This document shows, piece after piece, positions 1 through 64,000 of a stretch of DNA of 64,000 bases. Location of the stretch: sequence record PV158447.1; one strand, 5' to 3'. The notes under the pieces are model-generated. The model saw only the letters and a program-made list of their open reading frames with translations. It was not told the origin of the DNA and searched no databases. Numbering within the stretch: position 1 is the stretch's first letter; each line of letters starts with the position of its first letter. Position numbers and translations under genes: made by a program.

Positions 1-67
1 AAGTCATTAACTATGTAATCAGTTCTGCTGACATGGGACTAGACTTCGTTCAACGAGGAATTAACTC

Positions 68-604
68 ATGAGTATCCAACTGATGAATGTTTTTGATTTG
101 ACTGTCAAGCGAGATCTTATTAGTGGGTTCAATGAATTTAACAGTGAGGAACGAACTCCCGTACTGGAATACACGTTCTTCCATGAAGTTGGACCTGAAC
201 ATCTTTCTTTGATGGAAGGGACGACCCACGCTGGTTTCGTAAGCAACAAGATCGAAGTAACCCATCTCCTTCCGCCTAAGTTATCCATTCGTGATTTCAA
301 GGGAGAAAAGAAACACAACTCCCAGATTCCGATGTTAACTGACAAACCCGCGATACTAGAGCTTGTGTCGTGTTTTAACAGTTCCAGAGACATTCAGAAT
401 GCCGACATAGAGCAACGTTATCAAATGCTCCCAGAGACGCTTACAGAAGACGTATTCAGGGACTTTATGTTGTTCTGCAAAGTGTACGGGTTCTGGGTAT
501 TGACTTGGGAAGAAGTTTCTTTGTTGAAACAAGATGGTGTCCTTTATATCTCTGTTGATCACACTCATTCGACCTACAAGGGTACATTGGAGGTTCTGGT
601 ATGA
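68..604 (+). CDS. hypothetical phage protein (178 aa)
   Basis: ORF with GAGGA RBS at 55-59; ATGA-type overlap with the next ORF. Confidence 0.7.
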   Translation: MSIQLMNVFDLTVKRDLISGFNEFNSEERTPVLEYTFFHEVGPEHLSLMEGTTHAGFVSNKIEVTHLLPPKLSIRDFKGEKKHNSQIPMLTDKPAILELVSCFNSSRDIQNADIEQRYQMLPETLTEDVFRDFMLFCKVYGFWVLTWEEVSLLKQDGVLYISVDHTHSTYKGTLEVLV

Positions 605-1152
605 TGAACCGGGACAAATATCGACTGTTGAAGCAACAGTTAACGATTATCGAAACACTTCGATTGAACCAAGCCGTTTCTATCGATGGGAAGACTTTTG
701 ATAGTAAAACAGCAGAGACATTAGTTAAAACACTATTGGACTCCATCTTTCTGGATTTCACCATCCCTTCTGGGGTCTTGGATTCCAGAAAGAACCCGAA
801 AGAACTCCTGGAACTCCACAAAGCAGTTACCGAACTGTGCGATGGGGACTTTAAGTTAATCGGTCATCGTTATGACTTGAAGAAACTGAGCGAACTTATC
901 TATAGGTACCCAGATATCAAAGAGTTCTTCCGATTAGCAAAAATGACCCCTGATCGAAATCCTGACGCTACTCCTAAGTTCTTCGTTGATCAACTGATGA
1001 TTAAGGTAGAGGGACTGCTAGAACTGATCCGGTGTAACGGCAACGTCACTGGAGAACCCAGTGTTTCTCTTCAGGTGGTTTTGATTTTGGTTAATACGGT
1101 GGAATTAATAGATTCTGTTTTCTACGTACTGAATTTAAGGGAAGGTAAATAA
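601..1152 (+). CDS. hypothetical phage protein (183 aa)
   Basis: ORF translationally coupled at both ends (GTATGA, TAATG). Confidence 0.7.
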   Translation: MMNRDKYRLLKQQLTIIETLRLNQAVSIDGKTFDSKTAETLVKTLLDSIFLDFTIPSGVLDSRKNPKELLELHKAVTELCDGDFKLIGHRYDLKKLSELIYRYPDIKEFFRLAKMTPDRNPDATPKFFVDQLMIKVEGLLELIRCNGNVTGEPSVSLQVVLILVNTVELIDSVFYVLNLREGK

Positions 1153-2087
1153 TGAATATCGAAAGTAACGCGTCCATCCCAGGATGGTCACAGCACGCAC
1201 CTGAGACCGATATCACTGGGTTGGGGACGGTGGGTTCTGGCTCCACAATGTGTCCAGACAAATGCGTAGAAGGGTTTGTTGAAAACGAAGAGGAATTCAA
1301 GCACATTGAAACCATCCTGGAAGGTTACGGTGAATACCTGTCCAAGGAAGAAGTAAACGAAGCTTCTGTCTCTGGTACAGAGGCTTATGCAATGTCCGCA
1401 CTTCAGATCTATGGATATGAATCCTGGATGGATAGTATCAAGAAGGGTGCTGAAAGTGCTTACAACGCGATTATAGCAACTCTGAAGAAACTCAAGGACT
1501 TCTTCTTTGGTGACGGTGAGAAGCGTGTTGAGGAAGCTGACAAGAAGGCAGGTGATAGTTTAGAAGCCATGGGTAAGTTGGATCTCAACGCCCCAGTGAA
1601 AGATGAAGCAGCCGCCAAGAACCCCCTGACTTTCTTTAAGGGTATTCAAGAGTCTGCTGAACTTGAAAAGGTTTACGAGAAATATCCTGCTGTCAAGACT
1701 GCTTTCGAAAAGATCGAAGGTTCTGTCAGTCGGGTTAAGAACTCTGAAACAGTGGGTCAGTTGGGTGCGGTATTCCAAGACATGCGTAAATCGGCATCGG
1801 CAGCTGGTGCTGCGGTTTCTTCTTCTCTGAAGAAAGCGCTTGATAGCGCCGAGAAGAAAGCTAATGAGATTCGTAATCCCAAAGGTGTTCCCGATGACGC
1901 TACTGCTGAAATGAAAGCGGCTGTTAAGGAAGAGCACAAAGAGACCGTTGCTGAAGCCAGGGAAGAAACTAAAGAGTCTCGAATCCTTGCCAGTCTCCAG
2001 AACAAGATCACCACGATGCTCAATGCGATCTCTTCCAATGCCAGTTCTGTTAAAGGCGAAACCAAAGAGTCTGAATTTAAGGGGTGA
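1152..2087 (+). CDS. putative internal head (ejection/inner-body family) protein with cleavable propeptide
   Basis: Acidic N-terminus with S/G-x-E motifs (SGTEA, YGYES) followed by WMDSIKK...LKKLKDFF and an Ala/Lys/Glu-rich helical body, as in phiKZ-like head-protein paralog families. Confidence 0.6.
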   Translation: MNIESNASIPGWSQHAPETDITGLGTVGSGSTMCPDKCVEGFVENEEEFKHIETILEGYGEYLSKEEVNEASVSGTEAYAMSALQIYGYESWMDSIKKGAESAYNAIIATLKKLKDFFFGDGEKRVEEADKKAGDSLEAMGKLDLNAPVKDEAAAKNPLTFFKGIQESAELEKVYEKYPAVKTAFEKIEGSVSRVKNSETVGQLGAVFQDMRKSASAAGAAVSSSLKKALDSAEKKANEIRNPKGVPDDATAEMKAAVKEEHKETVAEAREETKESRILASLQNKITTMLNAISSNASSVKGETKESEFKG

Positions 2088-2090
2088 TGA

Positions 2091-3023
2091 ATGTCGTTCA
2101 AAGAACAGCTGATTCAAAAACTTTCCCCTAATCAAACTTTTGTTAAGGTATTTGCTAAGGACAGTGACAACACAGTCGTTGACTTACTGGAAGATAATCT
2201 CCCTAAACGTTACCTTCTAGAGAAGAAAGATATTAAAACGTTCTTTTCTAAACCACCTGTGTTATCTCTCCCAGTAGGGAGTACTGCTAATGATCTTTAC
2301 AATGCGTTCTCAGAGCGTTTTGGACTAGGTCTGGTAAAAGGTGTGGATTACGATGACGGATCACTCCTGGAGCTTTACAGGGACTTTCAGTATGTTACCT
2401 TAACAATGAGTTTTGATTCACTGGGTTACAAAGGTTCGATCGGGGTATTGGTGAATGATATTCAATTCACACTCCAAGGTAAATTGGAGCGTAACCTAAA
2501 TGGGGCTGATCAACACTATCTGTTCTCCAATGGTAGAGTTCGAGCCTATCTTTGTTCTAAGGTATTCACTTCTACTGTTAATCTTTTCTCTTCCAATAAA
2601 CTCTCTAGACAGTTTGTCTCTGAATTACAAGCGCAGATCAAAGAAGCATTGGATATTGATTTCCGATACGAACTAGAAGCAGGTATGGCGATTGGACGTT
2701 TCAATGACGGTCTCAGTGATTTGATCCTCTTTAGAACTAGTTCTGGTTATGAATACTTTCTTCGCTTCAGTTCTTCTGTAGGTGACCTTCCTGTTTTGGA
2801 TTATTTTTCTAAATCAGATTCCATTCTATTGGACGATGGCTCGAAAGAGTTGTTGTCTGGGATGGAAGTGATCAGTGCGGAGAAACCGGGTGAGAAAAGT
2901 GGGGAAGAGTTTATATATAGCGATTACGAAGTAATCAAGCATAATCCTTCTTTATTTCCAGAGGAGAATACTCCACAAGAGAAAGAATTGGAAATAGAAT
3001 CAGAAGAAATCACTCTAGAATAA
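2091..3023 (+). CDS. putative virion structural protein (phiKZ gp131-family-like N-terminal domain)
   Basis: TANDLYNAFSERFGLGL...SLGYKGSIGVLV resembles a recalled phiKZ-type virion domain; acidic C-tail. Confidence 0.45.
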   Translation: MSFKEQLIQKLSPNQTFVKVFAKDSDNTVVDLLEDNLPKRYLLEKKDIKTFFSKPPVLSLPVGSTANDLYNAFSERFGLGLVKGVDYDDGSLLELYRDFQYVTLTMSFDSLGYKGSIGVLVNDIQFTLQGKLERNLNGADQHYLFSNGRVRAYLCSKVFTSTVNLFSSNKLSRQFVSELQAQIKEALDIDFRYELEAGMAIGRFNDGLSDLILFRTSSGYEYFLRFSSSVGDLPVLDYFSKSDSILLDDGSKELLSGMEVISAEKPGEKSGEEFIYSDYEVIKHNPSLFPEENTPQEKELEIESEEITLE

Positions 3024-3040
3024 CAAGAATACATAATTCT

Positions 3041-3070
3041 CTCTCTTACTCCTTAATCGGAGTAAGAGAG
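3041..3070 (+). terminator. intrinsic terminator-like hairpin
   Basis: ctctcttactcc-ttaatc-ggagtaagagag, 12-bp stem after the 3023 stop. Confidence 0.7.
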
Positions 3071-3118
3071 TATATGTGTTTTTGAAAGATGTTATGGAAT
3101 CGATTAGGGGAGGACATT

Positions 3119-4654
3119 ATGTTCAATATTCATATTCCATCTCAGGAAACTTACAAGATACACTTAAGACCTGCGATATATCAATCCCTCGCTACTGTAT
3201 TGGAATATTTCAACATCCACCAGAAACACAAAATCTACTTTAATGGGGAAGGAGAAGTCTCCAAGTTGATTGGTGGTTTGTATAATAGTAAGCGTGGAGA
3301 TGACATAGATTCAGATCTTGGTTATGATGACAAGATCTTTGTTGAGGTAGAAATTGATTATGGTGGGTTCAACGACGAATTAGACAGTGAGAACAAAGGT
3401 GGTCAAACTGTTCCCCCACTTTGGGTTGATCCCATCACTGGAAGTATGATCAGACCTGTTTACACTGGACGTCGAGTAGATGTCACAATCAACAAGTTCT
3501 TTAAAGATAGAACAACTGCCCAAACATTCCATAGGAATATTCGTTCTGGATTATTGCAGAGTAATCTGATTAGTACATTTGATGTCAATACACACTACCC
3601 GATACCAATGAGTTTGTTGGAATGTTATCAGGACGTGTACAAACGACTCTTAAATGGTAAAGCAGTTGATGAAGAAAACGGAAAGAACTTTCTGAGTTGG
3701 TTCAGAGGAAACAGTACTGTTGAAACAGACATCATTTCCAATATCGTCGGAAATAACAACTGTCTGGTATTCTTACAACAGAACGCAGATAACGGGATGA
3801 ATTACGGACCCGTTAACTTTGCTCAAGTGAATAAAGGACGCTATATTGGTCAGTTTGAAGTTAGCTGGACATATAGTTTCTTCTGGAACGAACATACCAA
3901 ATGGTCTCTGGAATATCCTATCCAAGTGTTTCAACAACAAATGCCTGGAAAATGGATACCTGATCAACACGAGCGTAGTTTGAGACGACCCCCGAGTAAT
4001 CGTTTCTTGGAATCCACTTTTGCCAGAGCTGTGTTCGGTGCAGGTATCCCTACCAACCCGTTTTATCACGTGTTACCTAATCAGGATAACTGGAGACCTC
4101 CTACCGAGAGTTGGTTAAGTCCCCAGTTACAAATCTTGGTGAATATGGAAGATGTACAAGGTGAACAGGTTATTCTGAACATTAAGGATATACATGGGTT
4201 TACCTGGGATGAGAAGTTCCTTAAGTACATACTCCAACATCACACTAAGGTCACTAGACGACACCGCTCCCCACTGAACTTTAAAGTTTGGTCTAACAAC
4301 ACCCAAGTGTTAGAAAGTCAGATAGAACTTAGAGAGAATGGGGATTTGGTCATCACCCGCCCACCGACTTTGAGTAATATCTACCGAGTAGTCTTTAGTT
4401 TGGACTATGCACTTCGACAATACACCGACGATGGTGTCTGGGACATCCTAGATGATGGTGAATACGGTAGGTGGATTATCGATACCTTATTTCCAGGAAA
4501 TAAACTTCCAGATACCTGGCCTCACGGTGGGTGGAATGATTGGATCGATATTCACAATAAGGTAGAAGTAGGTGACGGTCCAGAGATTGATTATTTCTCA
4601 ACGTACATGATGGGAATGGTGGTCATCGCTAAACGAGAAGGAAACCTGTATTAA
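3119..4654 (+). CDS. conserved virion structural protein (phiKZ gp98-101 block by synteny); likely start 3119
   Basis: Long ORF; GGGAGGA RBS before ATG 3119; lies in the structural block upstream of DnaB/MCP. Confidence 0.55.
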   Translation: MFNIHIPSQETYKIHLRPAIYQSLATVLEYFNIHQKHKIYFNGEGEVSKLIGGLYNSKRGDDIDSDLGYDDKIFVEVEIDYGGFNDELDSENKGGQTVPPLWVDPITGSMIRPVYTGRRVDVTINKFFKDRTTAQTFHRNIRSGLLQSNLISTFDVNTHYPIPMSLLECYQDVYKRLLNGKAVDEENGKNFLSWFRGNSTVETDIISNIVGNNNCLVFLQQNADNGMNYGPVNFAQVNKGRYIGQFEVSWTYSFFWNEHTKWSLEYPIQVFQQQMPGKWIPDQHERSLRRPPSNRFLESTFARAVFGAGIPTNPFYHVLPNQDNWRPPTESWLSPQLQILVNMEDVQGEQVILNIKDIHGFTWDEKFLKYILQHHTKVTRRHRSPLNFKVWSNNTQVLESQIELRENGDLVITRPPTLSNIYRVVFSLDYALRQYTDDGVWDILDDGEYGRWIIDTLFPGNKLPDTWPHGGWNDWIDIHNKVEVGDGPEIDYFSTYMMGMVVIAKREGNLY

Positions 4655-5952
4655 TGGCACAGACAATCATCGGGGAAACCACTCCCCCTCCTGCTCCCAA
4701 ACCTACGATATTTCCGGAGAGTTATCAACACTCTATCATCCAGAGTAAATATGTTCCACACACTAGCTTACTGAGCTTTGTGAATGGTTCTCCTACTCTG
4801 GTTGAGTATTATCGTGGTTCTTATGGGCGGGATGAAGAACAGCAAGGTTTTGAACCAGATTCAATCGAAACGTACTCTTCATATAAACGAATCCACAACC
4901 TGATTCTGAAATTAGAAGATGGGGAAGGTTCCACCAACTTTGACAACACAACCGCTCAGCTAGAGAAGATCTATTCTGGCTACGTTCTATTTGATCTCGC
5001 TCCCGGTAAAGGTGATTTGTTCATTCGAGACGTTGGGGATGGGCGAGCTGGTCTATTCAGTATCTTTGAACAGCCCCAGATTAGAACTGTGTACGCTGAT
5101 AAGTGTTATTACTTTGAAGCCAGGTTCCAGGGCTTCGTCACTCAGGATATCATGAACAACCTGAATGCGAAAGTCATTGAAGAACTTTACTACCAGAAAG
5201 ATGTAGCAATTGGTGGTGGTAACGCACTACTCACCAAAACGGATCGTGATCTCAATCTTGACATCTGTCAGTTGAAATTGGCGATCATGGATGACATCCT
5301 TGCGAAACACTACTACAAGGATGAAGAAACCATCATTCTCCCCAATGACGACAAAGACATTCTTTACGATCCCTATTTGGCCAAATTCCTTTCTTATACT
5401 TTCCCTGTGAAAGAGATGGGAATGCGAGAGAAGATTCGTATTCTGGATGTGAACTATTGGGCTGATGATCGCCAACAACAAGAACCAATAACTGTTTGGG
5501 ATATGTTCCTCAGGAATGGTTATCGCCATCCTCAGATTTACAAACAGGACTACTACGTCCATCCTCGTGGTAACTTGATGAACACTCGTATGTACGGGAA
5601 CGTTTATTACTCCAAGATGGATAGAGCAATTGTGGTTCACAAAGACCACGCTGTAAAACAAACCTATCAGTTCAAAGGAAGTATGTTCCCCATTGGACCA
5701 GTTGCCCCTATCCCCGTAGAAGAATCCAAGAAATGGAGCTACTTCTTTTCTGACGATTTCTATAATGGTGGCGGGACCGAACTTGAGAAGTTTGTGTTCA
5801 AGATGTGGAAAGACAAAACAGTTGATAAAGCAGAATTGGTGAAGGTTCTGGAGAATTACTGGAACTTGACAGACATTGAAAAGCTTTACATGTCTGGGAT
5901 CTACGTAGGGGCGTGTAAAACGATGCTCACACGTAATTCTAGCTTTACTTAA
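4654..5952 (+). CDS. conserved virion structural protein
   Basis: 432-aa ORF coupled via TAATG; synteny within the structural block. Confidence 0.55.
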   Translation: MAQTIIGETTPPPAPKPTIFPESYQHSIIQSKYVPHTSLLSFVNGSPTLVEYYRGSYGRDEEQQGFEPDSIETYSSYKRIHNLILKLEDGEGSTNFDNTTAQLEKIYSGYVLFDLAPGKGDLFIRDVGDGRAGLFSIFEQPQIRTVYADKCYYFEARFQGFVTQDIMNNLNAKVIEELYYQKDVAIGGGNALLTKTDRDLNLDICQLKLAIMDDILAKHYYKDEETIILPNDDKDILYDPYLAKFLSYTFPVKEMGMREKIRILDVNYWADDRQQQEPITVWDMFLRNGYRHPQIYKQDYYVHPRGNLMNTRMYGNVYYSKMDRAIVVHKDHAVKQTYQFKGSMFPIGPVAPIPVEESKKWSYFFSDDFYNGGGTELEKFVFKMWKDKTVDKAELVKVLENYWNLTDIEKLYMSGIYVGACKTMLTRNSSFT

Positions 5953-5969
5953 TAGGAAGGTGCTAGCTT

Positions 5970-6674
5970 GTGGACGTAACACGTTACATGATCATTAGAA
6001 CACGTCAGGTGGAACTTTACAACCTCCTGATGAATGCAACATTCCCCACTCACATACCACGTTCTCATCTCATGTCCCTGAAGACGCTTCAGAGGCTAGT
6101 TGACAATCCTCCCATTCACGGTACGGATTGGATGGATAAACGAGAAGAACGTCCCATGACAATCGCTGGAATGTGTGTGGCTTACTCCAACATGGGTTCG
6201 GAAACCGAGATCTATTTCACCAGACCAGAGATCCACGTTCCTCGTGTTTTTGAGATTATACAGGAGTACGTGGGGAACTGGGTTGAGCTGATGATGAATT
6301 ACAGTTGGTTTCAGCACCCACCTCTGGAAGAACTTGACTTGTTAGAAGGAGTGGCTAAACATCTCTTTCCTGTATACAAAGAGTATAAACTCAGAACAAT
6401 CACCCAGATGGCAGGAACAAGTTCCCTAGAAGACATGACGTTGACTGACCTCCTTAGAGTTCGGATGCAACTTGGAGGAGTAAATCGGGATGGGATTTCA
6501 TTTATTTCCAACATGGGGATTTATCGAGACTCCATGAATGATCATTCCATGCCAGGTGGATTTGATACCATTGGAAACGTTTCTAACGGCCTCACATCGT
6601 TTTCTGGGGGCGGTGATGCTGAAGATCCCTTTGAAGCATTTAAACGAATGCAGACAGGGATAGGAGGGCTTTAA
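5970..6674 (+). CDS. hypothetical conserved protein (GTG start)
   Basis: AGGAAGG RBS upstream; TAATG coupling to the next gene. Confidence 0.6.
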   Translation: MDVTRYMIIRTRQVELYNLLMNATFPTHIPRSHLMSLKTLQRLVDNPPIHGTDWMDKREERPMTIAGMCVAYSNMGSETEIYFTRPEIHVPRVFEIIQEYVGNWVELMMNYSWFQHPPLEELDLLEGVAKHLFPVYKEYKLRTITQMAGTSSLEDMTLTDLLRVRMQLGGVNRDGISFISNMGIYRDSMNDHSMPGGFDTIGNVSNGLTSFSGGGDAEDPFEAFKRMQTGIGGL

Positions 6675-8011
6675 TGGCTATTGATAATATCATCGGTAGT
6701 TTTCTACGACAAGCTTCCCTAACCGCCAAACACAAAGTCAGACTGAAGCAAACCTTAACCCTGAACGCGATCATCATTACACCCAAGGAACAGATCAGAG
6801 GAATACAAGTTACCCACTTCTCAGAAGCGGCCGACTTCCTCTCTAACCGAAGTGAAAAGATGGGGATTAAGATCCAACTGAGACCAGGAGATTATTTCGA
6901 TAAGATCGTTCCATATCGGGACGACATCATTATCCAGGTAGTGATGGATTCGGATTCAGAACGTCGTATAAGAGAGTTCGTTGGAATCCCTATCGTTGAT
7001 AGGGATTTACGTTCGGAAGGCGATCTGGCTTCCTTGGCTAACCTTTCCGCGTACAACGATATTAGTCTCGCGGAATATGAATTCCAGCTGATGGACAAGG
7101 GATTTGCTAAACTGAGAAATGAATTGGTGGGAGCCAACTTTGCTATGGAAACCCCAGGACAAATACTCCCGTACATCATGGATAAGTATAGTAAAGCAGT
7201 TGACTATGGTTCTGCACCGAAATACAAAGGGATTTATTATCCACCATTTGATAATCTCTCTCCTGTTGCTCAAGTGCTGATTCCACCTCAGACCCGTTTG
7301 ATCGATGTTCCTAGTTATCTTCAAAACAAAGAAGAATATGGGATTTATTCCAAAGGGTTGGGTTCTTTCTATAAACAGAGCTGGTGGTGGATCTACCCCT
7401 TGTTTGACTGTAATCGGGTTGACCAACACCATCGACCGATCGATATCATCCGAGTACCGAAGGACAAACTCCCTACGCTGGACTATACCTTCTACATGTC
7501 AGAGGTCGCGTTAACTATCATCTCTACTGGTGATGCGAAACATCAAGACCATGCCGACATTAGGAAACAGAACCAAGGTGTGGGTAAACGGGTCTTGCAA
7601 TCAGCTGCGATTGAGGGTGAAACAGGAAGTCATTACACCAAAGGTCGTTCTGTCATTACTCGAGCCGATACATTACAAGAATACAAACTCTCTGATCGAA
7701 AGAACAGTGAGGAGTATGTTCCGTTTGATCCTAAACCAACTTCGAATATGTCTGCCGTTCTTTCTGTGAATGCTTTCAACGAAGGAGAAATCCTAACTGT
7801 TGAATGGCACAACGGAGATACCGGGTACCTTGAACCAGGGCATCCACTTCGTTATCAGTACATTGGACCTGATGATCAGCTGATTATCCGGAAAGGTGTT
7901 CTGTTGGGTTATCGAACAGATTACCTTCCCATTACAGCCGGCCCGGTTCCGGATATGAGACGAACTTGTGTTCTTCATATTTTTCTGAAGAAACAAAACA
8001 AATATAAATAA
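6674..8011 (+). CDS. putative baseplate hub protein (phiKZ gp101-like)
   Basis: 445 aa; YGIYSKGLGSFYKQSWWWIYPLFD motif and position at the end of the block; recalled similarity, not searched. Confidence 0.45.
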   Translation: MAIDNIIGSFLRQASLTAKHKVRLKQTLTLNAIIITPKEQIRGIQVTHFSEAADFLSNRSEKMGIKIQLRPGDYFDKIVPYRDDIIIQVVMDSDSERRIREFVGIPIVDRDLRSEGDLASLANLSAYNDISLAEYEFQLMDKGFAKLRNELVGANFAMETPGQILPYIMDKYSKAVDYGSAPKYKGIYYPPFDNLSPVAQVLIPPQTRLIDVPSYLQNKEEYGIYSKGLGSFYKQSWWWIYPLFDCNRVDQHHRPIDIIRVPKDKLPTLDYTFYMSEVALTIISTGDAKHQDHADIRKQNQGVGKRVLQSAAIEGETGSHYTKGRSVITRADTLQEYKLSDRKNSEEYVPFDPKPTSNMSAVLSVNAFNEGEILTVEWHNGDTGYLEPGHPLRYQYIGPDDQLIIRKGVLLGYRTDYLPITAGPVPDMRRTCVLHIFLKKQNKYK

Positions 8012-8018
8012 GTGCATG

Positions 8019-8048
8019 CTCTCTACCTCCCATTTGGGAGGTAGAGAG
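8019..8048. terminator. bidirectional terminator hairpin (CT-rich family)
   Basis: ctctctacctccc-attt-gggaggtagagag, 13-bp stem between convergent genes. Confidence 0.8.
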
Positions 8049-8062
8049 TTTATTAACATTCG

Positions 8063-9598
8063 TTAAATGGCATCAAAGTCTTCACCACCACCCATGGCTT
8101 CACTGCGATGAGCAAGTGATTTACGGAAAGTGGATTTCTCCAGATTGATATCGTGTATCAATCCATTAAGAGGATCAAGAGGATACATACCGAATCGTTC
8201 TGATTCTGGCGCACCTTCACCACGCATTTTACCACAGTAATAAGTTAGCCAGTTTTCCCCGTTACTGAACTTGGCGACATGTATCCCAAACACACAGTCA
8301 ACTTCGTTGGTGAGCTTGGTACAACCTTCAGTCATTGACTTACCACCCACATCCCGAATAAAGTATGCTTCGGAATCTTCATCTGATTCACGAATAAACT
8401 TCTTGGCGTCCGGAGAAAGTTGGTGAGGAGTAATAAAAATAGAACCACGAGAACTGAAGAAGTTACGAGCTCGACGATACAGGTCCTGTAGTCTATCGGA
8501 ACGAGATTCACCCGTAGTCCCAGTCAGGTCCATCATCGCCAAGTAGTCGTAAGCGCACAGAACAATTTCGTGACCACGGGATTCCAAATCACGAATACGT
8601 TGTTGTAGTTCGTGAATATTATCATGACTCGGGTTAACACGATAGAAAACGAAATGCCATCCGTTTTCTTTAAATGTATCCATGATGACTTTGGTGGCTT
8701 CTTCCGTTGTTGCTTCAAAGAAGTCTGGTTTGATACCTGTCTTAGCAGTAACGAAGATTTCGTACATCCGCTTAAAGATAAGTCCCAGAGAGTCCTCTGC
8801 TGACATCAAGATAACAGTGGGTATCTTTGACTTGTCTCTGAGAACCGGTTTGTTATACAACGGTACAGAAGCGATGAAGTGAGCAAGAGAGAAAGACTTC
8901 CCACGGTTGGTCAGCGCTTCCACCATGTACATCAGACCACGTCGTAAACCAAAGTCAGGACCCAGGGCATTGTTGAATCCGACCAACCCAGTTTTAACGA
9001 TACCTTCTGCCGACGTTTCTACTTTCAGTTGATCAAGGATATTGGCAATGGACATCGCGTCATTACCATCTGCCTTTTCAACCACTGCTCGATCAAACTG
9101 AGAACCATCACTGGCTATCTTAGCACTCAGTAAATCAGCAATCAGAATTGCATCTTCTTTACTCAGTTCCATTTCCCCATCAAACATGAAGGGACGAACT
9201 AGAGATTTAAACTTGGTATTGAATTCGTTACGGATATCGTTCAGACGAAGATCATTAATAATTTGGAAGATAAGGGCCCGGGCATCTTCCTCTTTCATCT
9301 CTGCGTTGAAACCGGAATTCAAGGTTTTCTCTAATGCAGAATCCAGTTTGATGATCTCCATCAACCGTGGTTCTATCAATGATGTTATGATGTTAGAATC
9401 ACTGGGTTGCTCCCGGATCCACACTAACAGTTTCCGTAACAAAGCTTCTACTTTCTTATCCTGTACTACCAGACTTTCTTTACTGTTCGGTACAGCATCA
9501 GCAAGTATCATCAATTCGTCCATCATGGACTTGTCTGACAGCCTCCACGCTTGGAACATTGCTGTAGCAAGTTTGACGAGACGGATTAGGTTATTCAT
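8063..9598 (-). CDS. dnaB: DnaB-like replicative helicase (phiKZ gp118-like)
   Basis: GIVKTG..GFNNALG, Walker A ALTNRGKS, SAED, Walker B CAYDYL, HQLS, GKMRG; two genes upstream of MCP as in phiKZ-like phages. Confidence 0.9.
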   Translation of the reverse strand: MNNLIRLVKLATAMFQAWRLSDKSMMDELMILADAVPNSKESLVVQDKKVEALLRKLLVWIREQPSDSNIITSLIEPRLMEIIKLDSALEKTLNSGFNAEMKEEDARALIFQIINDLRLNDIRNEFNTKFKSLVRPFMFDGEMELSKEDAILIADLLSAKIASDGSQFDRAVVEKADGNDAMSIANILDQLKVETSAEGIVKTGLVGFNNALGPDFGLRRGLMYMVEALTNRGKSFSLAHFIASVPLYNKPVLRDKSKIPTVILMSAEDSLGLIFKRMYEIFVTAKTGIKPDFFEATTEEATKVIMDTFKENGWHFVFYRVNPSHDNIHELQQRIRDLESRGHEIVLCAYDYLAMMDLTGTTGESRSDRLQDLYRRARNFFSSRGSIFITPHQLSPDAKKFIRESDEDSEAYFIRDVGGKSMTEGCTKLTNEVDCVFGIHVAKFSNGENWLTYYCGKMRGEGAPESERFGMYPLDPLNGLIHDINLEKSTFRKSLAHRSEAMGGGEDFDAI

Positions 9599-9630
9599 GG
9601 GGACTCCTCGGTAGAATAGGTTATAAATCT

Positions 9631-10182
9631 ATGAATTTTAAACAAGGTAAAAATAAGCTCAAGATCGTTTTCCTCCGAGAAACTGATCTCAGGCTTTTGA
9701 ATTCTCGTGGGCTAGAACTTCCCGATTTACTCACTCTTCCTCAGTTTGACAAAATCGCTGATGAAGACTGTTTAGATTGGCTGGAATACCAACGCGGAAT
9801 GGAAAAGCGATATGCTGGATTCAGCGTGACAACTTATGACCAGACCAGTGATAATCCAAATGGGAATTTCAATCGCCAGGGTCCGGTTTATAAAGCAAAA
9901 TATGAATCGAGTCTGAACACCGACAAGAAACCGAAAGTAGGTAAGTTTGCTTACTACTATCTGTTCAACAACAAACTCTTCATACTTCACAGTGATAATA
10001 CTGTGAGCAACGACAAATTCGTCGATATCGCCGGTGATCTCTCTCTTGCTATGTATCGGGCTGTCCTCGGTGCACTGGGGAATTATGATTTCTACGGTAA
10101 AGAAGAACGTCATCTTTCCGATACTGTGAAAGAGCGTGGCTATATTGACGCTGGGTTTGTTCTGTCCAAAGTACTTGCGTAA
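9631..10182 (+). CDS. conserved protein between helicase and MCP (phiKZ gp119 position)
   Basis: 183-aa ORF; syntenic position only. Confidence 0.6.
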   Translation: MNFKQGKNKLKIVFLRETDLRLLNSRGLELPDLLTLPQFDKIADEDCLDWLEYQRGMEKRYAGFSVTTYDQTSDNPNGNFNRQGPVYKAKYESSLNTDKKPKVGKFAYYYLFNNKLFILHSDNTVSNDKFVDIAGDLSLAMYRAVLGALGNYDFYGKEERHLSDTVKERGYIDAGFVLSKVLA

Positions 10183-10303
10183 ATACTTTGTGAATAACGA
10201 TTCTCCTGCATTACAGTAATGTTATGCGTGAAAATCACCATTGCGCGAACAAATATATTTGTTTTCAATTTCTCTTCAAATCTTTTCAAGAAAGGATAGT
10301 TTC

Positions 10304-12490
10304 ATGTCTTCTCAAAAATATGTTGTTAAAGGTTCTGGCCGCGACGGTACTAACCTGATGAAAATTATCGGTGCCGTGAACAACGGTATCGCTTACAACG
10401 CCGCTGCTCCCCTGAGTTCTATCCTGGGCGGTGAAGCCGCAATGACCGGCGCTGACCAACAGTTCCAATCTGGCATGTCCTTTGCTCAGAAAACTGCTTG
10501 TGCCAACGCTGTTGAAATGACTGGTAAGAACTTTGCTTCTGCTGCTGCCAAACTGGGCGATATGATGAAACTGTCCGGCCTGGAAAGTTTCTCTCAACAG
10601 CTGGAAGCTGGTGCAGTTGATCGTCAGAAAGCCGCCACTATCGAACTGAACGCCCGTTCTAATCGTCAGTGGGTTGCTGCTGAGAAACTGTTCCCGACTC
10701 TGATCCTGGGTTACAGTGACGAAGCGCTGATCCTGCCGGTTGACGTAGCTGGTGTTGGTGCCTATAACCTGGGTGGTAACTCCAACGAAGCTTTCGAAGA
10801 TCTGCGTCCGATCGCATCCGTCCTGCGTGACTCCAAGTTCAACCCCGGTGATGACTTGCGTCTGGTTCCGGTTCTGCCGGCTGATGACAAAGATCCGAAC
10901 TTCGATAAGTTCGTTACCCCGGCCATGTTTACCCCGTGGACCCATAGCTATGGTTCCCAGGATCTGCTGAACCGTGGTTCTCACCAGACCAACTATCTGG
11001 CCATCAAGAAAATCAACAACCTGATGTCCCTGTGTCAGGCACCTGGTGCTCCGAAGTTTGATCAAACTGACGAAATCGAACCTGGTTCCATCGCAATGGA
11101 ATCTGTTCTGTTTGGTCTGAAGTCCAAAGACGCCACCACAGTTACCTACGTAACTCTGGACACCCGGACCATGAGCGGTAACGCTATGCGTCCGTCTACT
11201 GGTGTGACCTCTGATGACAAACGTCAGATGAACTTCGTGATGAACAGCCTGAACGTCAAGCTGCTCAAGCAGAAGACCGGTGCTCCGACTACCGCATTTG
11301 ACAGCCTGCTGGCTGCCGGTGTTGAAGTGTTCGTTCAGTTTGAAATCAGTGGTACCTACCACAAGTCTCAGCGTAGCTGGTCCCCGACCACCTCCGTCGT
11401 TACCATCTCCTACCTGATGAAAGATGGTGTTAAGATGGTTCCGGGCACCCCGTCCATGCCGGCTGGTATCCAAGCTCTGGTTGATGCGCAAGTCCTGGAA
11501 GGTGAAGTTGTTGGTATCCTGCCGTACCTGAACCACAACAACGTGAACCGTAGCCGTTATGGTACCACCGTTGTTTACGCAACCACCAACAAGCCGTACA
11601 ACGTACATCGTCGTACCCCGATCTCCGTTAAGTACCCGATGAACGGTGATGACAACAATGCCGATGTACTGGCAATGCTGGTCAAACAGATGGACGTCAT
11701 GGTAACCCGCAACATGTCTCACGACGCGTTCAAAGCGGCCCACCAGCACTTCCAATACCTGTATGACAACAACGGTGCTCAAATCGTTAACATTAACGAT
11801 GACAGCTCCAGCATCCTGCCGGGTCAGCACTTCCTGCAAACCACTGCCGTTGATGCTAAGATCGATCTGGTAGCCGAAGTTTCCACCCTGGATTCCAAGG
11901 ATACCCGTGAGAACATCGAAGCAGCCCTGGTTAACAAGGTGTACGATATCATCACTGCACTGCGTGTAAACTCGAACATTGCGGCTCTGAAAGAGATCGA
12001 CGCTCGTGCTGAAGAATACGACATTATCGCTCACTCTTCCCTGGCTCCGTTCCTGATGACCGGTGGCGACTACCGCACCTTTGGCCAGAACATCAAGTTC
12101 AACATCTACGAAACCAACATCGACTCCGAAGTTGGTGCCATGTGGATTGTTCCGAAGTCTCACACTACTGAAAACCAAGTCGATATCTTCGGCGGCATGG
12201 GTGTGTGTATCGCCAAGGAACTCCTGGTCATCGAAGGTCAAGTAGCTCAGTCTGATCGTCAGTACAACATGATCATCACCCAGCCGGCTTATGGTCACCA
12301 CGGTCTGTGCCCGGTTGCTGGTCGCCTGACTGTTACTGACATCGAGAAACTGCTGGGCGACGAAGGTCTGATCTCCGCAGTCAACAAGCAGCTGGTTAAA
12401 ATCAGCGGTAAAGTTGAAACTACCGCAGCTACCGCTGGTGTTGCTGGTAAAGAAGTAGAAATCGAAGTTGGCGGTGCTACCGGCGGCTAA
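10304..12490 (+). CDS. major capsid protein (phiKZ gp120-like); start ATG 10304
   Basis: ~730 aa; AAAGGA RBS; extreme high-expression codon bias (CTG, GGT, CGT, AAC, ATC); SGLES maturation motif; strong UUCG terminator downstream. Confidence 0.9.
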   Translation: MSSQKYVVKGSGRDGTNLMKIIGAVNNGIAYNAAAPLSSILGGEAAMTGADQQFQSGMSFAQKTACANAVEMTGKNFASAAAKLGDMMKLSGLESFSQQLEAGAVDRQKAATIELNARSNRQWVAAEKLFPTLILGYSDEALILPVDVAGVGAYNLGGNSNEAFEDLRPIASVLRDSKFNPGDDLRLVPVLPADDKDPNFDKFVTPAMFTPWTHSYGSQDLLNRGSHQTNYLAIKKINNLMSLCQAPGAPKFDQTDEIEPGSIAMESVLFGLKSKDATTVTYVTLDTRTMSGNAMRPSTGVTSDDKRQMNFVMNSLNVKLLKQKTGAPTTAFDSLLAAGVEVFVQFEISGTYHKSQRSWSPTTSVVTISYLMKDGVKMVPGTPSMPAGIQALVDAQVLEGEVVGILPYLNHNNVNRSRYGTTVVYATTNKPYNVHRRTPISVKYPMNGDDNNADVLAMLVKQMDVMVTRNMSHDAFKAAHQHFQYLYDNNGAQIVNINDDSSSILPGQHFLQTTAVDAKIDLVAEVSTLDSKDTRENIEAALVNKVYDIITALRVNSNIAALKEIDARAEEYDIIAHSSLAPFLMTGGDYRTFGQNIKFNIYETNIDSEVGAMWIVPKSHTTENQVDIFGGMGVCIAKELLVIEGQVAQSDRQYNMIITQPAYGHHGLCPVAGRLTVTDIEKLLGDEGLISAVNKQLVKISGKVETTAATAGVAGKEVEIEVGGATGG

Positions 12491-12525
12491 GAACTTAACT
12501 TCTGTTAGGGTTAATATATAGAAAA

Positions 12526-12557
12526 AACCAGTACGTCCCTTCGGGGGCGTACTGGTT
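12526..12557 (+). terminator. intrinsic terminator with UUCG loop
   Basis: aaccagtacgtccc-ttcg-ggggcgtactggtt followed by attctttttg. Confidence 0.9.
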
Positions 12558-12595
12558 ATTCTTTTTGTTTGTACATAAAAATAAAGATCTATATT

Positions 12596-12613
12596 TTTTC
12601 AAATAGATATTAT
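12596..12613 (+). promoter_or_regulatory. putative early (virion RNAP) promoter
   Basis: TTTTCAAATAGATATTAT; motif recurs six times, always intergenic, just after a terminator or hairpin. Confidence 0.75.
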
Positions 12614-12668
12614 CTAATAGAAAGAGTCTGGGAATTTATCTTCCAGAATAACCATTAACCTAAAAGGA

Positions 12669-13709
12669 ATGTTTCTTATGTCGTGGTACGCCAACGATGT
12701 AAGAGATCCCAATGCTGGTTATGGATATACACAACAATTTATTAACTTGAGCACGGTTCCATTAGCATTAATCGATCGTACCGGACTGATAACGTATCTC
12801 AGTCCACGACGTGGTGATGTGATGGAGAATCGGGGGACACTAAAAGTAGTTCGTCGTTTTACGGTGACAAACTCCCGATCAACCAGTTGTAAACAAGTTA
12901 GAAACGATGTCTTTGGTAAAGCAATGGAGAAGGCTTATGACGATTCTGTCTGTTCTCCTGATCGCTCTGACAACGGTCTATGGATCGATGATGCGGCCAA
13001 CGGTATTGTTGAACAATATGTGGATATCCCCGAGCAAGGATCTTCTTACATTAACTACACACTAGGTTTCTTGGTATGTCGAGAAGCCGATATGAACAGT
13101 GAACTTCAGCGAACCGGATTTCTGTCCGGAGATGCGCTTGTTAACCTGGAACCTGACTTGAGTCAAGATCCTAAGTTACAGGCCCTTCACGCGGAAGAGC
13201 TGACTACTCTGAAATCGAATATTATTGTGGTTGATAACGAATTCCGTTATCAGTCGCTGTGGACCAATATCCACGGTCACGCTTTCCGAATCCCGTTGAT
13301 CAGAAAACGTGGGGTACTTGAAGAAGGTATTCATTTGAATATCGCAGGCACTGGTAAACAAACCGGTCACTTAGTTCATATATCCTTCGACGATCCCGAA
13401 TTCAGCAAGAAACTTGAAAAGTACAATATTCATTTCGACATGCGCTCCGCTGAAGTTGGTCAAACTTCCAAGGTTAACGTCAGTCTGGCAGAACGTCTTA
13501 AGAAGGCAGAAGCTGAACTGAAGAAACGAACCAAGGAGTACGAAGATTTAAAACAGCAATATGATCTCCATCAGAATGAGACCAAGCTATTTAAATCTAA
13601 CAAGCAAGGTAATTTTATACTCGACATCGCTAAATTCGGATGGAGTATCTTTGGTATAGAACTGAAGAGTATTCTGAAAAGTTGGGTATTCGGGGGAATC
13701 TTTGCTTAA
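12669..13709 (+). CDS. conserved protein with C-terminal coiled coil and hydrophobic tail
   Basis: AAGGA RBS; LAERLKKAEAELKKRTKEYEDLKQQ coiled coil; hydrophobic aromatic end. Confidence 0.65.
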   Translation: MFLMSWYANDVRDPNAGYGYTQQFINLSTVPLALIDRTGLITYLSPRRGDVMENRGTLKVVRRFTVTNSRSTSCKQVRNDVFGKAMEKAYDDSVCSPDRSDNGLWIDDAANGIVEQYVDIPEQGSSYINYTLGFLVCREADMNSELQRTGFLSGDALVNLEPDLSQDPKLQALHAEELTTLKSNIIVVDNEFRYQSLWTNIHGHAFRIPLIRKRGVLEEGIHLNIAGTGKQTGHLVHISFDDPEFSKKLEKYNIHFDMRSAEVGQTSKVNVSLAERLKKAEAELKKRTKEYEDLKQQYDLHQNETKLFKSNKQGNFILDIAKFGWSIFGIELKSILKSWVFGGIFA

Positions 13710-13732
13710 CCATTTAGAAGAGAGGAGATGTC

Positions 13733-15436
13733 ATGGATCCGCAATTGCTCAAGAAAATAGCTGCTTCCCAAAGGCCATTTACTAAGGAACTCGTTGACGG
13801 GTTTCATATGAAGGACTTGGAGAAGGGGATGCAGCACTTGGAAGGGCGTATGAGGAGTATGCTACGTTCTCTAGAGGAAAAGGGTTATTATTTCGACGGC
13901 ATCGAGATGGTTGATCCTCTGGAGTTCTATACGGGCATTACTCGTCCAGGACAGGGAACAGGAAGTGGCACCAAAGAGTTTGAAATCGCCAAGAACAGTT
14001 TCTACGGAGTGAGAATCAATAATCACTACAAAGATCCGAAGACTGGCGTGGTAGAAGAATTGAAATGTCCGTTTCAGTTCCTACCGTTCACAAATAAACA
14101 CGGAGACATTTATGTACGTAATTCTCTTTACGGGATGCAGTACGTTTTGTCTGAACGTGGTCCGTCGGTAGATGGTGGTCGAGAGAAAACTATCTTTGTC
14201 CGAGTAACGGGATACAAGTTTAAAACAACAAAAGAATTACACGCCTTTAACAGGATCAGTGTAATTGGTGATAAGATAAGTACTGCGGCAATTAACATGA
14301 CGTTGCCAGCTAACCGTTTCTATTCACCACGGGGAGATCGCGTAATAAAGAATACGAAAGTCCCGCTGCCTTTGTTGGCGTGGTATGTTTTCGGAAAGTA
14401 TGGCTTTACAGAAGCGATGAAGGTCTATGGGGAATGCGAGTACACACTCGACACCTTAGATACCTTGGTTGAGATTTGTAAAGAAAAAGATGGTTGGCAG
14501 ATTTATGCCAATACGGGATCGGTTCATCCAAAAGCGTTTGATCGTCCTCGAGGAGCCCCCATGACAGAGGAACCTGCAATTGCAGTGAGACCTCTGAATA
14601 AGGGTACTGAGATCAACAACTTAGCATTACAATACGTAGGTGGTTTGCTTCATATGTTTGGGGTGTTCAGTCATGAACTGGATGCTACCCAAATAGATGA
14701 CATTACTTATTGGCGCTGGTTGATTGGTCGTTGTTCTATTCGTTTGGCTGCTAAGGCTGGTCCCGATGCTTATCTTCGCCAGATGAACGAACACTTTGCT
14801 TCTGTAGAGGAATACGCCGATGATCTCACCATCGATAAGTACAATAAGTTCGACTTGGACATTAAGAACACTTATGACCTGTTGAACTACTTGTTGCTGA
14901 ACTATTCCAATTTGATCAAGTTGTACGACCCAGCCGACATGCTTCACAAAGAGCTTGCCAGCATGGAGTTCCTGTTTGATCACATGATCAAACAGGTGAA
15001 TGATTTCAAGTTCAGAATTCGCAACAAGACAATGATCAATCCGAAGATCATCAATCGTGAGATTGATTCTTTCTTCCGTCTGTTCAACGTAGACCGATCT
15101 GTTCGTGAGAGCAATGTCTGCTTAGAGCAAACAGGTACTGATAATCCGTTTATTGATTACGGACTTGGTATCATCTTGCAAACAAGGGCAACCGTAGGTC
15201 GCGGACCTGGTAAGAAGTCAGATGACTTTGATGCCAATCATCCTGGTTCCGCCATCCACGCTTCTCAGCCTTTTGTTTGTAGTTACCAGTATGCCTCGAA
15301 ACCCGCTCCTGATGGACGTGGCACACTGCAACCGCGTGTCCATCTCATACAGGGTCGTTATACCGCATTACACCCTGAGGACCGCGAGCTGTACCAAAAG
15401 ACAGCTAAACGGTTAAGGGAGCGGGAACCAATTTAA
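13733..15436 (+). CDS. non-virion RNA polymerase beta subunit, N-terminal part (phiKZ gp123-like)
   Basis: PFQFLPFTNKHGDIYVRNSLYGMQYVLSERG matches the beta PLMT..GTFIING region; AIHASQPFVC...DGRG matches the HPTHYGRVCP region; syntenic with MCP. Confidence 0.85.
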   Translation: MDPQLLKKIAASQRPFTKELVDGFHMKDLEKGMQHLEGRMRSMLRSLEEKGYYFDGIEMVDPLEFYTGITRPGQGTGSGTKEFEIAKNSFYGVRINNHYKDPKTGVVEELKCPFQFLPFTNKHGDIYVRNSLYGMQYVLSERGPSVDGGREKTIFVRVTGYKFKTTKELHAFNRISVIGDKISTAAINMTLPANRFYSPRGDRVIKNTKVPLPLLAWYVFGKYGFTEAMKVYGECEYTLDTLDTLVEICKEKDGWQIYANTGSVHPKAFDRPRGAPMTEEPAIAVRPLNKGTEINNLALQYVGGLLHMFGVFSHELDATQIDDITYWRWLIGRCSIRLAAKAGPDAYLRQMNEHFASVEEYADDLTIDKYNKFDLDIKNTYDLLNYLLLNYSNLIKLYDPADMLHKELASMEFLFDHMIKQVNDFKFRIRNKTMINPKIINREIDSFFRLFNVDRSVRESNVCLEQTGTDNPFIDYGLGIILQTRATVGRGPGKKSDDFDANHPGSAIHASQPFVCSYQYASKPAPDGRGTLQPRVHLIQGRYTALHPEDRELYQKTAKRLREREPI

Positions 15437-15450
15437 TTTAGGAGTTCTCA

Positions 15451-17976
15451 ATGTCATCAGGTCGTGTCATCCAGCCTCGTTCTCAACAAATGGGCGGAAT
15501 GAATAATCAAGTACAACAGAACCAACCTGGAATGCAACAGGGGCAGATCCCTGGGCAGCAACAGTATGGGAATCAACCCACTCCCGGTAGTCAGGCAGTC
15601 GGTGCCATCAGGAACCTAGCCGGAATCGCAAAACGTGGAGTAGCGGCCCAAGGTCAAGGTGGTGGTTGGGGGTTTTCCCACGAACGTCACAATACCTCGT
15701 TAACAGGAGAATTTGGTAAGTTTAAAGAAGACCTCATGACAGATGAAATGCTTCGTGGAGAGTATTTCACTTACGCATCAGAATTGGGTGCAATGGCCAT
15801 GCAAGCCATTGTTCGACGAAATGATCGGGGTGGATTTTACGGAGCGTTCCTTTCTGGATTGGAATTGGTGAAATCAGGTAACCCAAATATGCCTGGTCAA
15901 GTAGAACCTATCCGCGAGGAATTCTACAAGGAAATCCAGTGTAACGCCAGCATTTACCAGCATATTCTCTCCAACACAATTATTCAAGTTGTCGGTGATT
16001 TGACTGGGATGCAAACACAAGGTCGGCATATCACTCAGGATGGCAGTGATCTTCGTCGACTGCTGACCGAGTGTGCTGGCGTTTGTGCTTGGTTCATGTT
16101 GGTTGAGTACATTCTCTCTCACCCACAGTCTGCTAACGTCATTGGTAGTTTGACTCCGTTCACTCGTAAGTACTTGAGTAATCTGGAAATGTATTATGGC
16201 ATTTTCAAAGCCCGATATGAACAAGTGGATGACGCTCAAATTCCCTGGAACATCTCCAGAGTAAGTGAGATCTTGAAGGGACCGTCAATCGTTAACCCAC
16301 TGCTGGATCCCAACCTTTGGCTAGACCCTCATTCCAATATTTCCGTTCAAACCGCCAATCAACATCGTGTAGATGGCGGCCTTGATCTGCTAGGTCAACT
16401 TCCTGGCGGAACGGGCATTGGTTATGGTCAGCCTAGCGCCCCTAAAAGCGAGCTGGATGCGTTTTGTGAGCGTCTGATGCTTGAGGCAAGGGAAGCTAGG
16501 GAGAAAGAGGAGAGGGCTGCTAGAGGTGATTACATGGCGAATGGCGGGATGTCCCACGGACCTGCTTTCACCGATGTTGACCGTCAGATCCCTTCCTTGG
16601 AGAAATTCTCCTGGGAAAATGCCCAGTACTTTGATCTGAATGATTACCTCATTAAGATCCCGAATAGCAAATACTCAGTGATGACGATTGAGAATGCTGC
16701 CGCTCTGATCACTCATTTCCGTTTTAGAAACACCAACCGGATGTGTTCCACCGTTGATGTAATGGGTCAGTCTGCTGAAGATGTACCAATTTTCCATTTT
16801 AATATGGAAACTCGGCAAGCTGACATTCGTTATGTTCATATGTCCTTTGAGGAGCACGGATACAGTATGTACGATAAAGTGTTGAGTAATCCTGATCTCT
16901 TACTTCCTTATATGTGGGAAGAAGATGGACAGGTTATTACCAACTGGCAGCCTCGGCCTGTCACTACCGATAGTCTCATTGGAGAAGAAAATAATCTCAA
17001 ACCTCTCTCCCCAATGGTTCCATTGGAAGAACGTCCGAACATGCTCTTTGGTAATAAGTGTGTCACATTTAGTGAAGATGATGTGATGCTGAATAAGGTA
17101 GATTCTTATACCAAAACCTTCGATCCGAAAGGGACGTTAGATGCGTTTGTACTACCGGTAAAAATGGTCGGTAACTTGACTGTTGACCCAAGTTTTAATA
17201 TCAAGGATCATTACGAAGAAATAGAATCTATCTTCAATCCCGACAATGCCCGTGAACACGGCGACTTCTTCAATACACTTCGTATCGTAGAACGTTTCCT
17301 GAAATCTTCCCGTAATGCCCCGCTGGGTGGATTTATTACCCAGCACATCACCACTGTGGTTAACCGTTGGTTGATTGAAGCTCGCGGATATAACGAACTG
17401 GGTACCGGCAAACAGTGTTTGCACCTGGAAAACATTTTCCAGGACCTGGACCAGTTCAAAGAACATCTGATGAACAAGGATCAACCGACACTCATCAGTT
17501 TCCTGAAAGGAGGGAGTCGTTCCACTCTGTATCGCGAGATTCGTATCTTCGCTAGTCAAGAGAAAGCAAAGGAATACTTCACCAAGAACGTTGATAAAGA
17601 CGATCCGGTAGAAGTCGCCGCCGCCGAGAATATGGTAAATACTGACCTGCTCCTGACCTCTGATGCAATTGTTATTCAACTGCGTAAAGAGTACGGACCT
17701 GTTAGTGAAGGTACCGTCAGAGTGGAGGAATCTCGTAATCCTAAACTCTTTGCTATTATCCGGCAAGCACTGGAAACCACCAAGAAACATTTCAACAAGG
17801 AACCTGCTATCTTGCTTGTTCATGAGAAGTCGACTGGTGCAAGAGTACGCTCTGTTAAGTTCTCTGAATTTGATGACAGTGTACTTTCCATGAGGGCATT
17901 GGATAAGTCCTGTGGGCTACTGCTGGGGGTTCCTGTGGCGCTACCAGAAACCATTGATCACATTCGACAGCGATAA
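15451..17976 (+). CDS. large conserved hypothetical protein with Q/G/N-rich N-terminus
   Basis: 841-aa ORF; AGGAG RBS; co-transcribed after the RNAP subunit. Confidence 0.7.
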   Translation: MSSGRVIQPRSQQMGGMNNQVQQNQPGMQQGQIPGQQQYGNQPTPGSQAVGAIRNLAGIAKRGVAAQGQGGGWGFSHERHNTSLTGEFGKFKEDLMTDEMLRGEYFTYASELGAMAMQAIVRRNDRGGFYGAFLSGLELVKSGNPNMPGQVEPIREEFYKEIQCNASIYQHILSNTIIQVVGDLTGMQTQGRHITQDGSDLRRLLTECAGVCAWFMLVEYILSHPQSANVIGSLTPFTRKYLSNLEMYYGIFKARYEQVDDAQIPWNISRVSEILKGPSIVNPLLDPNLWLDPHSNISVQTANQHRVDGGLDLLGQLPGGTGIGYGQPSAPKSELDAFCERLMLEAREAREKEERAARGDYMANGGMSHGPAFTDVDRQIPSLEKFSWENAQYFDLNDYLIKIPNSKYSVMTIENAAALITHFRFRNTNRMCSTVDVMGQSAEDVPIFHFNMETRQADIRYVHMSFEEHGYSMYDKVLSNPDLLLPYMWEEDGQVITNWQPRPVTTDSLIGEENNLKPLSPMVPLEERPNMLFGNKCVTFSEDDVMLNKVDSYTKTFDPKGTLDAFVLPVKMVGNLTVDPSFNIKDHYEEIESIFNPDNAREHGDFFNTLRIVERFLKSSRNAPLGGFITQHITTVVNRWLIEARGYNELGTGKQCLHLENIFQDLDQFKEHLMNKDQPTLISFLKGGSRSTLYREIRIFASQEKAKEYFTKNVDKDDPVEVAAAENMVNTDLLLTSDAIVIQLRKEYGPVSEGTVRVEESRNPKLFAIIRQALETTKKHFNKEPAILLVHEKSTGARVRSVKFSEFDDSVLSMRALDKSCGLLLGVPVALPETIDHIRQR

Positions 17977-17991
17977 CAACTAACACTGAGA

Positions 17992-18025
17992 AGGAGACTC
18001 TAACCCAAACGGGTTAGAGTCTCCT
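17992..18025 (+). terminator. terminator-like hairpin
   Basis: aggagactctaaccc-aaac-gggttagagtctcct, perfect 15-bp stem. Confidence 0.8.
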
Positions 18026-18165
18026 CATTCTCTCTGTAATCGTTTTGTAGAGATTCTTGATATCAATGTGATAAACTAGACTAATAAGATAAAGAAATCG
18101 TTTATAGCGTTTCCTATAGCCCTTGAACTGGCTGTAGAAAACCAAATACATTTAATATCCATAAT

Positions 18166-18183
18166 TTTTCAAACCTATATTAC
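18166..18183 (+). promoter_or_regulatory. putative early promoter
   Basis: TTTTCAAACCTATATTAC; contains TATATTAC, the published phiKZ early promoter core. Confidence 0.7.
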
Positions 18184-18246
18184 TAAAGTGATAAACATAG
18201 ATAGTTTATCTAAACCATTTAATTAATTTAGGAAAAGGGAAATATC

Positions 18247-18636
18247 ATGGAAACTGTAACTCAACAACTGCCCGTAGTAAATGACCACGGTGATCTGTTC
18301 CTGGAGAACTCCCGGACTCGCAACGCCATCTATGGTGCGATCGGCGGTCTGGTAACTGCCGGTTCTCTGGCCCTGGAATCTGATCTGTCCAACCGTGACA
18401 TCCTGGTCAACATGGCGGCCGGTGCCGTAGCAGGCGGGGCCGTAGCCTCCCTGATCAAAGGTGTCCCCAGTTTCGGCGGGCTTGGTACTGCCTATGCCGT
18501 GAGCGTTGGTGTCGGTTCTGCACTGATCCTGACCCGTCCTCTGATTCTGGGTCTGAACAAGGTCGTCGATGTTTTCAACACCGATGAAGTAAATGACGAA
18601 GCATTCCCGGAAGTAGAAGATCTTCCGACCGTTTAA
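18247..18636 (+). CDS. glycine-zipper membrane protein (paralog A)
   Basis: Three Gly/Ala-rich hydrophobic helices (GAIGGLVTAG, AAGAVAGGAVA, GVGSALIL); highly expressed codon bias; strong RBS. Confidence 0.75.
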   Translation: METVTQQLPVVNDHGDLFLENSRTRNAIYGAIGGLVTAGSLALESDLSNRDILVNMAAGAVAGGAVASLIKGVPSFGGLGTAYAVSVGVGSALILTRPLILGLNKVVDVFNTDEVNDEAFPEVEDLPTV

Positions 18637-18691
18637 ACAACATCGCCATTGAGTAGGATTATTCCTACGGTTAATTTAGGAGAATAATAAC

Positions 18692-19447
18692 ATGTCAGAC
18701 GTAATCCTGCTCGATAAAGAATTTAAAGATCTTAACACCGAAGGTATGATGCAGTCCCTGGTGACGGGTGCTGGCAAATATCTGTATTTCCGTGATCTCG
18801 GTCATGGATACCGTGTTGTCAAGAAGCTGACTGGGCACGATAACCAGGAAGCGTATGTGAAGGTTCCCAAGATGCTCTTTATCGAGAGCGGGTTCTTTCG
18901 CGAAACCCTCGCCAAAGATGGCGTAACCCAAACTGTAGTTAATAACTTCGTTAACCAAATCAAGAAGGAAAGTAAAATGGAAATCACTAACAAAGAAGCT
19001 CTGAGCAACGAAAACGCCGCTCCTGTAGAAACCGCTGAAGTGGTAACTCCGGTAGAACAAGCACAACCCGCCCTGCCGATAATCTCTGACGATTCTGACG
19101 AGCTGCTGGGTTGTTCCCGGAACCGCATGATCGCCGTGGGTGGTGTAGCCGCCCTGGTTACCTCCGTGGCTCAGAGTCTGCTCGGTGGCGCAGGTGGTGT
19201 TCGGACTGGTGCCAATGCTGTTGTCTCTACTCTGGGTGGAGCGGCAGTTGGTTATGTTACAGATAAAGCGTTTGAAGGGGCCCCTGCGTACCTGACCGCA
19301 CTCGGGCTGGGTTCCGCTGTAGGCTCCATGGTCACCATGGGTTCTAACGTATTTTTCCCGAAAGCCAAAGAAGTGGAAGAACAAGAATGGACTGGTGAAA
19401 TGGATTATTCCATGATGCCAGTTCAACCTGAACTGCCTGCCGTATAA
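18692..19447 (+). CDS. glycine-zipper membrane protein (paralog B) with soluble N-terminal extension
   Basis: AGGAG RBS; C-terminal half aligns by eye to paralog A; three hydrophobic Gly-rich helices. Confidence 0.75.
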   Translation: MSDVILLDKEFKDLNTEGMMQSLVTGAGKYLYFRDLGHGYRVVKKLTGHDNQEAYVKVPKMLFIESGFFRETLAKDGVTQTVVNNFVNQIKKESKMEITNKEALSNENAAPVETAEVVTPVEQAQPALPIISDDSDELLGCSRNRMIAVGGVAALVTSVAQSLLGGAGGVRTGANAVVSTLGGAAVGYVTDKAFEGAPAYLTALGLGSAVGSMVTMGSNVFFPKAKEVEEQEWTGEMDYSMMPVQPELPAV

Positions 19448-19460
19448 CAAATAAGATAAA

Positions 19461-19486
19461 CCTACTCTCCCAATTGGGAGAGTAGG
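19461..19486. terminator. bidirectional terminator hairpin (CT-rich family)
   Basis: cctactctccc-aatt-gggagagtagg between convergent genes. Confidence 0.8.
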
Positions 19487-19516
19487 TTCTTATTACGATA
19501 CTATTTTATTTTTGGT

Positions 19517-22336
19517 TTATTCCTCTACTGGAGGTTCTTCATCGAGAATAACTTCTTCCTCGATCTCTTCCTTTTCTTCTTCTACAACGGTTTCGTCGCC
19601 GGTCGGAAGATCTTGATCAGCAAATGGATCGGGTCCATTGTCGTCAGAGATGAAACCACCATCGTTACCAAATCCAGTTTCGGTCACCAGAGGCTCGGTA
19701 CTGGAAACCTCTTCTTCCTCACCAGAATACTTGGCCATGAGTTTATCCCACTTCTTCTTATTCTTGGTGCTGGCTTTCATGTACTCGTCGTAGAAACGAT
19801 ACATGTTACCATCCAAGTTAAGAATACCGTTAACCAGAGAAGCAAGACCACCTCCTTCGCCATCGTTGAGAATTTCTTCAAACGGCATCGGAAGGTTGAA
19901 ACGTTTAAACGCATCGTAAAGGTACATGCCTTTAATCTGCGCTTCCAGAACGCTAGCCTCAACGTTAAGTTCTTCGGCCTTGGCTTTCACCAAAGTAGCA
20001 CCACCCATCTCCATCCACTTCTCTACAAGCTTCTGGATGGCATCCATCTTGTTTTCAATCTTGTTCAGAGTGTCAACCATGACGGGTTGTGGAAGTTCCA
20101 CAAAGAAGTTGTTAATGAAGTCCAGAAGAACAGCCTGCACTTCAGCCATTTCCCCTTTGTCTTCTTTCCCACCTTCCTGAGAAAATTCCCCTTCAATGCA
20201 TTCGGCCAGGGAACCACCTTGATCAGGTTTCTGATAAAGACCTTTGTTCTCTCGAATGTGTTCGATCAGCTCGGCCAATAGAGGCTCGTTAACTTTAACG
20301 TGTTTACGCATAAAGTCACTGGAGAACCGAGAGAATTCACGAGAATACGCAGAGGTCTGGTTTCTCAACAATTCTTGGTCCGCCAATGCTTCAATAGCAA
20401 ACTCGTTACCTTCCCCAGTGTCTTCCAGCCAACTCCGTTTCAAACCAAAGTGACCAGAGACAGTATTCAGCAATCCTTCACGGACATCGTTATCAATAGA
20501 CTTCAAAGGTTCGTGTTGAGCTTGACGAGCTTCAAAGCTAGGAGCGATGATGTTCGGGTTATCGCCTGGGTTGACTTTAATGATCAAACTCTGTTCCCGG
20601 AAACGGTCTATTACCGCATCAATGGAAACGTTGTTATAACCAACAATATCATGTAAGGTCGGGTTGTTAGAGAAGTATTCATCCCGAGCAATTGCTACCA
20701 ACTGACGAGGATCGAAGTTCTCTTTCTCCAAACCAATTTCCAGTTCGGTCTTAGAGATGGCATTCTCAATCTGAGCCAGAATGTTAGCTGTGTCCAGAAT
20801 CGCCAAACGAGTGATCTGAAGTTTCGCTTCTTCCACCAGACTCTTACCAATCCCCAGGTGAGAGAAATCGGTAGCGAAGTAGGTAACATATTCAGAAGGA
20901 ACAAATACACAACGTACACCCTGACCTCTGAACGCACGAGTCAGGAATAACTTCTTGTTGTGTTCGGACAGTGTGATTGAAACAGAGCGAGAAAGATCAC
21001 CGTTCAGGAAACCTTCCACGAATTCCTTTTCCAAGTTAGCAGAAGCCAGCTCTACCATCCACCCCATATCAAAGTTACAATCGCCACCTTGGGCAATCTG
21101 TTTGATATGAGAAGCCATCTCGTTCACAGTACCAAATGCAGGTTGGGTATCCAATCCTTTCTGTGCTTCCCGTTTCCCTTGGTAGAACTTAACATCTCCA
21201 GAGGTCTTCAGGAATTCACCTGTGTCGGGATCGACCAACAGAATGTGCCCGAACGGTTTACCAATTTCCCCGTTAACGTGAACTGGAATATCAGCTTCAG
21301 AAGGAATGTGATAACTTACACCAATTCCCTTACCCGTTCCTGAGTAGAAACGAGAACGTCTGACGGAAAGACTTTCTTGATGCCGATAATGCCGTTGAGG
21401 GTAAAGTTCTCTGAGGACTTCGTTGAGGTCCTTTTTCTTTGCAGTACCCACATTGTTCTTGTTTGGCTTATGCGTCTTACCTTTCTCTTTCTGAAAGACA
21501 TTGCTAAATACCGTTTCGAGAGTTTCCATCCCAGATCGTTGGTTCAATCTGTCCTGTACTAATGTCTGACGTAATTCACTTGTCTTCAAGACCACCGGGT
21601 TATCGGTAAAGGTCCATTTCAAATCTGGGTGAACGAGATTATACTCGGTCCCAGCCGATCCATGATCTGCGTAAATACTTTCCAAACCAGAACGATCAAT
21701 ATGTTCAGATTTCTCTTTACGAATATATCCAAAGTTCTTGGCAACGCTTAATTTACCTTCAAAGTTCTTGGTGAAGACATCTTGGAGAGTCGCACTTTCG
21801 GAACCAGAGATTTCCTGTCCATTGATCAAGTGGTCCAGAGCGGAGTGGCTCAAGTTCAAAAGAGAATAAGAACCAGTCCGGAAAAGGACATCCTTAATAA
21901 TTTGAGGCAGCATATCCTCAAAGGGATATTTGGTTGTAAAGTAGTTCTTGACGATCTGGATCAAACCGTCGTGAAGTTTCTCGTTCTTGATCTCAGAACT
22001 TTCTGTGTCATAACGAAGAAGCTGTTTCTGATCACCGTTTGGTTTCAGCAAAAGTGTTGTCCAAATTTGTTCAGCTCGCTTGATGTAGTGAGTGACACTT
22101 CGGAGATCGTTAGCAGCTTGTATGTTGTTAGAGATGATATCGGAGAGTTTCTTGACTTTCCGATATTCCGGACGAGAGAGTTCGTCTACCTGACGATCCG
22201 ATTTATGACGGTCGTCACGAACCATTAATGACTGAAGAGACTTCTCCACGGGGTTCAGATTTTCCAACTTCCCTCGCATTGCAGTCTTATCAACCAGTCG
22301 ATATCCCTTGGGGACATCACCACCTTTTCTACTCAT
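19517..22336 (-). CDS. portal protein (phiKZ gp129-like); likely start 22336
   Basis: ~940 aa; AGGAG RBS before MSRKGG; S-G-x-E maturation motifs; acidic tail; divergent from the baseplate gene as in phiKZ-like phages. Identity from synteny and recall. Confidence 0.65.
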   Translation of the reverse strand: MSRKGGDVPKGYRLVDKTAMRGKLENLNPVEKSLQSLMVRDDRHKSDRQVDELSRPEYRKVKKLSDIISNNIQAANDLRSVTHYIKRAEQIWTTLLLKPNGDQKQLLRYDTESSEIKNEKLHDGLIQIVKNYFTTKYPFEDMLPQIIKDVLFRTGSYSLLNLSHSALDHLINGQEISGSESATLQDVFTKNFEGKLSVAKNFGYIRKEKSEHIDRSGLESIYADHGSAGTEYNLVHPDLKWTFTDNPVVLKTSELRQTLVQDRLNQRSGMETLETVFSNVFQKEKGKTHKPNKNNVGTAKKKDLNEVLRELYPQRHYRHQESLSVRRSRFYSGTGKGIGVSYHIPSEADIPVHVNGEIGKPFGHILLVDPDTGEFLKTSGDVKFYQGKREAQKGLDTQPAFGTVNEMASHIKQIAQGGDCNFDMGWMVELASANLEKEFVEGFLNGDLSRSVSITLSEHNKKLFLTRAFRGQGVRCVFVPSEYVTYFATDFSHLGIGKSLVEEAKLQITRLAILDTANILAQIENAISKTELEIGLEKENFDPRQLVAIARDEYFSNNPTLHDIVGYNNVSIDAVIDRFREQSLIIKVNPGDNPNIIAPSFEARQAQHEPLKSIDNDVREGLLNTVSGHFGLKRSWLEDTGEGNEFAIEALADQELLRNQTSAYSREFSRFSSDFMRKHVKVNEPLLAELIEHIRENKGLYQKPDQGGSLAECIEGEFSQEGGKEDKGEMAEVQAVLLDFINNFFVELPQPVMVDTLNKIENKMDAIQKLVEKWMEMGGATLVKAKAEELNVEASVLEAQIKGMYLYDAFKRFNLPMPFEEILNDGEGGGLASLVNGILNLDGNMYRFYDEYMKASTKNKKKWDKLMAKYSGEEEEVSSTEPLVTETGFGNDGGFISDDNGPDPFADQDLPTGDETVVEEEKEEIEEEVILDEEPPVEE

Positions 22337-22357
22337 AACACTCCTAGGAATTAACCC

Positions 22358-24472
22358 ATGCTGGATAATGTTGATTTTAAAGCCTATGTAAACAGGACAA
22401 TCGCATTCGCCCGCACCATCGTTATCAAGTGTGAAGAACTTGCCATTCTGGATAACACCCAGATGAAGAACCACTATGGTTTAATAGCAGGAACAGACAA
22501 GAGTAAATGGCGTTACTATTTAAACCTAAATGGTGACTACCACTCCACTGACACGATGATGCAAATTCAATCTCTCGACAATGGTGACGAGATTGACTTC
22601 ACTAAAAATAATCTAGACCTTCACCCCGCAACAAAACGAGCATACCGTCAGGGTAGCTATTATTACACACGATTGGTTGATAAATACCCTGGTCAGCGTG
22701 ATCTCATTAACGGAATTATTAACCCGATTCCGACATCGGAATCAATTCCCGCTAAGAACTACGAGATCCTTCGTTACAACCAAGACTACGTGCTCTGGAA
22801 TGAATATCAACTTATTCCGGCACTACAGAGCCATATATACAACCTCGTGAACACATCATTCGGTACCAAGTACGTTAAAACTGACAACCTGATGCTCACT
22901 ACGTTGATCGGGACTCTGTACGGTTCTTTGGTCTCGGCCATTCTTCAAATTAGGGAAGATGGAAAGGGGACTCGGTATGCTCACGATTTCCACATTTGGT
23001 CCCGACTGAGTTCGCTCGGTCTCTCTACTGTTTATAAGTCTGTACTAGACAGAAAACAGACCATGTGGCTATATCGTAACTTGGAGTACGTTCTCAAGGT
23101 ACAAGGTAGACGGAAAACGTTCGATGAACTGGTGGAGATTATTTTAACCCATCGTCAGGTTCCCCTCGCACGTTATGAGTCTGTCCAGACAACAGAGGAA
23201 CAGCTCACCACACTTCGACCAGCTCCTAAGCTCATGAGCCGTCCTGTGAACTTACAGGATGATTATGGGTCTAGTTTACGGCTGTGGACCGTCCCTGAAG
23301 TTATTACCAAGGAAATTCCTTTGGCGTTAGATAACCTCAGGAACAAAGATCTTGATGAGGATCTTACAGCCAGAGGGATTGAAAACGGACTGGTTTCCAG
23401 AGCACCTTCCAAAGTACTCGAATCTGTCATGATGGATACGACCGATCGTAATCCTGAAAGTTTGATGCGGCTCCTTGCCAACCACTGGCCTTATATGGCC
23501 GCTAACGACTATTACAATATCAGTCATGATTACGTCGATCTCAGAACAGGAAGTCATTTCCGTCTAGATACCAAGGAATCCTACATACTTTGGTGTTACC
23601 TGATCGACAGGTACAATCACAATGAGAGAGAAGAAATCCCTTGGTATAACTATTTCGGGGTAAGGAAGATTAATACTCCTACCTATCTGGAATTGATGGA
23701 ACTGGGGAACCGAGAAATTCTAACAGAAGCACGTTGTAAAGAGATCTTGGCAGTTAATGTAAACTATGAAAGGTTGATATCTCCCGATGGTTATTTCAAT
23801 AAAGTCAAAGACATCTTTGATAAACGTTGGGATCATACCAAAATGGGATCTCGCATTTTCAACATGCTTTACCATGCACAGATTAATAACGCTATTAACT
23901 CTGTTTATGAGACGGGTGTCGTTTCATTAACCACAATGAAAACTTACGGAGAGTTCCTGGAGTTCCACGATCTTTCTTTTGTAAGTTACAGCCAGGATGA
24001 GTTGCTGGATCTTGCCTGGTCTATCTGGAAACGAGTGACAGGCTGGGAGAACATCAACTTCATTAGCGTGAGTGATCAACAGCGTATGTTGATTAACTTG
24101 ATGAAGGACCTCACGAGCTACACGGTGCAGTATATCGGCTCTACGGATGACGCTGGGGGTAACTATAACCTTGGGTATCAACCACTGTTAGAGAACGATT
24201 CACAAACTGCGGGAGGAGGAACCGAGCTGGTTGGTGACATGGATAACTTGATTATTCCTGTTATCAAGTATGGAGTTCCTGAAGCAAGGTTGGAAGTTGA
24301 GACCAGACCGCTGAGTGTGGTGGGGACTGGGATAGACAGTTTTTATGCCGAGTCAATCGGTAGAGGAGACGTCATCCTAAGACTGAACGTGTATCAAATC
24401 GATACAGATCCAGAACCTTCCGCTTACACCATCCAGCAAGCACTCACTCTCATCCCAGTTGTCGAGGAATAA
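22358..24472 (+). CDS. baseplate wedge-like virion protein (phiKZ gp128-like)
   Basis: 704 aa; KWRYYLNLNGDYH motif; position next to the portal. Confidence 0.6.
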   Translation: MLDNVDFKAYVNRTIAFARTIVIKCEELAILDNTQMKNHYGLIAGTDKSKWRYYLNLNGDYHSTDTMMQIQSLDNGDEIDFTKNNLDLHPATKRAYRQGSYYYTRLVDKYPGQRDLINGIINPIPTSESIPAKNYEILRYNQDYVLWNEYQLIPALQSHIYNLVNTSFGTKYVKTDNLMLTTLIGTLYGSLVSAILQIREDGKGTRYAHDFHIWSRLSSLGLSTVYKSVLDRKQTMWLYRNLEYVLKVQGRRKTFDELVEIILTHRQVPLARYESVQTTEEQLTTLRPAPKLMSRPVNLQDDYGSSLRLWTVPEVITKEIPLALDNLRNKDLDEDLTARGIENGLVSRAPSKVLESVMMDTTDRNPESLMRLLANHWPYMAANDYYNISHDYVDLRTGSHFRLDTKESYILWCYLIDRYNHNEREEIPWYNYFGVRKINTPTYLELMELGNREILTEARCKEILAVNVNYERLISPDGYFNKVKDIFDKRWDHTKMGSRIFNMLYHAQINNAINSVYETGVVSLTTMKTYGEFLEFHDLSFVSYSQDELLDLAWSIWKRVTGWENINFISVSDQQRMLINLMKDLTSYTVQYIGSTDDAGGNYNLGYQPLLENDSQTAGGGTELVGDMDNLIIPVIKYGVPEARLEVETRPLSVVGTGIDSFYAESIGRGDVILRLNVYQIDTDPEPSAYTIQQALTLIPVVEE

Positions 24473-24793
24473 ATGGAACGTCTCTCTAGTCTTTATAAGA
24501 CAGAAGAAATCACAATAGTAGCAAGTGGGGAAGAACATCTTCTCCTTTTGCTGAACGACCGTCATGTTAAACACGAGAAAGCGGATCTCAAGTTCCTCAA
24601 CTGTTTCAAGTTAAAAACAGACATTGAGGAGCCCATACCGCACGATATCGCTAAACTGGTCAGAACGAAATACATTCCGTTTTACAGTAGTGATATTGAA
24701 AAGATTATTACTGAGGAAGATCATTTTAAAATCATCCTTCATTCTAACCTCACTATTCACTTCGGTGAATTTCTCATTTATAAGGAACAGTAA
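24473..24793 (+). CDS. hypothetical protein
   Basis: Coupled ORF abutting both neighbours (TAAATG, TAATG). Confidence 0.6.
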   Translation: MERLSSLYKTEEITIVASGEEHLLLLLNDRHVKHEKADLKFLNCFKLKTDIEEPIPHDIAKLVRTKYIPFYSSDIEKIITEEDHFKIILHSNLTIHFGEFLIYKEQ

Positions 24794-25710
24794 TGTCAAG
24801 CATTGATACTGGTAGTGTTAAAAGTAAACTACCCAACACCCTGATCACACCTTCTGGTATTGGTATCGCGGTTTCCGCAGCCTCTACCTGTAAAGAAGAT
24901 ATTGAGATTCCGAAATACACCACTCTGAACGAACACTACGGTGTTTTGGCGGATGAGTCTATCGGCGTTAAGCACGGTGAAGATTTCGCTCTGAAGTACT
25001 TCGGTGTAGGTATCGGTGGTTCCCGCTCCATTGGGGTGGGTAGCAACGGTCTGGAAGGGCGTAAAGTCTACGAGCATAAAGCCACTGACTGTAACGCATT
25101 CTTTCCCATCCCGCTGGTTGCTCGTTTGATAGATGAACCGTTGGATCCTTCTGTTCGTGACAAATACCGTATGCGTGTTGTCAAGACCGTGGGGGATAAA
25201 ACTTATGAACTGTGGTATCTGAAGAAAGCCGGTTTCACTGGATTCAAACCTAGTGTTAAAATCGGCACTCGTGATCCGCTTACCGGTAATCAGTCTGAGC
25301 GTCCCTATACGTTCCGTAAAGAAGACCTTAGTCCCCCTCCGTATGAGTTGACTTCTGTCAATGCGATTCCACTGACTAACGAATACGTTAACGGTACTGG
25401 CAAAATTGACATGTCTCTTGACGAGAACGATCTGAACGAACTCCGTAACGTTTGTCGGATCCTTTTCGGTGACAGTTCTCTGGCTGCCATTAACGAACTC
25501 TATCTGGCGTTTGGTATCGAGACCACTCATAACGGTCAAGTGGGCGGTGGTGGGACCATCAACTACAAAGAACTGTTAAGTGCGATCGTGGCGTATAACA
25601 TCACTGAAGCCTGGGCTCGGGATGCCAATGCGAACACTAAGATGCCGTTCTTCTTCAACTATGGTAACTCAGTGCCACTGTTGATCGATCAGTCGGTGCT
25701 TGCTGGTTAA
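24793..25710 (+). CDS. conserved virion structural (baseplate) protein
   Basis: 305 aa; LKYFGVGIGG motif; elevated codon bias. Confidence 0.55.
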   Translation: MSSIDTGSVKSKLPNTLITPSGIGIAVSAASTCKEDIEIPKYTTLNEHYGVLADESIGVKHGEDFALKYFGVGIGGSRSIGVGSNGLEGRKVYEHKATDCNAFFPIPLVARLIDEPLDPSVRDKYRMRVVKTVGDKTYELWYLKKAGFTGFKPSVKIGTRDPLTGNQSERPYTFRKEDLSPPPYELTSVNAIPLTNEYVNGTGKIDMSLDENDLNELRNVCRILFGDSSLAAINELYLAFGIETTHNGQVGGGGTINYKELLSAIVAYNITEAWARDANANTKMPFFFNYGNSVPLLIDQSVLAG

Positions 25711-25725
25711 ACTAAGGAGGTTGAA

Positions 25726-26352
25726 ATGAGTATTAACGTTCCAACCTCCAACGAGTCTCGACTCTTTCTTCCCTTGAATGTCGGGGAGAGTACACTCTCC
25801 CTTATCCCTCGGATTGCCATTGTTCATAACGCCAAACTTGACCCCTCCCTCTATGAGGACAGTTCCGTTTACTTGACTGACAATGGTGAACTCAGAGTGG
25901 ATCTAGTAAACCTACACACGGGACTCGTTGATTACGCTTTCACCAATGGTAAAACAAGTGTCGGATTAGTCAAGGGGGAAACTCCATACTTCCCCCACCC
26001 CAAGTCTGGGCAATACCCAGAAATAGAAAAGAATCTCCAAGTTGTCATTAACACCAAATGCGAACTTCGTTTTCTGAACGATATGACTGTAGGGACAATT
26101 GACGACACAGGGAATCTTTCTTCTGAGCGCGCTCGTCATCTGGCTCAGCTCTTGAATCGTTACCAACTCGGTGACGGCTGGAGTTGTAATCCAGGTAGAG
26201 GAAATACCACAGCGTTTTTCAAGTTACTTTATCTAGGTGACATGAAAGACATGCCCGATGAATTTAAGATCAACCACAATACTCCCTACGGAGCTGTTGT
26301 AGAGTTGACGACTCCGACAGGGCCTGCGGTTTATTGTTTAGCAGTGGGATAA
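25726..26352 (+). CDS. putative virion/tail-associated protein
   Basis: AAGGAGG RBS; C-terminal LAQLLNRYQLGDGW...LLYLG resembles phiKZ-type fibre terminal domains (recalled). Confidence 0.45.
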   Translation: MSINVPTSNESRLFLPLNVGESTLSLIPRIAIVHNAKLDPSLYEDSSVYLTDNGELRVDLVNLHTGLVDYAFTNGKTSVGLVKGETPYFPHPKSGQYPEIEKNLQVVINTKCELRFLNDMTVGTIDDTGNLSSERARHLAQLLNRYQLGDGWSCNPGRGNTTAFFKLLYLGDMKDMPDEFKINHNTPYGAVVELTTPTGPAVYCLAVG

Positions 26353-26356
26353 AGAA

Positions 26357-26944
26357 ATGCTAAAAATTATGGGAATAGACCCAGGGATCAATAACCTGGG
26401 ACTGGCTGCATTAGAGTTGTCTGTTCATGAAACCAAGCCGTTCAAGTTGGTTTATGCAGACACTATCCATGGTGTACATAACGAGTACGGAATGGTTGAT
26501 GACGGTCAGAAATCGTTAGCGGCAGAAGGATTGACCAGAGCCTACAGTCAAGCACTGAAAGTCATTGATCCTGATTTCGTTGGATGTGAAGATAACTTCC
26601 TTGGGTTGAGCGCTGCGTCTTTTAAACGACTGATCGAAGTTGTTTCTTACTTCCGCATTCATACATTGGAAAGTGATCGATGTGTTTGGTTTAAACTGGT
26701 ATTACCAAGATTGGCCAAACAGATTGTGGGAGCTGACTTCCGAGGTTCTGGTAAAGACGATGTAACGAAGGGATTGAAAGCTTGTCCTTTCCTAGATCTT
26801 AACGGCTTCGATCTGGATCAACTCTCTGAACACGCCAACGACGCTATCTTGATTGCACTCTACTTTGCAGTGCTCTATTACAAAGACCTGGGTCGGGACG
26901 TGTTGAATGGGACAGATAAAGATGGGATCGGGAAGGTGGGTTGA
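26357..26944 (+). CDS. ruvC: RuvC-like Holliday junction resolvase
   Basis: IMGIDPGINNLG, CEDNF and HANDAILIA catalytic motifs. Confidence 0.9.
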   Translation: MLKIMGIDPGINNLGLAALELSVHETKPFKLVYADTIHGVHNEYGMVDDGQKSLAAEGLTRAYSQALKVIDPDFVGCEDNFLGLSAASFKRLIEVVSYFRIHTLESDRCVWFKLVLPRLAKQIVGADFRGSGKDDVTKGLKACPFLDLNGFDLDQLSEHANDAILIALYFAVLYYKDLGRDVLNGTDKDGIGKVG

Positions 26945-27548
26945 CAGACTCCCTGCTATCATGAGAAGTGTCTCTGGGTTCAACTCTTCTCTCGCTGTGG
27001 TAGCGACTAGTATCATTTTCGTATTAACGATTAATGAAGCTGTGATGAAAACAGAGATAGGATGGATAGGTGGGTTGGAAATACTCATCATGTTAATGGG
27101 GCCGGTTATTATTGCCTGGAACTTTGTTAACGTACATTCTACTCTGGAATCGGTCATACAAGCCAACACAGAGCAAACAGAAGACGATCAGACAACTTCC
27201 ACTCGTAAATGTTACCCAAAGGGTTACATCACTCCCAACGACGCTGCTATGGAGCGGGAAGTCTTTGGAACGGGAACGATGTTGTTAAGAGCACTGGTAG
27301 GTTTTATTGCTGCTCATTCCATCTGTTTTACTAGTCTGGTTTATACTTGGACTATTAGAACAGCTGTATTGAGTGGGAAAGTAATGCCTGGGGAATTCGA
27401 TATATTCATTGCGGTTATCGGCCCCATCATTACTTCGTGGAACTTCGTCAGAGCTGCCAATACGATCAACGTCTTGATCAGTGGCGGAACAATGATCATG
27501 AACTTCAGAACGTGGCTGTCGGCTGCAATTGCACCTAAACCAAAATAA
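26907..27548 (+). CDS. four-TM membrane protein, candidate holin
   Basis: Four hydrophobic segments with duplicated GP(V/I)I..WNFV; basic C-terminus; adjacent to the spanins. Confidence 0.5.
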   Translation: MGQIKMGSGRWVDRLPAIMRSVSGFNSSLAVVATSIIFVLTINEAVMKTEIGWIGGLEILIMLMGPVIIAWNFVNVHSTLESVIQANTEQTEDDQTTSTRKCYPKGYITPNDAAMEREVFGTGTMLLRALVGFIAAHSICFTSLVYTWTIRTAVLSGKVMPGEFDIFIAVIGPIITSWNFVRAANTINVLISGGTMIMNFRTWLSAAIAPKPK

Positions 27549-27554
27549 AACCTA

Positions 27555-27581
27555 CTCTACTCTCCGCTTGGGAGAGTAGAG
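27555..27581. terminator. bidirectional terminator hairpin, identical to 42912-42938
   Basis: ctctactctccgcttgggagagtagag. Confidence 0.8.
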
Positions 27582-27593
27582 TGGTTATTACTG

Positions 27594-28031
27594 TCATTTT
27601 AAACTCACACCTTTATCAGATACTTCATTGATGATCACTGAGATGTTTTCAGTGAGTTTATCAATGACTTCGTTCAAGGCGTTGATTTTGTTTGTAGACG
27701 TATCGAGCTCTTTAGTAGTGGAGATCAAGAACAGTCTGGTGGTGCGATAACAAGACGACTTAGCTACAGTCTTCTCACAGTCGTTCATTTCCAGGAACTG
27801 TGCGAGCTTTTCTTGTCTGGGTTCTATAGGCTTCCAGTCCTTAGTGTATACCCTAGGAGGAACCGCAGTAAGATCCCGTTCAAGGAGTTTTACTTGATCC
27901 TTTACTAAATTTAACTTTGCTATTTCCGTCTTCATCTCGACGTAACTCTTCGCCGCCGAAACGTCCGGTTGGGAGGAGCAACTGCTGAGCATAAAGAGCA
28001 TCAAGAGGAAGAGCCAACTCCGTGCCATCAT
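27594..28031 (-). CDS. o-spanin-like outer-membrane lipoprotein
   Basis: MMARSWLFLLMLFMLSS-C lipobox; AAAGG RBS; helical periplasmic domain; overlaps the 3' end of the upstream TM-anchored gene. Confidence 0.65.
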   Translation of the reverse strand: MMARSWLFLLMLFMLSSCSSQPDVSAAKSYVEMKTEIAKLNLVKDQVKLLERDLTAVPPRVYTKDWKPIEPRQEKLAQFLEMNDCEKTVAKSSCYRTTRLFLISTTKELDTSTNKINALNEVIDKLTENISVIINEVSDKGVSLK

Positions 28032-28341
28032 AGTTAAACCTTTTATAAACCTCTTCATATCGGTCTCGGAGTTCCTGGTCACGTTGAGCAACCTTCTTAT
28101 CCATTTCCGCTATCCAGAGTTGTTGTCTGTCTGCTGTCTGAGCTAACTTATCAGAAGCCTTAGCAAACTTCTCCACTGCTGCTGATAAGTCCTGTACTGT
28201 TTGCTGGTTTAACTCATTCGGGTTCCCACGCACAATAAAAACGTAGATGAGAATGCCGGTAAGTATCCAGGGAAGTACCCAGGCGTATGATTTCAATTTG
28301 CTAGCGATGGAACTAGCTGCGACTGCGGGAAGTGCAATCAT
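27880..28341 (-). CDS. i-spanin-like inner-membrane protein (start 28341 or 28365)
   Basis: Single N-terminal TM (AWVLPWILTGILIYVFIV) then coiled coil; overlaps the lipoprotein gene. Confidence 0.6.
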   Translation of the reverse strand: MIALPAVAASSIASKLKSYAWVLPWILTGILIYVFIVRGNPNELNQQTVQDLSAAVEKFAKASDKLAQTADRQQLWIAEMDKKVAQRDQELRDRYEEVYKRFNYDGTELALPLDALYAQQLLLPTGRFGGEELRRDEDGNSKVKFSKGSSKTP

Positions 28342-28342
28342 A

Positions 28343-29578
28343 TCAAGCACTCTTGAAAGAGACACCGAATACTTTAAAGAAATATCCCCTCGGGAGATGA
28401 CCCGGATCCCCTTGGTTCATTGCCAGTGAGTTATAACTACTCCCAGCCATAGTCCCAGAAGTTTCAATTGGATAGTTTCTTTGTATACGGACGTCGTGGT
28501 TTAACAAACGTTGTTTAATACCGTAAGACTTCGGGTAAACGGTAGGAAACAACCCATTCTCCAACATAACCGGATGAGGAAACTTGTTCTCGGTATGTAG
28601 GACATTAGGATAGTGAAACGTGGACAATGGTTCCACTTCAATACCCAATGTGGGATTATCGATAAAGACTAGGAAAGAGTTGTGCTTGGTTAACGCTTCC
28701 TTTATGTATTTATCGAACTTATTCATATCAGCAAGTTTAGGGGTCTTGGTATATTCCCGATAAGTCTGATAATGTTTCATTGGATTAAAAGACTTGGGAT
28801 TGAACATCAGCTCTGTTCCACTGACTTGATAGATAATATCATCATCAACAAGCAATTGGCCATTAAGTACCAACCAGGCGGTTCTGTTCCCAGTTAACAT
28901 GGATTTGTTAACTTTGATCTTCCAGCGAGTATCGCCAGAAGTTTTAACCTCGTAAAGCATTTCTGGAGTAACAGGAGTAGTTTGAACCTTACCCAATTGT
29001 TTAAAGTTCAATGCGCCTAACCGAACATCTCGTTTGGCGTGGATGTAATCGGATCCGGCGCCAACTAGGAAGAGTCCGTCAGAGCGAGGAACTCCGCGAT
29101 AGAAAACCCCATTGACCGTAAAAAGCCCGTAATCAGCAATCGCTTTATAATCAATACCGGTATGATACTGATAGTGTTTGACAAGAATGTCAGGTGCGGT
29201 GTCCGCAAACAAATCTTCCTGTCTATCTTTTGCAAGATTGAGGTCGCCTGGATAGTGGAAGTATCCGTCCGTAAAGGGACGAACTGCATTCACAAATAGA
29301 CGATCCTTTCCAGGAATCACAGGAGACCGTACAAGCACTTCCTGGCTCTTTGTGTCAAGCCATTCCTGAATATCCATGGTCGGGTTACTTTCGAATTCCA
29401 GTTGGTATCTATCCAATTGAATCGCGATCTCTCCATTGAAGACAGAATCGTGCATAACGATATAAAGGGTAGAGAACAACTTACCCAAATCTTTAATGTA
29501 GTATTGAGCAATGTCGACCACATGAAAACCAGGTTGGTAATCCTTGTACCGTCCTACCGCATATAGGTATTTGTACAT
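28343..29578 (-). CDS. conserved virion structural protein
   Basis: 411-aa ORF; AAAGAG RBS-like; within the tail cluster. Confidence 0.55.
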   Translation of the reverse strand: MYKYLYAVGRYKDYQPGFHVVDIAQYYIKDLGKLFSTLYIVMHDSVFNGEIAIQLDRYQLEFESNPTMDIQEWLDTKSQEVLVRSPVIPGKDRLFVNAVRPFTDGYFHYPGDLNLAKDRQEDLFADTAPDILVKHYQYHTGIDYKAIADYGLFTVNGVFYRGVPRSDGLFLVGAGSDYIHAKRDVRLGALNFKQLGKVQTTPVTPEMLYEVKTSGDTRWKIKVNKSMLTGNRTAWLVLNGQLLVDDDIIYQVSGTELMFNPKSFNPMKHYQTYREYTKTPKLADMNKFDKYIKEALTKHNSFLVFIDNPTLGIEVEPLSTFHYPNVLHTENKFPHPVMLENGLFPTVYPKSYGIKQRLLNHDVRIQRNYPIETSGTMAGSSYNSLAMNQGDPGHLPRGYFFKVFGVSFKSA

Positions 29579-29610
29579 CTCTTTTTCACCTTTTCAAACG
29601 TGGGGTTATT

Positions 29611-30369
29611 ATGGCAAATAATGCCTTGTTGGCGGGTCTGAGTTATCCTTGGAACCCGTTCAACGATAAGGAGGAAAACAAGATCACAGAAGAACTGGCT
29701 CACATTGAACCAGCTCCAGGTGGTGTTGTCATTCTTCCTCGTAAAGGTCCTTTCTTCTTGAGGGGATTGGTCGTCAAACTCCGAGACTCCGGTCGAGAGC
29801 TAAACATCCTGGCTGGCGACTATTCTGTCATTTACCCATTCGGTGCGTTTATTCGTCGTTACAACCAACCCGTTTATTCGGGCATTGTTATTAACAACGT
29901 GACAGATCCGACCACTATCGAACTTGGTTATAACACCATTGGTGCTAACTTCGTTCTGGATGATATAGCTTACGCACAAGCAGTTGCTAATACCGTATCT
30001 CAGCCCCGTCGTGCAGACTGGAGTCAACTTACCAATCTTCCGACCACCTGGCCAACTGATCCACATGATCACCCCGCTTCGGATACGTATAACTATACCG
30101 AGATGGTATTGGCACTCCACAGTTACATTGACGTCATGACCGGCGGAACCACGAACCCAGATGGTTTACAATCTTTGGTAGAGAATCACATCAAAGCAGA
30201 TCTTAAGAATGCACACAAAGCAACTTTGGAGGATCTTGGTATTGCTCACTTGAAAGATTGGGCAATGGCTGAGGAAAGTGATCTGAAAGGAAATAGCACT
30301 GAACTTATCATGAACGTCGCGATGACCAAAATGATGATTCGTCAGTTCCAACAAGGTGTATTGACCTAA
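29611..30369 (+). CDS. tail/baseplate-associated protein; N-domain paralogous to the downstream fibres
   Basis: VILPRKGPFF matches FIPLQAPFY (30406) and IVPEEGPFY (34096); NLPTTWPTDPHDH matches NKPLWFYPELHNH and QKPKTYWPASHKM. Confidence 0.65.
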   Translation: MANNALLAGLSYPWNPFNDKEENKITEELAHIEPAPGGVVILPRKGPFFLRGLVVKLRDSGRELNILAGDYSVIYPFGAFIRRYNQPVYSGIVINNVTDPTTIELGYNTIGANFVLDDIAYAQAVANTVSQPRRADWSQLTNLPTTWPTDPHDHPASDTYNYTEMVLALHSYIDVMTGGTTNPDGLQSLVENHIKADLKNAHKATLEDLGIAHLKDWAMAEESDLKGNSTELIMNVAMTKMMIRQFQQGVLT

Positions 30370-30380
30370 TAACAATATCG

Positions 30381-30406
30381 AAGGGAGGGGCGAAGGCTCC
30401 TCCCTT
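30381..30406 (+). terminator. terminator-like hairpin
   Basis: aagggaggggc-gaag-gctcctccctt followed by tgtt. Confidence 0.6.
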
Positions 30407-30423
30407 TGTTCGAGGATTTAGCA

Positions 30424-33400
30424 ATGAATAAGCCGGATTATCCGCTTTACAAATTAGATCTGACAGGAACGTCTAAGTTTAACAAAATCAATAAAGAAGA
30501 AGGAATCCGAGAAAATGTTGAAGCAGGGGAAGATTTCATGTTTATCCCTCTTCAAGCTCCTTTCTATATTGATTCTGTCGAGATGTTCAATGAATACGGC
30601 ACTCCTCTAAAATTCGAAGAAGATTATGACTTCTACGGGATTCTGAGTGGACTGACTGCGTATACCGCCAAACCAGTTGGTTTGTATATTCGTATTCTAA
30701 AACCCACCATCACCAAATGGTTCTGTTCTTATCAAGTTGTCGGCAACTTCAACAAGATCACTGATGAAATCTTGATGATGTTGAAAGGTATCGGGACAGA
30801 TAACCGTTCTGTTTATTATGATGATATTCGGAATAAACCACTTTGGTTTTACCCAGAGCTTCACAATCACGATCTGGCGTTCCAGATTTTTGGATTTGGG
30901 GATTTAGCCAGGGAGATACTCCGTCTGACAGGACCAGATGGAGTTTTTGGTAAGAACTTAGCACTTCGTATTGATCAGGTGAAAGAACGTCTTATCGTTT
31001 ACATCGACGAATATAAGAAGGTGCTGTCAGCAATCATTGATAGTCACAACGGAAACCTTTATAATGCCCATGGTGTTAATAACGTAGATCTTGATCTTGG
31101 GAACGTTGATAACTTTGCGACAGCCACACTACAAGAAACACTTGATGGTGTGAGAAAGGACCTCCACATGGTTCCAGAGTATGTTGCGCAAGCTGTCGAA
31201 CTGGCAACTGGTCGTAATGAACGTTTATTACCGGCAGGGGCTTTACCGCTTCTTCGTTACGGAACGGACGGTTTCCTTCCTCCGAAAATAGACGGTTCTT
31301 TCGAAGGTTTGGGTGGATGGAATCTTCGATTCGGGATGAACATTGAGCCTAGTGGTGACGCACTAATGCTTCAGCGCCGTTATAACGGGAGAACCAAGGC
31401 GCTCTATTTCCTCAAGTCATCCAACTGGAAAGATCAGTCCCCTATTTGGGAATTTACCGGACTTCGCTACACCCACCCCACGGCAACAGCTGATCTTGCA
31501 AGTATCAACGCCATCCTTGCCGGGAGTAACCAATACATAATGGTGATTGGTGATGAAGACAAAAATATCTGGTATTGGGTAGAAACCAACGGGAGTTTTA
31601 ATCCGAATCAACATGTTCTTAAACGAATCATGTCAGCTGAATTTCTGGCGTTGACCTCCAAGCACTGGAACATGCAAGTAATCGCCGACAAGAACTATAA
31701 AGAACTTAACGGCATCGTTGTTTCACTGAACTACCTGGACTCAGTGAAGATACGTTCAATTACTAACCAACTCGGAACCCAGGATGTGTTTGGCCGCCAG
31801 TTTTTATTGAACATAGGACTGGATGGACGCTATTTCATTCCTGTTGTCGATTACCTTTCCCCTGCATCGGGCGTGGGTAACCCAATGGATAAATTGTTTG
31901 TTCCTGGCGAATCACGGATGAACATGTCTCTGGTCAGAGATGCTGAATTCATTTCGTCAGTCCCCATAACAGAACTTTCCCGTATTGGATCTTCCGCTTC
32001 TTACCTTTCTAAAGGAGATGATGGAACGTGGTCTTTCTCCACCGAGTACCGTGTCAAAGTAACTGCCCAGGATTATCGACAAGCGACGCTGGATGTTGTA
32101 TGGCGAGGGAAGTTTACTCTAACAGCAGCGGCCACTCCGGCGCTTGTTATGAAAGCAGGGACAAATGAGAAGATCTACACGATCGATCCATTTGACCTCA
32201 GTGCTTCTGGAAGTGATCCCAAGTTTAAATTGTACAAATATGACAAGTTAAAAGGGATGCGCTGGGCAATGTCCGGAACGGTTGCCCTGAATGGGGAACG
32301 TGTCGTCGTCACGTCTGGGAACAAGCAGACCATCCCACTGAAGATGACCTTTGAACAGGATGAACAGTACACGAATCCCAAAATGCTGGCTGGCGATATC
32401 GATCCTAGTGGTGGTACTATCAGGACATCCCTATGGGTCGATGAAAAAGGCCCTCTGGGTTTGGGAGCTGGGTTCATGAACCCGTTTCTCTGTGTCTCTG
32501 ATTCGGAAGATTGGAGTTCTGGGATTATGATGGGAAGGGTATTTGACCCAATTACCCAGAAGTCTAAATGGGTGGCCAGAAAACATAATTACCTGAATAG
32601 TACTTGGTACGAACAACTTAGCGGTTTGGTCACCACCTCGGTTGGTGGAACGGTACTTACCCACAACCCAGCAAGTAATGTAGGGTATGAGACTAACTTG
32701 GGTCCGGCTGTTTGCATGACTGCTACTGTTCAGTATGGCACTGCTGATCGCAAATTGTCGTTTAGCGAAGTATTTGGGGCCGACGCGTTCTCTTGGTTAC
32801 TTGGGAAGGTCCCAGATGGGGCAACTGCGGAAACCCCTGGGGATCAACAACTTATCCTGAAGAATACCATCGGGTTGGTTAATAATGTAGTCACCTTTAA
32901 ACCTACCCAAGTCGTAAAGGTGGATACTGCAATTATGAGAGATTTATTCCCTCATATCCAAGGTCTATCTTCCTATCCGATCGATATTAGTAAAAGCTGG
33001 ACAATTATTAAAGGTTGGAATACTGCCAATGCGCCAGTTTACTTCTTCATCGCCACTTGGTTGAATGACCGGGCAGGGTTGTTAGCAGATGTTCTCTACA
33101 CCCCGATTCCGATAAAGATAGTTCCGGCGGGAACCAAGACCACCATTAACGGTTGCGACTATTACAGCGACGCAACTATTACGATGGTACGCTCACCCAG
33201 AGCACCACAGATTCTTCATACCGACGTTATTAGGTCCGTCCCGGTAAAGGGGTGTGGGAACGATCCTGATGCACATAGTGCGCTTACGTTTGAAGCAATT
33301 AAGTTTTACGATACTCAACCAATGACATTCTCCATGAGAACACTCCACAGATGGACCAAAGTCAGTGGTGAGGTGATGGGAGATATCTTGTTTGATACTT

Positions 33401-34035
33401 CCAACACACAGGTATTGAGTAATATTGCTTTCATTCCACAGGCAACTAGTGGTCCTGAAAAGGACTATGTTCAGGTTCCTATTGCTGGTTATGGAGTTGT
33501 GGAAGATCTGGATAAGTTAAGCGAAGGAGCAGTGCTCGCTGCCACAGGTCTGAATATCCAGGGTGGCGGGTTGATTTTCACTACCATTAGGGATAAGGTT
33601 AAGGAAACAACCAGAAAGCTAATGGGGATGAACAACATGCTCGCCCCAACATACATGATCTACTTTGGAAAGATGGATAATGTCATCCTGGCCGGGAAGC
33701 CGTATAACATGCCGGCGACATTTTTCAACCTCAAGGATATCGACGCCACTCCAGCTAACAAAAAGTACTACGCGTACCTCAAGTTTGATGGAATAAAACC
33801 GTTCTATGAATTGACGACAACTATTCAGACTGAAACCTCAGCTTGTTCGATGCTCGCCATCGTTCAGTGCGGACCCACTCAGATTGATAGCATTCTTCCT
33901 TTTAACCGGTTCTCTATGGATGGTGTGGTTATTTCGACTTCCCGACAAGGTGGCTCAATTCTGAGTACTCCTGGTTCGTTGTTTGAACAAGGGAGCACTC
34001 CTTGGTTTAGTCCTAGTGATTACGTTAACCCATGA
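30424..34035 (+). CDS. tail-tip/fibre protein paralog 1 (~1200 aa; ATG 30424 after GAGGA)
   Basis: HGV..VDLDLGNVDNFATATLQE fibre motif; SFEGLGG; C-domain shared with paralog 2. Confidence 0.7.
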   Translation: MNKPDYPLYKLDLTGTSKFNKINKEEGIRENVEAGEDFMFIPLQAPFYIDSVEMFNEYGTPLKFEEDYDFYGILSGLTAYTAKPVGLYIRILKPTITKWFCSYQVVGNFNKITDEILMMLKGIGTDNRSVYYDDIRNKPLWFYPELHNHDLAFQIFGFGDLAREILRLTGPDGVFGKNLALRIDQVKERLIVYIDEYKKVLSAIIDSHNGNLYNAHGVNNVDLDLGNVDNFATATLQETLDGVRKDLHMVPEYVAQAVELATGRNERLLPAGALPLLRYGTDGFLPPKIDGSFEGLGGWNLRFGMNIEPSGDALMLQRRYNGRTKALYFLKSSNWKDQSPIWEFTGLRYTHPTATADLASINAILAGSNQYIMVIGDEDKNIWYWVETNGSFNPNQHVLKRIMSAEFLALTSKHWNMQVIADKNYKELNGIVVSLNYLDSVKIRSITNQLGTQDVFGRQFLLNIGLDGRYFIPVVDYLSPASGVGNPMDKLFVPGESRMNMSLVRDAEFISSVPITELSRIGSSASYLSKGDDGTWSFSTEYRVKVTAQDYRQATLDVVWRGKFTLTAAATPALVMKAGTNEKIYTIDPFDLSASGSDPKFKLYKYDKLKGMRWAMSGTVALNGERVVVTSGNKQTIPLKMTFEQDEQYTNPKMLAGDIDPSGGTIRTSLWVDEKGPLGLGAGFMNPFLCVSDSEDWSSGIMMGRVFDPITQKSKWVARKHNYLNSTWYEQLSGLVTTSVGGTVLTHNPASNVGYETNLGPAVCMTATVQYGTADRKLSFSEVFGADAFSWLLGKVPDGATAETPGDQQLILKNTIGLVNNVVTFKPTQVVKVDTAIMRDLFPHIQGLSSYPIDISKSWTIIKGWNTANAPVYFFIATWLNDRAGLLADVLYTPIPIKIVPAGTKTTINGCDYYSDATITMVRSPRAPQILHTDVIRSVPVKGCGNDPDAHSALTFEAIKFYDTQPMTFSMRTLHRWTKVSGEVMGDILFDTSNTQVLSNIAFIPQATSGPEKDYVQVPIAGYGVVEDLDKLSEGAVLAATGLNIQGGGLIFTTIRDKVKETTRKLMGMNNMLAPTYMIYFGKMDNVILAGKPYNMPATFFNLKDIDATPANKKYYAYLKFDGIKPFYELTTTIQTETSACSMLAIVQCGPTQIDSILPFNRFSMDGVVISTSRQGGSILSTPGSLFEQGSTPWFSPSDYVNP

Positions 34036-34044
34036 CCCATAATA

Positions 34045-34072
34045 GAGAGTACGATCTTTTGATCGTACTCTC
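34045..34072 (+). terminator. terminator-like hairpin
   Basis: gagagtacgatc-tttt-gatcgtactctc, 12-bp stem. Confidence 0.7.
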
Positions 34073-34095
34073 ACTACCACTTTAGGGTTTTTGAC

Positions 34096-37000
34096 ATGAA
34101 AGATATCCATGTTATTAAGATAGATTACACAAGTGTGGATCCTGGATATAAGTGCGAAGAAACTATTAAAATTACCGACACCCCTCAGCCATGGATTGTG
34201 CCAGAAGAAGGACCTTTCTACGAGAACAGTGTCAGGTTAATTAAAGGTGGACTCCCACTCACCCCAGGTGACGACTACACATTCGAAACACCCGCAACAG
34301 AGTTAACCAAGAAAACAGGTAAACCTTGTTCGCACTATATCGAATTAAAAAATCACATTTTAATGAACACCACTGAACTCACCCTCGTCTATCAACGAGT
34401 TGGGTTCCCTATTATTTCCAGAAAGTTGTTACTTGATGAACTGGATCGTATCTTCACTTTGGGTAGTGATATAGATTGGGAAACTGAGGTGCTTCAGAAA
34501 CCAAAAACCTACTGGCCAGCGAGCCACAAAATGGATGCTAGCATACCAGAGGAGATGGTTGGGTACGGTGGTTATATACAAGTGTTTAACGCACTCACCT
34601 CTAGAAATAAAGTAGGTGGTGAACAGCTCTCGAAATTGCTAGAAGATTTAGAACTGAATAGTAGCGGGTCGCTTGACTACATCCAGAACCTTCGTTGGGA
34701 AGGGATCATGACCCACGCAAGGAACTATCGAAATCCCCATGGGGTTCGAAAAGAAGACGTGGAATTAGATAAAGTGGAAAACTTCGGGACGGCGTCTCTC
34801 CAGCAAGATGGCGAAGGGGTGCGGGATGATCTTTATTCCACCCCGGCCGGTCTAACAGCTGCGCTTGCAGCGGCCGAGCCTGATTCGGAAGAGTACGTGT
34901 TCCAGAACGAATTACCTTTCTCTTACTATGGGTCGGGGATTTACCTGAATAGTCCCATTACCTCTTCTTTCGAAGGTCTGGGTGGGGACTACGAGAACAG
35001 TTGTTTCGTGAGAGAAGGAAATGGTTGGGTGGTTGGATTGATCCGTCAATTTGATGGACGAGTTAAACGTCTTAACTACGTGTATCAAGAATCCGTCCTG
35101 GATAAACGAAACATCACCCCGGTAATTCCGACCTACCTACCATATCTCCATCCCGACATCACTAACGCAGGGATCAAACCTGAGTTTGTGATAAATGGGT
35201 CAGGTAAAGATGTGATGGGTATTACTGAGATTGACCACCGCTCCAGAATACTAATGACACTGACCAAGGGAACTCTCAATCCGGCGAGTCATAGTTTCTA
35301 CCACGTAGATACCAGTGCTATCTTTGCGGTTGGGAACGGGACGCCTTCCGGTGGAATGAGTGCACCAGCAACCACAATCACCGTTGTCGGCGATTGGGTT
35401 TATTTATGGGTGAGTTTCAGTTCTAAGACAACGATTGCCGGTGATGTGAGGCCTCTCAATGGAGAAATAGATAATTTCCAGATGAGAGTTTGGCGGTTCC
35501 CATTGACCTCTCTCAAAGCAACTAACAAGGTCGTTATCACACCTACGGCAGTCAGCATGACCTATGATAACGTAGATCGCATCAGGAAGACCGCTCAACC
35601 ATACGTGCAGTTCTACGACATTACTCCATCAGGTGCAGTTAAGAAGGCACTGTACGACTTCCAGAGCGAGATAGTGACATCTTTCTCCTCCCCCCGGCGA
35701 CGTCAAGTGATTTCTGTCCAAAACCCATCCAACCCACTCCTTGCTAGGATGAAGTTTTTCTTTGCTGGTTATTGGGATTATCAGGATGGTACCGAGAAAG
35801 GAACACGTTCAAGAGCTTGTTCTATCGACTATGAATTGGACACCAGTACCAACACGTTGACCATTGATCCTGGTTTTGTGAAACCAATCATGAACCCCAA
35901 AACAGCCCTCCCAACTAACTACACTGAGGAATTGTACAATAAGTATTTGGATTATTCCCCTTTGAACAACGACATTAGTGACGTGGGAATTAATAACTTC
36001 ATTACCGATTATACAACAGTCACAGTCAGTTGGTTGCCGGGCGTTGGAATTGTTGGACTCTCTAGCGACGGCCAAGGGATGGGGCCTTATAAAGTCTCGT
36101 ATCTTCAGCTGAACAGCATGTTGGATCCTGAACAGGATTACGCTAGGTTCAGAGATCCCATATGGCAAAAAGATCCAAGGGGAGGAAGGAATAGTTGGGG
36201 ATTGTTGTTGGAGACATCAAACCCTTACGGGGTGAGTGGATTTCCCCGACAGTATTCTGACATTTACGAGTACAATGGGAAGAACAACGCAATTCCTATT
36301 GAACAATTTACCGCTGAGGGAGTTGGCCAACAACTGCAATCTTTTTGTCGAATGACTGAAGGTGGAGATGGTAACAAGTACATCAACCGGCAGGAACTTT
36401 TTGCTCCTCTGGTAACGGCCACCATTTGTGGTCGACTCCAAAACCAGTTGTTTGGTCGAACCCATGGGCTGAAACGGAAACATGGTTTCAGGAACTGGCC
36501 CCAGAAACGAGATGCGTTCTCCACTACTCATTCGGTTGCAAGTTATATCCATTGTCCAGATACTGGGGAATGGAAATCCACCGAAGATATTGCCGGTGCA
36601 CAACTAGATCACTTCAATGACCGACTTCGGCTACCCATCCAATATAACTGGACCTATAGTCCAATCACTAAAGAACTGGAACCGAAACTGGATCCAGCCA
36701 GAACTGTGGTAATGTTAAAAACTGGGTATTATGGTCTGATAGAAACATTGTTGGGTCCCCATTTGTCAGAAGTGACTAACTTGGCTGTTCACGTTGATTT
36801 GTTCCCAATTCCTGGTGCAATGAGCGCAGCAATTCAGAAGTCTACCGTAACCGCTCTGTACGGCATCAAAAGCGATCCTGCCAAGCTACGGGTGGTGGCA
36901 TGTGGGTTTACCTGGACAAAGGGTCCTGTGGACGCAGAGACTGGTTACGAAACTGTTGTCCCGACAGTGGTGAGTACCAACACCAAGTTAGGCGATGGAT

Positions 37001-37863
37001 CTGTTAGTGACTCTCCGAGTAATGGTGGAGTGAATAATGTTCTCTGGGCTGGTGTTGTTAAGGTAAAGGCGGACAAACTTTGGGAGGGGGTAAGGATTCA
37101 CAATGACGAATCATCAAAGACATTACTCCGAGCTAAGTCAGATGTCTATTCCCTTGCAAACACACCTGATGGACTCGTGACCCTAACACAAAGCAACATC
37201 CAGATAGAGACCCAAACAGGTCCTGTTTCATTCCGTTCTATGATCGATAACCGAGTAAGTGCTGCACCTATTGTTTACGTTAATATGTTAGATAGGTTAG
37301 GTAGTTATACTGACGCTTTCACTGCAATTGACGGAGTAGGTATCGTAAAGGGAGAGTCTCCAAAGCTGTCAGGTGGAGCAATTAGTTTGTCCAAACTGTT
37401 GGGGAATACTTACCGCGATCAATCTACACCTGTTTTGGTAACCGACCTGATTACCCAAGGCGGAACTTATGTTGGAGGAAGTTGGGTATTCTTCGTTAAC
37501 GCTGACGTGAATGTGGTCTTTTCTGGTTACAGCATGGTGGCTTATAAACGAGCATTTGATCTGAGAACATATACCAACGAATATCGTAGTAGGAAGTTCT
37601 ATCTGTACGCAGTTGCAAGAGGTTCCGCTGCTGAATACGAGTTGGATGAGTTCCTTCGCTATCCTAACAGTGACCAGTTGTTGGTAGCAATTATTGAAAC
37701 AGACACCAATGGTGTCAGTAAGATAACGCGTTATCAACCATTCGCTATTTCTGGTTATCCTCTGACCAAAGTACGCGATGCAGGGATACCGGTTTCTTCC
37801 GGGACATTGGTAGAAGCAGGGACTTATAAGTTTATCACTGCTGCCGAACTATACAGTTATTAA
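34096..37863 (+). CDS. tail-tip/fibre protein paralog 2 (1255 aa)
   Basis: NPHGVRKEDVELDKVENFGTASLQQ; SFEGLGG; same architecture as paralog 1. Confidence 0.7.
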   Translation: MKDIHVIKIDYTSVDPGYKCEETIKITDTPQPWIVPEEGPFYENSVRLIKGGLPLTPGDDYTFETPATELTKKTGKPCSHYIELKNHILMNTTELTLVYQRVGFPIISRKLLLDELDRIFTLGSDIDWETEVLQKPKTYWPASHKMDASIPEEMVGYGGYIQVFNALTSRNKVGGEQLSKLLEDLELNSSGSLDYIQNLRWEGIMTHARNYRNPHGVRKEDVELDKVENFGTASLQQDGEGVRDDLYSTPAGLTAALAAAEPDSEEYVFQNELPFSYYGSGIYLNSPITSSFEGLGGDYENSCFVREGNGWVVGLIRQFDGRVKRLNYVYQESVLDKRNITPVIPTYLPYLHPDITNAGIKPEFVINGSGKDVMGITEIDHRSRILMTLTKGTLNPASHSFYHVDTSAIFAVGNGTPSGGMSAPATTITVVGDWVYLWVSFSSKTTIAGDVRPLNGEIDNFQMRVWRFPLTSLKATNKVVITPTAVSMTYDNVDRIRKTAQPYVQFYDITPSGAVKKALYDFQSEIVTSFSSPRRRQVISVQNPSNPLLARMKFFFAGYWDYQDGTEKGTRSRACSIDYELDTSTNTLTIDPGFVKPIMNPKTALPTNYTEELYNKYLDYSPLNNDISDVGINNFITDYTTVTVSWLPGVGIVGLSSDGQGMGPYKVSYLQLNSMLDPEQDYARFRDPIWQKDPRGGRNSWGLLLETSNPYGVSGFPRQYSDIYEYNGKNNAIPIEQFTAEGVGQQLQSFCRMTEGGDGNKYINRQELFAPLVTATICGRLQNQLFGRTHGLKRKHGFRNWPQKRDAFSTTHSVASYIHCPDTGEWKSTEDIAGAQLDHFNDRLRLPIQYNWTYSPITKELEPKLDPARTVVMLKTGYYGLIETLLGPHLSEVTNLAVHVDLFPIPGAMSAAIQKSTVTALYGIKSDPAKLRVVACGFTWTKGPVDAETGYETVVPTVVSTNTKLGDGSVSDSPSNGGVNNVLWAGVVKVKADKLWEGVRIHNDESSKTLLRAKSDVYSLANTPDGLVTLTQSNIQIETQTGPVSFRSMIDNRVSAAPIVYVNMLDRLGSYTDAFTAIDGVGIVKGESPKLSGGAISLSKLLGNTYRDQSTPVLVTDLITQGGTYVGGSWVFFVNADVNVVFSGYSMVAYKRAFDLRTYTNEYRSRKFYLYAVARGSAAEYELDEFLRYPNSDQLLVAIIETDTNGVSKITRYQPFAISGYPLTKVRDAGIPVSSGTLVEAGTYKFITAAELYSY

Positions 37864-37868
37864 CAATT

Positions 37869-37894
37869 GGGGGAGGAAGGAGACTTCCTCCCCC
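37869..37894 (+). terminator. terminator with GNRA loop
   Basis: gggggaggaag-gaga-cttcctccccc followed by ttatttt. Confidence 0.8.
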
Positions 37895-37917
37895 TTATTT
37901 TAGAATAGAGGACATTT

Positions 37918-40900
37918 ATGATTGTCAATCCGAATAAATCACTTATCCCCGTTTCAGTAAGAACGAATGGGGTAGGGGTGGTGTTGGATGCGTTCATTGT
38001 GAACGACGGAAATATCCAAGCAGGTGGAAGTGGGCCTAGTAAATACGAATACTCACTAGTTGACATTGCACTAAATGGAAGATGGCCGAGATCGAACGGG
38101 ATACTCAACCCGGATATCCCGAAACCTGATGACGACCAGGACGATCGTATCGATTGGGAAAGTAAGATCGCACAGGCTAAGAGAGAAATTGCGATTGAAC
38201 TTGCTAAATACGACGAGTGGGCTGCTGCTTATGTTAAGGCACACACAAATAAGCGTGGTGTTGTACATGGGGAGACAAAGGAAAACGTCGGGATGGGGAA
38301 GAAAGACAACTTCCCGATGGGAACTCTCCAAGAACAACACGACGGACTACTTGACAACGTATTTGTTTCGCCAAGTGGGATGAGGACACTGATCGAATCA
38401 CGTTTAAGAATCGATGACCGCACCTACATCCCTTCTGGGGTATTCCCAGTGAATGCTAGTGGGATTTTGGGTGATGTTCCCATGTGGTCTTACGACTGCG
38501 AGATTGGAGAGCTTGCGCAGTCTCCTACTAACCCAATTGAACATCTTGGTGAAACTCCCTTCGAGTTCTCAACCCCAACAGGACTTTTGATTTTCCCAAG
38601 CATTAACAACTCGCCCGTGCAAGGACGGTATACCCAACCCGCCAATGGAACACTTCCGACGGTTTATACTCCTTGGGGTGGTACAAAGGTAAGAAATTAC
38701 AACGGTCGTGTAGATACGCGTCGAACCAGACCTTCCTTTATTCGTGGTTGGGGATTGGGTCCATATCGCGGGGACCTAGTTAAGAAGCCTTCCGCACTTT
38801 TTGACAACAATGCAATTTACTACATGGAAGGAGACCGTGTTAAGATTCGTAGTTTCAACAAGATTGAACTCCCCTTTGATACTGCCGAAGGTATTTATGG
38901 CAGTACCTCTCTTCTTGATGGAATCGTTCAATATAGCGCAGAATTTCTTTACAATTTGAAGTCGGGTATTCATAACCGCCCATATACCGGGGAAACCGGG
39001 AACGTCCCCCACCTTCTTTTCCAATACGAAGCAAGCAAGTTGGCTGGAGTAGATTTGGAAATTGTTGCCGGCCCACCCCTCCATGCTCCTGAACATGTCG
39101 TCAATAGTTCAGTAACTTATCGTGGTGACGTCACAATGGTTCCTGCTCATGGGAAGATAAAGGTGGTTGAACTCGTTCCTCAGGTCACCAGTATCGCAAT
39201 CCCCTTTAAAGAGCTTCTAAACTTTGGGCCAGCAGATATACAACTCTGGTACGACAATCTTAACCAGAAGTTAGCCAAGAAGATTTCATTTGGCTGGCGC
39301 AACCGCATGAGAATGATCGGTTCAGTTCGGATCCCGTTGGGTTGGTACAATAAGGATAAAACCAAGTACTGGAATGGTTATATTGACTTTGAAATTGAAT
39401 TTACCCCTAATGAGACTACCAGGACATATCGGACAGACATTATCACTAATGGACCTTGGACTCTCCCTAAACAAACTTTGGATGCTAACTGGGATTTGGT
39501 GGGGGAAGGGATGTTCAAAGCCTTTGAACCGACCACCGCTAATGACCCACTCCACCCGTTGTGTATGTCAGGGATCTTTGAACCACGAGGTGGCCACTAC
39601 AAAACGTACACGTTGTATAACCGCCAGTATATCGGGTTTTATGAACACGACTTGACTAAAGCGCTGGAGTTCAATGATCTCGGTACTAAGAAACCGAACA
39701 GTATTAATACGTTTAACTACGTTACCCAAGGGACAATTAATACAGACGGGATTTATGGGGATCACCTTCGACACATCCCGATTAAAGTAGCCGATGCAGG
39801 TAGGTTGGTAACTTATTTGACACAAATCAGGGACGCTAGAAACCGTTATCGTTGGGCATTTGTAAATGTTGATAATGATCACGAAGTTGTTCAGAATAGA
39901 CCGTATGGGAACTACATCGGCCCTACTGTGCTCAGTATGAGTTGGGCAAATGAAACAGTATTGACAGTGCCGTCTTTCCTGATCGAGAATGACGACTTGT
40001 CTTCTGACATGAACATTAACAACATGGTCTTTAATACCAGCAACCATTTCAGCAATTACCTCTCTATCTCCATTGCCGAGAACAGGGAGGTTGCAATAGT
40101 CACTGGGAAGACGGTTTCTATTGACCAAAGCGTGATCGACTGGGTGAAAGAGTTCGGTGGTAACTGGTTTAAAGTTAACACGGTGTTCTTCTACTTTAAA
40201 GGCAACCTTTATTGGCTGAACCAGTGTCTGAATGCTAACGAATATCCCGATAACGGGAAAGATTGTTTCTACGGGATTATTAAGAACTGTGAATTGATTT
40301 ATGATGCTGATGGGAACGCAGTCGTCATCAACAAGAACCCGATCCTTGATTCCGTGACAATCAACAGTACTAACGTGATGGTTAAAAGTTCCTTGGAAAT
40401 TAAGCAGTCTGACATTATTGGTTTGGACCGATTTGAATCCCAGGACATTTACCTAATGAAGTCAGGGGAGGTAGGGAATGAAGAAACGTGGAACGTGATG
40501 ATTAACGTCGGACCGTTCAACAACTTCTACGTCCACTTTGATCTTCGACGTAATCACCAAAACAACGTTACCACGTTTAAACCAAGCACGACAATGGTTG
40601 ACCCTGTATTCCCTTGGGATCCTGCAAAGGGGTTCCAGATTGACTACGACAAAGTGGTCAAGTACGGAAAGGATATTCCACATCGACTTCATATTAACTT
40701 CCAGTCCCCCGTGATGTTGACTAAAGGTATGTGGCGGTTTTGTAAAACGCCCAATGACTATTGTTTCCATACCAGACGGTCTGGCCAGGTTAAAGTAGCA
40801 GGTGGGGTAATGGGGACCTTCCGTGGGGTTTGTACACACCCTGTTGGATCGGTGACTACCATCACCGGAAAGAATACGGTGATTCAGAAACCAGTCGGGA

Positions 40901-42903
40901 TACGTCTAAGTGACTCTGTTCCTTATGATGAGATTTTTGCAAAACAGAATGGCGATAACATCGATCTCGTTAGTTATGTTAAACAAGGCGAACAGGTCAC
41001 AGAACGAGCGGTCCCAGTCGGTTGGATTAATGGCGGGGAATTTTCCTACTATGATCCGTATGGGTGGAGAAATGCTGGGTTTCCAGTGATTGATGGTGTC
41101 CGACAAAATTTCTTTGGTAACGGTAATTCGTTCCCAACGTTCTTCGGTAAGCCTGGTTCCGGTGTTCCTGTGAACAGATTCTTCTTGACAAATACAGTCA
41201 CTACGTTCCTGTGGGACACGTATTTGGGAAGGATAATTCCGACGATAGCAAGTCGGAACGTCGAAATTACTATTAACGGCACTGTTTACAACACCAACGG
41301 CGCTCAGTCATTCATCATTCCCAATAACCATGTCAACGTGGTCACCATCACGATCAAGTACTTGGAGACGATTAAGTGGGCGCCCGGGTTAACCAACTTG
41401 AAGACCATCGGGGTCGAAGTGATGAGCCTGGACTTCTCAGGTTCGACTAACTTCACCATTGAAGCTCCCTTGCCTAAACGGATTTACTCGTTGAAAGGGT
41501 TACTGAAAGGTGCCACGGGATCAAGTTATCCGGGACTAGCAACTTGGGATACCAGTAACGTCGTTGATATATCCGAATTGTTGATGAACACCACCAATTT
41601 CAATACCCCATTGACGTGGGTTCTCACCAACTGTCGGAATATGAACCAGTTCGCTAAAAACAGTCGGAAATACGACCAACCCATCACTGAGGCGATGAAC
41701 TTGGTTAACGTTATCGACATGTCGGAGGCGTTTATGGGTGCTTGGGTTTTTAACAGTACGATCACGGGTAAGTTCACTCGTTGTAAAACAATCGCTAGGA
41801 TGTTTGCTAGCAGTCGGTTGTTTAACAAGTCGTTGAACACTGCCCACTTCCCAGCGGTCACTGACATTGATGGACTTTTCCAAGACGCTTACGTATACGA
41901 CACGTCTATTAACGACATAGATATCCCTTCCGTAGAGAAAGCATCTAACGTACTGAAATTGGCAAGGGTGTTCAATAAACCAATTTCAGTCTCTTGGAAT
42001 CAGTGTAAAGATGTTTCTGGTTTCTTGAGTGGGACCGTCTTGTTCAACAGTTCTGTGGAAATGACATTACCGGTTTGCTATAAGTGGAGTAGCTTCTTGG
42101 AGAACGCTAAGGTATTTAACACGGCACTCCCAAGTTGGTTCTTCCCTTATGGCAGTGACGTCAGTTCCATGTTGGCAGGGACAGAGAAATTTAACCAACC
42201 AATCACGTTTAATTTCTCCCGTGTTCAAAAGGCAGGATCTTTCCTCAAAGGAAGTAAGTTATTCCAGCAAGATCTCCCTAACTGTAAATTTACTTTGGCC
42301 GAAGATGTCTCGTACTTTTTTGCAAACACGTCTTACAACGGCCAAATACCGGGATGGGAATTCGCTACCGACGACACTATTGAGGTAGATGCTTCTGGGA
42401 TGTTTAATAACAACCCAGCGTTCAACCGAGATATCAGTGACTGGAATACAATAAGGTTTGTTCTATTGACCGCGATGTTCGACGGAGCCACTGTGTTCAA
42501 CCAGGACGTCGGGAAGTGGAACTATAGTCACGTCAGATCACTGAGTCGATTTGCTAAGAATGCGAAAGCATTTAACCCAGATCTGAGTAAGATAGATGTG
42601 AGTAAGGTGGAGGACTTCTCTGAAATGGTTTATGGTGCATCTGAGTTCCAGAGCGACGTTTCTCTCTGGGATGTTCAGAATGGACTGAACTTTACCAGGA
42701 CATTTTCAGATGTTCCCAAATTCAACTCTGAACAAGCTGACTGGAGACCACGTAAAGCAGTGGTGATGGATTACATGTACGCTGGCGCGCTCATCTACAA
42801 CCGAGATCTTCGTCTCTGGTCAGTAGAGAACGTAACAAGTCATGTGAACTTTGACCAAAACTGTCCCGCATGGGTGCTTCCGCGCCCACGTTGGCCTGCA
42901 TAA
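37918..42903 (+). CDS. tail-tip/fibre protein paralog 3 (1661 aa) with C-terminal DUF285/BspA-like repeats
   Basis: VHGETKENVGMGKKDNFPMGTLQE motif; last ~480 aa are ~25-aa repeats such as WDTSNVVDISELL and MF....FNQD...W. Confidence 0.75.
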   Translation: MIVNPNKSLIPVSVRTNGVGVVLDAFIVNDGNIQAGGSGPSKYEYSLVDIALNGRWPRSNGILNPDIPKPDDDQDDRIDWESKIAQAKREIAIELAKYDEWAAAYVKAHTNKRGVVHGETKENVGMGKKDNFPMGTLQEQHDGLLDNVFVSPSGMRTLIESRLRIDDRTYIPSGVFPVNASGILGDVPMWSYDCEIGELAQSPTNPIEHLGETPFEFSTPTGLLIFPSINNSPVQGRYTQPANGTLPTVYTPWGGTKVRNYNGRVDTRRTRPSFIRGWGLGPYRGDLVKKPSALFDNNAIYYMEGDRVKIRSFNKIELPFDTAEGIYGSTSLLDGIVQYSAEFLYNLKSGIHNRPYTGETGNVPHLLFQYEASKLAGVDLEIVAGPPLHAPEHVVNSSVTYRGDVTMVPAHGKIKVVELVPQVTSIAIPFKELLNFGPADIQLWYDNLNQKLAKKISFGWRNRMRMIGSVRIPLGWYNKDKTKYWNGYIDFEIEFTPNETTRTYRTDIITNGPWTLPKQTLDANWDLVGEGMFKAFEPTTANDPLHPLCMSGIFEPRGGHYKTYTLYNRQYIGFYEHDLTKALEFNDLGTKKPNSINTFNYVTQGTINTDGIYGDHLRHIPIKVADAGRLVTYLTQIRDARNRYRWAFVNVDNDHEVVQNRPYGNYIGPTVLSMSWANETVLTVPSFLIENDDLSSDMNINNMVFNTSNHFSNYLSISIAENREVAIVTGKTVSIDQSVIDWVKEFGGNWFKVNTVFFYFKGNLYWLNQCLNANEYPDNGKDCFYGIIKNCELIYDADGNAVVINKNPILDSVTINSTNVMVKSSLEIKQSDIIGLDRFESQDIYLMKSGEVGNEETWNVMINVGPFNNFYVHFDLRRNHQNNVTTFKPSTTMVDPVFPWDPAKGFQIDYDKVVKYGKDIPHRLHINFQSPVMLTKGMWRFCKTPNDYCFHTRRSGQVKVAGGVMGTFRGVCTHPVGSVTTITGKNTVIQKPVGIRLSDSVPYDEIFAKQNGDNIDLVSYVKQGEQVTERAVPVGWINGGEFSYYDPYGWRNAGFPVIDGVRQNFFGNGNSFPTFFGKPGSGVPVNRFFLTNTVTTFLWDTYLGRIIPTIASRNVEITINGTVYNTNGAQSFIIPNNHVNVVTITIKYLETIKWAPGLTNLKTIGVEVMSLDFSGSTNFTIEAPLPKRIYSLKGLLKGATGSSYPGLATWDTSNVVDISELLMNTTNFNTPLTWVLTNCRNMNQFAKNSRKYDQPITEAMNLVNVIDMSEAFMGAWVFNSTITGKFTRCKTIARMFASSRLFNKSLNTAHFPAVTDIDGLFQDAYVYDTSINDIDIPSVEKASNVLKLARVFNKPISVSWNQCKDVSGFLSGTVLFNSSVEMTLPVCYKWSSFLENAKVFNTALPSWFFPYGSDVSSMLAGTEKFNQPITFNFSRVQKAGSFLKGSKLFQQDLPNCKFTLAEDVSYFFANTSYNGQIPGWEFATDDTIEVDASGMFNNNPAFNRDISDWNTIRFVLLTAMFDGATVFNQDVGKWNYSHVRSLSRFAKNAKAFNPDLSKIDVSKVEDFSEMVYGASEFQSDVSLWDVQNGLNFTRTFSDVPKFNSEQADWRPRKAVVMDYMYAGALIYNRDLRLWSVENVTSHVNFDQNCPAWVLPRPRWPA
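41380..42900 (+). repeat. coding tandem ~25-aa solenoid repeats (DUF285, mycoplasma/BspA-type surface repeat)
   Basis: Recurrent FN..(I/L)..W.(T/V)..V..M..MF pattern read directly from the translation. Confidence 0.75.
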
Positions 42904-42911
42904 TAAAAGAC

Positions 42912-42938
42912 CTCTACTCTCCGCTTGGGAGAGTAGAG
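42912..42938. terminator. bidirectional terminator hairpin, identical to 27555-27581
   Basis: ctctactctccgcttgggagagtagag. Confidence 0.8.
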
Positions 42939-42960
42939 GTTACTTTATATTTCTATTTTT

Positions 42961-42978
42961 ACTTCAAACAGATATAAT
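42961..42978 (+). promoter_or_regulatory. putative early promoter oriented antisense to the spike gene
   Basis: ACTTCAAACAGATATAAT followed by CTAA; 14/18 match to the consensus, same downstream CTAA as the 12596 and 51848 copies. Confidence 0.55.
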
Positions 42979-42999
42979 CTAATTGGTATCCCCCAGTTA

Positions 43000-43941
43000 T
43001 TAAGCTGTTGGAATGGGTTCTTTGGTGTTTGCTGGACCAGGAACAACACCACCGTGAGGGTGTTTAATGAGAGACACTTTACTTGCAATCACGTCAGAAT
43101 CACTTTCAAGATTACCAGTGATTTTATACTCGCCGGTTTGTTTGATATTTCCTTGTATCAAAATCTCAGGAGACTTGATGGTAGTTTGCTCCCCAACCCG
43201 TAGGTTGAATTGTTTCTCAGCTACGATATCCAGCACTTTGGTTTTGATACCAATGTGGTCGGTGCCATTAATCAAGATCTCGTCTTCGGCATTGAGATAC
43301 ATCTTCTTCTTGTCAATTCCAAGAACCGTGTTTTCTTGGTTACTCAACTGCCAGACATGCGCCATGCTGTTCAAGGCAAACAGGTTATCTTCACCATCCA
43401 CTATGTTGAACCTACCTTCTCCAGTATTCAAAACAATACTGTACTGAGTGGGTTCACCATTACCCTGTCCGGTTTCTAGTGAGATAATTTTCTTGTGAGT
43501 AGAGATTGTGAAGATATAATAATTGTCGGAGTTAAGCGGACTATCTTCATTTACATTCGGGGAGGCTGAGTAAGCCATAATTACCGTTTCTAAACGAAGT
43601 GTTCCATCCATCCCGAAATACATCCAGCGGTATTTGTTAGAGCCACTGAATTTATAAACAACAACTTTGGAACCTTTACGTACATCGGGAGAAGTAATCC
43701 GGTTGGTGTTGTACGGTAACCATTTCATCATGATCCCGTTAGCACTTAAACCGGAACTGGAGAACGTATCTCCTGTGGGAGTCTTTATGGTAGACTCTTC
43801 TTCCTTTGTTCCACCCACCGCTTCACCATCCGCCGTAGGGAACAGCGCTGGGCAATGTATCATCACTTCATCGGTATCGGTATCTTTGTCTTGCATGACG
43901 GTACCAACACCGTAACACTCTAATAACTGCATAATTGACAT
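43000..43941 (-). CDS. baseplate central spike (gp5/gpV-like puncturing protein, phiKZ gp164-like)
   Basis: OB-fold-like N-terminus, beta-strand repeats, C-terminal H-x-H (KHPHGGV) metal-binding apex motif. Confidence 0.75.
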   Translation of the reverse strand: MSIMQLLECYGVGTVMQDKDTDTDEVMIHCPALFPTADGEAVGGTKEEESTIKTPTGDTFSSSGLSANGIMMKWLPYNTNRITSPDVRKGSKVVVYKFSGSNKYRWMYFGMDGTLRLETVIMAYSASPNVNEDSPLNSDNYYIFTISTHKKIISLETGQGNGEPTQYSIVLNTGEGRFNIVDGEDNLFALNSMAHVWQLSNQENTVLGIDKKKMYLNAEDEILINGTDHIGIKTKVLDIVAEKQFNLRVGEQTTIKSPEILIQGNIKQTGEYKITGNLESDSDVIASKVSLIKHPHGGVVPGPANTKEPIPTA

Positions 43942-43952
43942 CCTGAGGCATT

Positions 43953-46448
43953 ATGAAAAGTGGACTGATCAGTTTAGTTCTTAAACAGTACAACCCGTTA
44001 GCAAAGAACGGAGTGACTTATGTGGAACTGAATACAAATGATATTTTTAACATTCTGTTAGGTCGGAATGGCTTTGGGAAAACTTCCCTACTGAGAGAGA
44101 TGACACCAGAACCTCCTGACAACGCAGATTATGGGGAAGGTGGTGAAAAGAGATGGATCTACAAAGATAAGCGTGGAACATTCCAACTCCTTTCTCAAAC
44201 TGGTAAAAACTCTTCTCATGAATTCATCTTCAATGGCAAAAACCTGAACGAAGGTAAAACTCTTCTGGTTCAACGAGAATTGGTCAGGAACTTCTTTGGG
44301 TTCAACAGTAACTCCAAGAACATCTTAACCGGGTTGAACGTAAAGGATCTGTTTACCGTTCTCTCACCGGCACGCCGTAAAGAGTTTCTGATGGCGAACA
44401 ACCCCAACGACACCCGATACGCCCTGAAGGTGTTTGATAAACTCAAATCTAACTACAGTACGATTAGGGGTGGGTTAAAGGTCCAACGTCAAAACTTAGC
44501 AATTGAAGAAGGGAGAATGAACCAACTAGCCTCCATGAACGTGGAAGCGTTAGAGAAAGAAATTTCTCTGATGGATGGACAGTTGAAAGAAGCGTTGGTA
44601 TTACATGGAGCTCTTTCACAATACGAGTTTGAATCTATTCGTCCTTTGAAAGAGGAAGTCGATAAGATTATTTCTAAGCTACTTTCTTACCAACCTCAAA
44701 TCAAAATGAGTCGGTATCAGTACAACACTCGAATTGAAGAGGTCGAAACCCAAATTGAACGTAGAAAAGAAACAATTACCAAACTCTCTGCGGTTCTGTC
44801 GGAAGTCACAATTCAGTTACAGGGTCTGGATAAGAGCACGAGTAACTTGGATGGATATGAACTCCGATTAGCACAAATCAACGAGAGTGTGGTTCTTTAT
44901 CAGCAAGAACTGGAACTTGCTCAGTTTCACTTGTCTAACCAAGAGATGTTCTCTGAAGGGAATTTGGATTTGGACGAGGTGTTGGTTGTCCATGGTCACG
45001 AGATTATCGATCAACTTCAACAGGTAGTCAAGACGTCTGATGACCAGATCACATCTGCCTCATTTGTGGCTGGCCGGGAGAAACTTGCTGGTCTGAAGAA
45101 TGAGTTTGGAAATCTGGAGAATGAGATCTCACAAGTCAGACATCAAATAGACCATTTCAATAAAGCAGGTTCGGTAGATTGTCCTGAATGTCATGCCCAA
45201 TTTAAACCTGGTTTTGAGAAACTGGATATCAATAAACTGAACCACAATCTGGAAGACCTCGCCAAACGCTCTGTATCGCTTCAGGAGGAGATCCGTAAGT
45301 GGAGTACGTACATTGAGGTGAATGAGGACTGGTTTATGTCTATGGACGCTCTGATGCGGTTTATCAGACGCATAGGGACTCCTCCGGTTCTGTTGAACCT
45401 AATTAAGGTTTACGGAGTCGGTAGACGGGACACTGGACTTTTGGTAGAGAACATCCGAAGGACCCTTCGTTATAAGGATATTGAGAGACAACTGAATCAA
45501 CTCAATGAAGAAAAGATTACGTTAGAAGCTCAGATCAAGTTCTTGAAAAGTTCTGATGTGAATGCGTTGTTCCTAAGGGCAGAGGAAGTGGAACGTGAAC
45601 TGGCATTGGCTCAACGTAGTCTGATAAATTACAACAAGGAGTTGAGTGAATTAGAGAGTGCAGTTACCATCATGGAGATGGACGGTCAGTTGCGAACTCA
45701 GTTGACTTTCTTGGTTGATGAAATCAAGGAACAGTTGGAAACCAACGGGAAGTTCAAGATCAAACAACAAGTGGAAGTGATCATCAATGATCTTTCTCCC
45801 AAGAAGGATCAAATGGTCAGTTCTCTCATTCGAGCCCAGTCTCTTCATTCAGTAATCGACTCCATCAAGAGGAACATTGCTGAATTAGAGAAGAAAGAGA
45901 AACATACCTTGTTGTTGATGGAAGGACTTTCTCCCGTTAAAGGGTTGATTGGTCATTTGATGAATGACTTCCTGACCTCTGTGATTGCAAACATGAATGC
46001 GTTGATTGGGAAAATCTGGACCAAACGACTAATCATTCTTGGTTGTGAAACGGGTAAAGGGGAAGATGGGACTGTTGATCTTTCTTACAAGTTCCCGGTA
46101 ATCAGTGGGGATACAGATAAGACAAACAAGGACGTCTCGGAATGTTCGGGTGGTGAACAGGAGATCATCAACTTTGCGTTCCGATCGACGATGTTGCGTT
46201 ACTTAGGTGACGAAGCTGGTTTACCATTAATGATGGATGAAGTCGGTGTTGCTTTTGATGAATTGCATAGAAAGAACTTCTGTGTGTGGATTGAGGAACA
46301 ATACCGACTGAACGAACTTCCCCAAACTTTCTTGATCAGTCACTACGTACAACAGTTTGGTAATTTCCAAGATGTGAACGTCATTGCACTGAATACAGAA
46401 GGGTTGAATATCCCGGTAACGGTTAACAAGAAGAGTGTGCTGCGTTAA
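43953..46448 (+). CDS. sbcC: SbcC/Rad50-like SMC ATPase
   Basis: Walker A GRNGFGKTS, coiled coils, CPEC zinc hook, signature CSGGE, Walker B LMMDE, ISH. Confidence 0.92.
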   Translation: MKSGLISLVLKQYNPLAKNGVTYVELNTNDIFNILLGRNGFGKTSLLREMTPEPPDNADYGEGGEKRWIYKDKRGTFQLLSQTGKNSSHEFIFNGKNLNEGKTLLVQRELVRNFFGFNSNSKNILTGLNVKDLFTVLSPARRKEFLMANNPNDTRYALKVFDKLKSNYSTIRGGLKVQRQNLAIEEGRMNQLASMNVEALEKEISLMDGQLKEALVLHGALSQYEFESIRPLKEEVDKIISKLLSYQPQIKMSRYQYNTRIEEVETQIERRKETITKLSAVLSEVTIQLQGLDKSTSNLDGYELRLAQINESVVLYQQELELAQFHLSNQEMFSEGNLDLDEVLVVHGHEIIDQLQQVVKTSDDQITSASFVAGREKLAGLKNEFGNLENEISQVRHQIDHFNKAGSVDCPECHAQFKPGFEKLDINKLNHNLEDLAKRSVSLQEEIRKWSTYIEVNEDWFMSMDALMRFIRRIGTPPVLLNLIKVYGVGRRDTGLLVENIRRTLRYKDIERQLNQLNEEKITLEAQIKFLKSSDVNALFLRAEEVERELALAQRSLINYNKELSELESAVTIMEMDGQLRTQLTFLVDEIKEQLETNGKFKIKQQVEVIINDLSPKKDQMVSSLIRAQSLHSVIDSIKRNIAELEKKEKHTLLLMEGLSPVKGLIGHLMNDFLTSVIANMNALIGKIWTKRLIILGCETGKGEDGTVDLSYKFPVISGDTDKTNKDVSECSGGEQEIINFAFRSTMLRYLGDEAGLPLMMDEVGVAFDELHRKNFCVWIEEQYRLNELPQTFLISHYVQQFGNFQDVNVIALNTEGLNIPVTVNKKSVLR

Positions 46449-46455
46449 TCACGCT

Positions 46456-46485
46456 GAGAGCTCCTAGGACGTCCTAGGAGCTCTC
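46456..46485. repeat. perfect 30-bp palindrome
   Basis: GAGAGCTCCTAGGACGTCCTAGGAGCTCTC equals its own reverse complement. Confidence 0.95.
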
Positions 46486-46596
46486 TTAGATACCAAACGG
46501 TATCTTTCTATGTATTTTATGTCCAGAACCGTTATACTCCCTTACAGGAGTGTAACCTGGATTCCCATCCACCGTTGATTTATAGGGATCTATAAA

Positions 46597-46614
46597 TTTT
46601 CAGATAGATATTAT
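46597..46614 (+). promoter_or_regulatory. putative early promoter
   Basis: TTTTCAGATAGATATTAT (17/18). Confidence 0.75.
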
Positions 46615-46671
46615 CTTAATGTGCAAGTAGGAGTGATTTGTACATTACCCAACTACTCTAGGAGTGACATC

Positions 46672-47445
46672 ATGTTTAAGACGTTCCTCATGACTCTCGT
46701 ACTGATGGTACTGAGTCTGACCCACGCCGTAGCACAAGCTGCCACCTATACCGACCACGACAAATCCGTTATGTTGAATCGTTTCGATACTGTTGCTGAT
46801 GAGTTGTACGAGGCCAGTGTTCGAACGGGAATCAATATGGCCGAGTTGACGGCGATTGCATCGTTGGAATCCAAGTTGCAACATACTGTCCATAATAAAT
46901 CTGGTTATACTACCGCAAAGGGGATGCTCCAATATACGAATCGTACGTGGAAAGTAAAGCGAGACGAGTACGCTCAAGCACTCGGTATTCCATCCAATGC
47001 GCACCAATACAACCTTCGTGCCAACCTGCTCATTGGAAGTAAAGACCTTCAGGACATAAAAGAATTCCTGGTTGAGAACACACACGTCGAAACGCACAAT
47101 CTTCGGTTAGGTGATGTATACATGGCGCACTTCCTTGGTGAAAATGGAGCAATGCGATTACTCAATTCGTATTCCCATAAACCGATGAACCAGATTGTTA
47201 AAATCCATCCTGGTAATAAACGCTACTACTACAAGCCTAATGGCCAAATTCGTACTGCTCGAGAGTTTCGTAATTTCATGGACGAGATTGCTAAACGAGA
47301 GGCGAAGGTTTACGAACAAGCAATCATGGAATATCAAGTAGCAAAACTGTTTAAACCATTCAACGATATTTACGATGCGTTTAAACAACCGAGTTCCACC
47401 ATGCTCGCTATTCGAGAAAGTATGGTCCCTCAGGATTTCGGTTAA
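46672..47445 (+). CDS. lytic transglycosylase (SLT/phiKZ gp144-like catalytic domain) with Sec signal peptide; start 46672
   Basis: AGGAG RBS; MFKTFLMTLVLMVLSLTHAVAQA signal; catalytic IASLES, AKGMLQYT, VYMAHFLGENGA. Confidence 0.85.
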   Translation: MFKTFLMTLVLMVLSLTHAVAQAATYTDHDKSVMLNRFDTVADELYEASVRTGINMAELTAIASLESKLQHTVHNKSGYTTAKGMLQYTNRTWKVKRDEYAQALGIPSNAHQYNLRANLLIGSKDLQDIKEFLVENTHVETHNLRLGDVYMAHFLGENGAMRLLNSYSHKPMNQIVKIHPGNKRYYYKPNGQIRTAREFRNFMDEIAKREAKVYEQAIMEYQVAKLFKPFNDIYDAFKQPSSTMLAIRESMVPQDFG

Positions 47446-47506
47446 TTCTTAACCAACTTAGTGATTGTGTGACGAACTAACATGTTTAATTTATCAGGAA
47501 AGTATC

Positions 47507-47746
47507 ATGTCTTCACACATCAAATGTGGTCTGAACGCAGACCTCTCTCTCAACACCAATCCCCTGGAAACAGATCCGATCATTGACGTCGAGATCACCG
47601 CTGCTGGCGCAATTAGCTGGGGTGGAAAAACCCAGGGTTTCATTAACTACTCCGAAGAGAACAATCGGCCCATCGGGATCACACCAACCGATCAAAATGA
47701 TGAAGTCGCAATTCAGTCTCTTTGTAATATCATGAACTCACTGTAA
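47507..47746 (+). CDS. hypothetical protein (79 aa)
   Basis: CAGGAAAGTATC-ATG RBS typical of this genome. Confidence 0.65.
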   Translation: MSSHIKCGLNADLSLNTNPLETDPIIDVEITAAGAISWGGKTQGFINYSEENNRPIGITPTDQNDEVAIQSLCNIMNSL

Positions 47747-47768
47747 TGTCTGAAATGAAAACCTAAAT

Positions 47769-47792
47769 CCGGGGCAGCGTTGGCTGTCCTGG
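47769..47792 (+). terminator. terminator-like hairpin
   Basis: ccggggcagc-gttg-gctgtcctgg followed by gtttattc. Confidence 0.6.
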
Positions 47793-47829
47793 GTTTATTC
47801 TGTTTATTAATTTAGTAAAGGAATATCAA

Positions 47830-48003
47830 ATGCAAAACGTTACTGTAGAAGAGATTAAGTTGCACTACGACAAATTCACCCTGATCAAAATCCCTACTGT
47901 GGTGAACGGTAAAGAACACATTACTCAAATCTCCCTTTCTGGTCATAATCATCCTGAGAGTAAAATCTCCAGAGTGGTAGAACGATTTAACAAGCGGGTG
48001 TAA
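47830..48003 (+). CDS. small ORF missed by the track (57 aa, MQNVTVEEIKLHYDKF...RFNKRV)
   Basis: AAAGGA RBS; fills the gap; stop 1 nt before the ligase start. Confidence 0.7.
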   Translation: MQNVTVEEIKLHYDKFTLIKIPTVVNGKEHITQISLSGHNHPESKISRVVERFNKRV

Positions 48004-48004
48004 C

Positions 48005-49942
48005 ATGTCAAATCTTTATAAAGAGTTTGTGCAGTTAGAAGCACAGATCAAGTACCACGACCACTTGTACAGTGTAGTGGATAAACCGATTATTACCAAC
48101 CAAGAGTACGACGCTTTAGTTGCGCGTTATCAAGAAATTCTGGAAGAACACCCAGAGTACAAACCAAATCACATTCCTGGTTTCATTGATCAGCCTGATG
48201 GTTTCCAAACTGTCGATATCGTAGAACCGATGATCTCCATCGTTAAGAAGAAGGATCGGGAAGAGTTCGTTAAATGGATCAAAAAGAACGGAGGTGTTGC
48301 TCCAGTTTACGAAGAGAAACTGGACGGCGTTCCTGTTCGGTTGATCTATGAATTCGGAGAGCTTGTGGGAGGACATCTCAGGGGTTCTCAAACTCTGAAA
48401 GGGATATTGGTGAGTCATCGCCTGAAACTTGTTAAGAATATCCCACAGACGGTTCCTGCTCTGAAGGCGAGTTCCCGGACACATATTGATGGAGAAGTTT
48501 TCTGTCTTTATGAAGATCTGGAGAAGTATGCGTTACAGTGGGATATTGATCCTAAAGAGATCGAATCCAGAACGACAATCAGTGGGAAGTTAAAACGCCT
48601 CAAGGATCATGAGCGCGATACACTCCCCATGTATTTCCGTGTTCACGGAGCCGGTAAAGACGTCAGAGATCTCTACAAACACTGGATGGATCTCCGGGTG
48701 GATTTGGTTGAGTGGGGATTCGAAGTTGCCGAGATCCTCTCTGGAACACTTCTGGAAGAGTTATTCAGTCTGAAGGAGAAACCCAACTTCGGTTACGCGA
48801 TAGATGGGATCGTAGTAAAGAACAACGACCTCAGCAAGTGGAACGATGAACACATGGTGGGTTACTATACTTACTGTGCTTGTTACAAGTTCCCGACTCG
48901 TTGTTTGGAAACTGTTCTGAAAGGAGTGAGTTGGGGCTTGACAACCCAAGGAGCATTGGTCGGGACACTTTACTACGATCCGGTGGAATACGACGGGACT
49001 GTTCTCCAGCGGGCCAAGCTGAACTATGCAAGTGAATACATCAAAGCTGGGTTATCCATCGGTTCGATTATTCAGATTACTAAATCCAATGAAATCATTC
49101 CAAACATGATTGGAGTAAAGGAGTTGGGTCATGGTAAACGGATAGAGTTCCCCAAGACCTGTCCAATGTGTTCTCAGCCCATTGTGAAGGAAACTGAAGA
49201 TCTGTACTGCTGTGTTAACCCGAACTGTTCTGGGTTGATTCAGAAGCAACTGGAGCGTATTGTTTCTGTTCGTGGTTTGGACATCAAAGGTTTGGGAGGG
49301 AAGGGAATCGAGCAACTGATCGAAGCAGGCTTTTTGAGTAACCCCAAAGATCTGTTTGAGATCAAACTGGAAGATTACCTGAGTATTGGGATCGATCAGA
49401 ATCGAGCTGAAGAGATCGTGGAGCAAGTCGCAGCAGTGTCGGTACTTCCGTTAAATCGCTGGCTGTATGCTTCTTGTATCCCGGAAATGGGAGTAGTCTC
49501 TGCACTGACCTTAGCCCAGCAGTACAATGTCCACTTTACTGAGCTCACTTCACTCTTTGGGTTGCTGAAAAGTTCAGAACTGATGGTGGAGTTATTTGGG
49601 GTAGATGGGATGGTGATGAGCGAATACGTCACCAAGAACGAAGCGGAACTACTTCACTTCTTCATCCATTTTGATTTTGAAAACTATTTGGTTCCAAGTG
49701 ACGATAAGGTGGTGGTTGCGTTCTCTGGGACTTGGATACTTCCACGGGAGGAACTCCGAAGTAAACTGGAAGAACACGGTTACGAACTGTCCGATCGTGT
49801 CACCAAGAAAGTTACTAAGTTGGTAATTGCAGATAAACCTTCTCCTGGGAAGATTGCTGCTGCTGAAAAGTTCGGGGTTCCTATTATCCAGGTTTCTAAA
49901 CTGACTACCATCAATAACCTCCTTACCGAGCTTGATCGCTAA
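48005..49942 (+). CDS. ligA: NAD+-dependent DNA ligase
   Basis: YHDHLY..DKPII.N.EYD (Ia domain), EEKLDG, DGIVVK, CPMC...C..PNC zinc finger, HhH motifs, C-terminal BRCT. Confidence 0.95.
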   Translation: MSNLYKEFVQLEAQIKYHDHLYSVVDKPIITNQEYDALVARYQEILEEHPEYKPNHIPGFIDQPDGFQTVDIVEPMISIVKKKDREEFVKWIKKNGGVAPVYEEKLDGVPVRLIYEFGELVGGHLRGSQTLKGILVSHRLKLVKNIPQTVPALKASSRTHIDGEVFCLYEDLEKYALQWDIDPKEIESRTTISGKLKRLKDHERDTLPMYFRVHGAGKDVRDLYKHWMDLRVDLVEWGFEVAEILSGTLLEELFSLKEKPNFGYAIDGIVVKNNDLSKWNDEHMVGYYTYCACYKFPTRCLETVLKGVSWGLTTQGALVGTLYYDPVEYDGTVLQRAKLNYASEYIKAGLSIGSIIQITKSNEIIPNMIGVKELGHGKRIEFPKTCPMCSQPIVKETEDLYCCVNPNCSGLIQKQLERIVSVRGLDIKGLGGKGIEQLIEAGFLSNPKDLFEIKLEDYLSIGIDQNRAEEIVEQVAAVSVLPLNRWLYASCIPEMGVVSALTLAQQYNVHFTELTSLFGLLKSSELMVELFGVDGMVMSEYVTKNEAELLHFFIHFDFENYLVPSDDKVVVAFSGTWILPREELRSKLEEHGYELSDRVTKKVTKLVIADKPSPGKIAAAEKFGVPIIQVSKLTTINNLLTELDR

Positions 49943-49949
49943 ACTCTCT

Positions 49950-49967
49950 GGGCTGGGAAACCGGCCC
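49950..49967 (+). terminator. terminator with GAAA loop
   Basis: gggctgg-gaaa-ccggccc followed by ttttattt. Confidence 0.75.
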
Positions 49968-49988
49968 TTTATTTAGAAAGGATAACAC

Positions 49989-50300
49989 ATGTTAACTGTT
50001 AAAATCGCGCACAATAAAGACCTCATGAATCAGTTGGAAGAACTGAAAGATGTCATGGGGCAAGCTGGTTTTATGACCCAGGAAACTAGTCGTTGCTTTA
50101 CCGTTGAGTTTCATAAAGAAGTGATCGATATCGACGTTGTAATGAAAACCATCGATCGTAGGACTAATTTCTCTGCCTGGGTAGAAGAACGGATCGGACA
50201 CAGTAACAACATGACCGTTTATATTCGTATAGCCTCACAAATCAACGCAGAAGGAATTGACCTTTCCTCCCAAGCAACCAAAGCCAAAACTCTGTTCTAA
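49989..50300 (+). CDS. hypothetical protein
   Basis: AAAGGA RBS. Confidence 0.7.
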   Translation: MLTVKIAHNKDLMNQLEELKDVMGQAGFMTQETSRCFTVEFHKEVIDIDVVMKTIDRRTNFSAWVEERIGHSNNMTVYIRIASQINAEGIDLSSQATKAKTLF

Positions 50301-50309
50301 GGAGGACTC

Positions 50310-50552
50310 GTGTTCCAATCCCATGAACTTCCCAACAACCCATTTCATCCTGCTGACTTTCGTTACTGGCTGAAGAATACTCGTATTCTCCACGTGGCGG
50401 TGAAATACGTTTCACAAGGAACTGTGGAGGAATTGGGGACTGCCCCATATACCGGCGAGTCCATTATTCCAGTAACCCCAGAAATCCCAGAGCTTCGTCA
50501 AGCCTGGGACCTCAAAATCATCAACAAAGATAACCTCAACGAACTTTTGTAA
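50310..50552 (+). CDS. hypothetical protein
   Basis: AAGGAGG RBS, GTG start. Confidence 0.65.
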   Translation: MFQSHELPNNPFHPADFRYWLKNTRILHVAVKYVSQGTVEELGTAPYTGESIIPVTPEIPELRQAWDLKIINKDNLNELL

Positions 50553-50564
50553 GGGGAATTTATT

Positions 50565-51206
50565 ATGTTTAAAGCACGTGTTCTTGATGTAATTTCTTAT
50601 ACTCGTCTGAACGATACTTTCTCTCAGTGGTTGGAAACGTTCCACGCCCTTAAAGCCGGAATGAAAATGATGATCGAGGAATATATCCCAGAAATGGATT
50701 TGGAAGTCAATGGTCTTGTTCTCCGGCATATCCCAGGTTCCCATTTTACTATCAGTAATCAGAATGTCTTCTTCATGATCGCTCTCCCTGATCAAGATCC
50801 GGAGAAACAACATCAGTTGGACTACACCGAAGCGCTGATCACCGAGTTGGTGAAATTGAACCCGGATGGCGGGTTGTATATGTTCGGGAAGGACGTGTTT
50901 AAGTGCGCCTTTCTCCCTGATGAACTAATTCTCCGAGTTATCCAGGATGTATACGAACTTACTCACGGGAAGGTGTTCTCCAAGAGTAACCGTTACACCA
51001 AGGTGGATGGACTCTGGATCCCCTACACTCTTTCAGTCACGGAGACGGAGAATGGTCAAGTCACTTTGGAACTCCAAACTGCTGTGAACGATCCCTCGAT
51101 AGAAACCAATTGGATGACCCACAATGTCAAGTCCAAACGTTTCCCTATCGGGTCTGATGGTGACCTGGAGGTCGTCCAGCTTGAATCAGTACTCGAGGAA
51201 GGATGA
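50565..51206 (+). CDS. hypothetical protein
   Basis: AAGGGG RBS, 213 aa. Confidence 0.7.
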   Translation: MFKARVLDVISYTRLNDTFSQWLETFHALKAGMKMMIEEYIPEMDLEVNGLVLRHIPGSHFTISNQNVFFMIALPDQDPEKQHQLDYTEALITELVKLNPDGGLYMFGKDVFKCAFLPDELILRVIQDVYELTHGKVFSKSNRYTKVDGLWIPYTLSVTETENGQVTLELQTAVNDPSIETNWMTHNVKSKRFPIGSDGDLEVVQLESVLEEG

Positions 51207-51240
51207 TAAGGTAACTTAAAAAACAGCTAAGGAGCACGTC

Positions 51241-51780
51241 ATGCCAAAGTGGCAAGCATATACTGACGGCGGTTGTGTCGACAACAGCTCCATGGGCGGT
51301 ACGGGAGGAATGGGAATTCATTTGGTGTATGGCGATCAAGTAATGGAGTGGTCTTATGGGTATTTCAAGACCACGAATAACCGAATGGAAATGAGGTCGA
51401 TTATCTTCATTCTGGAACAGTTCCAGGATCCAGTGTCGATTGAAATCTTTACGGATTCACAATACACGATCGATGCAGTGACCAAATGGATTTACAACTG
51501 GAGACGAAATAACTGGATGACTGGTTCTGGGCAACCTGTAAAGAACAAAGACCTGGTTATTAGATTGGATGAGTTGATTAAATTCCATGATGTCACACTG
51601 ACCAAGGTGAAAGGTCATAGTGGCGTTCCTGGGAACGAAGCAGCAGATCAACTTGCTACCATGGGAATTAAAAATCCAACGTTACATGACGAAGGGTTTA
51701 TTCCCACTCCAGTCGTTCCTAAAGTTCAGAGTACATTCCACCCACATCGTAAGTGGTTTAAACGACATAAGAAAAAGTGA
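51241..51780 (+). CDS. rnhA: ribonuclease HI
   Basis: YTDGG, TTNNRMEM, TDSQY, KNKDL, VKGHSG..GNEAADQLA. Confidence 0.95.
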   Translation: MPKWQAYTDGGCVDNSSMGGTGGMGIHLVYGDQVMEWSYGYFKTTNNRMEMRSIIFILEQFQDPVSIEIFTDSQYTIDAVTKWIYNWRRNNWMTGSGQPVKNKDLVIRLDELIKFHDVTLTKVKGHSGVPGNEAADQLATMGIKNPTLHDEGFIPTPVVPKVQSTFHPHRKWFKRHKKK

Positions 51781-51785
51781 ATACT

Positions 51786-51814
51786 GAGGTAACCGGGGAC
51801 TCCCCGGTTACCTC
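51786..51814 (+). terminator. near-perfect palindromic hairpin/terminator
   Basis: gaggtaaccgggga-c-tccccggttacctc, 14-bp arms. Confidence 0.75.
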
Positions 51815-51847
51815 TACCTTTTGTATTATATTTTTAAGTTCCATTTT

Positions 51848-51865
51848 ATTTCAAATAGATATTAT
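51848..51865 (+). promoter_or_regulatory. putative early promoter
   Basis: ATTTCAAATAGATATTAT (17/18). Confidence 0.75.
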
Positions 51866-51904
51866 CTAAATGTATGTTCAATGAAATGTTTAATGGAGTA
51901 ATCG

Positions 51905-52945
51905 ATGTCTGATATAAAACACTTTGTGGCGTTCTCCGGTGGGTTGGACAGTACTTGGATTTTGTATACACTCTTGAAAGAAGGTCACCGTGTCGTTCCT
52001 GTTCACGTTTCAGTAGGTGCCGCCACTTCCCAGATGTTACCGGAAATGTTGGTTAAACGAGAAATGCTGAAACGACTGGGGGAAATGTTTCCCGATCAGA
52101 TTGTTGATGAGGAGTATACCAGACTTCCTTCTCATCCCCTTAACATCACTGATGGGGTGAACTGGAAAACAGGAAATCCTTATCCGGGGGATTTGATACG
52201 CGACACACTTATTCAGCAACTCTGTGTTCGCAATGCACTGGTGAATTGCCTGATTGCAAATCGACCTACTGACAGGTTTTACGCAGGGTGGCATTCTACT
52301 GATATCCCGAGTACATTTAATGAAAGGTACTATCAAGATTTGACTAGGCTGGAAACGATTTACAACATCGCCGATACCAAGTACATCAACCGGTTTTCTG
52401 ATTGGGCAAATCTTTCTCCGGTAATAGAAACCCCTGCTTGGAATAAATCTAAAGTAGTGATGTGGGATGATATTCCGGAAAGTATCCGCGAATTGATCAT
52501 TGTTGGGAAATGTAGCGTGGTCGAAGAGTTCGGTCACAATCAGATACGGATGGAAATTAGTAATGCGAAAGTGGGGGAGTATCTTGAACTTGGGATTGAA
52601 GTTAGTACCACGTTTGTTATGCCCTATCCAACGCTGGAAACAGATATTCTTTTTATCCATTCCAATATGTCTGGTATCGATAACACACCACTGCAATTTC
52701 AAAATGAATTGTTACCTTTCTTCACCTACCTCCAGAATTGCGTGAAGGGAGTGGGAGAAAGAATGCGCTGGCCAGGAACGGTTGGACAGTGGGAACAACG
52801 TTTTATGGTACACCTTTCCCGTAACCATAATTTCAAAGAAGAGATCACGAATCCATTAGCCTGTCCCGATGGTCGTGGTTATGTCGTTGCCAAACCCAAC
52901 ACCCCACCCCCGGTAGAGGAAGTGGAATTAATAAAGGAGGTCTGA
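51905..52945 (+). CDS. queC: QueC-like PP-loop ATPase (divergent; no Zn motif)
   Basis: FVAFSGGLDST, FYAGWHSTD and IETPAWNKSK map onto QueC motifs; no CxxCxxC. Confidence 0.7.
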   Translation: MSDIKHFVAFSGGLDSTWILYTLLKEGHRVVPVHVSVGAATSQMLPEMLVKREMLKRLGEMFPDQIVDEEYTRLPSHPLNITDGVNWKTGNPYPGDLIRDTLIQQLCVRNALVNCLIANRPTDRFYAGWHSTDIPSTFNERYYQDLTRLETIYNIADTKYINRFSDWANLSPVIETPAWNKSKVVMWDDIPESIRELIIVGKCSVVEEFGHNQIRMEISNAKVGEYLELGIEVSTTFVMPYPTLETDILFIHSNMSGIDNTPLQFQNELLPFFTYLQNCVKGVGERMRWPGTVGQWEQRFMVHLSRNHNFKEEITNPLACPDGRGYVVAKPNTPPPVEEVELIKEV

Positions 52946-53328
52946 TGAAACCGCACACCCGGTTACTCATCAAAGCGTTAACACAACGAAGGCAGTATCA
53001 TCATGTCGATGCTGTCAGTCGTGTGGTAGAAAGAGAAAAGGAACGGAATGAGTTAATTCTCAAGTTATATGGTGAGATAAACTCCCTTCATTCTGAATGT
53101 CTCTCAAAAGGGACCTCAATCGCTCTGAGAGAGGTCCGGCAATCTAAAGAGGGTGAATGTATCTGTTTGTTTGTCGACGCCGTATTTTGCGATACAGAGA
53201 CGAATAAATGGTATTACACTTTATCCTCGCCCCTTCCCGCTCACAGGGAGTTCTTTGAAAGAATCAAATTCTCTCTGGAACTGTTCTCAAGTCTTGTTTA
53301 TCAAGAACTGGGTTTAAAACTGAAGTAA
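52945..53328 (+). CDS. hypothetical protein
   Basis: AAGGAGG RBS; TGATG coupling to the QueC-like gene. Confidence 0.7.
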   Translation: MKPHTRLLIKALTQRRQYHHVDAVSRVVEREKERNELILKLYGEINSLHSECLSKGTSIALREVRQSKEGECICLFVDAVFCDTETNKWYYTLSSPLPAHREFFERIKFSLELFSSLVYQELGLKLK

Positions 53329-53347
53329 GCGTGTAATGAACTTAACT

Positions 53348-53375
53348 CCCAAACTCCCTTAATTGGGGGTTTGGG
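53348..53375 (+). terminator. terminator-like hairpin
   Basis: cccaaactccc-ttaatt-gggggtttggg, then ggcttttgttt. Confidence 0.65.
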
Positions 53376-53419
53376 GGCTTTTGTTTGTTTTAGAAGAAAA
53401 CTACTTAGGAATCTGAATC

Positions 53420-53746
53420 ATGAAAAGTAACAAAGCAACTAACGTAGCCAGACAAGTATTGACCACTCGTTTAGGTTACATCATCTCCCTGAAAGCTGCA
53501 AAGGGAATGACACTAAAAGAAATCGCAGCCAATGCCGGTGTTGGATCTTCCGCCATTAGTTTACTCAAGAACAGACGCTGGAACAAAATCTCTCTGAACT
53601 ACATTCTCAATGTGGCAGATGGGTTAGGTCTTGAATACGTTCTTACCATCGCTAATCAAAAGGGTAACAAAGTGACCAAGGTGTCGATGCCGTCTTACGA
53701 CAACGATCCTGCGATCCGAGAAACCCTGAAGTTAAAGGTGGTGTAA
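53420..53746 (+). CDS. XRE/Cro-C1-type helix-turn-helix protein
   Basis: GMTLKEIAANAGVGSSAISLLKN...ISLNYILNVADGLG. Confidence 0.85.
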   Translation: MKSNKATNVARQVLTTRLGYIISLKAAKGMTLKEIAANAGVGSSAISLLKNRRWNKISLNYILNVADGLGLEYVLTIANQKGNKVTKVSMPSYDNDPAIRETLKLKVV

Positions 53747-53834
53747 ACTAGAATGAAGGTCCCGTTGGGGAAGATGCACTATTCTTCCATTTCTGACCGG
53801 TGAGACGGTCTCATTTCCTCATAAGGACTTTGTA

Positions 53835-54674
53835 ATGAAAACCTCTGTAATAGATCATAACCCGTTGGTACATGGAGAGTGGATTCCGTTTAAGGGATTC
53901 GTATTCGAAGGTGAACACTATCACATTCGTACTCGTTCAGGTAGTGTGTACAACTCACTCCTTGCTATCAACCGGGCCTTTATTCGAGACAAACTGGACG
54001 TCCCCTTTGAAGAGGTTGTCCATTTTGCTTTGGTGAGAGATGAGGAGAAACCCCCTCATTGTCTCTTGGGTAGTACTCGGTTCTTCAAAATCGTTTCTCA
54101 GTACGGTGTGAGCTATCCAGTATATATCCGTCACTGGTCTCGTTTTATTCACCAGACTGAGCTGAATGGCGTTCGGTTTATTCACCCCACTGTCTTTGCA
54201 GCATTTCGTAGGAAGATAGATGGTGGGTATGGGGCTAGTGTTTTGATATTTGGTGAAGGTCGGGTCGGGCAGGATCAACCTAAGTTCTTTATGCGAGATC
54301 CACGTAACGAAAAGATCTGGGTTGACAAAAGCGAAGTTGTCATCATGCCGGGTGAGATTAATGCCAGATTCCGTCACTTGGGAATGGAAGAACGTAACCA
54401 TGACAACAAACGTACTCTGGCTGTTGTTATTCCTAGTCTTTTTAAAGTCTTTCCCAGGGAGTTCGGGAACTACTTTGCTGAGAGAGCATTGAAAGAAGGG
54501 AAAGTGTCTGTCAAAGAGAACGTCATTACCCCTACCGGGACCCCGTTGAGAGAAATCATTCTCTATTATGTTCGGGAGCGGATTCGTTACCTGGATAACT
54601 ACGTTGTTTCTCACAAACCAGCATACACCAAAAATGAACAAGCCGAGCTGGCTAAACTGCGGGAGATTCGATAA
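53835..54674 (+). CDS. hypothetical protein
   Basis: AAGGA RBS, 279 aa. Confidence 0.7.
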   Translation: MKTSVIDHNPLVHGEWIPFKGFVFEGEHYHIRTRSGSVYNSLLAINRAFIRDKLDVPFEEVVHFALVRDEEKPPHCLLGSTRFFKIVSQYGVSYPVYIRHWSRFIHQTELNGVRFIHPTVFAAFRRKIDGGYGASVLIFGEGRVGQDQPKFFMRDPRNEKIWVDKSEVVIMPGEINARFRHLGMEERNHDNKRTLAVVIPSLFKVFPREFGNYFAERALKEGKVSVKENVITPTGTPLREIILYYVRERIRYLDNYVVSHKPAYTKNEQAELAKLREIR

Positions 54675-55084
54675 TGTTACGCGAATATATGAAAGGTCTA
54701 TTAATTGCTTTTGTGGCAGTTGGGATCTACGGGACTGGTGTTCATGTTAAAGATTACTTTACGTTGGATAACATGGAAGAGAAAGCCATTGTGATTTCTC
54801 ACGAAAAGTGGAAACGAACTGATATCGTGGTTACATCTGTGGATGATCACAATTGTGCTTCTGGTAAGAAATGGTCAGTAACTTCGAAGAACGCCAACCA
54901 GACTGTGTTTGAGAATGAATACTGTTTCTCTAAACCTTCGGTGTTTTCATTCTCCAGAGAAGCCGATATCGTGGAACAAGTCCAAAGTAAAGACACTGAC
55001 AAGTCCTTGTTGATGCTAGATAGGACTATCCGTAAGTTGAATAACACTGTTTCGTTTGCTTCGGATCTCTTTGGTTCGAGGTAA
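54674..55084 (+). CDS. membrane-anchored or exported protein
   Basis: N-terminal hydrophobic GLLIAFVAVGIYG; C..C pair. Confidence 0.6.
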   Translation: MLREYMKGLLIAFVAVGIYGTGVHVKDYFTLDNMEEKAIVISHEKWKRTDIVVTSVDDHNCASGKKWSVTSKNANQTVFENEYCFSKPSVFSFSREADIVEQVQSKDTDKSLLMLDRTIRKLNNTVSFASDLFGSR

Positions 55085-55094
55085 CGATTGAAGT

Positions 55095-55119
55095 CAGAGG
55101 GAGGAAATTCCTCCCTCTG
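55095..55119 (+). terminator. terminator-like hairpin
   Basis: cagagggagga-aat-tcctccctctg followed by ttatt. Confidence 0.7.
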
Positions 55120-55156
55120 TTATTACCAATGCTGTTTATTTATTGAGGAAAAAATC

Positions 55157-56359
55157 ATGACTAAGAAAAAGAAAGGCACTGATGAAGTGGTAGGGACCAA
55201 AGAAGTGAGTCCAATCATTTCTAGTCCTTCTGTGTTTGATGACGTGGAAACGAGCATGAAAGCGCGCAAACCTGGGTACGACGAGAGTGGATCTGGGTTA
55301 CTTCCCGATCAAGAACCTGTTTTGATTATCAAAGGTGAAAAACAGGTATTAACTAAGAATAGTCGACCTGAACGAGGGTCTCTGTTTTTCTCCCCCCAGT
55401 ACCACGAGGGTTATGGCGAGGAAACTTATAAACCAATCGACGAGTGGTGGAAATACGAACGTGGCAATCTCGCGGTATACATGTCCCGTGGTTCCGTTTT
55501 GATCGTAGACAGCCTCAGAATTCAGAGTACCAGGTCCGGTGAAAAATGCATATTGGTTGTGGCCTCCTCTTATGTCAAAGCGACCACGTTAACTGTCGCT
55601 GATGACGCGTATGTACATGAGAGTAGACTGGAGAGTGATTCTAACACCATGCTAGGACTAACTCTTATTTCCGCCACATCAATCAGAACCAAAGGGTGGC
55701 TGATACTTCGTAATGTGGAAGCTAATGGAAGTAATATTTGGGTTGAGAGTTGTGATCTCCGCGATACCTCTCTGAGTAAAGCCAGGATTTGGGGTGGGAA
55801 AGCACACTTCTTTTCTACCAACGCTGCTGTGTTCGACACTACCCTGGGTGTTGCGAATGTGAAATGTATTACCATTAAAACCCATGTCAGAAAGTTGGAT
55901 TTTAATAACTACAATCTGGCCACAGGGGTTCTGTTAGAACATCGTGCGCACTACGGTAGCTTTGGTGCTGCGGAAGCTAGTTTTGTCCAAACCCAAGATG
56001 GGATTGCTTTTAACAACTTTGAGATCGGATGTGCCGAGTGGCTAGGTTCGGAAGTGGTAACCGATACGGACTCAGGTCCTCGGCCCTGGACTCCTTTCCA
56101 ACCGTCGGTGAACGTCGTCCAGGTCGCCTCTAACACTAAGCTGTTTTCTCAGTTGTTGGCAGTGGCATCTGGAAATCCTGGTGTGGGTATTAACGTGTTT
56201 ACCAATAAAATCACTAAACCAAACGCGTTGCAACGTGACTTGGTGGATCAAATCTCTGCTCAAATTACCAGCCGCATGCAGTTGTGGCAGACCATCAGTC
56301 TGTTAAAAGAGGTTGTTTTACGACCTGATCTCGGTGAATATGCTGGTGATTATTACTAA
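55157..56359 (+). CDS. hypothetical protein, possible beta-solenoid core; start 55157
   Basis: GAGGA RBS; periodic short beta-strand pattern in the middle. Confidence 0.6.
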   Translation: MTKKKKGTDEVVGTKEVSPIISSPSVFDDVETSMKARKPGYDESGSGLLPDQEPVLIIKGEKQVLTKNSRPERGSLFFSPQYHEGYGEETYKPIDEWWKYERGNLAVYMSRGSVLIVDSLRIQSTRSGEKCILVVASSYVKATTLTVADDAYVHESRLESDSNTMLGLTLISATSIRTKGWLILRNVEANGSNIWVESCDLRDTSLSKARIWGGKAHFFSTNAAVFDTTLGVANVKCITIKTHVRKLDFNNYNLATGVLLEHRAHYGSFGAAEASFVQTQDGIAFNNFEIGCAEWLGSEVVTDTDSGPRPWTPFQPSVNVVQVASNTKLFSQLLAVASGNPGVGINVFTNKITKPNALQRDLVDQISAQITSRMQLWQTISLLKEVVLRPDLGEYAGDYY

Positions 56360-56370
56360 GGAATTCAGAA

Positions 56371-57102
56371 ATGCCTAAAGCCGAAAAAGAGACAATCCGT
56401 GTTCGGAATGAAGCAATCAAAGCACGACTGATCGAACTGTGCGTTAAACACGGCTCTTTGTTTTTCCATCTCTCTGGAGAAGGGAAAGTTTCCTTCAACC
56501 AAGAAGGACATCATTCTGGGTTTATCCATCAATCTATCGATGGTGATCTGGGGTGTCTCTTCCCCAATAAGGACCATCAGGTTTCCGCCAGGGAACGGAT
56601 GTTCGACCGTCTCCGTAAGTTGAACTGTGTCCCACACAACAACCAAAAGGCGTTTGAGGATACCGTTCCTTCTAATGAACAGTGGTTAAAGTTCCTGGAA
56701 GACTTCGATAACGAAATCTTGGATAACACAGATAAGAAAGAATGGACAGCAAAACTCACTGTAGAGGGGGTGGTGGTCGTTACTCTTCGAGCCGAAGCGA
56801 TCTCCAATACCTTTGTGACAACTGCATTACTCACCATGGATACCGCGACCTATGTCACTCAAATTGAAGAGCTGGGAGCCCCCAGTGGTAAAGATCATGC
56901 TCAGGTCATAGTACTGGGTCCTAATCCGAAGTGGTCATATGTTGTAATGGACGACCAGAAACGCCGTCATGTTATCGACCAGGATAACTGTATGACGTAT
57001 ACTGATCGCGAGATTCCTTCTATCGGAGACCATCTTCTCCACGATCCTGAACGGAAGTGTTACATCGTGATCAATGAAGATGATTACATTCCGGTACGTT
57101 AA
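56371..57102 (+). CDS. hypothetical protein
   Basis: AAGGA RBS, 243 aa. Confidence 0.7.
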   Translation: MPKAEKETIRVRNEAIKARLIELCVKHGSLFFHLSGEGKVSFNQEGHHSGFIHQSIDGDLGCLFPNKDHQVSARERMFDRLRKLNCVPHNNQKAFEDTVPSNEQWLKFLEDFDNEILDNTDKKEWTAKLTVEGVVVVTLRAEAISNTFVTTALLTMDTATYVTQIEELGAPSGKDHAQVIVLGPNPKWSYVVMDDQKRRHVIDQDNCMTYTDREIPSIGDHLLHDPERKCYIVINEDDYIPVR

Positions 57103-57105
57103 ATA

Positions 57106-57133
57106 AGAGTAGGGGTCCGAAGACCCCTACTCT
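57106..57133 (+). terminator. terminator hairpin (arm-swapped member of the CT-rich family)
   Basis: agagtaggggtc-cgaa-gacccctactct. Confidence 0.75.
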
Positions 57134-57156
57134 CTAACTTTTTTAAGTTCCATTTA

Positions 57157-57174
57157 TTTTCAAATAGATATTAT
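57157..57174 (+). promoter_or_regulatory. putative early promoter
   Basis: TTTTCAAATAGATATTAT (18/18). Confidence 0.78.
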
Positions 57175-57215
57175 TAATATGTAAGTCTTAGGAGTTTTAT
57201 TTAGGAGTAAGAATA

Positions 57216-57860
57216 ATGGCTAAGAGTCCCGCTAAGCGGAATAAGAAGTACGACCCAGAGCGGAGTAAAACGAGTAATGTGAGGTACGTTGTTAACCAAG
57301 CGATGGGGAAGTTTTATATCGTTGGGGATCGTGGTCATAAGCCGATTAGTTTTGGTTTCTCTGATCTGTACATGAAACTTAAGGGAGCTGAACTGAAGAT
57401 AGCCAAAGATGTTTGTGTTAACTTCTTGTTTGGTGAAAAGAAGGACTGGAAGATTTGTTTCTACCACTTCTTTGATTTCCATGGAGTGAGAGAAGTTGCA
57501 ATTTTTGATTTGACCATTCCTGACGTGACGTGTGCGAGCGCTGGTGATCTGGTTGTTCCGTTAGCTAATGAAACTAAACAGATGTTGGCGGAGTCAGAAG
57601 AGTACGGGGATTTGATGAACTCGTATCTGACATACGGTTTCTACATGACCTGGTTAAATGACGACGGATTAAACCTGGACGGAATGGAGCCTGAGATCAT
57701 TGAAAGTCTGTTTAAGGTGGGTAAAGATTTCCACGTTGTTCCTGAACAAGACTTCGTATTTAATGGTTACGACATCATTGACCAAGTTGGAGATGAGAAG
57801 TTCAGTATGGTAGACAAAACTGCCATGGTAACCGATTTCGCTGAGTACATTGCTCGTTAA
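57216..57860 (+). CDS. hypothetical early protein with basic N-terminus
   Basis: AGGAG RBS; MAKSPAKRNKKYDP. Confidence 0.7.
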   Translation: MAKSPAKRNKKYDPERSKTSNVRYVVNQAMGKFYIVGDRGHKPISFGFSDLYMKLKGAELKIAKDVCVNFLFGEKKDWKICFYHFFDFHGVREVAIFDLTIPDVTCASAGDLVVPLANETKQMLAESEEYGDLMNSYLTYGFYMTWLNDDGLNLDGMEPEIIESLFKVGKDFHVVPEQDFVFNGYDIIDQVGDEKFSMVDKTAMVTDFAEYIAR

Positions 57861-57892
57861 GTTAAACACTATTTAGAAGTAAGGAAAGTAAC

Positions 57893-58237
57893 ATGAAAGC
57901 TGAATTCTTGACTAAACTGGTTGACCTGCTGACCAACCCGAAATCCAAACACCGAGTTCTTCCTCACGAAGGGGAATTTCGTTTGGCAGGATCCTCTTTC
58001 CGTACTGGGACTTTTGAACTGGTACTGAAGTATGAGGGCGATGTAATGACCCTGAGTGGTCATTGTGGTCAACAGTATTTGACTGTGACAATTGAAGAAG
58101 ACATGTTCAACTTCAAGGTCCTTCGTCGCCAGGGCGCGTTCATTAAGAACGATACCAAAATTCATCGCACTGATGCCCAAGCCATCTTTGAGTGGATGGA
58201 TAAGTGGATAAACGTAGAAGTTGCTGCTGAACAATAA
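57893..58237 (+). CDS. hypothetical protein
   Basis: AAGGAAAGTAAC-ATG RBS. Confidence 0.7.
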   Translation: MKAEFLTKLVDLLTNPKSKHRVLPHEGEFRLAGSSFRTGTFELVLKYEGDVMTLSGHCGQQYLTVTIEEDMFNFKVLRRQGAFIKNDTKIHRTDAQAIFEWMDKWINVEVAAEQ

Positions 58238-58248
58238 GGAGAAATGGA

Positions 58249-58713
58249 ATGTCTATTAAAGATGAATTTGAAAGTGGTTTGGGTGGGGTGATGAGTAATG
58301 TTGAACAAGGTGATATAAGTGCCGAGAAATCAATTCTTTATGCTGGAAGTTTCCAACATCCAGAACCAATTGGGAATTCCATTGTGGTCCCTGAAAAAGA
58401 ATACGAGCTGCTGTGCGAGAATACCACGCTCCTTGCGGAACTTAAGGAACTGACCCTGTATGGATGTTTCTGCCGACTCCCTGAGCTCTTGGCGGATATC
58501 GACAAGAAATCCTACCGTGGGATGTCTAAACGTCGTAAGAAGCGTTTCCTGAGCCGGTTACGGATGTTTGAAACCAGTACCGGTAAACTGGCTTCGGTTA
58601 AACACCTGGGTAAGAAAGGGTTCAAGTCCATCCCGATGATCCATGTGTTCGTCGAGAGTTCCGGGATTGCTTTTGAAAATTTCATGGATCAATGGCTGGG
58701 TTTGATCGCGTAA
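58249..58713 (+). CDS. hypothetical protein
   Basis: AAGGAG RBS. Confidence 0.7.
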   Translation: MSIKDEFESGLGGVMSNVEQGDISAEKSILYAGSFQHPEPIGNSIVVPEKEYELLCENTTLLAELKELTLYGCFCRLPELLADIDKKSYRGMSKRRKKRFLSRLRMFETSTGKLASVKHLGKKGFKSIPMIHVFVESSGIAFENFMDQWLGLIA

Positions 58714-58746
58714 AACCCATTCAATTTAGGAAAGAGGAAACTTGTT

Positions 58747-59016
58747 ATGAAATCGAAATTCGTTGCTTACGTTCTGTGGTTCTTTCTGGGTCTTTTCGGT
58801 GTTCACCGTTTCTACACTGGTAACATCGGGACTGGTTTGTTGTGGTTGTTTACCATGGGGTTGTTTGGGCTTGGCTGGATCCTTGATCTCTTCTTGACAT
58901 CCGGGCTGGTAGACACTGCGAATCTGAAATGGCGGTTGCTGAATCAGCAAAACAATGGGATCAACATCAATATCAACAATGGCGGTTCTCAAGAACTCAC
59001 TACCGTGACCAAATAA
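58747..59016 (+). CDS. TM2 (NINE) domain membrane protein
   Basis: AYVLWFFLGLFGVHRFYTGNIGTGLLWLFTMGLFGLGWILD, the canonical TM2 signature. Confidence 0.9.
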   Translation: MKSKFVAYVLWFFLGLFGVHRFYTGNIGTGLLWLFTMGLFGLGWILDLFLTSGLVDTANLKWRLLNQQNNGINININNGGSQELTTVTK

Positions 59017-59045
59017 ACCAATCTTCTATCAAAAAGGAAAATAAC

Positions 59046-59774
59046 ATGAAAGCTATTAATACTGTCGCTGAACTCGAAGCTCTGCGTCCCAAAATTGCTC
59101 ACGTCATTTCTCTTGTACACGAACAGAAAGGTGCACTCCCATTTGTCGAAATTCCGATCTCTTCTGGTCTGGGTGGGCTACAATCCCTGATCATTGCCTG
59201 GGAAGAAGGGGTGCGCGTGGGATCTCATGTGATGGAGGATGTTTATGGTATAGGAACGGGTGGATTTATTGGGGTCTCTCTCACTCTGGCCCGTCGTATC
59301 ATGAATAATCACCAGATCGCGATGACCAATCAGATTTCGCAACACACCCCCATCAACCAACCCGGTCACGATCGCTCTCACATCAGACCCCTCCCATATT
59401 TGGGAGCTGTTCCTAACGCCAGCATCCAACACGTTCTTGTTCGTGAGTTGGATGCAGATGACGTCAATGAGGAGAGCATCGACGCGGGCGTCACCGAAGT
59501 ATTTGTGAAATTTGTAGAAATGTACAGGAGTACCCCGTCTGTCCACCTGGCAGGACTGGTCACCATAGCCACCAAAGACAGTATTTCCATCTATGTGACT
59601 GCGCCCAATGATCCTGACCGTAATCTGTTGGTGTATCGTAGTCCGAGTTCCCGTGGTCACGATGTCGATCTTGTCCTGACTAAAGCGGCGGCACTCGCAT
59701 TGGTTCACCACAAAGAAAACCACGACATCACATTCAAACAAGTTTACGAAACAAAACCGTTTATCTTTTCTTAA
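59046..59774 (+). CDS. hypothetical protein; start 59046
   Basis: AAGGAAAATAAC-ATG. Confidence 0.7.
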   Translation: MKAINTVAELEALRPKIAHVISLVHEQKGALPFVEIPISSGLGGLQSLIIAWEEGVRVGSHVMEDVYGIGTGGFIGVSLTLARRIMNNHQIAMTNQISQHTPINQPGHDRSHIRPLPYLGAVPNASIQHVLVRELDADDVNEESIDAGVTEVFVKFVEMYRSTPSVHLAGLVTIATKDSISIYVTAPNDPDRNLLVYRSPSSRGHDVDLVLTKAAALALVHHKENHDITFKQVYETKPFIFS

Positions 59775-59780
59775 CTTGTC

Positions 59781-60407
59781 GTGAACAACCATTTAGGGAA
59801 CATGAAGATGAAAACAATTCTTACTGTTAAAGATGTACATTCCGCCATTCGCACTATTATTAACACTGTCAGGTTTGTGGATCAAAACCCCGAGATTCTG
59901 GATGGAGTGACCATTCCATTCCACCAGGGCTCTGAAAGCCTGTACAAAATCAAGGTTTCAAAACCTCACTGTGACAACCCATTGGTTACCAAGCATGGGA
60001 TTTGTTCTAAGGTAGAAGTGTTCCGGGTAGATTTGAAAACACCGTTGGAAGAAACTCTCGTTTTCGAAATGTCCGTCAGCGATTTAAGCGTTGGTTCCTA
60101 TGCCTATCATTCACTGGTTCTGGGGTTGATCAAGGTTGTCATTTCCCCGAACGTTCCCATGGAAGATATCTCTGGATGTGTTTTTGAGCGAGTTAACGAA
60201 ACGCTCGTTCTCCAGGTCAAAAGACTTGAAACTGGGACGGTAGTTTACTCCCACTCAGTACTCGCCGGTTTACCAATCTCTGATGCGGTTAAACTGGAGG
60301 CAATGTCCCTGGCGCTTCACATTAATCCAGAAAACGAAGAAGTTCCGTTTACTCACGAAGGTCGACTCAAAGCACTTCAGTCCGATCTATTTCATCATCA
60401 AGTTTAA
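59781..60407 (+). CDS. hypothetical protein (start may be 59803)
   Basis: ORF in a co-directional run; AGGGA before the internal ATG. Confidence 0.6.
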   Translation: MNNHLGNMKMKTILTVKDVHSAIRTIINTVRFVDQNPEILDGVTIPFHQGSESLYKIKVSKPHCDNPLVTKHGICSKVEVFRVDLKTPLEETLVFEMSVSDLSVGSYAYHSLVLGLIKVVISPNVPMEDISGCVFERVNETLVLQVKRLETGTVVYSHSVLAGLPISDAVKLEAMSLALHINPENEEVPFTHEGRLKALQSDLFHHQV

Positions 60408-60433
60408 CAAACTAATTGACTTAGGAATAAAGA

Positions 60434-60769
60434 ATGAAACACGTGTTTGATAAGTTGAAAGCTGGTGATGTCCGTGACATGGCCCAAAACGTGGAAGATG
60501 GCGTTAAAGCATTATGGACAACCAGGAATGATTTTCGGGTTTTTAAGCTCCCCAACGACACCACGGTTAAAGTTATCCTGAAGCCGTGTCCCAATGGTTC
60601 TTCTGAAATCATCGTTCTGTTCCGTCACCAGGAAGTAGAAGAAGTAATTGAAGTAAAGCAAGCTTTCGTTTGCACCACGGTTGGTCGGCGTGACTTCTTT
60701 GCAGATATTGCGGAAGATGTCAGTTACGAAGTCATCATGAAAGTCAACGAAACGCTGATGGCTGCTTGA
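60434..60769 (+). CDS. hypothetical protein
   Basis: AGGA RBS. Confidence 0.7.
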   Translation: MKHVFDKLKAGDVRDMAQNVEDGVKALWTTRNDFRVFKLPNDTTVKVILKPCPNGSSEIIVLFRHQEVEEVIEVKQAFVCTTVGRRDFFADIAEDVSYEVIMKVNETLMAA

Positions 60770-60773
60770 TCAT

Positions 60774-60801
60774 ACAGGAGGGTCCGATTGGGCCTTCCTG
60801 T
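60774..60801 (+). terminator. terminator hairpin
   Basis: acaggagggtcc-gatt-gggccttcctgt followed by tctttc. Confidence 0.7.
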
Positions 60802-60835
60802 TCTTTCTATTCACTTATTTATTTTCGGATCCATT

Positions 60836-61237
60836 ATGCGTACTCCTTATATTTGTTTGTTCGCTGTAATTTCTCTCGGGCTAGTTATTTGGAACCAAGT
60901 TCTGAAATATGATATAAAGACCAATCCAACTTTATCATACACCACACACCTGGTTAGTTGTTACGAAACCACCGTTGGAAAGAAATCCCATAAACGAATT
61001 GTTAATGCATGTTTGTTTAAAATGGGGGAAGATTATCAAGAACTCCACTATTCCGACAAAGTGCTTTGGGAAAGCCGTAAACTGGAAGTGGGGGATAATG
61101 TGGAAGTAACCGTTTGGGATCATCGTCCAAGAAATATCAAAGTAACAAAAATTCTAGGTTTGATCTCAATTGGTATTACTATTATCTTGTTCTTTCTTCC
61201 TCGACGTAAAGAGGAGGAATCTTATCTACCGGAGTAA
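60836..61237 (+). CDS. two-TM membrane protein
   Basis: Hydrophobic N- and C-terminal helices flanking a soluble domain; weak RBS. Confidence 0.55.
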   Translation: MRTPYICLFAVISLGLVIWNQVLKYDIKTNPTLSYTTHLVSCYETTVGKKSHKRIVNACLFKMGEDYQELHYSDKVLWESRKLEVGDNVEVTVWDHRPRNIKVTKILGLISIGITIILFFLPRRKEEESYLPE

Positions 61238-61239
61238 AC

Positions 61240-61587
61240 ATGTTATCCCTAAAACCCACACCAGTAACTCGTAAAGAAGTCAATCACGGGTTCAAACCGG
61301 AACAAGTGAAAACATACGTTCCTTCTCAAAAAGAAATTGATTCAGCTAAGAAAGCGAGTGAAGATTTCAAGCAGGAGCGAAAGGTTTACGAGAAGATCCG
61401 AATTGCTGGAAAGTTTCTAGTTTATGGTTTCGAAAAGAAACACATCGATAAGAAATTGGCAATGGATCATATCGTTGCTACGATGTTCACCGAAGCCGAA
61501 CCAGAGGTGGTTGAAGAACGGGTTTGTACTCTTCTCTATTTCTGGTATAAAGAAACCGCCATTGAGAAAATAGCTAACAGCATTTGA
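61240..61587 (+). CDS. hypothetical protein
   Basis: GGAG RBS; abuts the previous stop. Confidence 0.65.
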   Translation: MLSLKPTPVTRKEVNHGFKPEQVKTYVPSQKEIDSAKKASEDFKQERKVYEKIRIAGKFLVYGFEKKHIDKKLAMDHIVATMFTEAEPEVVEERVCTLLYFWYKETAIEKIANSI

Positions 61588-61593
61588 CAACTA

Positions 61594-61621
61594 CCTCACT
61601 CTCCCTATGGGTAGAGTGAGG
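61594..61621 (+). terminator. terminator-like hairpin (CT-rich family)
   Basis: cctcactctccc-tat-gggtagagtgagg with a 1-nt bulge. Confidence 0.6.
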
Positions 61622-61691
61622 AGCTTATTGTCATTATTATTTTTCTGTTCGATTCTATGACAGCTCAATTCTGAGAGTAAAGGAGAGTAAT

Positions 61692-62183
61692 ATGAGTAGC
61701 AGTCTTCCGATAGGAACGCCTGATACTGAAGTGTTTTATGGGAACAGTATTTATCTGGATTTTTTGGTTAACGGTCCAGATGACGAATACCCTGATCGCT
61801 TTGGTAACATGCGGTTAAGTTGGGAAGGGATTGTTAAACGAATGATGCTTCAGCGCACTTTTGTTGAAGGAATCGTTTTGGATACCACAGGGGTGGTTGC
61901 TGTTAATGGGAACATTCAATATCCAACGCCTGCTGGATTCTACCCAAAAGCACTCCGCTTCATGGGACCCGGTATCGTCACCATTGGTGATGAATGGAAG
62001 GACGGGAGTAAGTTCAGTGTGACAGTTGATCATACCGTTGCTGTTCCAGCAACGGCATGTCTATTGATGCTGAACACGGGTGTTTTCAATACCGTCAAAG
62101 GCACGGATTCTACTGTCAAATTAGCAGCGCATAGTAAAGAATTTGTGTTTGAGAAAATTGCAGGATCTTGGAGGATTTCATGA
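61692..62183 (+). CDS. putative tail-fibre distal-type domain protein
   Basis: AAAGGAG RBS; C-terminal ...KLAAHSKEFVFEKIAGSWRI resembles fibre C-terminal beta domains (recalled). Confidence 0.45.
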   Translation: MSSSLPIGTPDTEVFYGNSIYLDFLVNGPDDEYPDRFGNMRLSWEGIVKRMMLQRTFVEGIVLDTTGVVAVNGNIQYPTPAGFYPKALRFMGPGIVTIGDEWKDGSKFSVTVDHTVAVPATACLLMLNTGVFNTVKGTDSTVKLAAHSKEFVFEKIAGSWRIS

Positions 62184-63103
62184 TCACGTTGGGGACTGAT
62201 GGGAATAACGGGAGAAATGTTCAATTCGGTATGTTTAAAAATCGAATTGAACTTTTTGATTTTAAACCTGGGACGAAACGACTAGTTATTCCAGAAGGTT
62301 GGAACAAGATCAGGGTCGCTGTAATCGGAGCTGGCGGATCTGGTTCTAGTGCGACCGACCTATTCGGAACTGGCGGTGGCGGTGGTGGTGGTTATGCCGA
62401 GCGTATTATGTCGGTTAGGCCAGGTGAAGTTTACATGTATAACGTTGGTGGGGGTGGGGTCAACCAACCAGGTGGTACAACCTCATTTGGTAACATTCTT
62501 TCTGCGACTGGTGGAGATAAAGCCAGCGTGGGAACGGATGGCGTTTCATCCAAAGGAGGTGTCGGTGGAGCCGGTACTGGAGGCACTACCAACAGTCTCG
62601 GTGGAAATGGTGGTAACGGTAAACTAGCTATCAGTGGGAATCGTACTGGCGGTGGTGGCGGTGGGTCATCCGGACACCGCTACGGGAACGGCGGACCGGG
62701 TCAGGACAGTCAAGGTATCTTGGTTGAGGGTGGTAATAGCCCCCAACCAGGGAATGGCGGTTCCTGGGAGAATAACAGTAACAATATTTTGCTATACGAC
62801 GATGGTTGGGGACTCGGGATTACCCGATTTACCCCGCCATTAGCAAGTGCACTCGGAGTTGAGAGTGCTGCTGGTTCTTACATCACATGGGCCTTTACCG
62901 AGGTCGGTGTTGGTGTTGTCTCTAACCAACAGATCCCTAACTACGGTGCAGGTAACCGTGGGTACGATGGTCGTGCTCAGTATGGACTATTTGGTAGTGG
63001 TCTTGGTGGTGGTGGTGGCGGAATCTCTATATCAGTGACCTCAACTACCGTTCGTTCTGTAGCAGGCGGCAATGGTGCCGTAATTATCGAGGTGCTTGAA
63101 TGA
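62180..63103 (+). CDS. glycine-rich domain tail-fibre-associated protein; start 62180
   Basis: GGAGG RBS, ATGA coupling; VAVIGAGGSG, GGGGGGYAE and GGNGAVIIE motifs of the phage Gly-rich domain. Confidence 0.8.
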   Translation: MITLGTDGNNGRNVQFGMFKNRIELFDFKPGTKRLVIPEGWNKIRVAVIGAGGSGSSATDLFGTGGGGGGGYAERIMSVRPGEVYMYNVGGGGVNQPGGTTSFGNILSATGGDKASVGTDGVSSKGGVGGAGTGGTTNSLGGNGGNGKLAISGNRTGGGGGGSSGHRYGNGGPGQDSQGILVEGGNSPQPGNGGSWENNSNNILLYDDGWGLGITRFTPPLASALGVESAAGSYITWAFTEVGVGVVSNQQIPNYGAGNRGYDGRAQYGLFGSGLGGGGGGISISVTSTTVRSVAGGNGAVIIEVLE

Positions 63104-63369
63104 AATACGCACGTGTGATTCTCGGTCGTGTGATCGAGACTTGGGATGACAACGGTTGGGACATTACTCCTTACGATGTTTTCGTTGATGAGATCGCGGC
63201 ACAATTCGAACCGTGTCCTGAGTACGTTGAACCCAACTGGCTCAAAGTGAATGGTGAATGGGTCGCTCCTCCCGATCAGAATCTCGTGGTAGAAAACCCA
63301 CCTCCCTTTGGTGCTCCCGAGAAAGCGCATCTTCCTACTGAGGAAACTCTGGTAGAAGAAAGTAAGTGA
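63100..63369 (+). CDS. tail-fibre assembly/partner small protein
   Basis: MKYARV..G.V...FEPCPEYVEPNW...GEWVAPP, typical of the gene following Gly-rich fibre genes; ATGA coupling. Confidence 0.65.
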   Translation: MKYARVILGRVIETWDDNGWDITPYDVFVDEIAAQFEPCPEYVEPNWLKVNGEWVAPPDQNLVVENPPPFGAPEKAHLPTEETLVEESK

Positions 63370-63377
63370 TAAAAGTA

Positions 63378-63407
63378 ACCTCTACCTCCCCTAGGGGAGG
63401 TAGAGGT
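63378..63407. terminator. perfect 30-bp palindrome, bidirectional terminator (CT-rich family)
   Basis: acctctacctcccctaggggaggtagaggt is self-reverse-complementary and lies between convergent genes. Confidence 0.85.
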
Positions 63408-63417
63408 CTTTATTATG

Positions 63418-64000
63418 TCACACGTTAGCAGTCACCGTCAGGACAGCATCTTTCCAGACCTTTTCAAATACTCCTTCCGTGGTAATCATATCAAACACAA
63501 TTTGACTATCACCTTTCTTCCCAGTAGAGGTAAGAAGAATGGTATTAAGTCCCACCGTTGCTGTGGGTTTAATCAAACCAACTTCTGAATAGAAGGTATT
63601 GTCAAACCTGATGTTCTCAGTGCGAGTAATCACAATGGGCTTACCCAACTCACCAGGTCGATCTTGTTTAACTGTGAACTCTACGTTAGTGACCAAGTTC
63701 TCCAAAGCAAGTACAGTGGTATTCGATTTCAGTTTCATTGGAGCAGGGTCAATGTAGCTATTACCGTTCTGGGTGAATGTGAACCGTGATCCGCCCAGCG
63801 CCCCTTTCAGGTTGAATTTGAATTCTCCACCCAAAGCGTTAGTAGACATCTTTACTTCGTAAACACCATACGCTTGTGGATCAGTGACCCTAACGAGTTG
63901 GTTACGATAGTTTACCACCGGACTAGGTACACCCTCCGCCCCAACAATTGACATGATGTCCAAGAAACAGAACTCAACTGGATCATTTCCGGAATCCGTT
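63418..64000 (-). CDS. 3' end of a larger gene running off the window (beta-rich, probably structural)
   Basis: Frame stays open from the track's TTG (63963) to the window edge (TDSGNDPVEFCFL). Confidence 0.7.
   Translation of the reverse strand, partial: TDSGNDPVEFCFLDIMSIVGAEGVPSPVVNYRNQLVRVTDPQAYGVYEVKMSTNALGGEFKFNLKGALGGSRFTFTQNGNSYIDPAPMKLKSNTTVLALENLVTNVEFTVKQDRPGELGKPIVITRTENIRFDNTFYSEVGLIKPTATVGLNTILLTSTGKKGDSQIVFDMITTEGVFEKVWKDAVLTVTANV

Follow-up and report, generated by a model that had tools for sequence, protein, structure and literature searches.

Genes A and B of Aeromonas phage AhC3_1 and a third gene of the same genome, ORF40, belong, as judged from their sequences, to an undescribed family of small Gly/Ala-rich proteins with three predicted helices in the OBP-like branch of Chimalliviridae. 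The family is probably, with considerable room for doubt, abundant, early and membrane-inserted, and would act at the inner membrane or the lipid vesicle of early infection (EPI vesicle). An early role at the membrane or EPI vesicle, not a role in lysis, is the preferred guess.

AhC3_1 is a chimallivirus-type, nucleus-forming jumbo phage, which carries a chimallin shell gene and split RNA polymerase genes. Its nearest deposited relatives share only ~35% protein sequence identity with it. The window analyzed here is the final 64 kb of the record (PV158447.1; 232,884 bp). Window coordinates, used below unless stated otherwise, are the record coordinates minus 168,884. Genes A and B are annotated in the record as hypothetical only, and the AhC3_1 genome paper makes no mention of them.

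Organization and coding content of the A/B unit

The A/B unit is delimited by hairpins and consists of a promoter, a leader and two cistrons. Its parts and the related features are the following:

Upstream, + strand: operon ORF189-191, with a gp122-like gene, an nvRNAP subunit gene and the gene at the JADA position
17992-18025, + strand: left-boundary hairpin of 15 bp (8 G-C), closing the ORF189-191 operon
18145-18192, + strand: early-class promoter element of 48 nt, with the core TATATTAC at 18176-18183
18190-18210, + strand: predicted stem-loop of the 5' leader, GATAAAC-N7-GTTTATC, immediately following the promoter
18247-18636, + strand: gene A (ORF192), 129 aa, with a short N-terminus, three Gly/Ala-rich predicted helices and an acidic tail
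18653-18668, + strand: small, weak inter-cistronic hairpin between A and B
18677-18682, + strand: strong Shine-Dalgarno sequence of gene B, TAGGAG
18692-19447, + strand: gene B (ORF193), 251 aa
18692-18976, + strand: orphan N-terminal extension of B, 95 aa, basic and soluble-looking, with no relatives found
18965-18972, + strand: internal Shine-Dalgarno sequence AAGGAAAG before the family module of B
18977-19447, + strand: family module of B (from residue 96), starting with MEITNKEA; the N-terminus of CF8_0120 reads MENTNKEA
19458-19489: right-boundary hairpin of 14 bp, a bidirectional terminator common to the convergent portal gene
26369-26803 of the record, outside the window: ORF40, the third paralogue, 144 aa, with a near-identical promoter

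A preliminary description of this stretch had presented A and B as a self-contained pair of paralogues whose proteins align. The protein strings it quoted, with the ends EDLPTV and PELPAV, are present in the translations of A and B, respectively, and BLASTP aligned A with residues 121-251 of B at 25% identity (E 1e-6). Paralogy and the boundaries of the unit could be retained; the notion of a pair could not, as ORF40 brings the paralogues to three and B has an extra orphan domain. In phmmer searches of all six-frame ORFs of the genome, reciprocal matches were obtained among A, B and ORF40 only (E 1e-3 to 2e-6), and no further paralogue appeared in AhC3_1 even at E<=10.

The coding potential of A and B in the annotated frame is 0.41-0.44 bits/codon under a codon model, compared to a genome median of 0.28. 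Gene A and its counterpart in a diverged natural relative from a biofilm metagenome have 11 listed differences. Nine of the 11 are synonymous, and the remaining two share one codon, giving the single replacement T3N. These patterns indicate that genes A and B are under purifying selection. The 95 N-terminal codons of B reach 0.42 bits/codon, and all other frames score lower. Because of this high coding potential in the annotated frame, the extension is regarded as genuinely coding, and a mis-annotated start was ruled out. Searches of Pfam, NCBIfam and a language-model feature-space atlas gave no matches for it. The start of the module at residue 96 resembles that of the CF8 protein, and an internal Shine-Dalgarno sequence stands before it. 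On this basis, B appears to be the orthologue of the single gene that precedes the portal gene in relatives, having acquired an orphan 95-aa N-terminal domain, and A appears to be an additional copy. A second in-frame translation start at the family module of B is possible.

The codon bias of the two genes had been called capsid-like, and the codon adaptation index (CAI) agrees with this. With the capsid and sheath genes as the reference set, A lies at the 95th and B at the 93rd percentile of the genome's genes, and ORF40 ranks third in the whole genome, behind capsid and chimallin. By this index, the codon usage of A and B is like that of the most highly expressed genes, and high expression of both is probable.

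Promoter, leader and terminators

The 64-kb window has a single occurrence of the bare core TATATTAC, against 1.25 expected, so that the core by itself has no value as evidence. With its count at chance level, it was dropped as promoter evidence, and the 48-nt element was used instead. A position matrix of this element finds 25 copies in the genome, every one of them on the + strand; shuffled genomes yielded none. Copies stand upstream of chimallin, of annotated RNA polymerase subunit genes (nvRNAP), of the ORF189-191 operon and of extended series of small genes; in the genome-wide scan, the genes for capsid, sheath, portal and terminase lacked one. The element agrees with the early-promoter consensus published for OBP and N1M2, with the phiKZ early motif and also with the sequence upstream of phiKZ gp241. 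The features of the chimallivirus early (virion-RNAP) promoter class were all found, namely the consensus TTTCARRYAKATATTATYWAAGTG / TATATTAC, multiple co-oriented intergenic copies, and known early genes downstream. Within the class, the A/B promoter belongs to a near-identical subclass common to ORF40 and ORF136, and the A/B unit stands behind the strongest early-type promoter of AhC3_1.

Comparison with relatives shows the element to be conserved. It is invariant at the syntenic position across five genera, where the rest of the spacer is unalignable. In the diverged biofilm relative, the spacer next to the promoter is ~14% diverged and the promoter itself has one change, which runs toward the class consensus. 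The predicted leader stem-loop has a z-score of -2.4 in AhC3_1 and of -2.3 to -5.9 in the corresponding genes of CF8, ZPAH34, PS1 and pEt-SU, with conserved arms and variable loops. Taken with the hairpins at both boundaries, the 48-nt element gives good sequence support to the earlier claim of an own early promoter and terminator, and the A/B unit is supported as an early-type promoter unit. The promoter class may not be purely early, because the gene of a signal-peptide transglycosylase also stands behind it.

Distribution of the family

With profile searches of two sets, one of 5.8 billion and one of 1.84 billion proteins, the whole family came to ~25 members; no phiKZ member was among the family matches listed from these two sets. 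The statement that A and B belong to no named family was confirmed by zero matches in Pfam, PHROG, NCBIfam and PADLOC. In hmmscan searches of Pfam, A was without a match at E<=0.1, and B had only sub-threshold matches to unrelated models. Three feature-space atlas searches, together with those of NCBIfam and PADLOC, gave sub-threshold leads only.

ORF40 is the better-conserved paralogue compared to A and B. Orthologues with 34-45% identity occur in CF8, AerS_266, ZPAH34, Kc263 and the Serratia phages Yubaba and Sureiya, directly downstream of promoter matches that were first seen as megablast matches. The genomic context is fixed in all four loci fetched (CF8, AerS_266, Kc263 and Yubaba), in the order GroEL, two small genes, thymidine kinase, the ORF40-like gene and a ~250-aa protein. 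Fifteen further members of the branch were recovered, several of them on contigs of 170-260 kb. The branch is strongly conserved in a Glu of helix 1, an SPTG turn, an APQ motif, an Arg of helix 3 and the motif YFPGN.

The gene slot before the portal gene

The pair had been described as inserted between core genes. This view had to be abandoned, as the slot is filled by a protein of like build in every relative examined; because the slot before the portal gene is occupied throughout the OBP-like clade, the A/B pair is not an insertion. The comparison covered CF8, ZPAH34, PS1, Kc263, OBP, N1M2, pEt-SU, D3 and four uncultivated genomes of 260-271 kb. In all of them, the final gene before the convergent portal gene encodes a polar, acidic N-region, hydrophobic segments rich in Gly/Ala and a tail that is again acidic, and a promoter core is visible upstream of it in most.

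The sequences of the slot proteins fall into distinct groups. The AhC3_1 trio and the CF8/ZPAH34 group are linked by reciprocal scores of 12-20 bits, above all 1,800 of 1,800 shuffled decoys. A second solid sequence family at the slot comprises OBP, N1M2, Kc263 and the uncultivated genomes, and the slot proteins of pEt-SU and D3 are sequence orphans. No sequence link between the groups was detectable (hhalign probability 0.4%; cross-group scores below those of shuffled decoys), and a single family across the whole clade was rejected on sequence grounds. The slot gene shows rapid sequence turnover with retention of its architecture. OBP_131, N1M2_104 and QYN79965 of Kc263 share with A/B the slot immediately before the convergent portal gene and the build of an acidic polar N-region, Gly/Ala-rich helices and an acidic tail. 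The slot genes of Kc263 and OBP also have, like A/B, a dedicated promoter core upstream, and none was found upstream of N1M2_104. Since homology of their sequences to the AhC3_1/CF8 group could not be detected, these three proteins are regarded as positional analogues.

As single queries against IMG/VR, A, B and the portal protein returned no close relatives, and the IMG/VR loci were retrieved only by a portal alignment query. For phiKZ, gp125 was considered as the counterpart at the slot and rejected, being an unrelated, soluble-looking protein.

Predicted build and topology of the proteins

Each of the ~25 members has three charge-free stretches of 15-28 residues. Their hydrophobicity is marginal, with Kyte-Doolittle means of ~1.1-2.3, and insertion energies are positive for all three segments on a scale that is approximate and indicative only. 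AlphaFold, run on an alignment of 21 sequences, predicts helices at residues 22-44 and 49-69 (both with pLDDT 70-76), a third one at 78-111, and disordered termini, with a mean pLDDT of 60.7, that is, at moderate confidence; the model from a shallow alignment was unusable (pLDDT 42.6). Loop 1 and the tail are acidic, and Arg/Lys residues precede helix 1 and follow helix 2; this charge pattern is weakly consistent with an N-in/C-out topology. No signal peptide was found in the A and B proteins.

The preliminary description had seen three GxxxG-rich helices in each protein. Three helices are indeed predicted, but GxxxG occurs at the level given by composition (P 0.07-1.0 against shuffled composition). 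Canonical zippers were scored as (G/A/S)xxxGxxxG or GxxxGxxx(G/S/T). The protein of gene A has none, and two strict GxxxG motifs against 2.2 expected; B has four strict GxxxG motifs and four canonical zippers against 1.5 expected (P 0.07); ORF40 has two canonical zippers against 0.8 expected (P 0.2). The more relaxed small-xxx-small-xxx-small pattern is marginal for A and ORF40 (P 0.06-0.09). As neither zippers nor GxxxG are commoner than composition alone gives, "glycine zipper" is a composition label for these proteins and not a demonstrated motif; their helices are simply rich in Gly, Ala, Ser and Val. The broader claim that they are membrane proteins fares better. It draws on the three uncharged stretches, the three AlphaFold helices and the flanking charges, and has against it the marginal hydrophobicity and the missing zipper enrichment. 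Membrane insertion of the family is plausible but uncertain.

A fold search had been proposed as a check. Searches of the PDB, AlphaFold-DB and viral structures gave no significant match (none at E<=0.001), and no characterized family was found. TM-scores were mostly <0.5. Three-helix proteins of 100-135 aa annotated as "Holin" stand at the top of the AlphaFold-DB and viral lists, with a probability of up to 0.99 and non-significant; the non-significant lists are also rich in small proteins of other chimalliviruses, including the N1M2 slot protein.

Neighboring genes and EPI-vesicle proteins

JADA is an essential and abundant early protein at the EPI vesicle, and its position after the nvRNAP subunit gene is invariant. 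ORF191 (841 aa), upstream of A, directly follows the nvRNAP subunit gene and so occupies the JADA position. On its orthology to JADA, neither phmmer nor a nine-sequence profile against the PDB returned anything, and ORF191 as a proven JADA orthologue was rejected, with an hhalign probability of only 1.2% against phiKZ gp124.

A further early protein at the EPI vesicle, phiKZ gp241, is sensed by the JukA defense sensor. It has 109 aa, with one Gly-rich N-terminal TM helix and a soluble C-terminal domain. Its cassette is like that of A/B, with a terminator hairpin, a TATATTAC early promoter ~50 nt upstream and a short ORF, and it shares with A and B the small size, a Gly-rich hydrophobic helix and the status of an early-type chimallivirus gene. 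However, its single TM helix and soluble domain stand against three hydrophobic helices and acidic ends in A/B, and no sequence similarity is evident on inspection. The localization of gp241 has been demonstrated. A homologue of the family was not detectable in phiKZ, the phage in which the EPI vesicle was characterized. The vesicle idea gains a precedent in gp241 and a neighbor at the JADA position; no homology supports either link.

Proposed role and alternative explanations

The preferred reading, an early role at the inner membrane or EPI vesicle, can be laid out as a sequence of steps. The injected virion RNA polymerase would transcribe A and B as a single early bicistronic mRNA, which the 5' stem-loop would stabilize, and both proteins would reach high levels in the first minutes after infection. 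Since the EPI vesicle originates from the inner membrane and bears polysomes on its surface, an early membrane protein could insert into it. The A and B proteins might thus enter both the cytoplasmic membrane and the polysome-bearing vesicle, with the N-terminus in the cytoplasm and the acidic tail outside, and pack through their small-residue faces. There, they would condition the membrane in the phase between vesicle and nucleus, either as anchors or recruiting partners of other early proteins or through a change in permeability. A narrower version, fairly unlikely as it stands, holds that the three paralogues are phage-encoded integral constituents of the EPI-vesicle membrane in OBP-like chimalliviruses and serve as a conduit or docking site. 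They would be synthesized by the surface-bound polysomes of the vesicle and then inserted into its membrane, where the conduit or docking site would recruit early proteins, such as the neighbor at the JADA position, and hand the genome to the nascent nucleus.

Two other roles at the inner membrane have to be weighed. A holin- or pinholin-like lysis-timing set, formed by A, B and perhaps a long and a short form of B as holin and antiholin, is rather unlikely. Such proteins would accumulate in the inner membrane, eventually depolarize it and release the signal-peptide (possibly SAR-type) transglycosylase. This explanation was raised by the fold-search lists and by an orphan endolysin, the gp144-like transglycosylase of AhC3_1, whose N-terminus carries a signal/SAR-like segment and which lacks a holin or spanin next to it; a homologue of the phiKZ holin gp142 was not found in AhC3_1 by tblastn. 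Three predicted helices and a charged tail in ~100-140 aa are also the build of class I three-TM holins and glycine-zipper pinholins, and the possible second in-frame start of B, with its own Shine-Dalgarno sequence, is reminiscent of dual-start holins. The holin explanation is contradicted by promoter class, codon adaptation, tail and genomic context. Holins are late, dose-timed lethal proteins, whereas A and B have very high codon adaptation and an early-type promoter common to chimallin. Their C-terminal tail is acidic, not basic, and they lie outside any lysis cassette, with the nvRNAP operon and the portal gene as neighbors and the transglycosylase gene 28 kb away. The fold matches are non-significant and come from a model of moderate confidence, and there is no sequence family match between A/B and holins. 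The characterized chimallivirus holin, phiKZ gp142, is a class III protein with a single TM helix within a spanin-endolysin cassette. Superinfection exclusion or immunity, in which early inner-membrane proteins would block the genome entry or EPI-vesicle formation of later phages, is unlikely. Exclusion proteins of the T4 Imm and Sp type are small early phage proteins at the inner membrane, and by this description they are like the A/B family, which has an early-type promoter and a small, membrane-like build. The fast turnover of the slot gene under a constant architecture and the lineage-specific duplication in AhC3_1 are typical of conflict-driven genes. In contrast, no similarity to known exclusion proteins, those of the Imm and Sp type included, was found in Pfam, PHROG, NCBIfam or PADLOC, and the conservation of the ORF40 branch across genera is that of a core gene, down to its intramembrane Glu and Arg and the SPTG, APQ and YFPGN motifs. 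ORF40 is also apparently very highly expressed, for which a core infection function is a better fit than an accessory one. Exclusion, then, fits the fast-evolving slot gene and fits the conserved ORF40 branch less well.

The remaining explanations place the proteins away from the membrane. Soluble or partly disordered Ala/Gly-rich helical proteins of the cytoplasm or the nuclear shell would account for the marginal hydrophobicity, the positive approximate insertion energies of all three segments, the unenriched zipper motifs, the low to moderate AlphaFold confidence and the missing signal peptide. Three successive charge-free stretches in all ~25 members would nevertheless be unusual for a soluble protein, and in feature-space and fold searches the closest entries, all sub-threshold, were MamC, Gly-zipper_Omp, holins and transporter fragments, which belong to the membrane proteins. 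This explanation is considered quite unlikely. Among the named clusters of the language-model feature space, MamC (PF26373) and Gly-zipper_Omp (PF13488) came closest, with scores of 0.78-0.81, below the chance level of 0.9. Both are small and have Gly/Ala-rich hydrophobic helices like A/B, and MamC resides in the membrane of an intracellular vesicle. No profile match between A/B and MamC or the glycine-zipper families of Pfam rose above the gathering score in hmmscan. A late structural or internal virion protein encoded beside the portal gene is highly improbable. The portal and capsid genes are nearby and the codon usage is capsid-like, but the genes for capsid, sheath, portal and terminase lack the promoter class of A/B, and A/B are convergent with the portal gene, with a terminator hairpin between them. 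Moreover, the OBP counterpart is annotated as hypothetical only while its neighbor is annotated as portal, and no virion-protein family was matched.

Relevance for chimallivirus biology and engineering

A 2026 review of jumbo phages lists as open questions how RNA, nucleotides and proteins pass between the EPI vesicle and the cytoplasm and by what route the genome is transferred to the protein nucleus. Few phage-encoded membrane proteins are known at the EPI-vesicle stage. The family offers a concrete set of candidates, with the strongest early-type promoter, a codon usage ranking after only capsid and chimallin, and one branch, that of ORF40, conserved across genera in phages of Aeromonas, Kosakonia and Serratia. 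A vesicle conduit or docking site, if true, would be a function without any known protein so far. If the proteins should instead be an exclusion or lysis-timing device, the family would still be new. Apart from its biological role, the cassette of promoter, leader and gene is a compact and well-defined expression unit that could be used for engineering such phages.

Promoter copies, leader and the third paralogue

The 48-nt early-class promoter element heading the A/B unit (genes A and B) is not confined to that site, as the window holds four more copies. The copy at 12575 heads the ORF189-191 operon, with the capsid gene on one side of it and the nvRNAP subunit gene on the other. A stem-loop is predicted immediately 3' of the A/B promoter.

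12575, 46576, 51827 and 57136 (element starts): further copies of the early-class promoter
18190-18210: stem-loop predicted in the 5' leader, GATAAAC-N7-GTTTATC
L006:26266-26803 (numbered as in the record, beyond the window): ORF40, paralogous to A and B and the third of the set

In the slot genes of CF8, ZPAH34, PS1 and pEt-SU, the arms of this stem-loop are conserved while the loops vary, and similar hairpins are carried by ORF40-type leaders. The stem-loop may be an mRNA-stabilising element. The 48-nt promoter of ORF40 is near-identical to that of A/B, and the codon adaptation of this gene is the third-highest in the AhC3_1 genome. ORF40 adjoins thymidine kinase, an arrangement kept in the jumbo phages of Aeromonas, Kosakonia and Serratia that were retrieved. 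One ORF40-type protein from the database search, P0017, carries an Escherichia coli label yet lies on a 260-kb contig, which suggests an unrecognised jumbo-phage genome within a bacterial assembly.

In the biofilm-metagenome run X5, the promoter (window 18128-18184) shows a roughly 25-fold spike in contig depth. The spike fits a multi-copy promoter element common to several co-occurring related phages. Over gene B, at least two diverged strains were seen in this run, with 1 versus 34 differences across about 250 nt.

Neighbouring genes and the JADA position

JADA (phiKZ gp124) has been described as an essential, early, EPI-vesicle-associated protein that triggers Avs5, with an invariant gene position directly 3' of an nvRNAP subunit gene. 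ORF191, whose N-terminal third is Q/G/P-rich, occupies the same position, with an nvRNAP subunit gene lying directly upstream. Orthology of ORF191 and JADA was not confirmed by sequence and profile searches.

15451-17976: ORF191, 841 aa

In Kc263, N1M2, pEt-SU and OBP, the stretch from the JADA-position gene to the hydrophobic slot gene encodes a member of a conserved family of proteins of roughly 140 aa that start MKTFTTSIFVP. AhC3_1 has no gene of this family.

L005:9160-9585: family gene, Kc263
L012:5075-5503: family gene, N1M2
L014:5100-5531: family gene, pEt-SU
L011:5118-5345: family gene, OBP, truncated

Lytic transglycosylase and internal start of gene B

46576-47445: gp144-like lytic transglycosylase, with an N-terminal signal/SAR-like segment (MFKTFLMTLVLMVLSLTHAVAQA)
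18965-18979: in-frame internal ATG of gene B, with AAGGAAAG upstream

The transglycosylase gene is preceded by a promoter of the 'early' class that also heads A/B. No holin or spanin gene adjoins it, and tblastn across the whole AhC3_1 genome gave no homologue of the phiKZ gp142 holin.

A short isoform of B could possibly be made from the internal ATG besides the 251-aa form. Its first residues would be MEITNKEA, which resemble those of the CF8 slot protein.

Follow-up and report, generated by a model that had tools for sequence, protein, structure and literature searches.

The analysed window of 64,000 nucleotides is the right end of the record of Aeromonas phage AhC3_1 (PV158447.1; 232,884 bp), a jumbo phage. 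On its plus strand, ORF218 (GenBank XTK85816.1, annotated as hypothetical) occupies positions 51905-52945 and encodes 346 amino acids according to the ORF list and the GenBank annotation, and ORF219 (XTK85817.1; 52945-53328, plus strand) encodes a basic protein of 127 amino acids with a pI of 8.7 and without family assignment. The start at 51848 given in a preliminary description of this locus is not a start codon; the coordinate coincides with a repeated promoter-like motif of 19 nt (TTTCAAATAGATATTATCT; 51849-51867, plus strand), which lies 37 nt 5' of the ORF218 start codon. The interval 51848-51904 is non-coding and contains, besides this motif, a GGAG ribosome-binding site read directly from the sequence (51895-51898, plus strand). 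At three or fewer mismatches, six matches to the motif were found in the window against 0.03 expected, five of them on the plus strand and 5' of genes, and the copies were aligned to each other (alignment A2). The early expression suggested in the preliminary description would be based on this repeated motif. Intrinsic-terminator-like hairpins, each followed by a T-run, are present on both sides: one ends the upstream RNase H unit (51786-51814, plus strand; 13-bp stem with 9 G-C pairs) and the other ends the ORF218-ORF219 unit (53346-53377, plus strand; 13-bp stem with 8 G-C pairs). The junction of the two genes (52934-52947, plus strand) consists of an AAGGAGG ribosome-binding site inside the 3' end of ORF218 (52934-52940) and a TGATG overlap (52943-52947), in which the ORF219 start codon sits within the ORF218 stop codon. 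In AhC3_1, both genes would thus be transcribed as a two-gene unit from the promoter-like motif, with terminators on both sides. In sequencing runs this stretch is present as DNA or contigs only, no tRNA genes were found in the window, and the paper on AhC3_1 makes no statement on ORF218.

The QueC-type motifs SGGLDS, GWHSTD and IETPAWNKS noticed in the preliminary description are all confirmed in ORF218. The pyrophosphate-binding PP-loop SGGLDS (aa 11-16; 51935-51952, plus strand) is the sole stretch matching Pfam PP-loop families, and its segment matches the QueC, ArgG, ATP_bind_3, MnmA and ThiI models. By sequence position, E47 is the counterpart of a conserved Glu of QueC. The segment QQLCVRN (aa 104-110; 52214-52234, plus strand) was delineated with an alignment of 20 family members (alignment A1) and the published QueC motifs (PMC13329287); in this alignment Q104 does not vary and Q105 is almost invariant, and R109-N110, at the place of RN in the VPxRN motif of QueC, is kept only in an Aeromonas-like subgroup. 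GWHSTD (aa 128-133; 52286-52303, plus strand) is a family-specific motif occupying the G..D position of QueC and Cap9, and the YPDC or YxDC of the Cap9 and QueC signatures does not follow it in ORF218. IETPAWNKSK (aa 174-183; 52424-52453, plus strand) is the equivalent of Cap9 PF(x)4K, with P177 and K183, and of the conserved QueC lysine, and it aligns with the P..K..W..LP segment of the QueC-family protein P0022. Five cysteines are present (107, 115, 203, 279 and 320) and none forms a CxxC, so that the reported absence of the zinc motif holds.

Canonical QueC has a median length of about 222 aa (PMC13329287), and ORF218 is longer by about 124 residues. This is close to the approximately 130 extra residues stated previously, and they are not a single C-terminal block: about 38 belong to an internal insertion (aa 62-99) modelled at low confidence. 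The C-terminal tail (aa 236-346; 52610-52942, plus strand) is predicted to form short helices at moderate confidence with its last 28 residues disordered, and residues 319-346 have low model confidence like the insertion. In alignment A1 the tail is weakly conserved except for D247, and none of the solved structures among the fold matches covers it. What had been called a novel C-terminal extension is a tail that is poorly conserved and in part disordered, with no recognisable extra domain.

ORF218 matches PHROG 8825, a group with function unknown, at 1.2e-22 over aa 6-239 and is 27% identical to protein YP_009153413.1 of phage SPN3US; judging from their sequences, the three are one family. 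A search of 1.84 billion representatives gave 22 hits, about 18 of which are family members, and a word-based protein search gave one relative each of ORF218 and ORF219; nothing was found when viral contigs were scanned with ORF218. The cultured carriers are jumbo phages, mostly Chimalliviridae, and the family profile finds a single copy in each of AhC3_1, AerS_266, Kwan and SA002 (1e-78 to 1e-90). Many SPN3US-like and Erwinia phages retain the family (21-30% identity), and this would also fit a more central function. It is a small family of giant phages that is undescribed so far. The AerS_266 relative is annotated as a queuosine biosynthesis protein.

In all 20 members of alignment A1, G13, D15 and S16 are invariant and the loop has the form [ST][GAS]GxDS, with SAG or TSG instead of SGG in some members (SAGLDS in the SPN3US copy). 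G128, W129, D133, P177, W179 and K183 are also invariant. ORF218 has the common set of the family, namely the PP-loop, QQ, GW.xxD, TPAW..K..MW and K...Y...G, together with full-length similarity. About ten residues besides the loop are invariant around the predicted pocket while overall identity is 20-40%, and this pattern is typical of an active site. CxxC is absent from ORF218 and from 18 of 18 relatives, and alignment A1 has no cysteine conserved across the family. The proteins are acidic, with pI values of 5.3-6.7.

The Pfam QueC model gives ORF218 18 bits against a cut-off of 22 and covers aa 7-41 only, TIGR00364 gives 14 bits against a cut-off of 150.3, and at E ≤ 0.01 the QueC model picks up just 7 of the 20 family members. 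Homology to canonical QueC (PF06508 cluster 1; PDB 3BL5 and 2PG3) was obtained through intermediates. With hhalign, the profile of the 20 members matched the phage-like proteins P0020 (98.8% probability) and P0022 (98.6%) over 167-182 columns, and these proteins are above the Pfam QueC threshold (36.1 and 25.5 bits vs 22) and retain Cys-rich C-termini. When the A1 profile was compared with PDB sequences, the nitrile synthetase ArtA, Cap9, MesJ and QueC ranked at the top. The ESM Atlas structural neighbours of ORF218 are exclusively QueC-family clusters.

The AF2 model of ORF218 (pLDDT 77.8, pTM 0.81) was compared with 48,161 chains, and the best match was Cap9 (PDB 9NTO chain B; Z 13.1, rmsd 2.7 Å, 173/181 residues), followed by ThiI (11.6), QueC (11.6) and YcfA (11.3), with other PP-loop families at 9.4 or less. 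The Z range for YcfA, QueC, ThiI and QatC is 10.7-12.2, with 11.3-12.2 for YcfA (PDB 9KQ6-9KQD), 11.5-12.0 for QueC and 10.7-10.8 for QatC (PDB 9Y01 and 9Y02). Over model residues 1-200 to 1-230, members of about ten PP-loop families reach a Z of about 8 or more, and ORF218 is therefore predicted to have the Rossmann-like alpha/beta fold of the PP-loop superfamily. Beyond the first 40 residues, the likeness to solved enzymes is structural only, with identity of 14-16%. Since the hhalign probabilities and the Cap9 Z score are high and the codons of ORF218 and its close relative L011 differ at 78 synonymous and 33 non-synonymous positions, the relation to QueC is not due to chance.

The absence of que and dpd genes noted for the window holds in the whole phage record by profile search. 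No match at E ≤ 1 was obtained there for PF01702 (TGT), PF01242 (PTPS/QueD), PF01227 (GTP cyclohydrolase I/FolE) or PF04055 (radical SAM), control genomes giving matches in the same searches, and DpdA and QueE were not found in the AhC3_1 genome. QueC is linked to queD, queE, folE and a transglycosylase, in contrast to this genome. YxQxHxxE and YPDC bind or process deazaguanine in QueC and Cap9. ORF218 shares with QueC the SGGxDS loop, the conserved Glu after strand 2 and the G..D motif of strand 4, and differs in having no zinc ribbon, no YPDC and no YxQxHxxE. In place of the QueC motifs the family has QQ, GWHxxD, TPAW..K and K...Y, an equivalence given by sequence position only. The earlier proposal of a QueC-derived, repurposed enzyme orphaned from the 7-deazaguanine pathway is thus supported, with Cap9 as its nearest solved fold.

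It is probable, in our judgement, that ORF218 is a catalytically competent, adenylating PP-loop ATP pyrophosphatase of viral QueC-like descent in which the zinc ribbon and the residues holding 7-deazaguanine have been lost, and it reads as an enzyme for a substrate other than deazaguanine. From the observed motifs, family conservation, fold relationship, absent pathway genes and gene-order variation, we infer its ATP use, adenylation chemistry and substrate class as follows. Mg-ATP would be bound by the PP-loop (S11-G-G-L-D15-S16), and the alpha-phosphate would pass to an oxygen (carboxylate or lactam) of a substrate held in a predicted family-specific pocket made of Q104/Q105, G128-W129-H130..D133, P177-W179..K183 and K222/Y226. 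PPi would be released, and an amine or small-molecule nucleophile would then displace AMP. Because no cysteine is conserved, transfer of persulfide or Fe-S sulfur is unlikely, and because the family is acidic, a small-molecule or protein substrate is likelier than RNA or DNA.

Among the closest known systems is YcfA, the top Foldseek match of ORF218, whose Z score is tied with those of QueC and ThiI. It is the guanine-nucleotide C6 adenylating enzyme of 6-thioguanine biosynthesis in Erwinia amylovora, and its paper describes an adenine-nucleotide alpha-hydrolase-type enzyme and mentions no zinc site. Of its catalytic residues Asp19, Gln129, Glu134 and Glu183, the Gln and Glu are on the strand-4 loop, which is the place of GWHxxD(xxE) in the ORF218 family; the match of residues is presumed by position, and no sequence similarity is detectable outside the PP-loop. 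The partner of YcfA is YcfC, a PLP-dependent C-S lyase; class-V aminotransferases are missing from the AhC3_1 genome, but the host could supply such an enzyme.

A rival reading starts from the closest solved fold, Cap9. By QueC chemistry, Cap9 and QatC join a deazaguanine base to the N-terminus of a protein, which arms bacterial immunity, and ORF218 might be a counter-defence enzyme or mimic against such deazaguanylation-based immunity (Cap9 of type IV CBASS, QatC of Qat), either capturing the target protein N-terminus or the 7-carboxy-7-deazaguanine donor or putting another adduct on a host immune protein. The likeness to Cap9 extends to the SxGxDS loop, the P-x5-K segment and the compact Rossmann-like core, and the acidic protein, the variable C-terminal tail and the patchily occupied cassette slot among related Aeromonas phages would suit this role. 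However, Cap9 (about 185 aa vs 346 aa) has the QueC catalytic signature, F/YxQ(x)5E, RN and H(x)4YxDC, and the CxxCxxC zinc site, which ORF218 lacks save for R109-N110 in the Aeromonas-like subgroup, and ORF218 has no counterpart of Y115 and D117 of YxDC, which hold the deazaguanine in Cap9. Cap9 is encoded with a CD-NTase, the TGT-like Cap10 and Cap11, whereas AhC3_1 has no match to the CD-NTase (SMODS) or TGT models, and no PADLOC model matches ORF218 (E ≤ 1). QatC is similar to ORF218 in its remodelled QueC active site with SGGxDS kept and in its extra segments (N- or C-terminal in QatC), but it keeps its zinc motif in variant form and has a motif set of its own, while ORF218 has no cysteine motif; qatA, qatB and qatD accompany qatC, and no such partner is among the annotated or scanned neighbours of ORF218. 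An acidic and predicted catalytically intact protein is no specific pointer to counter-defence, and a gene with a narrow anti-defence task would not usually persist in so many SPN3US-like and Erwinia phages (21-30% identity). We therefore consider this role unlikely.

It is likewise improbable that ORF218 modifies RNA or tRNA in the manner of ThiI, TilS or MnmA, adenylating a base in host or phage RNA. A ThiI-RNA complex is among the top folds (Z 11.6, covering model residues 1-319), MesJ/TilS (9.4) and MnmA (8.9) are further matches, and stacking on a base would be possible for the invariant tryptophans and for a tyrosine. Against this, RNA-binding domains such as THUMP or PUA were not detected in ORF218, the family is acidic, no sulfur-carrying cysteine is conserved and the window has no tRNA gene.

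The loss of all substrate-side motifs of QueC, the position next to head-maturation genes in SPN3US and Kwan and the SAG and TSG loops of some members would also fit a non-catalytic Rossmann-like scaffold, such as a regulator that binds nucleotides or a structural factor acting in the infection cycle, but we think this quite unlikely because G13, D15, S16 and about ten pocket-region residues are invariant despite 20-40% identity. That ORF218 is a canonical QueC, turning CDG made by the host into preQ0 with which phage DNA or tRNA is modified, is very improbable, for although the annotation of the AerS_266 relative, the weak N-terminal Pfam match and the homology to QueC point that way, both model scores are below their thresholds, DpdA/TGT, QueD, QueE and FolE are absent from the whole phage genome, and the zinc motif, C(x)8CxxCxxC in canonical QueC, is missing with YPDC and YxQxHxxE, where the residues tested in E. 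coli are essential (Y35, Y131, Y189 and R99 of VPxRN; PMC13329287).

QueC-type enzymes have recently been shown, with Cap9 and QatC, to go beyond preQ0 synthesis. A survey of the QueC superfamily covered only Pfam-recognised proteins, and its ten largest clusters contain nothing resembling the ORF218 family (PMC13329287); since this family is below the threshold, it would be missed there. A family without zinc site and blind to deazaguanine, whose ATP loop is maintained by purifying selection across about 60 jumbo phages without a que pathway, is a clean candidate for a new phage-side adenylation chemistry. More speculatively, and with a low probability, the family may be a third, phage-borne repurposing of QueC, placing a carboxylated base-like or other acyl donor onto a protein amine or intercepting that reaction; if true, nucleus-forming jumbo phages would possess a nucleobase-protein conjugation of their own or a means of countering deazaguanylation-based immunity. 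The present result corrects "queuosine biosynthesis" annotations in such jumbo phages and provides S11, D15, Q104, W129, D133, W179, K183, K222 and Y226 as a residue set for mutagenesis.

In AhC3_1, the neighbours of ORF218 are an RNase H gene, ORF219 and an HTH gene, and ORF218 sits in a variable cassette slot that the RNase H and HTH genes flank. Such a slot suits an accessory, host-interaction role, and ORF218 may be an accessory gene; the patchy presence that suggests this was seen in only three Chaoshanvirus-like genomes, with phage CF8 having no family member genome-wide. Gene neighbours vary among lineages, the SPN3US and Kwan copies adjoining head-maturation genes, and all-against-all BLASTP of the flanking proteins of seven loci gave no neighbour common to the lineages. 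ORF218 would act without a dedicated neighbouring partner. A DUF488-N3a gene, next downstream of the SPN3US homologue and overlapping it, was rejected as a partner: it is 2.6 kb away in Kwan and 108 kb away in SA002 and is absent from the three Aeromonas phages, and ORF219 is unrelated to it. Clades of DUF488 were reportedly defined in the rhodanese-phosphatase paper of Burroughs and Aravind, and no paper found in the literature joins the PP-loop with a jumbo phage or with DUF488. A PS1 region reached through ORF221 was dropped as not syntenic.

ORF219 had been described as a coupled partner, and the TGATG coupling is real in AhC3_1, but ORF219 is not co-inherited with ORF218. It has no Pfam, PHROG or PADLOC match, its model is poor (pLDDT 64, pTM 0.44), and its relatives are limited to CF8_0146 (28% identity) and a copy from a metagenome (98% identity). 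The enzyme is present without ORF219 in the close relatives L006 and AerS_266, and the ORF219 homologue of CF8 is located behind an unrelated protein of 337 aa. On this comparison of sequences, ORF219 is apparently not a dedicated partner of ORF218 and seems to move independently, and this adjacent small gene should not be presumed to encode a subunit. In the nearest relative, a recombination junction lies between the ORF218 and ORF219 genes.

The window covers the right-hand 64 kb of Aeromonas phage AhC3_1 (PV158447.1, 232,884 bp), to which the region around ORF218 (51241-53746) is 100% identical; subtracting 168,884 from a record position gives the window position. The ORF218 locus is collinear with those of the Chaoshanvirus phages CF8 and AerS_266. 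This genus is assigned to Chimalliviridae, which also includes Seoulvirus and Wellingtonvirus. The product of the gene (51905-52945, + strand) has 346 aa and a hypothetical-protein annotation. The start at 51848 given in the preliminary description is non-coding; at this point lies a 19-nt motif, TTTCAAATAGATATTATCT (51849-51867). With up to three mismatches allowed, the window contains six matches to this motif where 0.03 would be expected, and five of them are found upstream of genes on the + strand (12597-12615, 42962-42980, 46598-46616, 51849-51867, and 57158-57176), with flanks kept as TTTTTAAGTTC..ATTT upstream and AATG downstream; they probably represent a promoter class of a phage RNA polymerase. 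Together with strong terminator-like hairpins at the left (51786-51814) and right (53346-53377) borders, the motif, ORF218, and the 127-aa gene ORF219 would form a self-contained two-gene transcription unit. A sigma-70-like promoter match on the - strand (51825-51854; TTGAAA, 18-nt spacer, TATAAT; 11/12 positions) sits in the AT-rich intergenic stretch, overlapping the phage motif, and is probably due to chance because such matches in the region total below the shuffle mean.

All QueC-type motifs named in the preliminary description are found in ORF218 (SGGLDS at aa 11-16, GWHSTD at 128-133, and IETPAWNKS at 174-182), and the zinc motif is indeed missing, the five cysteines making no CxxC. The reported extra length is real, about 124 residues beyond the canonical QueC median of 222 aa (PMC13329287), but is split rather than forming one C-terminal block: an internal insertion of about 38 residues (aa 62-99), modelled with low confidence, is accompanied by a tail from about aa 235, whose final 28 residues are predicted to be disordered. 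Sequence matches to known families are confined to the first 40 residues, where several PP-loop families score about equally; Pfam QueC reaches 18 bits (cut-off 22), followed by ArgG, ATP_bind_3, MnmA, and ThiI, and NCBIfam QueC 14 bits (cut-off 150). PHROG 8825 (function unknown) matches aa 6-239 at 1.2e-22.

The family is rare: when 1.84 billion cluster representatives were searched exhaustively with HMMER, 22 matched at E<=0.001, about 18 of them being full-length members. Of the others, P0019 is a spurious match to an immunoglobulin-domain protein, and the similarity of P0020 and P0022 in this search is limited to the PP-loop. The phage collection yields 62 matching records at E<=0.01 and 70 at E<=1; the family phages among them have genomes of 197-294 kb and Salmonella, Erwinia, Escherichia, Proteus, or Aeromonas hosts. 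Weak Pseudomonas and Vibrio matches are confined to the PP-loop region. In an alignment of 20 members, G13, D15, and S16 of the PP-loop, Q104, G128, W129, D133, P177, W179, K183, K222, and Y226 are invariant, and E47, Q105, M186, W187, G230, and D247 are nearly so; there is no conserved cysteine, and no member has a CxxC.

P0020 (L013:6001-6816) and P0022 (L014:1468-2169) match Pfam QueC from end to end with scores above its threshold (36.1 and 25.5 bits), and their C-termini are still Cys-rich. The family profile aligns to them by hhalign at 98.8% probability over 182 columns and 98.6% over 167 columns, respectively, as far as the P..K..W..LP..I segment; the N-terminal 65 residues and P..K..W..LP are common to both and the zinc-less family. 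Both contigs are ORFan-rich and phage-like, with no que genes in view beside either protein. Judged by sequence, the two look like evolutionary intermediates, and their QueC membership and profile alignment indicate that the ORF218 family is a diverged branch, without zinc site, of a viral QueC-like lineage. This link agrees with the AF2 model of ORF218 (pLDDT 77.8, pTM 0.81). In an unbiased structure comparison against 48,161 solved chains, Cap9 ranked top (Z 13.1, rmsd 2.7 A, 173/181 residues), followed by ThiI (11.6), QueC (11.6), and YcfA (11.3), the remaining PP-loop families giving Z <= 9.4; a second look added QatC (10.8) and YcfA values up to 12.2. The top Foldseek matches are YcfA and QueC, the ESM Atlas neighbours are all QueC-family clusters, several of them viral, and BFVD contains more look-alikes in other jumbo phages, e.g., Miami, RSF1, and Noxifer.

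The PP-loop is [ST][GAS]GxDS in all members, and about a dozen further positions are invariant though overall family identity is 20-40%. Between ORF218 and its near-identical metagenomic relative in L011, there are 78 synonymous and 33 non-synonymous codon differences, by a rough count about 0.04 per non-synonymous site versus 0.31 per synonymous site, which indicates purifying selection. The kept loop, invariant positions, and selection lead us to read ORF218 as a predicted active adenylating enzyme. We consider it somewhat more probable than not that this is a stand-alone, QueC-derived PP-loop enzyme acting on a new substrate; confidence in any particular substrate is low. A persulfide or Fe-S sulfur transfer is disfavoured by the absence of any conserved cysteine, and a planar, base-like ligand would go well with the invariant Trp, Tyr, and Gln. 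YcfA, an enzyme of the same clade with no zinc site reported, can activate a guanine lactam carbonyl through Gln and Glu of its strand-4 loop; where YcfA has this loop, the ORF218 family has GWHxxD, a resemblance that offers a lead.

Counter-defence against deazaguanylation systems, for which the Cap9-like fold might speak, appears improbable: no PADLOC model, and therefore neither QatC nor Cap9, matches ORF218. If the enzyme did perform or block protein-base conjugation, the family would be far more important. RNA modification, with which a base-like ligand would be compatible, is about equally improbable, and an RNA or DNA substrate is weakly disfavoured because all members are acidic (pI 5.3-6.7) and no RNA-binding domain was found in ORF218. 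A non-catalytic scaffold is slightly less probable still, the invariant residues of the loop and predicted pocket speaking against it.

Canonical QueC is characterized by SGGxDS, YxQxHxxE, VPxRN, YPDC, a conserved Lys, and C(x)8CxxCxxC in a 2026 survey of PF06508, with Y35, R99, Y131, and Y189 essential (PMC13329287). Cap9 retains this core and the zinc site, its deazaguanine being held by Y115 and D117 (YxDC motif) and R86. In contrast, ORF218 keeps only the loop, a Glu following strand 2, a P-x5-K segment, and an R-N pair limited to the Aeromonas-like subgroup. The whole AhC3_1 record contains no genes for TGT/DpdA, QueD, GTP cyclohydrolase I, or radical-SAM proteins, nor for a class-V aminotransferase as a would-be YcfC-like partner or a CD-NTase. 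With pathway genes missing and QueC motifs mostly lost, the canonical QueC with a full dpd pathway that the preliminary description had weighed against repurposing does not hold, and canonical QueC is very improbable. One member, AerS_266 WNV45795.1 (L008:3998-4897), bears the GenBank name "queuosine biosynthesis protein queC", which is probably wrong for the family because zinc motif, substrate motifs, and pathway are missing. The published superfamily survey (PMC13329287) does not cover the family, and our literature searches found nothing on it.

The ORF218-type enzyme has no conserved neighbour across lineages. In phage SPN3US, a DUF488-N3a gene (YP_009153414.1, L003:5953-6336; PF22751, 1.3e-11) overlaps the homologue; this domain is found 2.6 kb downstream of the family gene in Erwinia phage Kwan, in a gene with a GIY-YIG annotation, and at a distance of 108 kb in SA002, and the Aeromonas phages are without it. 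SPN3US-like and Erwinia jumbo phages have widely retained the family, and in Chaoshanvirus-like phages ORF218 occupies a variable cassette slot. This slot, between RNase H and HTH genes, acts like a site where accessory cassettes are exchanged: after RNase H, CF8 has CF8_0145 (L007:3864-4877, 337 aa; weak, sub-threshold HEPN_LA2681 match) followed by an ORF219 homologue (28% identity, E 5e-16), and AerS_266 has a 329-aa protein (L008:2896-3885), then a 299-aa ORF218 homologue and HTH. CF8_0145 and the 329-aa protein share 35% identity and have no relation to ORF218; a profile search found no family member in the whole CF8 genome. In the metagenomic locus L006, RNase H is followed by a 349-aa homologue (39% identical to ORF218) and HTH, without ORF219.

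The preliminary description had regarded ORF219 as a coupled partner. Its start at 52945 inside the TGA stop (TGATG) and the strong ribosome-binding site (AAGGAGG, seven bases upstream) are real in AhC3_1 and L011, but the genes are not co-inherited. In the collinear L011 (Logan ERR15804848 contig 249), the stretch running from the ligase gene to the ORF218 gene is 78-96% identical to AhC3_1, and that from about 52,900 onward, over ORF219 to ORF223, 97-100%; this step points to a recent recombination junction at the ORF218/ORF219 boundary (about 52750-52900). ORF219 is a near-orphan, having one 98%-identical copy besides the CF8 homologue and no family matches in Pfam, PHROG, or PADLOC searches, and its low-confidence model consists of a long helix, a beta-hairpin, and a helix.
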